From: Edaphobacter aggregans
Lineage (GTDB): Bacteria; Acidobacteriota; Terriglobia; Terriglobales; Acidobacteriaceae
Length of the DNA stretch: 32,000 nucleotides
Reading direction: 5' to 3'
Assembly (NCBI RefSeq): GCF_003945235.1
Contig: NZ_RSDW01000001.1
Span: 2,280,001-2,312,000 of the forward strand
Under the pieces are notes generated by a model that worked only from the letters and a program-made list of their open reading frames with translations, had not been told where the DNA came from and did no database searches. The position numbers and the translations under genes were made by a program. Of the stretch, positions 1 to 32,000 are shown in pieces (positions within the stretch are counted from its first letter, which is position 1; each line of letters starts with the position of its first letter).

Positions 1-60
1 CTTTACGCAGTTTCGACGCGCCAGCCAGACTCCGTTCAATCTTGTATTCGAGGCCCGACT

Positions 61-534
61 TTGAGACTCTCCTACATCGCGATGATTGTTTTGATTGCGG
101 CGTGTGTTTCCGTACCTTTACACGCTGCTGAAAAGTTGAAGGGTTTCTACTCCGGCAGCGGCGGCATTACTGCGGAGGTACACCGCGTTCTGCTGGTTCA
201 GTTTGCCGCCGACGGGACGGTGATTCTGCAGCAGACGTGGGACAACAAACCTACACAGACATGGCACGCTCATTGGGCGCAGGATGGCAAGGAGGTCAAG
301 ATTACCTTCGACCCGGTCAAAGACGGGACAACGCCTACTCCGCTGGCCATGAAGATCGATCACGGCACTCTGACTGCTACGAGTTGGGATGCTACGGCAC
401 TTGGACCGCTTGGCCCACCCAAACTCGCGCCCTTCAGCGGCAAGAACGTGCAGAAAAACACCGTCTCAACCTGCCAGAGTTTGAACTCCCGCGATCCAAG
501 CGCAGACTGCGTTACGTGGAGCACACGACAGTAA
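61..534 (+). CDS. hypothetical secreted protein
   Basis: The ORF starts at TTG 61 or at the in-frame ATG 82. The N-terminus MRLSYIAMIVLIAACVSVPLHA/AEK looks like a Sec signal peptide. No family recognised. Confidence 0.5.
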   Translation: MRLSYIAMIVLIAACVSVPLHAAEKLKGFYSGSGGITAEVHRVLLVQFAADGTVILQQTWDNKPTQTWHAHWAQDGKEVKITFDPVKDGTTPTPLAMKIDHGTLTATSWDATALGPLGPPKLAPFSGKNVQKNTVSTCQSLNSRDPSADCVTWSTRQ

Positions 535-610
535 GATCGGAAGGCTGGCTGAGAAGCGGCACTCATGCACCTCTCTCAGCAAGAGTCTTCTGAGTGCGCT
601 ATTGCTCGAT

Positions 611-2692
611 TTATTGCTCGGGAGCGGCAACCTGGTGTGACGAGGGGCTACTTTGAACTCGCGCCCGAAGCAGGTTACAGGTCTCTATCTCTTTCTGTGC
701 GTCTGCTGGCCGAAGAGCCGCAGTGTAAGCATCAGCCAGTTGCTGATGGAATTTCTCGCTGTTCGGCAACAGCTTCGTCGCCGCCTCAAGTTCGGGAATG
801 GCTGCGGCCGTGTCCCCGCTTTCAAACTCCATCTTGCCGAGATCGTAATGCGAATCAGCATCACGTGGGCTTAGCTGAATAGCAGTGCGAAGTTCTTCGA
901 GCGCCTGCTGCTTCTTTCCCTGCTGACTCAATGCTTCTCCCAAGGCGCGATGTACATCAGGAATTTCTGGATGCAACTTCTCCAGCGCAGCCAGCCGCTC
1001 TGCGCCAGGGGCGATTCGCCCAGTCTTGATCATCGACTCGGCGTAGACATACTCTGCCTGTGGAGCAAGGTCAGTTTTTCCGATCACGGGCTCCAGCGCT
1101 TCGATGCAACCGGGATAGTTTCCTATCATGAACTGGCTGATGGCCAGGACGCTGCGGGCACCGGCGTCATCCGTGTGCGACTTCAGGTAACGCGTTAGCG
1201 GCATGATGGCATCCGCAAATTGCAATCCCGCAAATGCCGCTCGCCCCAAGTTATAGTCGAGTCCTTCGAGCGACGGATTCCACAAGGCGGCACGCTTAAA
1301 GTAGGTGACTGCGTCCGAATAGTCGTTGTTGGTTGCCGCGATAGCGCCGAGATTGTTATAGCTGTCGGCCACGGGGAGTCTGAGCTGCTCTCTCATTGAT
1401 TCGACACTGCGCGGCGTCAGCGCATCCCCCGTTGGCGCACGGCGGGGAGACGCTGCCCTGGCTTCTGCCGCGGGTACTTGAGCATCCTGAGACCCCGTTG
1501 GGTTCAGCAGTCCTGCCAGCTTGGTTTTATCCTGCGTGAGCGTTTTGTTGGCCAGATCGCGTGAAATATCCATCTCGGCATGTGCTGCCTGCTGCTGCCC
1601 TTGCTGCATCAGAATTCGGCCCAGAAGGAAGTGCGCTTTCTGAACCTGATATCGATTCTGCGAAACATCCGTTGTAAGACGGATGGATTGACGAAGAGCC
1701 GTTTCTGCATCCGCGAAACGATTCATGTTGAAATACATCTGCCCAAGATAGAGATAGGCGTCAGGACTTCGTGGTTCAAGTGAGATCGCCTTTTTCAGAT
1801 ATGTTTCTGCTTCAGCGTAGTTATTGCGACCTACCTCAATCTTGCCGAGCGCCGCATACGCCATGGAATCGCGCGGAGAAATTGCCAGTTCTTTTTTCAA
1901 TTCTGCTTCCGCGGTATCCAAAGGATTTTCCACGTTACCAGCCGTCAACAAGGCTGCTGCGAGCAGATAGTGCACGCCTGGCAAATTTGGGTTTTCCTCG
2001 ATGGCCCGTCGGAATTCGGTTACTGCTCTCGATTGGAAATCAGAGTCGCCGTACGCGCGGCCGAACGTCATGTGGATTTCCGCCGTGTCCCCAAACGATT
2101 TCTCCATCTCGTCGAAGATCTGCACAGCGCACTTTTCATCTTCCAAATCGAGACATGTCACGGCCAGGTCGTAACCGTTGGAAAAAGTCGGATCTAACGC
2201 CACGGCTGCTTCCAGTTCTTTCCTTGCTTCCTGATCCTGGTTTAGTTTTCGAAGTGTGTGTCCCAGCACCTTATGTGCCTGAGCGAGCCTCCCACGATCA
2301 CCCGGATATTTCTGTATGAATTCCGTCGCCAGCGTCTTTGCATGGGCAAGATCACCCAGCGCTAGCGCCGTTCGCGCATAGTCGAGAAGCAGAGACGGAG
2401 AACCGGGCTCCAAAATCAGAGCCTCATCGAATAATGGAGCTGCGTGCGTGTAATCCTGCACCAGACCATACCCGATCGCTAACTCGCCAAGCGCATCTGC
2501 AAGAAAAGCGCGGTAGTGCTCCGCTGCCTCGTTGAGCTTGCCCGTCCGTTGCAACGCCTGGGCGTTGTCGTAGTGCTGCCGCAACGATTCGTTGCCGACC
2601 GTTCCATTGCCCGCAGGCTGGCCCCAAAGGGTCACAGCATAAATCAACGTGAAAATAAAGAATGTGCCGCAACGTTTGAATCGGATGGACAT
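611..2692 (-). CDS. TPR repeat-containing protein with N-terminal signal/anchor
   Basis: 693-aa ORF with a hydrophobic N-terminus (FFIFTLIYAVTLWG). It is followed by many 34-residue TPR-like units, e.g. AEAETYLKKAISLEPRSPDAYLYLGQMYF and ALEELRTAIQLSPRDADSHYDLGKMEF. Confidence 0.8.
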   Translation of the reverse strand: MSIRFKRCGTFFIFTLIYAVTLWGQPAGNGTVGNESLRQHYDNAQALQRTGKLNEAAEHYRAFLADALGELAIGYGLVQDYTHAAPLFDEALILEPGSPSLLLDYARTALALGDLAHAKTLATEFIQKYPGDRGRLAQAHKVLGHTLRKLNQDQEARKELEAAVALDPTFSNGYDLAVTCLDLEDEKCAVQIFDEMEKSFGDTAEIHMTFGRAYGDSDFQSRAVTEFRRAIEENPNLPGVHYLLAAALLTAGNVENPLDTAEAELKKELAISPRDSMAYAALGKIEVGRNNYAEAETYLKKAISLEPRSPDAYLYLGQMYFNMNRFADAETALRQSIRLTTDVSQNRYQVQKAHFLLGRILMQQGQQQAAHAEMDISRDLANKTLTQDKTKLAGLLNPTGSQDAQVPAAEARAASPRRAPTGDALTPRSVESMREQLRLPVADSYNNLGAIAATNNDYSDAVTYFKRAALWNPSLEGLDYNLGRAAFAGLQFADAIMPLTRYLKSHTDDAGARSVLAISQFMIGNYPGCIEALEPVIGKTDLAPQAEYVYAESMIKTGRIAPGAERLAALEKLHPEIPDVHRALGEALSQQGKKQQALEELRTAIQLSPRDADSHYDLGKMEFESGDTAAAIPELEAATKLLPNSEKFHQQLADAYTAALRPADAQKEIETCNLLRARVQSSPSSHQVAAPEQ

Positions 2693-2850
2693 GATGGGTC
2701 AGGAATCGATGGGTTATCCACCGTCGATTCCAAATCGTATCACCGCGACATGCTCGACGGACATACCACCAGTCTTGATACAGCGGCTTCAACTCTGAAC
2801 GGGATGGTGGTGGCTTCGACCTATGAGATGGCGCTCGATTTCCCGAAACC

Positions 2851-2891
2851 AAAGAAAAACGGAAGGCAAATGAATCGTTTGCCTTCCGTTT
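2851..2891 (-). terminator. intrinsic terminator after TBDR-1
   Basis: Perfect 14-bp stem AAACGGAAGGCAAA (2857..2870) / TTTGCCTTCCGTTT (2878..2891) with a 7-nt loop. On the minus strand it is followed by TTTTTCTTTGG. It sits 14 nt after the stop codon at 2905. Confidence 0.75.
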
Positions 2892-2904
2892 CGCAGGAGG
2901 CGTG

Positions 2905-5900
2905 CTAGAAGAAGTACTTCACGTTCAATTCAATAATGCGCTGGTAGGGAGCACCCGTCTTGTTGTCCATAACACCGAAGGTGCTGGTGTTGTAGTTCCG
3001 CGTGATGGCTTTGCTGGCATAGTCCACGGTGTAAGCCAACGTGAGCGGTGTCAGCGAGCTGTAACCCGGTAACGGGTGGTTCAGCCAGTTAAAGGCGCTG
3101 GCACGGAATTGGATTTGCTGGCTCTCATGAATATGGAAAGACCTGTAAATTGCCAGATCGTGATTGAAATAGGCCCCGGCGCTCATGTAGGGGTAATTCT
3201 GACCGCCCTGCTGCCCTACCGGTGGCGCTATAAAGCAGTTCCCATTCAGGCGTTGGTAGTGGCCAAGGTTGGCTGTTGGGTCGCAGGTCAGCACGGGCAT
3301 GATCGGGACAGGAGCATCCGTACCAAAGTACGTAGCAGTGCCGATGCCGGTGGTGATACCCTGCGCCTTCGCATTTGCCGGCAGACCGGTGTACGTTAGC
3401 CCGAGGCCGAAGTTTGGCACACCGTTTCCAAGCGCAGCGGGAATGTACCCGCCACCCTGCCACGTGGAGATGCCGGAGATCGTCCATCCTCCAAGCAGCC
3501 CGTTGACAAACGGATTGAAGGCATTGAGTTTTCCGGTCTGGTAATAGTAGCTGGCATTGAAAACAATCGGCCGATCCGTGGAGGTCGGGCCGTAGTCCAG
3601 GTGGATATCAAACGGATTCGCCTGCAGCCCCGTGCCCAGCGTCTTCGACCACGTGGCGTTCAGGTTGTAGCCGAGCCTGCCGGTCGTCTTGATCCAAGCT
3701 ACCTGCAGAGCGTTGTAGTTGGTGTAAGCGATACTGCGATTCATATTGGCGGAAGCGGTTCCGTACGCGAAGCCGTAGGGGTGATAATGTGACGCCTGGT
3801 TTCCTGTCGGAGTGCCGGTGGAGCCGTTAGGATTCGTTCCCAGGTTTTCCGGATTGGTGGACAGCACACCGGTGACGGGATCGGGCTTGAAGAAGGCTCC
3901 AAGCGGTGTCTTGTTCTGATCAGCGATTGCGGCATAGTTGCTGCCTTCAATGCCCTCGCTATTGTCAGGAAGCTGGCTGGTGCTGCTTCCGACATAGGCT
4001 ACATCGACTACGGAATTCCACTTCACTCTCTGGTCGATCGTGAGATTGTAGGCAAAGGTGAGCGGCTGGCCGTAGTCGCCCGGGTCGAAGCCCGTCTGTG
4101 TTCCGCTTGTGCACTGAGAGGTACACGGCACATAGGCTAACTGATTGAGCTGCGAAAGCATAACCGTCTTCGAACCAGGCGAGTTGTAGCTCAGGACGTG
4201 CTGCGCGGTCACTAGCGGCGCCGAGACGTCGTTGACTTGGGTGACGAAACGGTAGGAGCCCCATCCGCCGCGAACCATGGTGTTGCCGTTCCCGTAGAGA
4301 TCGTAGGAAAAGCCCAATCGTGGGTTGAAATAGGCGAAGCGGTTCGGCTGACCGCTCAGCGGAACGCCCGCATCGATGGCATGCCAGTAATAGCCTGGAG
4401 CGTATTTGCCGCTGTTGAAGTCAGACAAGACGCGATCAGGATAGAAGACCGCCATGCCAATGTGTTGACGGTCATACCAGTGGCCGATGTGCTCGACACG
4501 CGCGCCTAGCTCAAGGGTTAGATGTTTGGTTGCTCTCCAGTTGTCGGAGACGAAAAACGCCGTCGCCTGGTAGGCAGTATCGGCAATGGGAGATGAATCG
4601 TTTTCGCTGTAGCCCGACAGTATGCCCATGGTGAAGTTAGCCACGGGGTTCTGCGGCGAGCCAAGTGGGCGTCCCGTAAAGACATTCGGATTCTGACCCG
4701 CGCGAATGGTGAGGGATCCATCCTGGAAAGTGCTGAAGGTGCTCTGGTAGTTATCGGTGTTCTGCGTGAATGCGCCCATTTTCACCGTGTGAGCGCCCCA
4801 AATCTTGGTCAGCGTATTACTGAACTGTGGGGCTTCCTTGCGGACTGCATACTGACCCGGAGGGTTGTCAAAGATTGAAGCCTGCGAGAAGTCCGGGAAG
4901 CTGGCTGTCCCGGCGCTGCTGTAAGCAGGGATGTTGAGAGAGGTGGTCTGAAAGACCTTGCCGTAGGGATAGCCCAATGTGCTCCGGTAGGCCGCCGATG
5001 GATCCGGCTGGACAAAGGGGAAGTCCCCGAACGCCCATGCCGCCATGAAGTCGTTGGTGGTTGTGGCATTGAAGTTGTGTACAAAGTGGCCGGCCAGCGA
5101 TTTGCCCCGGAAGGCCTCTGACATGCCGCCGCCTGGGTACGGGATGGCGTTACCCGGCGTCCAGTAGAGGTGCGCGCCATTACCCTGCGCCAGCTGCGAA
5201 TCGTATGCCTGCTGGTAAGACCCGTAGATCTTCGTATTTGGCCCCCATTGATAGTCAATCCGGAAGCGATAGATCCACCCGTTGTTCAGGTTTGGGATGG
5301 GCTGAACGTAGTTGAAGCCTCCCGGAGTGGTAGCGGGGTTCGCATTTGCCTTGGGCCAGATTTTGGCCAGCGCCGCTCCACCAGGATCGATAAATTGAGC
5401 AGGTATCTTATTACCGGAGTTTGGAGCAGTGGAGTTGTTGGTAGGAATGCTGCTGCCGTCCGGGAAGACCGTTCCGGAAAGATCGCCGCACCATGCACCC
5501 TGGGGATAGCTGGAGGTTGGAGTCGCATAAAATCCGTTGGGGCAAAGGGTCGTGTTATCCGGGTTATCAGTGGTGAAATCCCCGGCCATCATCTCCGGAG
5601 AGGGAATGTACGATTTCAACACGTTCGAGTTGCCCTGGTTTTGCAACCACTTTTCGAAACCGCCCCAGAAGAACAGCGTACTCTTGGTGCCCGGAACCGG
5701 ACCGCCAAAGTTACCGCCAGGATAGTAATAGTGCTGAGGTCCCTGCGCGATTCCCTGATGATTGCTCTGCCAATCGTTCGCGTTCAGAACACTGTTCCGC
5801 GCGTCGAAGTAGGCTTCACCGTGATACCGATTGCCTCCCGATTTACTGATGGTACTCACAACCACCGGTCCAAACGCAGTGTCAGCACCGAAGTTCGACG

Positions 5901-6678
5901 CCTGTACGCTGACCTCCGAGGTCATTTCCGGGTTGACGATCGAGACCGAAGACGCCATGTTGCCTGGGTCAATGATGTTGGCTCCGTCAGCCAGCAACGC
6001 CGTACCACCGCGATTCACTGCACCGTTAATATTGATGCCGTTACCGATCGCACTTTGCTGAACAGACACGTTTAGATCGTTGTACATCGGACTGTTCTGG
6101 GTCAGGCCGGAGGAGACTGTTGTCGCGCCCGGCAGCACTTTCAGCAGCTCGGTGGTGTCGCGGCCGACAAGAACCAGGTTCTCGATCTGTCTGGAGTCCA
6201 GGACGTTGGTGCGTGCCCCGTTGTCCGTGGGAATCATGTCGCCGGTAGCTTCGACTGTGACCGTCGTTGACTCAGAGCCCACAGCCAGCGAAATCGCAGG
6301 GACGGCGCGCACATCTCCGGCGTGCAGCATAATTCCAGTGATTTCCTTAGGCTGGAAACCTTTCGCGTTGACCTTCACACTGTAGGTGGCCGGTACGAGC
6401 GCGGGAAAGGCATACAATCCCTGGCGATTCGTTTCTACGACGCGCGTAGTTCCGGTCGATTCGTCAGTCAGCGTTATCTCGGCTCCGGGAATTACGCTAC
6501 CCGAGGCATCCTGCACGATACCCGTCAACTGAGCTGTGGTTTGTGCGTGGATCAGGGACGTGGACGAAAGTAAGAACGCGACCGCGATAAGTGGAATAAT
6601 CCGCCGCACGCTTCCACAGAGTTGTCGCAGATCTAGAGTTAGGCCTCGCCTGGTAGAAATACCATACTTACTTTTCAT
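2905..6678 (-). CDS. TonB-dependent receptor-like outer-membrane protein with carboxypeptidase-regulatory-like N-terminal domain (TBDR-1)
   Basis: 1257-aa ORF with a signal peptide. It has an N-terminal beta-sandwich signature (LTGIVQDASGSVIPGAEITLTDESTGTTRVVETNRQGLYAFPALVPATYSVKVNAKGF). A long Gly/Asn/Tyr-rich barrel follows, ending in the C-terminal ...ELNVKYFF typical of OM beta-barrels. Confidence 0.85.
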   Translation of the reverse strand: MKSKYGISTRRGLTLDLRQLCGSVRRIIPLIAVAFLLSSTSLIHAQTTAQLTGIVQDASGSVIPGAEITLTDESTGTTRVVETNRQGLYAFPALVPATYSVKVNAKGFQPKEITGIMLHAGDVRAVPAISLAVGSESTTVTVEATGDMIPTDNGARTNVLDSRQIENLVLVGRDTTELLKVLPGATTVSSGLTQNSPMYNDLNVSVQQSAIGNGININGAVNRGGTALLADGANIIDPGNMASSVSIVNPEMTSEVSVQASNFGADTAFGPVVVSTISKSGGNRYHGEAYFDARNSVLNANDWQSNHQGIAQGPQHYYYPGGNFGGPVPGTKSTLFFWGGFEKWLQNQGNSNVLKSYIPSPEMMAGDFTTDNPDNTTLCPNGFYATPTSSYPQGAWCGDLSGTVFPDGSSIPTNNSTAPNSGNKIPAQFIDPGGAALAKIWPKANANPATTPGGFNYVQPIPNLNNGWIYRFRIDYQWGPNTKIYGSYQQAYDSQLAQGNGAHLYWTPGNAIPYPGGGMSEAFRGKSLAGHFVHNFNATTTNDFMAAWAFGDFPFVQPDPSAAYRSTLGYPYGKVFQTTSLNIPAYSSAGTASFPDFSQASIFDNPPGQYAVRKEAPQFSNTLTKIWGAHTVKMGAFTQNTDNYQSTFSTFQDGSLTIRAGQNPNVFTGRPLGSPQNPVANFTMGILSGYSENDSSPIADTAYQATAFFVSDNWRATKHLTLELGARVEHIGHWYDRQHIGMAVFYPDRVLSDFNSGKYAPGYYWHAIDAGVPLSGQPNRFAYFNPRLGFSYDLYGNGNTMVRGGWGSYRFVTQVNDVSAPLVTAQHVLSYNSPGSKTVMLSQLNQLAYVPCTSQCTSGTQTGFDPGDYGQPLTFAYNLTIDQRVKWNSVVDVAYVGSSTSQLPDNSEGIEGSNYAAIADQNKTPLGAFFKPDPVTGVLSTNPENLGTNPNGSTGTPTGNQASHYHPYGFAYGTASANMNRSIAYTNYNALQVAWIKTTGRLGYNLNATWSKTLGTGLQANPFDIHLDYGPTSTDRPIVFNASYYYQTGKLNAFNPFVNGLLGGWTISGISTWQGGGYIPAALGNGVPNFGLGLTYTGLPANAKAQGITTGIGTATYFGTDAPVPIMPVLTCDPTANLGHYQRLNGNCFIAPPVGQQGGQNYPYMSAGAYFNHDLAIYRSFHIHESQQIQFRASAFNWLNHPLPGYSSLTPLTLAYTVDYASKAITRNYNTSTFGVMDNKTGAPYQRIIELNVKYFF

Positions 6679-7007
6679 TTTCCGCCTCCCAAAAATTCCC
6701 GTCGATAAATCAACGTAACTACGTGAGGGGAGCCCGATAAGTCTTTTTACTTAGTCCAACACTATTGGTGATTTTGTTAGCGACCGAGACTATAGTGATA
6801 TATTTCTGGCGATGTCAAGAAAAAAATACAAATTGTCGCAAAATACAGGCCTTCGGATATACTCTGGGATCGAAACCAAGGACGCATAGTTGTCACTTGA
6901 TGTTCGACCTAAATCTCAGCTTTACTCCTGCTGTCTTACTGACTTATCTTCAATTGTTCCAACGGCCAAACTAAAAACAGATTCCGCCCTCTAAAAAATC
7001 GTTGCTA

Positions 7008-7023
7008 TAGGATTTCAATCCTA
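7008..7023. promoter_or_regulatory. palindrome in the TBDR-1/ROK divergent intergenic region (candidate operator)
   Basis: TAGGATT-TC-AATCCTA has 7-bp perfect arms. It lies in the AT-rich 464-bp region between the divergent starts 6678 (-) and 7143 (+). No known consensus matched. Confidence 0.2.
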
Positions 7024-7142
7024 AAGCCACTTTGATAAGGACTTAGGCCTTCTTCTGTTCGTGAAAATTTGCTCCTGATAGTATGCTTCGTTATTTTTAG
7101 TGGGCGCCTCGATCTTTATCCCGATTCGGAGCGGTTTATTGC

Positions 7143-8396
7143 ATGCTTAACATCAGAGGTTCAAGGAAATTGCGTCTCGACAAACCTGGCATAAGACACG
7201 TCGACCTGACTGAGTTACAACTCGCGTCGAGTGAGACAGCACGGATCATCAACCGGGATATCGTGCTCGAGTTAATTCGGACCAGCCAGCCCATTTCGCG
7301 CGCCGACCTGGCGCGGCGTTCGGGCCTTGGACGCAGCACTGTCTCGCAGATCGTGGAGCAGCTTATCGACGAGAATTGGGTGCGCGAAGGCGCAATGGGT
7401 TCGCTGCCGCGAGGACGCAGACCAACCATGGTGGGACTAAACGGAGATCTAGTAGCGATCGCCGTCGACGTTCATCCAGGACAGGCCAGTGTCGCCATAG
7501 TGGATCTGAATGGGCGGCTACTCTCGCGTCGGCCCGTGCCGATTACCTCCGACCCGGCAGCCTCCGTGCGGTTGATCATCGAATGCATTCAGCGGATCCG
7601 TCCCACTGCGCTACAAAAATCAACGGAGGGCATCGGCATCAGTCTGCCAGGAAGAGTGAATCCTACGACGCAACGGCTAATCTTTGCTCCCAACCTGAAA
7701 TGGCCCGAATTCGATATCAAGAAAATGGTCGAGACCAAGTTGGGACTTCCCGTGATGCTGGAAAATGATGCAACTGCTTGTCTCATGGCGGAGCGAATCT
7801 TCGCCCGCATGGACGGAGTGAAGGATGCGGTGCTGGTCGCGGTCGGCGAAGGCGTGGGAACCTGCGTTCTTGCCAATGGACAAGTATTCTCCGGACACAA
7901 CGGAATGGCGGGCGAGTTCGGCCATATCCTCGTCGATCCCAATGGCCCGCGCTGTGCGTGCGGGCAGCACGGATGCTGGGAACTTTATAGCTCCGGCCGG
8001 GCTGCACTGCGTTATTACCGGGAGTTGAAGCCGAAGGGCAATGTCGTCACTTTTCAGGAACTGCTCAACCGGGCCGAAGACGGCGATTCGGCTGCCGCGC
8101 AAGCTCTCACCAAACAGGCCACGTGGATTGGTCGCGGATTGCGGATGATCATTGCCAGCGTCTCTCCCAGCATGATTCTGATCGCAGGGGATCTGACGGC
8201 GGCCTGGCATCGTTTTGGGCCGGTGATCGAGAAGGAGGCGGCTGACCTTACCCTGGCCGGAAGTGCGCCACTGATTCGACCGACCCATGAAGGCGAAATC
8301 GCTCGGCTTCGCGGTGCTGCTGCACTCGTGTTTCAGCGGGGAGCCCGCCGTACTACGTCTGCCGGAGTCGCGGCGAGCTCAGCCAAGAGCGCCTGA
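7143..8396 (+). CDS. ROK family transcriptional regulator (NagC/XylR-like)
   Basis: 417-aa ORF. The N-terminal winged-HTH region reads ISRADLARRSGLGRSTVSQIVEQLIDENWV. The sugar-kinase-like ROK body includes LENDATACLMAE and the Zn-Cys motif GHILVDPNGPRCACGQHGCWE. Confidence 0.85.
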   Translation: MLNIRGSRKLRLDKPGIRHVDLTELQLASSETARIINRDIVLELIRTSQPISRADLARRSGLGRSTVSQIVEQLIDENWVREGAMGSLPRGRRPTMVGLNGDLVAIAVDVHPGQASVAIVDLNGRLLSRRPVPITSDPAASVRLIIECIQRIRPTALQKSTEGIGISLPGRVNPTTQRLIFAPNLKWPEFDIKKMVETKLGLPVMLENDATACLMAERIFARMDGVKDAVLVAVGEGVGTCVLANGQVFSGHNGMAGEFGHILVDPNGPRCACGQHGCWELYSSGRAALRYYRELKPKGNVVTFQELLNRAEDGDSAAAQALTKQATWIGRGLRMIIASVSPSMILIAGDLTAAWHRFGPVIEKEAADLTLAGSAPLIRPTHEGEIARLRGAAALVFQRGARRTTSAGVAASSAKSA

Positions 8397-8411
8397 TGCC
8401 AATGACTCGAT

Positions 8412-8640
8412 TCCGATGAACTTACCGCGCCACCCTGCCTGATCCGTTTAGGCGAGGCGGGAGCAAATGCATTTACAATGATGAAGCTGGCCGGACATTC
8501 CAGCATGACAGTGAGCCAGCGTACGTGCATCGGACGCCGGAGTCTGTGGAGCGAGCTTTGGCCGGCTGGAGACGCTCAATCGCAAGGCTCTGGAACGGGC
8601 AAGTGGCGTAAACTCCCCACAAAATCCCCCACAGCGTGCT
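8412..8640 (+). pseudogene. tyrosine recombinase/integrase, C-terminal fragment with frameshifts
   Basis: Reading across three frames gives ...LTAPPCLIRLGEAGANAFTMMKLAGHSSMTVSQR / YVHRTPESVERA / FGRLETLNRKALERASG. This is the box-II region of tyrosine recombinases (LGHSS...T..Y.H, with the catalytic Tyr context). It is broken by 1-nt deletions near 8521 and 8556. The whole N-terminal part is missing, because the frame opens only at the ROK stop codon. Confidence 0.6.
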
Positions 8641-8664
8641 CTAAGAGCGTCGTGCGTCATGGAA

Positions 8665-8740
<76 letters not shown>

Positions 8741-8903
8741 CTAACCACCCTATAAATAAAAGCGATTCGTGATATCTGCTAGAACAGAGCAGCTCATTAA
8801 GCGATTTGACTCTGCTCTCGAGAGAGCACGGACTGCCGACTACGCTGGGGCTCTCCGGGAGTTTGAGGAACGAAACGGCCGCAATCTGCGGACGATACTC
8901 ACG

Positions 8904-8933
8904 TTGACAAATTCTTTGAAAAGAAGCTATTCT
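8904..8933 (+). promoter_or_regulatory. sigma70-like promoter candidate for the small peptide gene
   Basis: TTGACA (8904..8909), an 18-nt spacer, then TATTCT (8928..8933). It lies about 55 nt upstream of ATG 8988. Confidence 0.4.
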
Positions 8934-8987
8934 TGAGCGTTTTTCCAACGGGTTGCTTTCAATTTCCATAATCAACAAGGAGGAGAA

Positions 8988-9161
8988 ATGGCCCAAACTA
9001 TTATGACGGGGACGATCGACAAGAAACCAGTGCCTCCGGCAATGCAAACAAAAGTGCAGGACGCTCTCAAAGGTGCTCTGCAATCTGAACTGTCCATTGG
9101 TCCCACCCACCACATCGAATTCACGCACATCAACATCGTTTGGGACAAAGTTAAATCCTGA
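8988..9161 (+). CDS. 57-aa small protein, candidate RiPP precursor peptide (absent from the >=60-aa ORF track)
   Basis: ATG 8988 is preceded by AAGGAGGAG (8977..8985). Translation: MAQTIMTGTIDKKPVPPAMQTKVQDALKGALQSELSIGPTHHIEFTHINIVWDKVKS, with stop TGA 9159..9161. The only competing ORF (8697..9164, minus) runs antisense through the tRNA. The gene lies on the same strand as, and upstream of, a radical SAM/SPASM gene. Confidence 0.6.
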   Translation: MAQTIMTGTIDKKPVPPAMQTKVQDALKGALQSELSIGPTHHIEFTHINIVWDKVKS

Positions 9162-9183
9162 CATCCTCTATCCCTGTCAGGAT
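9155..9183 (+). other. stem-loop overlapping the peptide stop codon
   Basis: ATCCTGACA (9155..9163) pairs with TGTCAGGAT (9175..9183). It is a perfect 9-bp stem with an 11-nt loop and no following T-tract. Confidence 0.5.
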
Positions 9184-9436
9184 GCGTAATTCCCCCCTTT
9201 GAGCAGGTGTTGGTAACTATCACCAAGGGAGATTCATAGGCTTACCGACTGCCCAAGGCAACCTCTTCTTTTGAGATGGCTTACTTTGAAACCATCGATA
9301 AATGAAGATTTGCTTCAAAAAAGGCCTCAGGACAATACCCCGTTTTCCGGCGACCACCGTCGGTCGCAAGGCCGCCCTTTAAGGCAGTATCCATGGGCCA
9401 GGGGCATACTGACTCGAAAATCGGGTTCTAACTCCA

Positions 9437-9467
9437 ATCCATCCGCTCTCACAGGAAGCGGATGGAT
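9437..9467 (+). other. perfect 11-bp stem-loop in the peptide/rSAM spacer
   Basis: ATCCATCCGCT (9437..9447) pairs with AGCGGATGGAT (9457..9467), with a 9-nt loop. It lies about 107 nt upstream of the likely rSAM start. Confidence 0.5.
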
Positions 9468-9573
9468 CGGAGGCAGCTTAAGAACTCATGAGGTCCGCTT
9501 TCTAAACAAACTGTTTGATCTGTCTCACTACGCTCATCGAGAAACGACCAGGTTGCTAATGCAGGAGGGTTGC

Positions 9574-10800
9574 ATGGGCGAAATTTGGCAAAGTGGTCAA
9601 AAAAACTATATTAGCCAAGTCATCTTGAAGGTCGCGGCTCGCTGCAATCTGAACTGTTCCTATTGCTACGTCTTCAACATGGCTGATTCTTCCTGGAAGA
9701 GCCGGCCAGCGTTGATGTCAAATGAGGTGTTTGAAGCAGCACTCGCGCGCACTCTCGAGCAATGCCGTGCTACCGGTCAGGATCGAATCCTCTTAGCCTT
9801 CCACGGAGGTGAGCCGTGTCTGATTGGTCCCGACAGATTCGACGCTTGGTGTGCAAGGGCGCAAGCTGTGCTGGGTAAGGTCGTAAATCTACATCTGGTC
9901 ATGCAGACGAACGGGACGCTCCTGGATTCTCGCTGGATCGATCTACTCCGAAAATACGAAGTAAGCATCGGGATCAGCATGGACGGTCCCAAAGAGATCC
10001 ATGATGCCGTAAGGGTCGATCACCGGCGACAAGGTTCCTACGATCAGGTGGAGCGCGGATTAAGGCTCTTGCAAGAAGCAGACATTCCGTACGGTGTCGG
10101 ATGTGTGATCCCGCTGGGAGCTGATCCATTGGTTGTACACCGTCATTTCCTGCAGCTCGCCTGCAAACAAATCACTTACTTGATGCCTCACTTTACTCAC
10201 GACACTATTGCGCCCATCTGGCAACGCTACGGAGCCACACCCTGCGCGGATTTTCTCATCCCGATCTTCGACGATTGGTGGTTTGAGGGCACCATGGAAT
10301 TCCAAATCAATAATTTGAAAGATGTGGCACGGGTGATCATGGGCGGTCAGAGCCACTCTGAGGCGATTGGCAACGGTCCGCCGGGCTACGTATTTATCGA
10401 AGCAGATGGAGAGATGGAAGGGCTCGATAATCTTCGTGCCTGTGGCGAAGGACTTTCCCGAATCAAGCTGAACGTCCGCAATTCCAGTTTTTTCGATCTG
10501 TTACGAACCGAGACGATGCACGCCCAGGCTATCTTTGAAGGCATGCCACTCGCGCAAACCTGCCGTGACTGCAGCGAAGCAAAAACGTGCGCGGGCGGCC
10601 ATCTCGCACATCGTTTTTCCAGCGCTCGAGGCTTCGATAATCCAAGCGTCTGGTGCGCGGACCTGCTAAAACTCTTCTCCCACGTCCGAGCTCGGATGGG
10701 TGTGAGCCTGCAAGAAACCGATGAATTCCGGAGAACGCTGGCGATGCGAAATGCCATAAGTCTTGACGCTGCACCTCGGCTCTCTCCCTCTGCGGCCTGA
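9574..10800 (+). CDS. radical SAM/SPASM-domain peptide maturase-like protein (FxsB/XyeB cyclophane-forming clade by motif)
   Basis: The track ORF 9271..10800 most likely starts at ATG 9574, behind GGAGGG at 9564..9569 (ATG 9559 is an alternative). The upstream 101 codons are Arg/Ser-rich and look non-coding. The CX3CX2C motif CNLNCSYC sits in ILKVAARCNLNCSYCYVFNMADSSWKSRPALMS, followed by GGEP. The C-terminal Cys cluster is CRDCSEAKTCAGGHLAHRF...FDNPSVWCADL. Confidence 0.85.
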   Translation: MGEIWQSGQKNYISQVILKVAARCNLNCSYCYVFNMADSSWKSRPALMSNEVFEAALARTLEQCRATGQDRILLAFHGGEPCLIGPDRFDAWCARAQAVLGKVVNLHLVMQTNGTLLDSRWIDLLRKYEVSIGISMDGPKEIHDAVRVDHRRQGSYDQVERGLRLLQEADIPYGVGCVIPLGADPLVVHRHFLQLACKQITYLMPHFTHDTIAPIWQRYGATPCADFLIPIFDDWWFEGTMEFQINNLKDVARVIMGGQSHSEAIGNGPPGYVFIEADGEMEGLDNLRACGEGLSRIKLNVRNSSFFDLLRTETMHAQAIFEGMPLAQTCRDCSEAKTCAGGHLAHRFSSARGFDNPSVWCADLLKLFSHVRARMGVSLQETDEFRRTLAMRNAISLDAAPRLSPSAA

Positions 10801-10861
10801 AGAAAAATTCCACCCCGAACACTGCAAACAATTGCATTTTGATCCGTGATACGTTGACCTC

Positions 10862-11344
10862 ATGGATCTCAATCCGTACGCCAAATTCCTCGACGAACGA
10901 GACCCACTCCCGGTCATTACTTCGACCGCAGACCGTCTCCGCGTCCTTACCGAGCCCTTCTCCCCGGCCCAGGCCGACGCAGAGCCGGCCCCCGGTAAGT
11001 GGAGCGTCCGCGAGATCATCGCCCACCTCGCCGACTGCGAGCTCGTCTTCAGCTTCCGTCTCCGCCAGACCCTCAGCGAAGAGCATCCCATCATCCAGCC
11101 CTTCAATCAGGAGAACTGGGCCACGCGTTACGCCGCCTACGACCTCGCCTCTGCGCTCGCGCTCTTCACCGCTGCCCGCAACTGGAACCTGAAATTCCTC
11201 ACCACAGTCGACGAAGCCGACCGCCACCGCCCCACCACTCACCCCGAGCGCGGCACCATGACCCTCTGGACCATCGTCGAGACCATGGCCGGCCACGACA
11301 TCAATCACCTTCAGCAGCTCGAACGGATCACCGCAACCGCGTAG
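10862..11344 (+). CDS. DinB-family (DinB_2-like) protein
   Basis: 160-aa ORF. Typical features are ...WSVREIIAHLADCELVFSFRLRQ... and the C-terminal ...ETMAGHDINHLQQLERI, giving the His triad spacing of DinB/YfiT-like four-helix bundles. Confidence 0.75.
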   Translation: MDLNPYAKFLDERDPLPVITSTADRLRVLTEPFSPAQADAEPAPGKWSVREIIAHLADCELVFSFRLRQTLSEEHPIIQPFNQENWATRYAAYDLASALALFTAARNWNLKFLTTVDEADRHRPTTHPERGTMTLWTIVETMAGHDINHLQQLERITATA

Positions 11345-11376
11345 TCACCTCGCAAGCCCATCCCCTTCGCGAGCGC

Positions 11377-12006
11377 CTACAGCCCCAAAGCGTCATTCAC
11401 ATCGCGAACCAGATTCCGCAGATAACTCCGCTTATTCAGCAGCGCCACCATCGCATCTCTGACTCTCGCCTTTGCCGCCTCATCGCCGGCATCCACAGCA
11501 GCATCCCACGCGGTCCAAAGCCCTTCGAGCTCCGCCTGCGTCTCCACCATCTTCGCGTCGAAGGCGTCCTTGGTAGTCATCAGATCGCGCCGCAGCTCCG
11601 GCTCATCCTCGCCCATCTGCTTCGCGGCGCGCATCTCCTGAAGCTGCATGTTCAGCTCGAAGACCTCCTCCAGCAACTCTGGCGGAACCACCTGCTTCTT
11701 CTCAATCCCCGTAGCCCGAGCCGCATCGGTCGCGGCCTTCGACTGCTCCTCCAGCTCCACGCCTTCGAGCTTCAGCAGATACTGCGTCCGCAGAATCGGG
11801 TCCTTCAGCGTTCGATATGCGTCGTTCAACTCTGAACTAGCCGCCAGCGCAGCCTCCTGTTCGGCGGCGGGCTTCGAAGCGAACCGATCCGGATGCAACT
11901 TGCGCGACAAAGCATAAAACTGCTTCTCGAGCGCCGCTGCGTCAAGGTGTAAATGTTGAGGAAGTTGAAAAAGAGTGAAGTAGCTGCTCTGCGAATCGTG
12001 GCTCAT
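11377..12006 (-). CDS. hscB: Fe-S cluster co-chaperone HscB (J-domain)
   Basis: J-domain with LHPDRF (the HPD motif) in YFTLFQLPQHLHLDAAALEKQFYALSRKLHPDRF. The likely start is ATG 12006 (MSHDSQSSYF), 11 nt after the iscA stop. The track ORF extends to 12048. Confidence 0.85.
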   Translation of the reverse strand: MSHDSQSSYFTLFQLPQHLHLDAAALEKQFYALSRKLHPDRFASKPAAEQEAALAASSELNDAYRTLKDPILRTQYLLKLEGVELEEQSKAATDAARATGIEKKQVVPPELLEEVFELNMQLQEMRAAKQMGEDEPELRRDLMTTKDAFDAKMVETQAELEGLWTAWDAAVDAGDEAAKARVRDAMVALLNKRSYLRNLVRDVNDALGL

Positions 12007-12017
12007 CACTTTTAAGC

Positions 12018-12521
12018 TTACGCCGTAAAGCTCGACCCGCACCCACAACTCTTCGTCGAGTTCGGATTGATGAAATTGAACCCCTGACGCATCAGTGTCT
12101 CTTCAAAGTCCAGCACCATGCCATGCAGATAGATAAAACTCTTCGGGTCGACGAATATCCGAATCGGCGCGCCGTTAGTCGGATCGCCCGAAGTCTGAAT
12201 CCCCGCGCCAAACGTGTACACACGGTCCCGCTCGCGAGGCTGCGAATCAAAACGAATGTTGTAGCTAAGCCCCGAGCACCCACCACCCTGAATCCCAACG
12301 CGCAGCCCGCCCTGCTCCGGCGAAACACCCTCCTTCGCCATCGCCACGCGAATCCGCTTCAGCGCCTTCTCGGTAATCTGAATGCCCTTCTGGTTCGGTT
12401 CCTGCCCTTCGGCCGTCAGCACATTCATCCCAGCCAGCGGATTCTTTGGTTCAGACGAAGCAGCCTGCTTCCTGCTTGCCTCCATCTCCGCCGCGGATTG
12501 TAACGTCACCATCGCCATCAT
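12018..12521 (-). CDS. iscA: IscA/HesB-family iron-sulfur cluster insertion protein with N-terminal extension
   Basis: GLRVGIQGGGCSGLSYNIRFD ... NPNSTKSCGCGSSF is the C-x(n)-CGCG signature. ATG 12521 has GAAGGTG upstream, and the internal ATG 12428 is an alternative start. Confidence 0.85.
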   Translation of the reverse strand: MMAMVTLQSAAEMEASRKQAASSEPKNPLAGMNVLTAEGQEPNQKGIQITEKALKRIRVAMAKEGVSPEQGGLRVGIQGGGCSGLSYNIRFDSQPRERDRVYTFGAGIQTSGDPTNGAPIRIFVDPKSFIYLHGMVLDFEETLMRQGFNFINPNSTKSCGCGSSFTA

Positions 12522-12633
12522 TCACACCTTCAACAAAACGACCACGGATCCCCACAGATCCGCGCGGACTAGTACGCCTGTACCTAAATCCCCGCTCATC
12601 CGCACTCATCCGCGGTCGTCTACTGATCTAGCC

Positions 12634-13056
12634 TTAGTGAGCCGCAGCAACCTCAGCGTTCGCCGTCTCACCAACATTGTTCTTCTTCTTCCAGTCGCTG
12701 ATCGCCGCGTGGATGGCATCCTCAGCCAGCACCGAGCAGTGAATCTTCACCGGAGGAAGCGCAAGCTCCTTCACGATGTCCGTGTTCTTGATCGACAGAG
12801 CCTCGGCCACCGTCTTACCCTTCACCCACTCCGTAGCGAGCGAAGACGAAGCAATCGCCGAACCGCAGCCGAAGGTCTTGAACTTGGCATCTTCGATCAC
12901 CTGCGTCTCGGGGTTCACCTTGATCTGCAGCCGCATCACGTCGCCGCACTCTGGCGCCCCTACAAGCCCGGTGCCAACCTCGTCCGAAGACTTATCCATC
13001 TGTCCAACGTTCCGGGGATTGTTGTAGTGGTCAATTACCTTATCGCTATATGCCAT
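12634..13056 (-). CDS. iscU: Fe-S cluster assembly scaffold IscU
   Basis: MAYSDKVIDHYNNPRNVGQMD...GAPECGDVMRLQIKV...FKTFGCGSAIASSS...LPPVKIHCSVLAEDA are the canonical IscU motifs. Confidence 0.95.
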   Translation of the reverse strand: MAYSDKVIDHYNNPRNVGQMDKSSDEVGTGLVGAPECGDVMRLQIKVNPETQVIEDAKFKTFGCGSAIASSSLATEWVKGKTVAEALSIKNTDIVKELALPPVKIHCSVLAEDAIHAAISDWKKKNNVGETANAEVAAAH

Positions 13057-13134
13057 TTTGTGTCCCTCGTCTCTTACTTAGATGATATCTCTGGAAATAA
13101 GGTCCAATCGAACCCTAATTCCCTACCCGCTGCC

Positions 13135-14439
13135 TTAGTGCGCTGCCCATTCAATCTTCGAGAGGTCGATCCCTTCCTTCACCATCTCATACAGCGGGCT
13201 CAACTCACGCAGCTTCTGCACCACATCAATCAACTTGTCTGAAACATAATCCACTTCCGCCTTCGTGTTGAACCGACCAAGGCCAAACCGAATCGAGCTA
13301 TGGGCTACATCGTCGCCCAGGCCCAAAGCCTTCAATACATACGATGGTTCAAGAGTCGCCGAAGTGCAGGCCGAGCCTGAAGAAACCGCGATGTCGTTGA
13401 TACCCATCAGCAGGCTCTCGCCCTCGACATACACAAAGCTCATGTTCAGATTGCCCGGCAGATGGTGCTCCATGTTGCCGTTGACGTGCACGTAATCCAG
13501 AGCCTTCTCAAACTTTGCGCGCAGATAATCACGAAGCTCCGTCTCACGCTTCGCCTCGGTCGCCATCTCTTCGCCGCAGATCTCGCAGGCTTTGCCCAGT
13601 CCAACGATGCCGGGAACGTTCAGCGTGCCCGACCGCATCCCGCGCTCATGACCGCCGCCGTTGATCTGCTCAGAGATCTGCACACGCGGATTGCGCCGGC
13701 GCACATACAACGCGCCCACACCCTTCGGCCCATAGATCTTGTGGCCACTCAGGCTCAGTACATCGATGTTGTCCTTCTGGACATCCACCGGAACCTTGCC
13801 TACAGCCTGCACTCCATCGGTGTGGAACAGGATGCCCTTCTCGTGACACAGCTTGCCAATCTCGGCAACCGGCTGGATCACTCCAATCTCGTTATTCGCG
13901 TACATGATCGATACAAGAATCGTCTTGTCGTCAATCGCCCGCTTCAAATCTTCGATGTCGATCAACCCGTCGGCCTGCACCGGCAGATACGTCACGCGGT
14001 AGCCCTGCTTCTCAAGCTTCTTGCACGTATCGAGCACAGCCTTGTGCTCCGTCACCTGCGTGATGATGTGGTTGCCGCGTTCGCGGTACATCTCGGCGAT
14101 GCCCTTCAAAGCCAGATTGTTCGACTCCGTCGCACCCGACGTGAAGATGATCTCCTTGGCCGTCGCACCGATCAGCTTCGCCACCTGCTCGCGCGCGTTT
14201 TCCACCGCCTTCTCGGCCTCCCAGCCGAACGAGTGATTGCGGCTCGCCGCATTCCCAAAGGTCGACGTGAAATACGGCATCATTGCTTCAAGAACCCGCG
14301 GATCCAGCGGCGTCGTCGCATGGTTATCCATGTAGATCGGCAGGTGCACGCCCTCTGGCAGAGGCGTTGAAGACTCAGTCACAATGATTCCCGTTCCGTT
14401 TCCGTTGCTGCTCATATCGTTCCCCGCTCCAAATTCCAA
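13135..14439 (-). CDS. iscS: cysteine desulfurase IscS
   Basis: Class V aminotransferase motifs are present: [31 protein letters not shown] (PLP lysine) and SSGSACTS (catalytic Cys loop). The start is ATG 14439 or ATG 14415. Confidence 0.95.
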
Positions 14440-14498
14440 TCTCTGTTGCTGCTCAATATCTTTTGAACATTATTAACGGCTGGCAGCCGCGTACAAGT

Positions 14499-14951
14499 CT
14501 AAAGCGCGATGCTTACTAAACCACCACCCACCGCAACATGCTCCACGTCCGCAGCTTCAACCAGGTCTGCTATATAGATGCCGCTCAACAGGTCTTTGAT
14601 GCTGTCATTGACTTTGCGGAGTGGTTCTTTGATAGTGCAGGTGCTCGTCAGATCGCATGCTCCATGAATCGTGATACAGCTGGTGATAAACAACGGCCCG
14701 TCGATCGCCCGGATCACCTCAAACGCAGAGATCTCCGAAGCCGATTTAGCCAGAGCATATCCACCATTCGTCCCCGCATGTGAGACCAGCAAACCAGCCT
14801 TGGCTAGTGTCTGCAGGATCTTCGCCAACAGCTGGGGAGGAATGTGATATGCCTCGGCGATGTCCTTAGCGCTATGCGCACCATGAGTCTGCTCGGCCAA
14901 ATACTTCAAAGCCATCAGACCGTAGTCCGCTTTTTTTGTCAGACGCAGCAT
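14499..14951 (-). CDS. iscR: Rrf2-family transcriptional regulator IscR
   Basis: MLRLTKKADYGLMALKYLA... is an Rrf2 wHTH. The three-Cys cluster is SCITIHGACDLTSTC. It is the first gene of the isc operon. Confidence 0.9.
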   Translation of the reverse strand: MLRLTKKADYGLMALKYLAEQTHGAHSAKDIAEAYHIPPQLLAKILQTLAKAGLLVSHAGTNGGYALAKSASEISAFEVIRAIDGPLFITSCITIHGACDLTSTCTIKEPLRKVNDSIKDLLSGIYIADLVEAADVEHVAVGGGLVSIAL

Positions 14952-14992
14952 CTGTAAACTCTCAGGGTCCCGTTCAGCACCGAAACTGCCAG

Positions 14993-15046
14993 AATACCGA
15001 CAATTCCAGTCCTAGATAGTGTACGTCCGGAACGACCAGCACGCAA
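14993..15046 (-). promoter_or_regulatory. candidate isc promoter with an IscR type-1-like box
   Basis: On the minus strand: TTGCGT (15046..15041), a 17-nt spacer, then TACACT (15023..15018). Immediately after comes ATCTAGGACTGGAATTGTCGGTATT. On the plus strand this is AATACCGACAATTCCAGTCCTAGAT (14993..15017), with a GACA-N5-AGTC core. It matches about 16/25 of the E. coli type-1 IscR motif as I recall it. Confidence 0.3.
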
Positions 15047-15170
15047 CCAGCTTTCCCTTTCTTTGTACCGTTACCAAACCACCGGCTGGCCAGCGAAAAA
15101 TACTGCGAAAGGGCAATTGACAACCTCCTTCAATACGGGCAAAATCCATACCATTCGCACCTCCCCATCC

Positions 15171-15359
15171 ATGACCGCCACCTGCAAACACCCAATCGTC
15201 AAAATCGTCTCGCGCGACGAAGATGCTGAGTTCGTCGAGTGCCAGCAATGCGGTGAAGTATTTGATTCCGCAGAGTTTAACGACATCGCCATCGAAGAAG
15301 AGGAGAGCGTCTCCGACGACGAGGCAGACACCAAGCCCGCCCCCAAGTCCAAACGCTAG
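15171..15359 (+). CDS. small acidic hypothetical protein (62 aa, three Cys)
   Basis: Sequence: MTATCKHPIVKIVSRDEDAEFVECQQCGEVFDSAEFNDIAIEEEESVSDDEADTKPAPKSKR. C-ending codon bias matches neighbouring genes. No obvious SD. The opposite-strand ORFs here are Gly/Cys-rich shadows. It overlaps the pgsA-like 3' end by 4 nt, convergently. Confidence 0.4.
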   Translation: MTATCKHPIVKIVSRDEDAEFVECQQCGEVFDSAEFNDIAIEEEESVSDDEADTKPAPKSKR

Positions 15360-15928
15360 ACCGCCGAGGGCTGTGAGGCATTCACGCGCCGGAACACAAT
15401 CCATGCATACTGTGCCGCCGACAACGGAGCCAGCCACGCAATGGCTTGGATCAACCAGCTGCGCAATGACCCTATCTCCATCAAAGGAAAGACCTTTTCG
15501 GAAAGCACCACCACCAGCCCAACGATCTGCACCAACGTATTCAGCTTGCCCAGAAGACTCGGCCGAAAGTCCCGCAGCGTCCCGGTAGCGAACAGCAGCG
15601 TGGCAATCAGCAGGATCCCCAGATCCCTGCTAAAAACCAGCACCGTCACGTAGCGCGGCACCATTCCCACATGCGTCAGCACCACAAAAAGTGTGCTCAT
15701 CAACAACTTGTCCGCAATCGGATCAAGATACTGTCCCAGTGTAGTCTTCTGGCTTAACCACCGCGCCAAAAGCCCATCCAGAGCATCGCTGACGCCAGCC
15801 AGCATGAAAAGCGCAAACGCCATCCTGTAATGCCCATCCAGTATTTGGATCACCAAAAAAGGAATGATAAACAGCCGCATCAGCGTAAGCAGATTAGGCG
15901 CAGCGCGGAATTGGCTCAGAAATGGCAC
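15356..15928 (-). CDS. pgsA: CDP-alcohol phosphatidyltransferase (PgsA-like)
   Basis: The signature D-x2-DG-x2-AR-x8-G-x3-D-x3-D appears in SDALDGLLARWLSQKTTLGQYLDPIADK. About 190 aa and multi-TM, with a GTG start at 15928. Confidence 0.75.
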   Translation of the reverse strand: MPFLSQFRAAPNLLTLMRLFIIPFLVIQILDGHYRMAFALFMLAGVSDALDGLLARWLSQKTTLGQYLDPIADKLLMSTLFVVLTHVGMVPRYVTVLVFSRDLGILLIATLLFATGTLRDFRPSLLGKLNTLVQIVGLVVVLSEKVFPLMEIGSLRSWLIQAIAWLAPLSAAQYAWIVFRRVNASQPSAV

Positions 15929-16064
15929 GCAGTGGATTCACTCAATCGTAACCTAAGTTAACGGAACGATTTGAGACCTTATTCCAGAACCAGCACACTC
16001 CCGCACCACACTAAAAAAATAGCCAATCACATGACCACACCAAACTCATAAACCGGCCACTCGT

Positions 16065-16093
16065 TTGCCTGAACCCACCGTTCCATTTAGACT
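16065..16093 (+). promoter_or_regulatory. promoter candidate for tRNA-Val
   Basis: TTGCCT (16065..16070), a 17-nt spacer, then TAGACT (16088..16093). It ends 11 nt before the tRNA 5' end. Confidence 0.35.
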
Positions 16094-16104
16094 AAAAAAT
16101 ACGC

Positions 16105-16181
16105 AGGCGCGTAGCTCAGTTGGTTAGAGCGCTACCTTGACACGGTAGAGGTCAGCGGTTCGAATCCGCTCGTGCCTACCA
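16105..16181 (+). tRNA. tRNA-Val (GAC)
   Basis: Hand-folded 77-nt cloverleaf. Acceptor AGGCGCG/CGTGCCT, D stem GCTC/GAGC, anticodon stem CTACC/GGTAG with loop TTGACAC, T arm AGCGG-TTCGAAT-CCGCT, encoded ACCA. Confidence 0.95.
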
Positions 16182-16194
16182 TTCCTTTCAATAA
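16137..16194 (+). repeat. direct repeat copy L (tRNA-Val anticodon loop to 13 nt past CCA), putative attL
   Basis: This 58-nt segment matches 27003..27060 at 52/58 positions in the same orientation. Confidence 0.7.
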
Positions 16195-16218
16195 CTTACC
16201 GCATCAAGGTTCCCCCTT

Positions 16219-16249
16219 ATGGGAACATCTCACGGAACGGATGGGAACA
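16219..16249 (+). repeat. tandem ATGGGAACA direct repeats (22-nt period) next to the tRNA-Val 3' end
   Basis: ATGGGAACA occurs at 16219..16227 and again at 16241..16249, with CGGAACG between the two copies. Confidence 0.5.
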
Positions 16250-16360
16250 CTAAGCAGTAGCTGGCAGCTTGAATAGTTCCACTACCCTGTCTTGTGCGTT
16301 GCGATTCTCCTCCGTGATTGCTTGGGCTTTGATGCCTAGCGATACGGTCGGGGCGCATCC

Positions 16361-16792
16361 CTAACGGTCTAGCCGCACAAGAAGCGGACCCAAGAGGTAG
16401 GCAACAAAGAATCCGCCACTCCAAATCAGGGCTGAGGTCCAAAGTACGAAGCGACTGACGCGGCTGACCTCCCCGCAGGTGCTTGGATCATCGGTGTCAC
16501 AGTTCTCGCCTATCCGCAAGCGCGGCGCGACGACATACGTCATCACAAAACTGGCTGAGATAAGCACGCCCGCAATGCTGAAGATCCAGATTTTATGCCG
16601 GGATAGGCTCACGAGCCACGGAGCTGCCGAAAGCAGCGATGCCACAGCCGTTCCCATCCCAAGCAAGACCAGGACAGACGGTAGGGCACAACAGATGAGC
16701 GTACTGAAAGAACTAAAGAGTGAGAAGTAGTTGAGTAAGGCTGCTCGTCTGGCTCGACGTGCAGGAGCTAAGGTCGGCGGGGTCGAAGTCAT
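16361..16792 (-). CDS. MerT-like integral membrane protein (CC motif in TM1, Cys pair in a loop)
   Basis: 143 aa. TM1 is FSTLICCALPSVLVLLGMG, followed by two or three more TM segments. The loop ENCDTDDPSTCGE carries a second Cys pair. The ATG overlaps the upstream HMA gene stop (ATGA). Confidence 0.55.
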   Translation of the reverse strand: MTSTPPTLAPARRARRAALLNYFSLFSSFSTLICCALPSVLVLLGMGTAVASLLSAAPWLVSLSRHKIWIFSIAGVLISASFVMTYVVAPRLRIGENCDTDDPSTCGEVSRVSRFVLWTSALIWSGGFFVAYLLGPLLVRLDR

Positions 16793-17280
16793 TGCGCCTC
16801 CGTGATGGTGTTGTAGCGCAGCGTATCAGACACCCTACCTTTTGGAGCCTGAGGGAGGACGCCTGTAACAGTTACGGTCTTACCGAGAAGAGCGGCGATA
16901 TCCAAACCGGTCGCTGCGGGGACTAAGGCAAAGCGATCCTGAGTTCCGGTGACCTCAAAGAACGGTGCATTGACCGTACCGGTCAGCTTGCCTCGTGCAA
17001 TGACAGTTGCGTCTTTATGAGTGAAGCCGTTTTTCTCGACTGCTTGATTGAACTGCCGCATGGCGGCGCTGTTGTCAGGTGTCAATTTGATGACGACGAG
17101 ACCGGTATTGAGGTCCACGTCCACCTTGTCCACGCCCTGAATCCCTTTCATCGAAACATGGATGGCATGGGCACACGGGGCGCAGTCCATGCCGAAGACG
17201 GTAAGGTTGATCTGCTCATATTCGGCGTGAGCAGCGAGAGAAGAGATGGCGAGAATGCCTGCCGTAAGTAGTCTTTTCAT
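16789..17280 (-). CDS. periplasmic heavy-metal-associated (HMA) domain protein
   Basis: The signal peptide is MKRLLTAGILAISSLAAHA. The HMA fold motif FGMDCAPCAH is a GMxCxxC variant, with ...VDKVDVDLNTGLVVIKL. An unassigned domain of about 70 aa forms the C-terminus. ATG 17280 has AAAGG upstream, and the TTG at 17295 is an alternative start. Confidence 0.8.
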   Translation of the reverse strand: MKRLLTAGILAISSLAAHAEYEQINLTVFGMDCAPCAHAIHVSMKGIQGVDKVDVDLNTGLVVIKLTPDNSAAMRQFNQAVEKNGFTHKDATVIARGKLTGTVNAPFFEVTGTQDRFALVPAATGLDIAALLGKTVTVTGVLPQAPKGRVSDTLRYNTITEAQ

Positions 17281-17291
17281 GGTCAGCCTTT

Positions 17292-18149
17292 TCAATGGGA
17301 GCTGGTGTGTGCGGAGTATTTGAGATAGCTGAAGTTGATGGCGAAGCGAACGTGTTCTCGGCCATAGATCGACTCGGACGCATCTCGGACAAGAGGTGCT
17401 TGTACTCCGCCTGAGATGGCAATGTTTTTGAAGATTGCGAGAACAGAGGGACCAAGCCAGAGCGTCGTTGTGCTGCTACTTGGAAGGATTGCCCCGTTTG
17501 TTCGCACATTACCGGTGTGTTCTCCGGTAAATTCTGCGAAGCCTCGATAATCCCACTTGTCGTAGCCCCTTCGAAGTCTAGCCGGACGATAGCCATAGAC
17601 GCCACTCCAGGAAATTGTGTCTGGCCTTCGGTCGTGCGAAGCCTCGGCAAAGCGGGTATAGCCGCCGCCGATCCAGGCGTACTGGCTCCTAGAAGCAAGG
17701 CCCGTTGCCAGAGCGCCTGCGACGCCCGGCGCTCGATGAAGATTGGCGAGAACTCCGGAGTCCTGCTGTGGACCAGGAACCACGACTCCGAGCGAAGCTG
17801 TCGATTCGATCCGCTTCCCGACGCTGGTAACCAAGTGCTGGAACCGCCATGAAGCTCCCGCAGACCATTCACTGCCCGGAACGATACGACTCTCCGGGAG
17901 AGAGCCACTGCCGAACGTCGCTGGCAGGAATGCATTTAGCGTGAGGTGAGGAGTGATGCCGTACCCAAAGCCTGATCCCGTCGAGAACTGTGTTCCCTGA
18001 GAGCCGCTTCTACCGAAGATGCCGGTATCGAAACTCAGCTCGCGCTGCGAGTTAACGGGGGTAGCGTAGCTGAAGACAGGACCGTGGTCAGCGGCAACAG
18101 CAATCCCCGGCAGCGCAAACGCACATGCCAGAACCATAAGGGATTTCAT
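17292..18149 (-). CDS. predicted outer-membrane beta-barrel protein (possibly MetA/phenol-degradation-like transporter family)
   Basis: ATG 18149 lies behind GAAGGAG. The signal peptide is MKSLMVLACAFALPGIAVA. The body shows an alternating Gly/Ser/Tyr-rich strand pattern and ends in a ...RFAINFSYLKY barrel-like C-terminus. The family call is low-confidence. Confidence 0.6.
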   Translation of the reverse strand: MKSLMVLACAFALPGIAVAADHGPVFSYATPVNSQRELSFDTGIFGRSGSQGTQFSTGSGFGYGITPHLTLNAFLPATFGSGSLPESRIVPGSEWSAGASWRFQHLVTSVGKRIESTASLGVVVPGPQQDSGVLANLHRAPGVAGALATGLASRSQYAWIGGGYTRFAEASHDRRPDTISWSGVYGYRPARLRRGYDKWDYRGFAEFTGEHTGNVRTNGAILPSSSTTTLWLGPSVLAIFKNIAISGGVQAPLVRDASESIYGREHVRFAINFSYLKYSAHTSSH

Positions 18150-18223
18150 AAGTGCTCCTTCGTTTGAACCAAATGAGGCGCAGACGCACATTGGTGCGCA
18201 TGTCATCGGCTACGAAGGAGAAA

Positions 18224-18580
18224 TCAGATTCTGAGTACGGTTGTCCTTGCGGCTATTAATCCCGGCGGAGAATGTTCGTCGAAAGCGCCGAGCAAAGAAG
18301 ATGTGATCGTTTGGATATCAACGACAGCCGGTGCCAGCCAGTCGACGACTGCCCAGTGAAGATCGACTGATGGGGTTTTCGTCACAATCTGCGGGTTCAC
18401 GTCCGTCCGAACTTCTGTCTGGCAGCAACCCATCTTGGCCATCCGTCCGCAGTTGCCATGCATAGCGCGGCAACAAGCACTCTCTTCGCGGCTCATGCTG
18501 CTGCCGGTCATGCAGGCCAAAACGGGAGCTGCAGTGGACAGCAGAAGCAGGATCGTCACGATGCTAGCGAGGCGACGCAT
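18224..18580 (-). CDS. Cys/Met-rich secreted protein, possibly a lipoprotein
   Basis: The signal peptide ends in the lipobox-like PVLAC. The next 32 residues, CMTGSSMSREESACCRAMHGNCGRMAKMGCCQ, contain 6 Cys, 5 Met and 1 His. It is the first gene of a 4-gene minus-strand operon. Confidence 0.6.
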   Translation of the reverse strand: MRRLASIVTILLLLSTAAPVLACMTGSSMSREESACCRAMHGNCGRMAKMGCCQTEVRTDVNPQIVTKTPSVDLHWAVVDWLAPAVVDIQTITSSLLGAFDEHSPPGLIAARTTVLRI

Positions 18581-18866
18581 ATGCCATTAAATATACGCCG
18601 GGTGCTCACGACAGGTACCTTGCCCTTAGATAACCGCGGAATGTGCAGGCACAGATGTCCAATGATCCATCAAAAGGTTGAGCACGGATACGTACTGGAG
18701 ATGGAAGACAGTCTGCTTGGCGGTGGGTAGACTCGGTGGGACTTGACAGCAAATTTGTAGTCAACTTCTTGCCACGATCAGGCCCGAAAAGCCAGGTATG
18801 GCGGACAAGCCGACTCCATCGCAGACATAAGCGCGATGAGCGGGCAATGCAACTTCAGGAGACCAC

Positions 18867-21800
18867 ATGAAGCGTCATCGTTTACTCCCCCTCATTCTCG
18901 TCATTGGATTATTTGTTTCGACATCCTTCGCATGGTCGCAAGCGAACTATGTGGCGTTGCGTGGAGTCGTGATGGACCCACAGCATCTCCCGATTCCGCA
19001 TGCAAGCGTAAAGCTGACTCTGGTTAATACGGGCGCAGAACGAGCTGTTACAGCAGATGGACATGGAGCTTATGAAGTAGACGGACTACTGCCGGGATCG
19101 TACATCGTGCAGGCGGAGAGCAAGGGGTTTGCTATAGCGCGGCGGTCGCTGCAATTGGAAGTCGGTCAGGACGCGACATTCGACGTGATGCTTGCGGTAG
19201 GACCAGACACTCAGACGATTTCAGCTGTAGCGGCGTCAGAACTACTGCGGACTTCTGATGCGAGCGTAGGAGAGGTAGTGGATCAGCGTTCGGTGTCGCA
19301 ATTGCCGCTGAACGGTCGCATGCTCGTAGACTTGATGCTCACAGTACCCGGCGCGCATGTCAGTCATGGAGCGCAGACGGGAGACATGAACCCACTCTAC
19401 TGGAGACCGGGACAACGGTCGGCGATCAGTGTAGGCGGGAACCGCCCGAATGCGAATTACTTTCTGCTGGATGGCGCGACGAATACTGACCCGACGTTCA
19501 ACACACAGAACTTCAGCGCGTCGCCGGATGCGGTGCAGGAGTTCAATGTGCAGGTAGGGAGCTACTCGGCGGAGATGGGCGGGGCGGGCGGCGGTCAGGT
19601 CAACATAGTGACGCGTTCGGGTGGAACCCATCTGCACGGTACTGTTTATGCGTTTGTGCGTAATGGAGCAATGGATGCGCACTCGTTCAATGATATGGGT
19701 GGAACGAACCACCTCGTCCAGAACAACTTTGGGGGCTCACTAAGCGGGCCCATTTTCGGGAAGAAGACGTTCTACTTCGTCAACTACGAAGGACTGCGCC
19801 ATGTGCAGGCGGACACCATGACAGACACCGTGCCAACCCCTGAAGAGGTAGCCGGCGACTTCAGCATGAGTGGAGTGACAATTTACGATCCGAAGACAAC
19901 AGTGACGAACCCGAACTACAACCCTGCATTGCCAGTGACCGCATCGAATCCTCAGTTTACGCGGCAGCCGTTCCCGAACAACGTGATCCCTGCGAGCCGT
20001 TTAAGCCCAGTCGCAGTCACGATGCTGACGCAATACACACCGCAGCCCAATATGATGATGGGCATGGGCGGCGCGGGAATGACAATGATGGGAACGCCGA
20101 CCGTTGTCGGTGCAGGTAACGACTCCAACAACTATTTGGACGTCAGGAATGAGGTCCACAATACGGACCAGGGAACGATACGAGTCGATCATCAGTTCAA
20201 TGCGAACAACACCGGATTCATCAGGTACAGCGCGGGTGGCGAGCATGGCTTCATGCCCGAAAATCTACCAGGGTTTGGCTACTATCATGACAACTTGTCG
20301 CAACAGGGTGCCGGATCATACAGCCATATCTTTACTCCGACGTTGTTGAATGTGGCGACGGTGGCCGTGTCGCGGCTGAGTATGAATCACTGGACGGAAA
20401 GCGCGAACAAGAATGACATCACGGGCTCTCTGGGGATTCAGGGAGTAGGCTTTGGCGGACCGGAAGCATGGGGTGCACCCTATTTCAACGTGCAGGGATA
20501 TTCGCCGATTGGTGATAGCTACGCGGCAACGCCGATGCATGCATGGGACACGCTGATCGAAGGCCGCGACACCGTGAGTTGGCTGGTCGGTAAACATAGC
20601 CTGAAGATTGGCGGAGGGTACCAGTGGTTTATCTGGCCCATGTGGGGGTTCTTTCAGAATCGCGGCTATTACCAGTTCACCAATGGATTTACGACGGACA
20701 TTGGAGCGAACGATGGGACTGGCTCGGCGCTGGCGAGTTTTCTCCTCGGGCTGCCAGTGGTTCGACAGAGACAAGCAGGAGTTCCGCAGATGAACCTGCG
20801 TCAGTGGTACGCAAATGGCTATGTACAGGACACGTTCCGTATAACGAGGAATACGACGGTCGACTATGGCGTCCGGTATGAGTACATGAGTGCGTTGAGA
20901 GACATCAAGTACACCAATAGCAACCTGACGTTTTCATCGAATGGCACACCGAGTGTTTTTATCGGCGGACAGAATGGGATGCCGGAAGGTTTGATGTATC
21001 CAAGTAAGACGGATTTTGCGCCTAGGTTCGGGATTTCACACAGTATCCCGGATAGGGGCTTGGTCCTCCACGCTGCGTACGGAATCTTCTTTACCCCGGT
21101 CGATATGAACACGTGGTGCAATCAACGGCATAATGTTCCGTACACCTTCCCCGAGACGAACCAGAGCGACAACTTTACGCCCTCGATCACTACATTTAAC
21201 TTTGCTCCGGCGGTACTCGGAACGACGGTGGTAAGTTTCACCGGAATGCAGACAAACCCGTCGTCGCAATATATCCAACAGTGGAGCGCGACGGTCGAAC
21301 AAAGCGTGGGAAGAAACACAGTGTTGGAGATCGGGTACCTGGGCGCACGCGGATTCCATCTGCAGCGGGCGCACCTGATCAACAATGCACAGCCCGGACC
21401 GGGGCTGATTCAGCCTCGGCGGCCCTTCAAGACGATCAGCTTTGTACCGAATACGGTATTGCCGCCGAACATCGTGGTGACAAGTACAACGTTTGGAGTA
21501 AGTACGATCAACCTGCTGGAGAACACGGCGCAAAGTTGGTATGACGCCGGCTATGTCAACATAAGGCGACGCGCGGCTAAGGGGCTAAGTTTCCTCGCGA
21601 ACTACACGTGGTCGAAGAGCCTGTCAAACGCGCCGGATTTCCGCTCTCCGATGTTTGAGGCGGCGATACCGCAGAACAACAACAACCTGGCGGCAGAGAA
21701 AGGCCCTGCCTGCGATGTGCGAAACCGGCTGGCGTTAAGTGCTGTGTACGACGTTCCCACCTGGGGACGCAGCCGGTTGACACGGGCTGTGACGGCTGAC

Positions 21801-22250
21801 TGGCGGGCGTCGACGATCTTCCAGGTGCAGAGCGGATTCCCGCTTACGATCTCCGTGTTCGGTGATACAGCGAATGCCGGGACGGCGCTCGGAGAGAATC
21901 CCGTAAGGGCGAACGCAACCGGACAGCAGGTGTTTGGACCGGGAACACGCAATGCAACGACTTGGTTCAACCCGGCAGCGTTCGTGGCGCCTCCAGCGTA
22001 TGCCTTCGGGAATACAGGAAGAAACTCCGTCGTTGGGCCGGGGATGCAGACGATGGATGTAAGCCTCGTACGAAGCTTCGCACTTAAGGAAGCTTTCCAT
22101 CTGGAGACCAGAGGTGAGTTCTTCAACGCACTCAATCACACGAACCTTGGAACACCGAATCGGTTCGTAAATACGGCTGGGTTCGGGTCAATCACCGAAG
22201 TAACGACTCCGGGAAGAGAAATTCAGGTAAGCGCCCGGCTTTTGTTCTGA
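18867..22250 (+). CDS. TonB-dependent receptor-like outer-membrane protein with carboxypeptidase-regulatory-like domain (TBDR-2)
   Basis: 1127-aa ORF with signal peptide MKRHRLLPLILVIGLFVSTSFAWSQA. The N-terminal beta-sandwich reads LRGVVMDPQHLPIPHASVKLTLVNTGAERAVTADGHGAYEVDGLLPGSYIVQAESKGF. The barrel ends ...EIQVSARLLF. It contains a Met-rich insert, NMMMGMGGAGMTMMG. Confidence 0.85.
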   Translation: MKRHRLLPLILVIGLFVSTSFAWSQANYVALRGVVMDPQHLPIPHASVKLTLVNTGAERAVTADGHGAYEVDGLLPGSYIVQAESKGFAIARRSLQLEVGQDATFDVMLAVGPDTQTISAVAASELLRTSDASVGEVVDQRSVSQLPLNGRMLVDLMLTVPGAHVSHGAQTGDMNPLYWRPGQRSAISVGGNRPNANYFLLDGATNTDPTFNTQNFSASPDAVQEFNVQVGSYSAEMGGAGGGQVNIVTRSGGTHLHGTVYAFVRNGAMDAHSFNDMGGTNHLVQNNFGGSLSGPIFGKKTFYFVNYEGLRHVQADTMTDTVPTPEEVAGDFSMSGVTIYDPKTTVTNPNYNPALPVTASNPQFTRQPFPNNVIPASRLSPVAVTMLTQYTPQPNMMMGMGGAGMTMMGTPTVVGAGNDSNNYLDVRNEVHNTDQGTIRVDHQFNANNTGFIRYSAGGEHGFMPENLPGFGYYHDNLSQQGAGSYSHIFTPTLLNVATVAVSRLSMNHWTESANKNDITGSLGIQGVGFGGPEAWGAPYFNVQGYSPIGDSYAATPMHAWDTLIEGRDTVSWLVGKHSLKIGGGYQWFIWPMWGFFQNRGYYQFTNGFTTDIGANDGTGSALASFLLGLPVVRQRQAGVPQMNLRQWYANGYVQDTFRITRNTTVDYGVRYEYMSALRDIKYTNSNLTFSSNGTPSVFIGGQNGMPEGLMYPSKTDFAPRFGISHSIPDRGLVLHAAYGIFFTPVDMNTWCNQRHNVPYTFPETNQSDNFTPSITTFNFAPAVLGTTVVSFTGMQTNPSSQYIQQWSATVEQSVGRNTVLEIGYLGARGFHLQRAHLINNAQPGPGLIQPRRPFKTISFVPNTVLPPNIVVTSTTFGVSTINLLENTAQSWYDAGYVNIRRRAAKGLSFLANYTWSKSLSNAPDFRSPMFEAAIPQNNNNLAAEKGPACDVRNRLALSAVYDVPTWGRSRLTRAVTADWRASTIFQVQSGFPLTISVFGDTANAGTALGENPVRANATGQQVFGPGTRNATTWFNPAAFVAPPAYAFGNTGRNSVVGPGMQTMDVSLVRSFALKEAFHLETRGEFFNALNHTNLGTPNRFVNTAGFGSITEVTTPGREIQVSARLLF

Positions 22251-22268
22251 CAAGGCGAAAGCTTGTCA
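22248..22268 (+). terminator. weak stem-loop at the TBDR-2 stop
   Basis: TGACAAG-GCGAAAG-CTTGTCA forms a 7-bp stem. No clear T-tract follows (TATCTTCC). Confidence 0.25.
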
Positions 22269-22345
22269 TATCTTCCCGCGCGGTAAAACGACCTCGTCAC
22301 CGATTCCAGCTGATTCCACGGAACTTCGTGGGAAAGTTGCTCTGC

Positions 22346-22804
22346 TTATTTCGTGGGCGCCGGGGAGACGCTTTTCGAGAAGGCTATCTGCAGCCGGTTG
22401 CCCGTCGACGTGGGCTCGTATTCCAGCATATCGGCAAATCCACGTATCAGGCGTATTCCATGGCCGCCGATCCGGGTCTCGCCCTGTTCATCGAGCACAG
22501 GGAGCGCCTGTGCTTCCAGTGGATTGAACGGCGGGGCATCGTCATCGACAGTGAACACTAAATTTCCTTCGCTGGAGACCAAGAAGTGCACGGCAATGAA
22601 GCTCCCAACCTGGTTCGCATAGCCGTGACGAATCACGTTTGAAACTGCCTCTTCCAGACAAAGATTGATTGCGAACTGGAGGCTCTCGACAATTTCATAC
22701 TCCGACGCGAGAGCTTCAATCCAAGGGAAGATTCGACTCATTTCGGAGAGTTCACTCCTCAGAACGATTCGATCCTGGATTCGCCCCGTTTCGCTCTTGG
22801 TCAT
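22346..22804 (-). CDS. RsbW/SpoIIAB-like anti-sigma regulatory Ser kinase (HATPase_c)
   Basis: 152 aa. It has an N-box-like LCLEEAVSNVIRHGY, then DDDAPPFNP, and a G-box-like GGHGIRLIRGFADMLEY. Confidence 0.8.
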   Translation of the reverse strand: MTKSETGRIQDRIVLRSELSEMSRIFPWIEALASEYEIVESLQFAINLCLEEAVSNVIRHGYANQVGSFIAVHFLVSSEGNLVFTVDDDAPPFNPLEAQALPVLDEQGETRIGGHGIRLIRGFADMLEYEPTSTGNRLQIAFSKSVSPAPTK

Positions 22805-22837
22805 CGTCTGCCGCGCCTCCCGGTAAGTGGTCTCGGG

Positions 22838-23173
22838 CTACTGGAATGTAGCAAGAGCGGCCTGCAGGTCATGGTGCACTGGAATCATGGTGTCGATGCC
22901 GCTCGTCTTGAGCACCTTTTCGACCATCGCGTTGGGGCCAAATAAGACCATTATGCCTCCGCGGTTCTTGATCGCCCGCGCCGGCGAGACCAGAGAACGT
23001 AATCCCATAGACCCGATAAACGAGACCTTCTGCAGATCGATCATGACAGCCTTGTGCGCACCGGCAATTATATTCATCTGCAGATCAATGGCTGCCGCGC
23101 CCTCGATGCCTAGATTGCCTTCGAGGATCACTCTGGTGATGCCGCCGGCCAGTTCTTCAGTTGTAATTCGCAT
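22838..23173 (-). CDS. STAS-domain anti-sigma-factor antagonist (RsbV/SpoIIAA-like)
   Basis: ATG 23173 lies behind AAGGAG, giving MRITTEELAGGITRVILEGNLGIEGAAAIDLQ...DLQKVSFIGSMGLRSL. This matches the DLSxVxFIDSxGL motif and keeps the phosphorylatable Ser. The track ORF extends to 23269. Confidence 0.85.
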   Translation of the reverse strand: MRITTEELAGGITRVILEGNLGIEGAAAIDLQMNIIAGAHKAVMIDLQKVSFIGSMGLRSLVSPARAIKNRGGIMVLFGPNAMVEKVLKTSGIDTMIPVHHDLQAALATFQ

Positions 23174-23318
23174 TTCGTATAGCTCCTTGCTCGGCCCCAA
23201 TTGGACATCCTTCAGCAGAAACGTCTCATTTCCTATAGCGGAACACTTTGGTGAGCGTGCAGTGAACATACTTGGCGCATATTACCATCGTGTTACAGGG
23301 TGTGGCTGTGCTTTCCGA

Positions 23319-25010
23319 TCATTTCAATGTGAGAACGATTTGGCTATCGGGATAGAGCCCCTGAGGCATTCCGACACTTGCTGATTGCCCCTTCAAACGC
23401 AACTCGACCTTGAGCGTATGTTTCTTCTTCTGGAGGAAGTCGGCGCTTACCGTGTTCGAGGTTTGCTGTACCGCGCCGCTCTTCGCAGAGACGCGAAACT
23501 CCTGCACTCCTGGCGGAACGAATGAATCCTGGCCAAGCCCCCCCGAATTGCGGGAATAGATCCTGCCGTTCATTTCGACCGTAAAATCCAGCCCCCGTGG
23601 CATTCCGCTCGCGTCAATCTTCAGCCTGGCGTTTTGCTTCGGATCCAGAGTCATGGGATCGAACCCCAGCGGCTCAATTTTTGGCGCGGCTGGGGTTGAT
23701 TTCGCCGACAAACTAGCGCCGGCATTCGGCGGAGCCGTGACACTCGGCTTCTTTTCACTGACGCTCGGGCCTGGGCTCGACGTAGCAGCCTTGGGCTTGT
23801 TGCCAGCCACGGTCTTGGGCACTGGACTAGCGGCGTCCACAGCGTTGGTGCCCACCATCGGCGCCGGTGTCGTCGTTGGTGCTGGTGCCGGTGCCGAACT
23901 CGTCGCTCCCAGGGATGGTGGCGGGCTCTGCCGCGCATGCAATGTGTACCAACCCGCTGATACCGACGCGACAACAATCCCCGCTGCAACGACCAGCCCC
24001 ATCTTGCTGTTGCGCTTGCTCTCCGACGCGGGTGTACTTGCTACTGGCTGAGCCGGCGTCGCTACTACGGCAGGTGCCGGCACTGTCGGCACCGCTTCGA
24101 ATAAGGTCGCGTCGTCATCACCGGTAGCGGTCATCACTCGCGGCATGGTAATCGACGTATTTGTCGCAGTCTTGCTCGTTCGCAGTTCGCCAAGCTCGCG
24201 GGCCAACTCCTCCCCTGTCTGATATCGCGCCGCAGGATCCTTCTCCATGCACTTCTGAATGATGCTCTCGAACCGCGCCGGGAGTGCTGGATTCAGCTTG
24301 CGCGGTGGGATCGGCTCGGTATGCACTACCTTGTATAAAACCGTGGACAGGCTTCCCCCCGGAAACGGTTGTTCCCCTGTGGCCAGCCAGTAGAGAACGA
24401 CTCCCAGCGAAAAGATATCAGCACGACCATCCACTTGCGCTCCTGTGAACTGCTCAGGCGGCATGAAGGCGGGCGTACCCAACATCTTGCCTGTCATCGT
24501 CATCTCGCTCTCGGTGAGCTTCGCGATACCGAAATCGGCGATTTTTGGCCGCTCGATGCCGTAGGCCTCGCGGGAGGTCAGCAGGATATTCGCGGGCTTG
24601 ATATCGCGGTGTACCACGCCACGTTGGTGCGCATACCCTAGTGCCTCCGCGATTTTTTGCCCGATCTCGCATATGCGATCGAGATTAAAGCGCTCTCCCC
24701 TGTCGTAGACATTGGCCAGGGTCCAGCCGTTGACGTACTCCATCACCAGGAAGGGCTGACCATTGTGTTCACCGACGTCGAAGACCGGCACGATTCCGGG
24801 ATGGGTCAAGGCTCCAGCGGCACGCGCCTCGCGGAAGAAGCGTTCGCGAAACTCACCGCCCTCGTCGCTGGCAAGGGCGGCCGAAATGATCGTCTTCAGC
24901 GCCACGATCCGGTCCATCGCCGGATCCTTCGCCCGGTACACCGCTCCCATGGCGCCGCGCCCCAGTTCTTCAATAATCTCGTACCGCCCGATCTTTTGTA
25001 GAGTGTTCAT
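23319..25010 (-). CDS. Hanks-type Ser/Thr protein kinase, single TM, extracytoplasmic C-terminal beta-rich domain
   Basis: The kinase motifs are the G-loop GRGAMGAVY, VALK, HRDIKPANIL, DFG and the APE-like PPE. A TM segment MGLVVAAGIVVASVSAGWYTL follows, then a Pro/Ala/Ser/Thr linker. The terminal domain of about 110 aa (PPGVQEFRVSAKSG...) may be PEGA-like. The start ATG overlaps the upstream gene stop (ATGA). Confidence 0.9.
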   Translation of the reverse strand: MNTLQKIGRYEIIEELGRGAMGAVYRAKDPAMDRIVALKTIISAALASDEGGEFRERFFREARAAGALTHPGIVPVFDVGEHNGQPFLVMEYVNGWTLANVYDRGERFNLDRICEIGQKIAEALGYAHQRGVVHRDIKPANILLTSREAYGIERPKIADFGIAKLTESEMTMTGKMLGTPAFMPPEQFTGAQVDGRADIFSLGVVLYWLATGEQPFPGGSLSTVLYKVVHTEPIPPRKLNPALPARFESIIQKCMEKDPAARYQTGEELARELGELRTSKTATNTSITMPRVMTATGDDDATLFEAVPTVPAPAVVATPAQPVASTPASESKRNSKMGLVVAAGIVVASVSAGWYTLHARQSPPPSLGATSSAPAPAPTTTPAPMVGTNAVDAASPVPKTVAGNKPKAATSSPGPSVSEKKPSVTAPPNAGASLSAKSTPAAPKIEPLGFDPMTLDPKQNARLKIDASGMPRGLDFTVEMNGRIYSRNSGGLGQDSFVPPGVQEFRVSAKSGAVQQTSNTVSADFLQKKKHTLKVELRLKGQSASVGMPQGLYPDSQIVLTLK

Positions 25011-26743
25011 GCCCCGCCTCCTGTAGCTTGTCCTGCTGTAGCAACTGAGGCGATTGGCCCGTCGCTTTCCGTAGTTCCGCTGTAACGCACCAGTAGAAGA
25101 GTTAAATCGTCGGCCTGGCTTATACCCGCGCTGAATCCCTCGACGGCTTTGACGATCGATTCTTTCACTTGATCAAGTGGCGACTCGTGATGTCCTCGGA
25201 GCATCTCCTGCAGGCGCGCGACGCCGAATAAGTTGTCGTTGACGTCAGCAGCCTCGGTGACGCCATCGCTGAAAAGTACCAGCGTATCGCCTGGCTCCAG
25301 CCTCGCCCGATCTATGGTGTGCTGTGCTTCGGGGACGAGGCCCAGAGGTAAAGAGCCCTTGGTATAGAGTTCGGTCACCTCGTTGCTTCGAAGCAGCAAC
25401 GGTGATGGGTGTCCGGCATTGATGTATTCCAGAGAACCATCCACATCGAGGATGCCGAAAAACATAGTTGCATAGCGGCCCACGGACGAATGTGTGCATA
25501 GGAAGCCATTGATGTGCTGGAAGGCGCGTTCCGGGGTCACATCCATGGCCATTGCGGAAAGCGCGCCCTGCAGCATCGGAGTCAGGAGAGCCGCGCCGAG
25601 CCCCTTGCCGGAGACGTCTGCAATAAGGAAAGCCGTCCGCCGTTTGTCGATCGAGAAGACATCGAAATAATCGCCTCCGACCTCAGTGCAGGGTGTATTG
25701 ACTCCACTGATGACGAGGTGAGGAAAGTCCTTAAAGCTGCGCGGCAAGAGCGCCTGTTGAATCTCCCGGGCAATTCCGAACTCCCGCTCGATGCGCTGGC
25801 GTTCCCGTTCGTGCTCGACCAGGCGCGCGTTGTCCAGGATGCTCGCACTTTCAATCGCTATAGCATCCAGTATCTGGCGGTCGAGGGAGGAAAATGCAGC
25901 TGGCCGCTGCGAGTCGAGATAAAGCACCCCAAGAAATTGACCGCGCTGCGCATGCACCATGGACGCTTCAGTATTGGCGCGAGACATGGCATAGAGGGGA
26001 ATCGCTACCACCGCACGCAGACGTTGGGCAATGACACTCTGCGCACCTTGGAGCGCCCCATCCGCAAGATGCAGGTCTTCGGTAATTACGCTGGACTCCT
26101 GCCGAACCGCCATGCCGATGGCCGTCTGGCTTGGGGAAAGCGAGTTCGCAGACAGCCCCTGAGAACCTCTCTCACGCGCCAGGCGTTGTCGCAACGTTCC
26201 TGTCCCATCCTTCTCAAGCAGCAATCCGCGATCCGCCCCACAAAGGGAAATGGCGCGGTCCAGCATCGCTTCCAACACGGAATCGAGCGGCAACTGCGAG
26301 TGCAGCAGCATGGTCGCTTCCAGCAGAAGTTTCAGCTTGCCGAGACCGCCTGACGACGCGTAGCCTTCCGCAACACTATCCATTCGGGTAAGTAGAGTTT
26401 GCAGCGATGGCGATGCCCGTTCTGTGATCCGAAAAACAAGAGTATAGGACCTGTCGAGACCGAAGCTGATGACATCTCGATCCTTGAGAATCCTTCGATC
26501 GATCCTCTTGCCATTGACGAAGACCCCGAGCCTGTGGCCCCGGTCTTCGAGACAGAACTCATCTCCCTCCGAGACAATAGCCGCGCATTGACGCGACACA
26601 CGCGGATCTTGGATGGGAAGATTATTTCCAGCTTTGCCCCGGCCGATTAAGAAAGGTACTTGGACAACGGACACACGCTCGCGTGAGCTGTCTGGGGCGA
26701 TGACATCAATGGATACTTCCCTGTCGGCAGAGATGTTTGGCAT
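25007..26743 (-). CDS. FHA-GAF-PP2C (SpoIIE/RsbU-type) phosphatase
   Basis: The N-terminal FHA domain reads FLIGRGKAGNNLPIQDPRVSRQCAAIV...GHRLGVFVNGKRI. The central GAF domain includes GADRGLLLEKD...AVVAIPLY...GVLYLDS. The C-terminal SpoIIE-type PP2C includes GGDYFDVF, ADVSGKGLGAALL, NAGHPSPLL and LVLFSDGVTEA. Confidence 0.9.
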   Translation of the reverse strand: MPNISADREVSIDVIAPDSSRERVSVVQVPFLIGRGKAGNNLPIQDPRVSRQCAAIVSEGDEFCLEDRGHRLGVFVNGKRIDRRILKDRDVISFGLDRSYTLVFRITERASPSLQTLLTRMDSVAEGYASSGGLGKLKLLLEATMLLHSQLPLDSVLEAMLDRAISLCGADRGLLLEKDGTGTLRQRLARERGSQGLSANSLSPSQTAIGMAVRQESSVITEDLHLADGALQGAQSVIAQRLRAVVAIPLYAMSRANTEASMVHAQRGQFLGVLYLDSQRPAAFSSLDRQILDAIAIESASILDNARLVEHERERQRIEREFGIAREIQQALLPRSFKDFPHLVISGVNTPCTEVGGDYFDVFSIDKRRTAFLIADVSGKGLGAALLTPMLQGALSAMAMDVTPERAFQHINGFLCTHSSVGRYATMFFGILDVDGSLEYINAGHPSPLLLRSNEVTELYTKGSLPLGLVPEAQHTIDRARLEPGDTLVLFSDGVTEAADVNDNLFGVARLQEMLRGHHESPLDQVKESIVKAVEGFSAGISQADDLTLLLVRYSGTTESDGPIASVATAGQATGGGA

Positions 26744-27002
26744 AGCAGGTGTTCAGTGTTGCGATTCTATCGTGCAAACCGACGAGCGCCGCTTATTTAG
26801 ACAGACTTAAATCGTCTGGATTCCTCAAGTTGGCTGATAACAGGAGAAACGGGTCTAAAACATCCGAAGTTAATGCTTTAGCTTAGGCGGCCTCGCCAAC
26901 GTCGTTACTGTTTGTCTCTGTCGACGGCCAGCTCTCGCCCACGTATGGTAGACCTCTCTTCGGTTCCGGCTAACTCTATGATTCCGCCGATCTTAGATAG
27001 AT

Positions 27003-27060
27003 TTGACACGTTAGAGGTCGGCGGCTCGAATCCGCTCGTGCCTACGATTTCTTGCAATAA
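27003..27060 (+). repeat. direct repeat copy R: truncated, mutated tRNA-Val 3' fragment (putative attR)
   Basis: TTGACACGTTAGAGGTCGGCGGCTCGAATCCGCTCGTGCCTACGATTTCTTGCAATAA matches 16137..16194 at 52/58 positions. It begins at the anticodon loop and has no matching 5' half upstream. The mismatches break the anticodon stem and change the conserved TTC of the T-loop to CTC. Confidence 0.7.
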
Positions 27061-27211
27061 GAGATAGACACCTTCGACCATGCGCCGGTCAGATCCCGTT
27101 CCTCTATTGCACTGCTTCGACCAACCTCATGAATTGAGATACTGTCACTGCGCCGTCAGCTTGTTGGAATCGACAGCATGAGCGGACACTCACGCGCGAT
27201 AAGAGAGAGAA

Positions 27212-28309
27212 GTGTCCAAAGAAATCAATCAGAATCGTCGCTGCTTTCTTGGTACTGCGGCGATGACCATTGCCGCAGCTCAGTTCGGTGTGATCGGTTC
27301 TTTAAAAGCACAGCCCAGCAAGACGCCCGTACTGCTTCGATTACCGATTGAAGGTAAGCTACCATCTCTCGGAGGTGCGACCGGATGGCTCAACTCGCAG
27401 CCATTGACGGCGGTTGGCCTGCGCGGAAAGGTTGTCCTCATTGGCTTCTGGACCTATACCTGCATCAATTGGCGACGGACACTTCCTTATCTCCGCGCGT
27501 GGGCCGAGAAATACGAGCACCAAGGGTTGGTGGTGCTTGGCGTGAGTACACCGGAGTTCGCATTCGAGAAAAACGTCGACAACGTTCGCTGGGCTGCGAA
27601 GGACATGAAGATCGATTACCCGATCGCAGTCGATAACGACTATGCGATATGGCGTGCCTTCAACAATCAATATTGGCCGGCCCTCTATTTCATCGATGCG
27701 CAGGGGCATATTCGACATCATCAATTCGGCGAAGGCGAGTACGAACAGTCGGAAGTGATTATTCAACAATTGCTGGCGGAAGCCGGAAACAACGGCACAA
27801 GTCATGGACTGGTTTCGGTCGATGCCCGCGGTGCGGAAGTGGCCGCAGATTGGGGCAATCTGAAGTCTCCGGAAAACTATGTTGGCTATGAACGCACCGA
27901 GAACTTCGCATCTCCGGGTGGAGCGGTCTCGAATAAGCCGCATATCTATGGTGTCCCCGCGCGGTTAGGACTCAATCATTGGGCCCTCTCGGGCGATTGG
28001 ACGATGGAAAAGCAATCTGTTGCTCTGAACAGGGCCAACAGTCGGATCATTTACTGTTTCCACGCGCGGGATCTTCATCTCGTCATGGGACCTGCAGAGC
28101 GCGGGACTTCCGCTCGATTTCGCATACTCATAGATGGTGAGCCGCCGGCCGCTGGTCACGGAGTCGACGTTGACGAACAAGGCAACGGCACGGTGACGGA
28201 ACAGCGGATGTATCAATTGGTCCGCCAATCAGAGCCAATCCATGATCGCCTGTTCGAGATCGAATTTCTCGATCCGGGGGTGGAGGCCTTTGCGTTCACG
28301 TTCGGTTGA
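27212..28309 (+). CDS. Tat-exported thioredoxin-fold (redoxin) protein with DipZ-like C-terminal beta-domain
   Basis: GTG start. The twin-arginine signal is NRRCFLGTAAMTIAAAQFG. The redoxin core is KVVLIGFWTYTCINWRRTLPYLRAWAEKYEHQGLVVLGVSTPEFAFE...YPIAVDNDYAIWRAFNNQYWPALYFID. The C-terminal domain ends ...VEAFAFTFG. The active site reads CINW rather than CxxC. Confidence 0.8.
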   Translation: MSKEINQNRRCFLGTAAMTIAAAQFGVIGSLKAQPSKTPVLLRLPIEGKLPSLGGATGWLNSQPLTAVGLRGKVVLIGFWTYTCINWRRTLPYLRAWAEKYEHQGLVVLGVSTPEFAFEKNVDNVRWAAKDMKIDYPIAVDNDYAIWRAFNNQYWPALYFIDAQGHIRHHQFGEGEYEQSEVIIQQLLAEAGNNGTSHGLVSVDARGAEVAADWGNLKSPENYVGYERTENFASPGGAVSNKPHIYGVPARLGLNHWALSGDWTMEKQSVALNRANSRIIYCFHARDLHLVMGPAERGTSARFRILIDGEPPAAGHGVDVDEQGNGTVTEQRMYQLVRQSEPIHDRLFEIEFLDPGVEAFAFTFG

Positions 28310-28462
28310 TCCACTTGCTGAGGCACTTTACACGATCACATACCGAAACCCATGAGCGAATTTTCATATGTAATCGGTAATATGATTTTTTGTAGTTGCA
28401 GGAGCTAAACGTACGGAGCAGGGTCCTCTGAGAACTCAGCGAGAAACAAAAAGGAGTTGAGT

Positions 28463-29184
28463 ATGGCAAGCAAAAAGACGGTGATCGCCACCGGCGCCTC
28501 GCAAGGAATAGGAGCAGCCGTGGTTAAGGCATTCCTGGATCGCGAATATAACGTCGTTGCAACGTCGCGTAGCATTTCCAAAGCCGGCTTTGCACCGTCC
28601 CCGAATCTCGCGCTCGTCGACGGAGACATCGGCCAGTCAGCGACAGCCGAGAAGGTTGCACAGACCGCAATCAACAAGTTCGGCTCGATCGACCATGTTG
28701 TCAATAATGCGGGGATCTTCGCAGCCAAGCCGTTCACGGACTATACCGTCGACGAGTTTCGGAGTTTCGTTTCCACTAACCTGGAAGGGTTCATCTTTAT
28801 CACCCAGCTTGCGGTCAAGCAGATGCTGTCGCAGGGTACCGGTGGCAGCGTGACAACCATTACGGCTTCGTTGGCGGAGAACCCCAACGTAGCTACCCCG
28901 GCGTCGATTCCAATGATCACCAAGGGGGGCTGGATGCGATTACCATCAGTCTCGCTATTGAGTATGCGAAGAATAACATCCGATTTAACGCAGTCGCGCC
29001 GGGCGTCGTCGACACCCCTCTCCACAAAAACAACCCGCCAGATTTTCTGAAGACCCTTTCCCCCATGGGCACGATCTCCGATCCGAAGGACATAGCTGAG
29101 GCGGTCGTTTATCTAACGGAAGCTCGTAACGTAACCGGGGAGGTGCTGCACGTGGACGGTGGTGCGCACGTGGGCCGATGGTAA
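28463..29184 (+). pseudogene. SDR-family oxidoreductase interrupted by a 1-nt frameshift in a G6 run
   Basis: ATG 28463 lies behind AAGGAG, and the Rossmann motif is TGASQGIGAA...NNAG. After ...PMITKGG the frame is lost at GGGGGG (28924..28929). The shifted frame continues with the canonical LDAITISLAIEYAKNNIRFNAVAPGVVDTPLH...VTGEVLHVDGGAHVGRW to TAA 29182..29184. Confidence 0.8.
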
Positions 29185-29666
29185 GCAATAAAGGTTCGCA
29201 GTCGGGTAGTGCTGATCGCCGGTTGCAGGACCTTGGAATTCAGCTCCCAGAAGTTCCGAAGCCGTTTGGCACTTACGTCGAGACAGTACAAACGGGCAAT
29301 CTTCTCTTCTTTAGTGGCATGCTTCCAGTTGTCGACCACAAGCCGAAGTACATTGGCCGGCTTGGAAAAGAGCTCGATGCCGAGGCTGGGCGCGATGCCG
29401 CCTACACTGCGGCTTTGAACGTCCTCGCTGCGGCCAAAGAGCATTTAGGCTCACTTGATCGAGTGACTCGCGTTGTCCGGCTTGGAGTGTTCATGGCGAC
29501 CTCCGGCGACTTCTTCGACCAGCCCAGGGTAGCGGACGCTGTCTCTGACCTGTTTCGAGACGTCTTCGGCGCCGAAAAAGCATCGGTGCGGTTAGTAATC
29601 GGCGTTGCCAGTCTTCCCCTGGGGATGCCGATTGAGCTCGAGGTCATCTTCGAAGTCACGGAGTAG
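29178..29666 (+). CDS. RidA/YjgF/L-PSP family protein
   Basis: 162 aa: ...YVETVQTGNLLFFSGMLPV...RVVRLGVFMATSGDFFDQPRVADAVSDLF...ASVRLVIGVASLPLGMPIELEVIFEV. The start overlaps the reconstructed SDR 3' end by 7 nt. Confidence 0.85.
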   Translation: MVSNKGSQSGSADRRLQDLGIQLPEVPKPFGTYVETVQTGNLLFFSGMLPVVDHKPKYIGRLGKELDAEAGRDAAYTAALNVLAAAKEHLGSLDRVTRVVRLGVFMATSGDFFDQPRVADAVSDLFRDVFGAEKASVRLVIGVASLPLGMPIELEVIFEVTE

Positions 29667-29708
29667 AAAAAGCAGGCAGAGGCCCAATGGTCTCTGCCTG
29701 TTGCTTTT
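29667..29708 (+). terminator. intrinsic terminator after the RidA-like gene
   Basis: CAGGCAGAG (29673..29681) pairs with CTCTGCCTG (29692..29700) as a 9-bp perfect stem. It is extendable by AAAAGCA/TGCTTTT and is followed by TTGCTTTTC. Confidence 0.7.
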
Positions 29709-29841
29709 CAGAGGATAGCCATGACACTACTGCAGACGCTAGTATCCGAGGTCTCCGCGATTGCAGGCCCAGTTCTTCGCTGGAACGGTGAACGAAGGGG
29801 CAAATGAAGCACGCGTCGAAGCTGAGTAGATCAGAGGACAT

Positions 29842-30801
29842 ATGAATAAGAATAAATCGATCATTCGGGCGCTGATGACCTTCGCGGTCGTGCTCGCCAC
29901 TACCTTGGGTGCCAATGCTCAGAAAAAGGAGAAAGCCATGGAACAGCAGGTGTTTTATCGGACAGTGAAGGTCGACGGGCTCTCCATCTTCTACCGAGAG
30001 GCGGGACCGAAAGACGCTCCCACCATTCTTTTCCTGCATGGCCTTCCATCGTCGTCGCGAATGTTTCAGCCTCTACTGGCACGGCTTGCAGACAACTATC
30101 ATCTGGTTGCGCCCGACTATCCGGGCTTCGGACATAGCGACTGGCCCGACCCCAAACAGTTCGATTACACCTTCGACCACATCGCTTCCGTGATGAACGG
30201 CTTCACGCAAGCACTGGGTTTGTCCCACTACACACTTTATATGCAGGACTACGGTGGGCCGGTTGGCTTTCGCATGGCATTGACGCACCCCGAGCGGGTA
30301 CAGGCTCTCATCGTCCAGGACGCGGTCTCTCACAACGAAGGTCTTGGGGCAAACTGGGCGACACGTCGGGCATTCTGGGCGGACCGACCTGCTCATGAAG
30401 AGGCGTTGCGTCAAAACCTGCTGTCGCTTGCGACCACGAAGACACGCCACATAGGAGACGATCCAAATACCGAACTCTATGACCCGGATCTTTGGACGGA
30501 TGAGTACGCATTTCTGAACGCGCCAGGGCAAGCGCAAATTCAAAGCGATCTCTTCTATGACTACCGCACGAACGTCGATGCTTATCCAAAGTGGCAGGCG
30601 TGGCTACAGAAGACGCAGCCAAAGCTTTTGGTCCTCTGGGGCAAGCACGATCTCTCGTTCGATCCCGGTGAGCCCGAGCGCTACCGCAAGGACGTACCGA
30701 ACGCAGCGGTTTATGTACTCGACGCAGGGCACTTCGCGCTTGATACCAAAGCCGATGAGATTGCGGCACGGGTACGTGACTTCATGAAGACACAGAAGTA
30801 A
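29842..30801 (+). CDS. secreted alpha/beta-fold hydrolase (epoxide hydrolase/haloalkane dehalogenase-like)
   Basis: The signal peptide is MNKNKSIIRALMTFAVVLATTLGANA. The body includes VDGLSIFYREAGPKDAPTILFLHGLPSSSRMF...APDYPGFGHSD, the nucleophile-elbow region MQDYGGPVGF, and a C-terminal DAGHFALD. Confidence 0.85.
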   Translation: MNKNKSIIRALMTFAVVLATTLGANAQKKEKAMEQQVFYRTVKVDGLSIFYREAGPKDAPTILFLHGLPSSSRMFQPLLARLADNYHLVAPDYPGFGHSDWPDPKQFDYTFDHIASVMNGFTQALGLSHYTLYMQDYGGPVGFRMALTHPERVQALIVQDAVSHNEGLGANWATRRAFWADRPAHEEALRQNLLSLATTKTRHIGDDPNTELYDPDLWTDEYAFLNAPGQAQIQSDLFYDYRTNVDAYPKWQAWLQKTQPKLLVLWGKHDLSFDPGEPERYRKDVPNAAVYVLDAGHFALDTKADEIAARVRDFMKTQK

Positions 30802-30806
30802 GAAGC

Positions 30807-31842
30807 CTAGCGTAGGCTCCGCGCCAAGCCCGTCGAATCGCGAACCACCAGAGACGTCTTCACCGCATACTGTTTGCCGACTTCGTTAGGATTCTTTCCC
30901 GACGATTCCAGCGCTTTGAAGAACACCTCGGCAAGTTCGTGCCAGGGTAAGCGGATCGTAGTGAGCGGGATAGACGATATCGCTTAGGTCGATATCGTCG
31001 AAGCCGACGATGGAAAAATCCTTTGGAACCGAGAGACCATTCTTGCGGATCACGCGCAAGGCGCCGATAGCGGTCAGATCGTTCGCAGTCAGCAGCGCTG
31101 TTGGACGATGCCTGAGAGCGAGCACTTCGGTCATCGCACTTTCACCGCCTGTAATGCGGTAGTTCCCCACTCGGATGAAGGCTGGATCAACCTCCAGGTC
31201 AGCGGAGCGCATAGCGTTGACGAACGCCCGGACGCGATGATCGGAGATAGTGGGGCCATCCGAACCACCTATGTATCCGATCTTCCGATGCCGTAATTGC
31301 TTGAGATGCTGAACCGCCTGATTCATTCCGCTTGCATAGTCAATAGCCACATCACTCAGGCCAGGGGCCAGCAAAAGCCGGTCCATCGTCACCAGCGGCA
31401 CACGGTGATGAATCACCGCCTCGATCGGCTCGGTTTCAATCTCGGCAGCCAGCAGAGCTATTCCATCCACTTTTCGGACAAGCATCCTGTATATCGTCTG
31501 CTGCATCTTCGACGGATGAAAGTCTGTGGTCGCCATCAACATATCCTGATTGTGGTCGACGAGAATCGATTCGAAGCTCCGAATGAACTCAGGGAAGAAG
31601 GGGTTCGTAATATCCGGGATAATGAGGCCGTACGTACTGCTTCTGCCGTACTTGAGCGTCGTAGCGCTGCCGTAGGGGACAAACTTCAAGTCCGCGATCA
31701 CACGTCGGACGCGCTCAGCCGTTACAGGTTTCACGAGATTAGAGCCATTGATGACACGCGAAACCGTCGCACTCGAGACTCCAGCGACCTTTGCAAATAT
31801 CACGCATGTCCATCGACCCTTCCCACCCTTCGAAAACCTCAT
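30807..31842 (-). pseudogene. LacI-family transcriptional regulator with a C-terminal frameshift (and a probable N-terminal one)
   Basis: The main ORF 30886..31842 carries the HTH AKVAGVSSATVSRVING and the sugar-binding core (GLIIPDITNPFF, IVGFDDIDLSD). After ...IVYPA the canonical tail TTIRLPWHELAEVFFKALESSGKNPNEVGKQYAVKTSLVVRDSTG continues in another frame to TAG at 30807..30809. At the 5' end the SD-preceded ATG 31813 (MDMRDI...) is one nt out of frame with AKVAGVS. Confidence 0.7.
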
Positions 31843-32000
31843 TCTTACAAACGCGACGGCGATTCACCTTAAACATGACGCGGGGAAATCTGAAAAATAA
31901 CGATAGCGTTCGGGCTTGTCAGCCGTGATTGGCGACCCCAACCATCCGCCAACGCCTGAAGGCATAGGCTCAGCCTCGCTTTTGGCTGGTCGAAGCCGCT

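Follow-up and report, generated by a model that had tools for sequence, protein, structure and literature searches.

Small genes that lie next to radical SAM enzymes raise two questions: whether gene and enzyme form a biosynthetic pair and, if they do, what the enzyme makes of the peptide. Both arise for the soil bacterium Edaphobacter aggregans (Acidobacteriota), in which a 57-aa peptide gene and a radical SAM enzyme gene are encoded on the forward strand of the 32,000-nucleotide stretch of DNA analyzed here (the window). A preliminary description had read this pair as a minimal two-gene RiPP locus, with an unannotated precursor unlike any familiar class and an FxsB/XyeB-like, cyclophane-forming maturase.

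A conserved peptide gene lies upstream of the radical SAM gene

The features of the locus are collected in Table 1. The positions of both genes and the sequence facts quoted for them in the preliminary description were borne out: translation of the small frame returned the 57 aa exactly, its Shine-Dalgarno sequence (AAGGAGGAG) is near-perfect, and the enzyme start proposed behind GGAGGG is that of the 408-aa GenBank protein (100% identity and coverage). The peptide gene is, however, not unannotated, since the public record lists it as "hypothetical protein EDE15_1940" and its neighbor as "radical SAM protein"; neither entry carries a RiPP annotation. The TTGACA-N18-TATTCT pair is present as described and is a plausible promoter, but it has no statistical weight on its own, since the region holds two such sites and shuffled sequences give a chance expectation of 1.6.

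Table 1. Features of the peptide-enzyme locus (window coordinates)
Feature	Position	Strand	Basis and remarks
Promoter-like pair TTGACA-N18-TATTCT	8904..8933	+	10/12 matches; upstream of peptide gene
Shine-Dalgarno AAGGAGGAG, peptide gene	8977..8985	+	Read from sequence; ends 2 nt before ATG 8988
Precursor peptide gene, 57 aa	8988..9161	+	RSL16426.1 / WP_185827086.1, EDE15_1940; conserved upstream of orthologous enzymes, third-position substitutions
Leader region, aa 1-40, with conserved DKKP...KVQDALKxALQSEL	8988..9107	+	Alignments; putative leader/core boundary
Core motif 1, His42-Ile43-Glu44, proposed first three-residue ring	9111..9119	+	Alignments; predicted cross-link
Core motif 2, His47-Ile48-Asn49, proposed second three-residue ring	9126..9134	+	Alignments; predicted cross-link
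9-bp stem-loop AUCCUGACA...UGUCAGGAU, takes in peptide stop codon	9155..9183	+	Minimum-free-energy and centroid structures
Non-coding spacer, peptide to enzyme gene, 412 nt	9162..9573	+	No Rfam match, no conserved ORF
Shine-Dalgarno GGAGGG, enzyme gene	9564..9569	+	Read from sequence; ends 4 nt before ATG 9574
Radical SAM peptide maturase gene, 408 aa, FxsB/YhhB-like	9574..10800	+	RSL16427.1, EDE15_1941; profiles and structure match
CX3CX2C = C24, C28, C31 (CNLNCSYC), radical SAM [4Fe-4S] ligands	9643..9666	+	Within PF04055 match
C330-X2-C333-X5-C339 ... C361, putative ligands of one auxiliary cluster	10561..10656	+	Alignment of 65 enzymes; aligned with 4k37

We searched genome contigs with the peptide by tblastn and found that, among 77 related loci, 17 orthologous enzymes were preceded by a match (59 to 84% identity). 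In metagenome contigs, 6/6 further loci carried a gene of 54 to 69 aa in the same place and with the same core. For 23/23 orthologous enzymes examined, then, the gene immediately preceding in the same orientation encodes a peptide homologue (58 to 84% identity), while all neighbors other than this pair differ between loci. The preliminary description had named a small frame not conserved beside orthologous enzymes as a refutation, and the neighborhoods show the opposite. The only long competing open reading frame is, as had been pointed out, an antisense read-through of the tRNA gene (8697..9164 on the minus strand, across tRNA-Met at 8665..8740). Differences from orthologues at codon positions 1/2/3 of the forward frame numbered 8/6/25 and 9/6/23, a third-position excess indicating that the antisense frame is not the coding one, for which the pattern would be reversed. 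Although the 57-codon frame is short and matches no Pfam or NCBIfam family, and might on those grounds be taken for a chance opening and no gene at all, this reading has next to no probability given the conservation at the protein level (at least 36 sequences, some residues being invariant), the third-position bias, the strong Shine-Dalgarno sequence and the independent annotation by GenBank and RefSeq; as far as sequences can tell, it is already refuted. The precursor family is small (19 clusters among 1.84 billion representatives). On these grounds, the 57-aa peptide is the product of a real, conserved and translated-looking gene that always travels with the enzyme gene.

The enzyme resembles cyclophane-forming peptide maturases

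The enzyme matched PF04055 with 63 bits and was scored against NCBIfam profiles, each read against its curated cut-off. The highest score was that of FxsB (TIGR04269; 304.3 bits, cut-off 370), aligned over 362/363 positions; the N- and C-terminal FxsB-type signatures named in the preliminary description are real. YhhB (NF041707) came second over its full length (297.5 bits, cut-off 445), followed by XyeB (TIGR04496; 175.3 bits, cut-off 450) and, again over its full length, the anaerobic sulfatase maturase profile (TIGR03942; 164.6 bits, cut-off 349). DynA, DarW and DarE scored lower (133, 121 and 79 bits). The best solved structure was the radical SAM domain of the triceptide synthase ChlB (9gm3, E 4.7e-51, residues 16-379). 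By profile and solved structure, then, this radical SAM protein has its closest relatives among the cyclophane-forming peptide maturases. Its assignment to the FxsB-type clade holds for the top match but not for membership in FxsB, YhhB or XyeB, and by the same scores it is FxsB-like rather than an FxsB member. Against a cyclophane product stands that its score stays under the curated cut-off for each of the named cyclophane families.

The CNLNCSYC motif lies about 25 residues from the start, as described, and its three cysteines are invariant across 65 aligned related enzymes. The C-terminal region CRDCSEAKTCAGGH...WCADL holds C330, C333, C339 and C361, which are near-invariant in the same enzymes (C361 in 63/65) and align with four cysteines found at equivalent positions in 4k37, an anaerobic sulfatase maturase. 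The fourth cysteine of the canonical CX2CX5CX3C is His343 in the window enzyme and Tyr in most relatives. With C290, these four are the only conserved C-terminal cysteines; they apparently suffice for one auxiliary cluster, and the seven-cysteine two-cluster set was not found. The label "SPASM enzyme" does not fit the generic SPASM models either: TIGR04085 reached 15.2 bits against a cut-off of 27, with model positions 30-86 alone covered, and PF13186 gave no match in the enzyme even at E 10.

The full-length sulfatase maturase match, together with a hit to structure 4k37 (E 1e-27) and the 412 nt that separate the two genes in this genome, could mean that the enzyme acts elsewhere, as a sulfatase maturase-like or other protein modifier, and that the small frame encodes a conserved small protein or regulator that has nothing to do with the enzyme and is adjacent by chance. 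We consider this very improbable. The score is far under its cut-off and about half that of FxsB; the neighborhood lacks a sulfatase gene, and no Cys/Ser-x-Pro-x-Arg site can be read in the peptide. In addition, the two genes keep together while other neighbors change, and the gap between them is just about 100 to 130 nt in most sister loci. Profiles and adjacency together support the pairing of a RiPP precursor with a cyclophane-forming maturase.

The core carries two invariant histidine triplets

When 18 precursors from genomes and 18 library representatives are compared, the sole constant feature of the core is a pair of H-x-[S/E/D/N] triplets. In the first, H42 is invariant, position 43 is I, F, A, Y, G, V or W, and position 44 is S, E, D or N (T in the distant locus L013). 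In the second, H47 is invariant, position 48 is variable, and position 49 is S, N or D (E in L013). The spacing from His to His ranges from 3 to 5; this, with a middle residue free to vary, is what aromatic-X-X ring units that form independently should show. In the leader, the pattern K-V-x-x-A-L-K-x-x-L-x-x-E-L also stands ahead of unrelated cores in more distant members of the enzyme clade, where it is followed by repeated F-S-[R/K/N/D/Q] triplets. The peptide ends in ...IVWDKVKS and contains no F-x-S, in agreement with the earlier statement that it does not end in FxSxx-COOH. The further remark that it is unlike any familiar precursor class was not upheld, because the two conserved triplets fit the published aromatic-X-X rule of triceptides; by its sequence, the precursor is a new family, yet within the known triceptide class.

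The locus thus combines a CX3CX2C maturase, homology to cyclophane-forming enzymes and an adjacent precursor with aromatic-X-X motifs. We propose, with a probability of roughly 0.7, that these two genes form a RiPP locus of the triceptide (three-residue cyclophane) type with histidine as the aromatic residue. From sequence and from characterized enzymes, the most likely product is a peptide in which histidines bridge two small rings.

The main competing possibility is that the same enzyme works on the same substrate with another chemistry than bonding His-C2 to C-beta. Examples would be a His N-to-C bond as in dynobactin, an ether as in darobactin, a bond to Glu C-gamma, rings on Phe45 or Trp52, or a change that closes no ring, such as epimerization. 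The bonds formed by the related enzymes DarE and DynA are C-O and C-N, which leaves room for another bond type here, and the profiles of DynA, DarW and DarE match an enzyme that sits in no calibrated family. WprB forms a link from Trp-C5 to Arg-C-gamma (PMC11851443). Phe45 and Trp52 are indeed present in the core, but relatives replace them (Phe45 by I, V, L, W, C or S; Trp52 by F, Y, V, I or S) and keep both histidines and the residue two positions on. As FxsB and YhhB also reach more than double the score of DynA or DarW, we regard a different bond as unlikely, though worth some weight. Thioether chemistry is excluded, since the peptide contains no cysteine.

The cassette has few fixed neighbors

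The 412-nt spacer shares 76% identity with that of the related locus L001 and about 60% with the others, and its fold z-score is -2.5. A permissive Rfam scan of 8400..11000 matched the tRNA alone. We rejected a hidden gene, because tblastx against four long-spacer relatives returned short fragments with stops in all frames, and no spacer ORF is conserved with L001. A second precursor was likewise rejected (the precursor HMM finds one copy in the window), as was a repeat or mobile element (no further copies in the window or loci). With a spacer of this length, the two genes are not necessarily co-transcribed. The stem-loop at its upstream end has no U-tract after it and was not called by a terminator scan; a role in transcript stability or attenuation would be a guess from the predicted fold.

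Around the pair lie genes for a ROK regulator, tRNA-Met and a DinB-family protein, together with the isc operon. DinB (10862..11344) and isc were discarded as parts of the system, neither being conserved beside any orthologous cassette. As first described, no protease, exporter or second maturase occurs in cis among the neighboring genes, so that leader removal and export, if they occur, would have to depend on unlinked genes. The cassette sits on a low-GC stretch (islet) adjoining tRNA-Met and the decayed remains of an integrase gene. Related cassettes are found in unrelated genomic contexts; it therefore behaves as a small mobile unit.

The term "minimal" applies to this genome region but not to the sister loci, most of which carry a third conserved gene, absent from the window, and some of which also carry a B12-radical SAM gene. 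In sister loci, the third gene is linked near-perfectly to Ser at the ring-closing positions. It belongs to no Pfam or NCBIfam family, its homologues are all "hypothetical," and its confidently predicted structure (pLDDT 90) matched no PDB entry below E 0.068. Within the enzyme, we found no positions that separate Ser-type from acid/amide-type loci.

A proposed route to a bicyclic peptide

By analogy with the characterized HaaB, YhhB, HtkB and MicB, the enzyme would dock on the conserved leader segment (KVQDALKGALQSEL) and cleave SAM reductively at the C24/C28/C31 cluster. The 5'-deoxyadenosyl radical would take a hydrogen from C-beta of the third triplet residue (Glu44, Asn49), and the resulting carbon radical would add to the imidazole of His42 or His47 (at C2 in known cases). 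Aromaticity would be restored once a proton and an electron are lost, probably by way of the one auxiliary cluster at C330/C333/C339/C361. This route predicts a product 4 Da lighter than the unmodified peptide, with rings H42-I-E44 and H47-I-N49. A third ring, W52-D-K54, would be possible, and this motif is not conserved. Among the characterized motifs in the literature covered, a ring closed on Glu at the third position has no precedent.

A bolder and distinctly doubtful extension is that the Glu and Asn rings are types not yet described (His-to-Glu, possibly through C-gamma), that the product is a full-length, uncleaved, His-rich bicyclic peptide that stays intracellular, for example to bind metal, instead of being exported in the manner of an antibiotic, and that the third gene of the sister loci represents a new tailoring class dispensed with here.

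Significance

Acidobacteria abound in soil, and their peptide natural products have hardly been explored. Within the literature searched, no paper joined "triceptide" with Acidobacteria. The locus opens no new class of system; it offers a two-gene system that is compact and easy to test, in a type species available in culture. If our reading of histidine rings is correct, His-based cyclophane chemistry would reach acidic and amide residues, and the stand-alone enzyme with its apparently single auxiliary cluster would allow mechanistic comparison with ChlB. The leader motif, common to Acidobacteriota, Proteobacteria and Actinobacteria, could be used for genome mining.

Comparison with known systems

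The window enzyme shares with anaerobic sulfatase maturase (4k37; TIGR03942) the architecture of a radical SAM domain and a C-terminal cluster, including four aligned second-cluster cysteines. It differs in its predicted substrate, a dedicated small peptide, and in lacking counterparts of three further 4k37 cysteines, which we take to be the ligands of the first auxiliary cluster. FxsB/MscB systems act on FxSxx-COOH precursors and have an HExxH-domain partner, fused or adjacent. In contrast, the window precursor lacks the FxSxx C terminus, the 408-aa enzyme has no extra domain, and no HExxH partner occurs nearby. ChlB (9gm3, 9gmc) resembles the window enzyme in its CX2CX5C...C C-terminal set and in the absence of the sulfatase maturase first-cluster cysteines, but it carries a fused alpha-ketoglutarate/HExxH hydroxylase domain and works on Tyr-Asp-Arg motifs (PMC11499958), whereas the window enzyme stands alone.

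By its published description, the triceptide synthase MicB introduces a -2 Da cross-link localized to HAS, which is the His-x-Ser pattern of most sister loci; it works on the three motifs YSK, HAS and FTK of the minviopeptin precursor MicA, against HIE and HIN here, and its cluster carries an ADP-ribosyltransferase (PMC12912966), of which the window has none. Closest in kind are the His-type triceptide systems HaaA/HaaB, YhhA/YhhB and HtkA/HtkB (Phan & Morinaka 2024, PMC11499958; Sugiyama et al. 2022, cited in PMC11002830). In these, too, a small precursor lies beside a radical SAM maturase and His comes first in a three-residue motif, and the HtkB cluster likewise has two or more His-X-X motifs per precursor. 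Their His-C2 to C-beta rings are formed on HAA (HaaB), HNR (YhhB) and HTK (HtkB) (PMC11499958, PMC11002830), so that the third residue is Ala, Arg or Lys, whereas it is Glu or Asn in the window and Ser or Asp in its relatives. The window precursor family, mostly from Acidobacteriota, is unrelated in sequence to HaaA, YhhA and HtkA, and the locus lacks the YhhC-type hydroxylase or HtkC-type partner of the YhhB and HtkB systems. Set beside these systems, the window pair is most likely an uncharacterized addition to the known triceptide class rather than a new kind of system.

The peptide gene is conserved upstream of the enzyme gene

The peptide gene of Edaphobacter aggregans (Acidobacteriota, Terriglobia) and the Shine-Dalgarno sequence ahead of it (AAGGAGGAG) were confirmed by reading the sequence, which gives the 57 residues first described. 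The peptide had been called unannotated, but it is already public as RSL16426.1/WP_185827086.1 (EDE15_1940), a "hypothetical protein" with no function given. The TTGACA-N18-TATTCT pair upstream is present as described; it is only a plausible promoter candidate, because comparable pairs are about as frequent by chance (2 found in the region versus 1.6 expected).

We collected 77 loci encoding relatives of the enzyme, one genome per species. In a tblastn search, the peptide matched 17 of them, each time immediately upstream of the enzyme gene and in its orientation. These are the orthologues with 59 to 84% enzyme identity, minus L013 and L015 (61 to 62% identity), whose cores have diverged, and L039, which is 5'-truncated. 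For each of six additional enzymes, taken from metagenome contigs, gene calling placed a gene of 54 to 69 amino acids with the same core in the equivalent position. The comparison proposed in the preliminary description, a search for homologous small ORFs upstream of orthologous enzymes, was thus positive in both sets. Nucleotide differences from the orthologues in L004 and L017, counted in the + frame, number 8/6/25 and 9/6/23 at codon positions 1/2/3, respectively. Because antisense coding would shift the excess to its own first position, the competing long ORF, which runs antisense through tRNA-Met, is best read as a by-product. When 1.84 billion cluster representatives were searched with a profile, only 19 related sequences emerged, nearly all of 53 to 65 amino acids; the precursor family is small and coherent. 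Judged by its sequence, the small ORF is a genuine gene.

Positions of the features discussed, in the window or in loci encoding related enzymes
Feature	Sequence	Position	Strand
Recombinase remnant	window	8397..8664	
Low-GC region	window	8600..10400	
tRNA-Met	window	8665..8740	
Competing long ORF	window	8697..9164	antisense
55-codon ORF	window	8769..8936	+
TTGACA-N18-TATTCT pair	window	8904..8933	
Shine-Dalgarno sequence	window	8977..8985	
Peptide gene	window	8988..9161	+
Triplet 1, H42-I-E44	window	9111..9119	
Triplet 2, H47-I-N49	window	9126..9134	
Stem-loop	window	9155..9183	
Spacer	window	9162..9573	
Second hairpin	window	near 9437..9470	
GGAGGG	window	9564..9569	
Enzyme gene	window	9574..10800	+
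isc operon	window	11377..14951	-
Third gene	L003	5215..6276	
B12-binding radical SAM gene	L082	4228..6132	
B12-binding radical SAM gene	L083	4288..6219	
Phe-type small ORF, adjacent	L030	3610..3906	same as enzyme
Phe-type small ORF, adjacent	L025	1773..2021	same as enzyme
Phe-type small ORF, ~1.1 to 1.3 kb upstream	L028	2335..2715	same as enzyme
Phe-type small ORF, ~1.1 to 1.3 kb upstream	L050	2364..2711	same as enzyme
Phe-type small ORF, ~1.1 to 1.3 kb upstream	L037	349..699	same as enzyme
Phe-type small ORF, ~1.1 to 1.3 kb upstream	L041	2575..2883	same as enzyme
MGYWKMKYWKMKYWKMG-repeat ORF	L063	3687..3953	
MGYWKMKYWKMKYWKMG-repeat ORF	L068	3582..3959	

The precursor core follows the triceptide motif

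In an alignment of 18 genomic precursors, the N-terminal part is conserved (MA...G..D.KP......KVQxALKxxLxxEL), and a variable linker separates it from a short core. The core keeps H42 and H47 without exception; the residue following each is freely variable (I, F, A, Y, G, L, V, or W), and position +2 is limited to S, E, D, or N. Divergent representatives from the profile search have lost the Thr before H47, and their His-His spacing falls from 5 to 4 or 3; the shortened cores (e.g., HGSVHGS, HYSGHLN, and HVSHAS) keep both H-x-[S/N/...] triplets. Independent units with a first residue fixed, a second free, and a third restricted match the published definition of the motif of triceptides (three-residue cyclophane RiPPs), namely, aromatic-X-X with the ring linked to the C-beta of the third residue (PMC11499958). 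The precursor had been thought to resemble no known class, a view that gives way to this known rule. Histidine has been demonstrated as the aromatic partner in HAA (HaaB), HNR (YhhB), and HTK (HtkB) (PMC11499958, PMC11002830), and for MicB, a −2-Da cross-link was localized to HAS (PMC12912966). Phe45 and Trp52 are weaker ring candidates because aromatic character is not conserved there. Thioether chemistry is excluded, as the peptide contains no Cys.

Family placement of the enzyme and proposed chemistry

The enzyme gene, preceded by GGAGGG, was likewise confirmed; its product matches RSL16427.1 at 100% identity ("radical SAM protein," EDE15_1941). Pfam detected the radical SAM core only (63 bits). 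Full-length NCBIfam matches were obtained to FxsB (304 bits; curated cutoff, 370), YhhB (297; 445), XyeB (175; 450), anaerobic sulfatase maturase (165; 349), and DynA (133; 450). Among solved structures, the best match was to ChlB, a triceptide synthase, over its radical SAM domain (9gm3; E 4.7e-51); sulfatase maturase 4k37 came next (E 1e-27). The earlier FxsB-type assignment holds insofar as FxsB is the top profile and of the cyclophane-forming kind, but every score lies below its curated cutoff. By these scores and the ChlB match, the enzyme is clearly of the cyclophane-forming kind but falls outside every calibrated family.

Calling it a SPASM protein is only half justified: TIGR04085 is matched over its second half alone, at 15 bits against a cutoff of 27, and a search with the Pfam SPASM model gave no match. 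Cysteine conservation among 65 related enzymes covers the CX3CX2C triad, C330/C333/C339/C361, and C290; where CX2CX5CX3C would have its fourth Cys, the window enzyme has His343 and most relatives have Tyr. The four C-terminal cysteines of the anaerobic sulfatase maturase 4k37 align with the window enzyme's four, whereas those that we take to hold its first auxiliary cluster have no counterpart in the alignment. A single auxiliary cluster would be the simplest reading.

In the mechanism that we propose, the enzyme would bind the leader and cleave SAM reductively, the radical would abstract H from the C-beta of Glu44 and Asn49, and the carbon radical would add to the imidazole of His42 and His47. 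Re-aromatization would follow, with the electron returned via the auxiliary cluster, and the predicted product is the peptide at −4 Da with two rings. We assign this reading a probability of roughly 0.7. Different bond chemistry from the same peptide and enzyme appears unlikely, and all other explanations taken together are very improbable.

Related enzymes share the leader and add further genes

Longer small ORFs precede the enzymes with 40 to 55% identity, which come from Bradyrhizobium, Paraburkholderia, Sphingobium, Actinomycetota, and others. The ORFs share the leader pattern xVxxALKxxLxxEL (e.g., KKVDLALKSVVDSEI and RVNEALKASLATEL), with two to four F-S-[R/K/N/D/Q] repeats downstream, and look like Phe-type triceptide precursors. 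Because the same leader precedes F-S and His cores, it appears to be a shared, presumably recognition, element of the enzyme clade, with the core switched between Phe and His. The core triplets of L013 and L015 are HGT/HGE and HDA/HAN. Small ORFs in the more distant loci L063 and L068 carry a MGYWKMKYWKMKYWKMG repeat and are putative precursors of a different, Trp/Tyr-rich type.

A third conserved gene (~350 amino acids), absent from the window, lies 3' of the enzyme gene in 14 loci, often coupled to its stop codon, with further copies ~2 kb downstream in L013 and L018. It directly follows the enzyme gene in L003, L005, L006, L007, L009, L010, L011, L012, L014, L049, and L079 and lies at the ~2-kb distance also in L016, L082, and L083. 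Its product has GIPxCC and FFPCSFxC motifs, matches no Pfam or NCBIfam family, and has only "hypothetical" homologues; its confident AlphaFold model (pLDDT 90) found no match in the PDB below E 0.068. Where the third gene accompanies a recognizable precursor, Ser occupies both ring-closing positions (the third residues of the triplets) in 14 of 15 loci, the exception being L013 (Thr/Glu); all 10 loci without it, the window included, have Glu, Asp, or Asn. Third-gene presence thus tracks Ser at both positions, a pattern confounded by phylogeny. More distantly related loci carry a B12-binding radical SAM gene (~640 amino acids) between the enzyme gene and the third gene, which suggests that the pathway also has a longer version with four genes.

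The cassette resembles a small acquired islet

The window locus lacks synteny with its relatives: the peptide and enzyme genes are all that every locus has in common. The window cassette follows tRNA-Met, that of L001 directly follows two tRNA-Glu genes, and that of L009 lies ~1.2 kb downstream of tRNA-Thr. GC content is ~0.50 around the cassette versus 0.58 to 0.63 in both flanks. Just 5' of tRNA-Met, a decayed tyrosine-recombinase C terminus in three frames (…MKLAGHSSMTVSQR / YVHRTPESVERA / FGRLETL…) is a pseudogene remnant. The low GC, the unrelated contexts of orthologous cassettes, the tRNA proximity, and the decayed recombinase together suggest a small acquired islet, moved horizontally as a unit. 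A protein-like 55-codon ORF (MISARTEQLIKRFDSALERARTADYAGALREFEERNGRNL...), located between tRNA-Met and the peptide gene, may be another islet remnant.

The neighbors are a ROK regulator, a DinB-family protein, and an isc Fe-S assembly operon on the opposite strand; as described earlier, no protease, transporter, or second maturase occurs among them. The isc operon is complete (Rrf2/IscR-type regulator, IscS, IscU, IscA-like protein, and DnaJ-domain HscB-like protein) and lies downstream of the radical SAM gene at a distance of 0.6 kb, an adjacency that is probably coincidental because it is not conserved in relatives.

The spacer between the two cassette genes is unusually long, at 412 nt versus ~100 to 130 nt in most sister loci. 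Rfam gave no hit in it, none of its ORFs is conserved, and its sequence conservation is only shallow. At its start, a 9-bp stem-loop spans the peptide stop codon, and a second hairpin (CCATCCGCT...AGCGGATGG) is found in L001 too.

Comparison with known triceptide systems

The initial interpretation of a peptide and maturase pair was essentially right, and the finding is real. Triceptides have been the subject of intensive mapping since 2020. The locus is an uncharacterized member of this known class, and its precursor obeys the known rule; it offers a good, inexpensive target for experiments, not a surprise.
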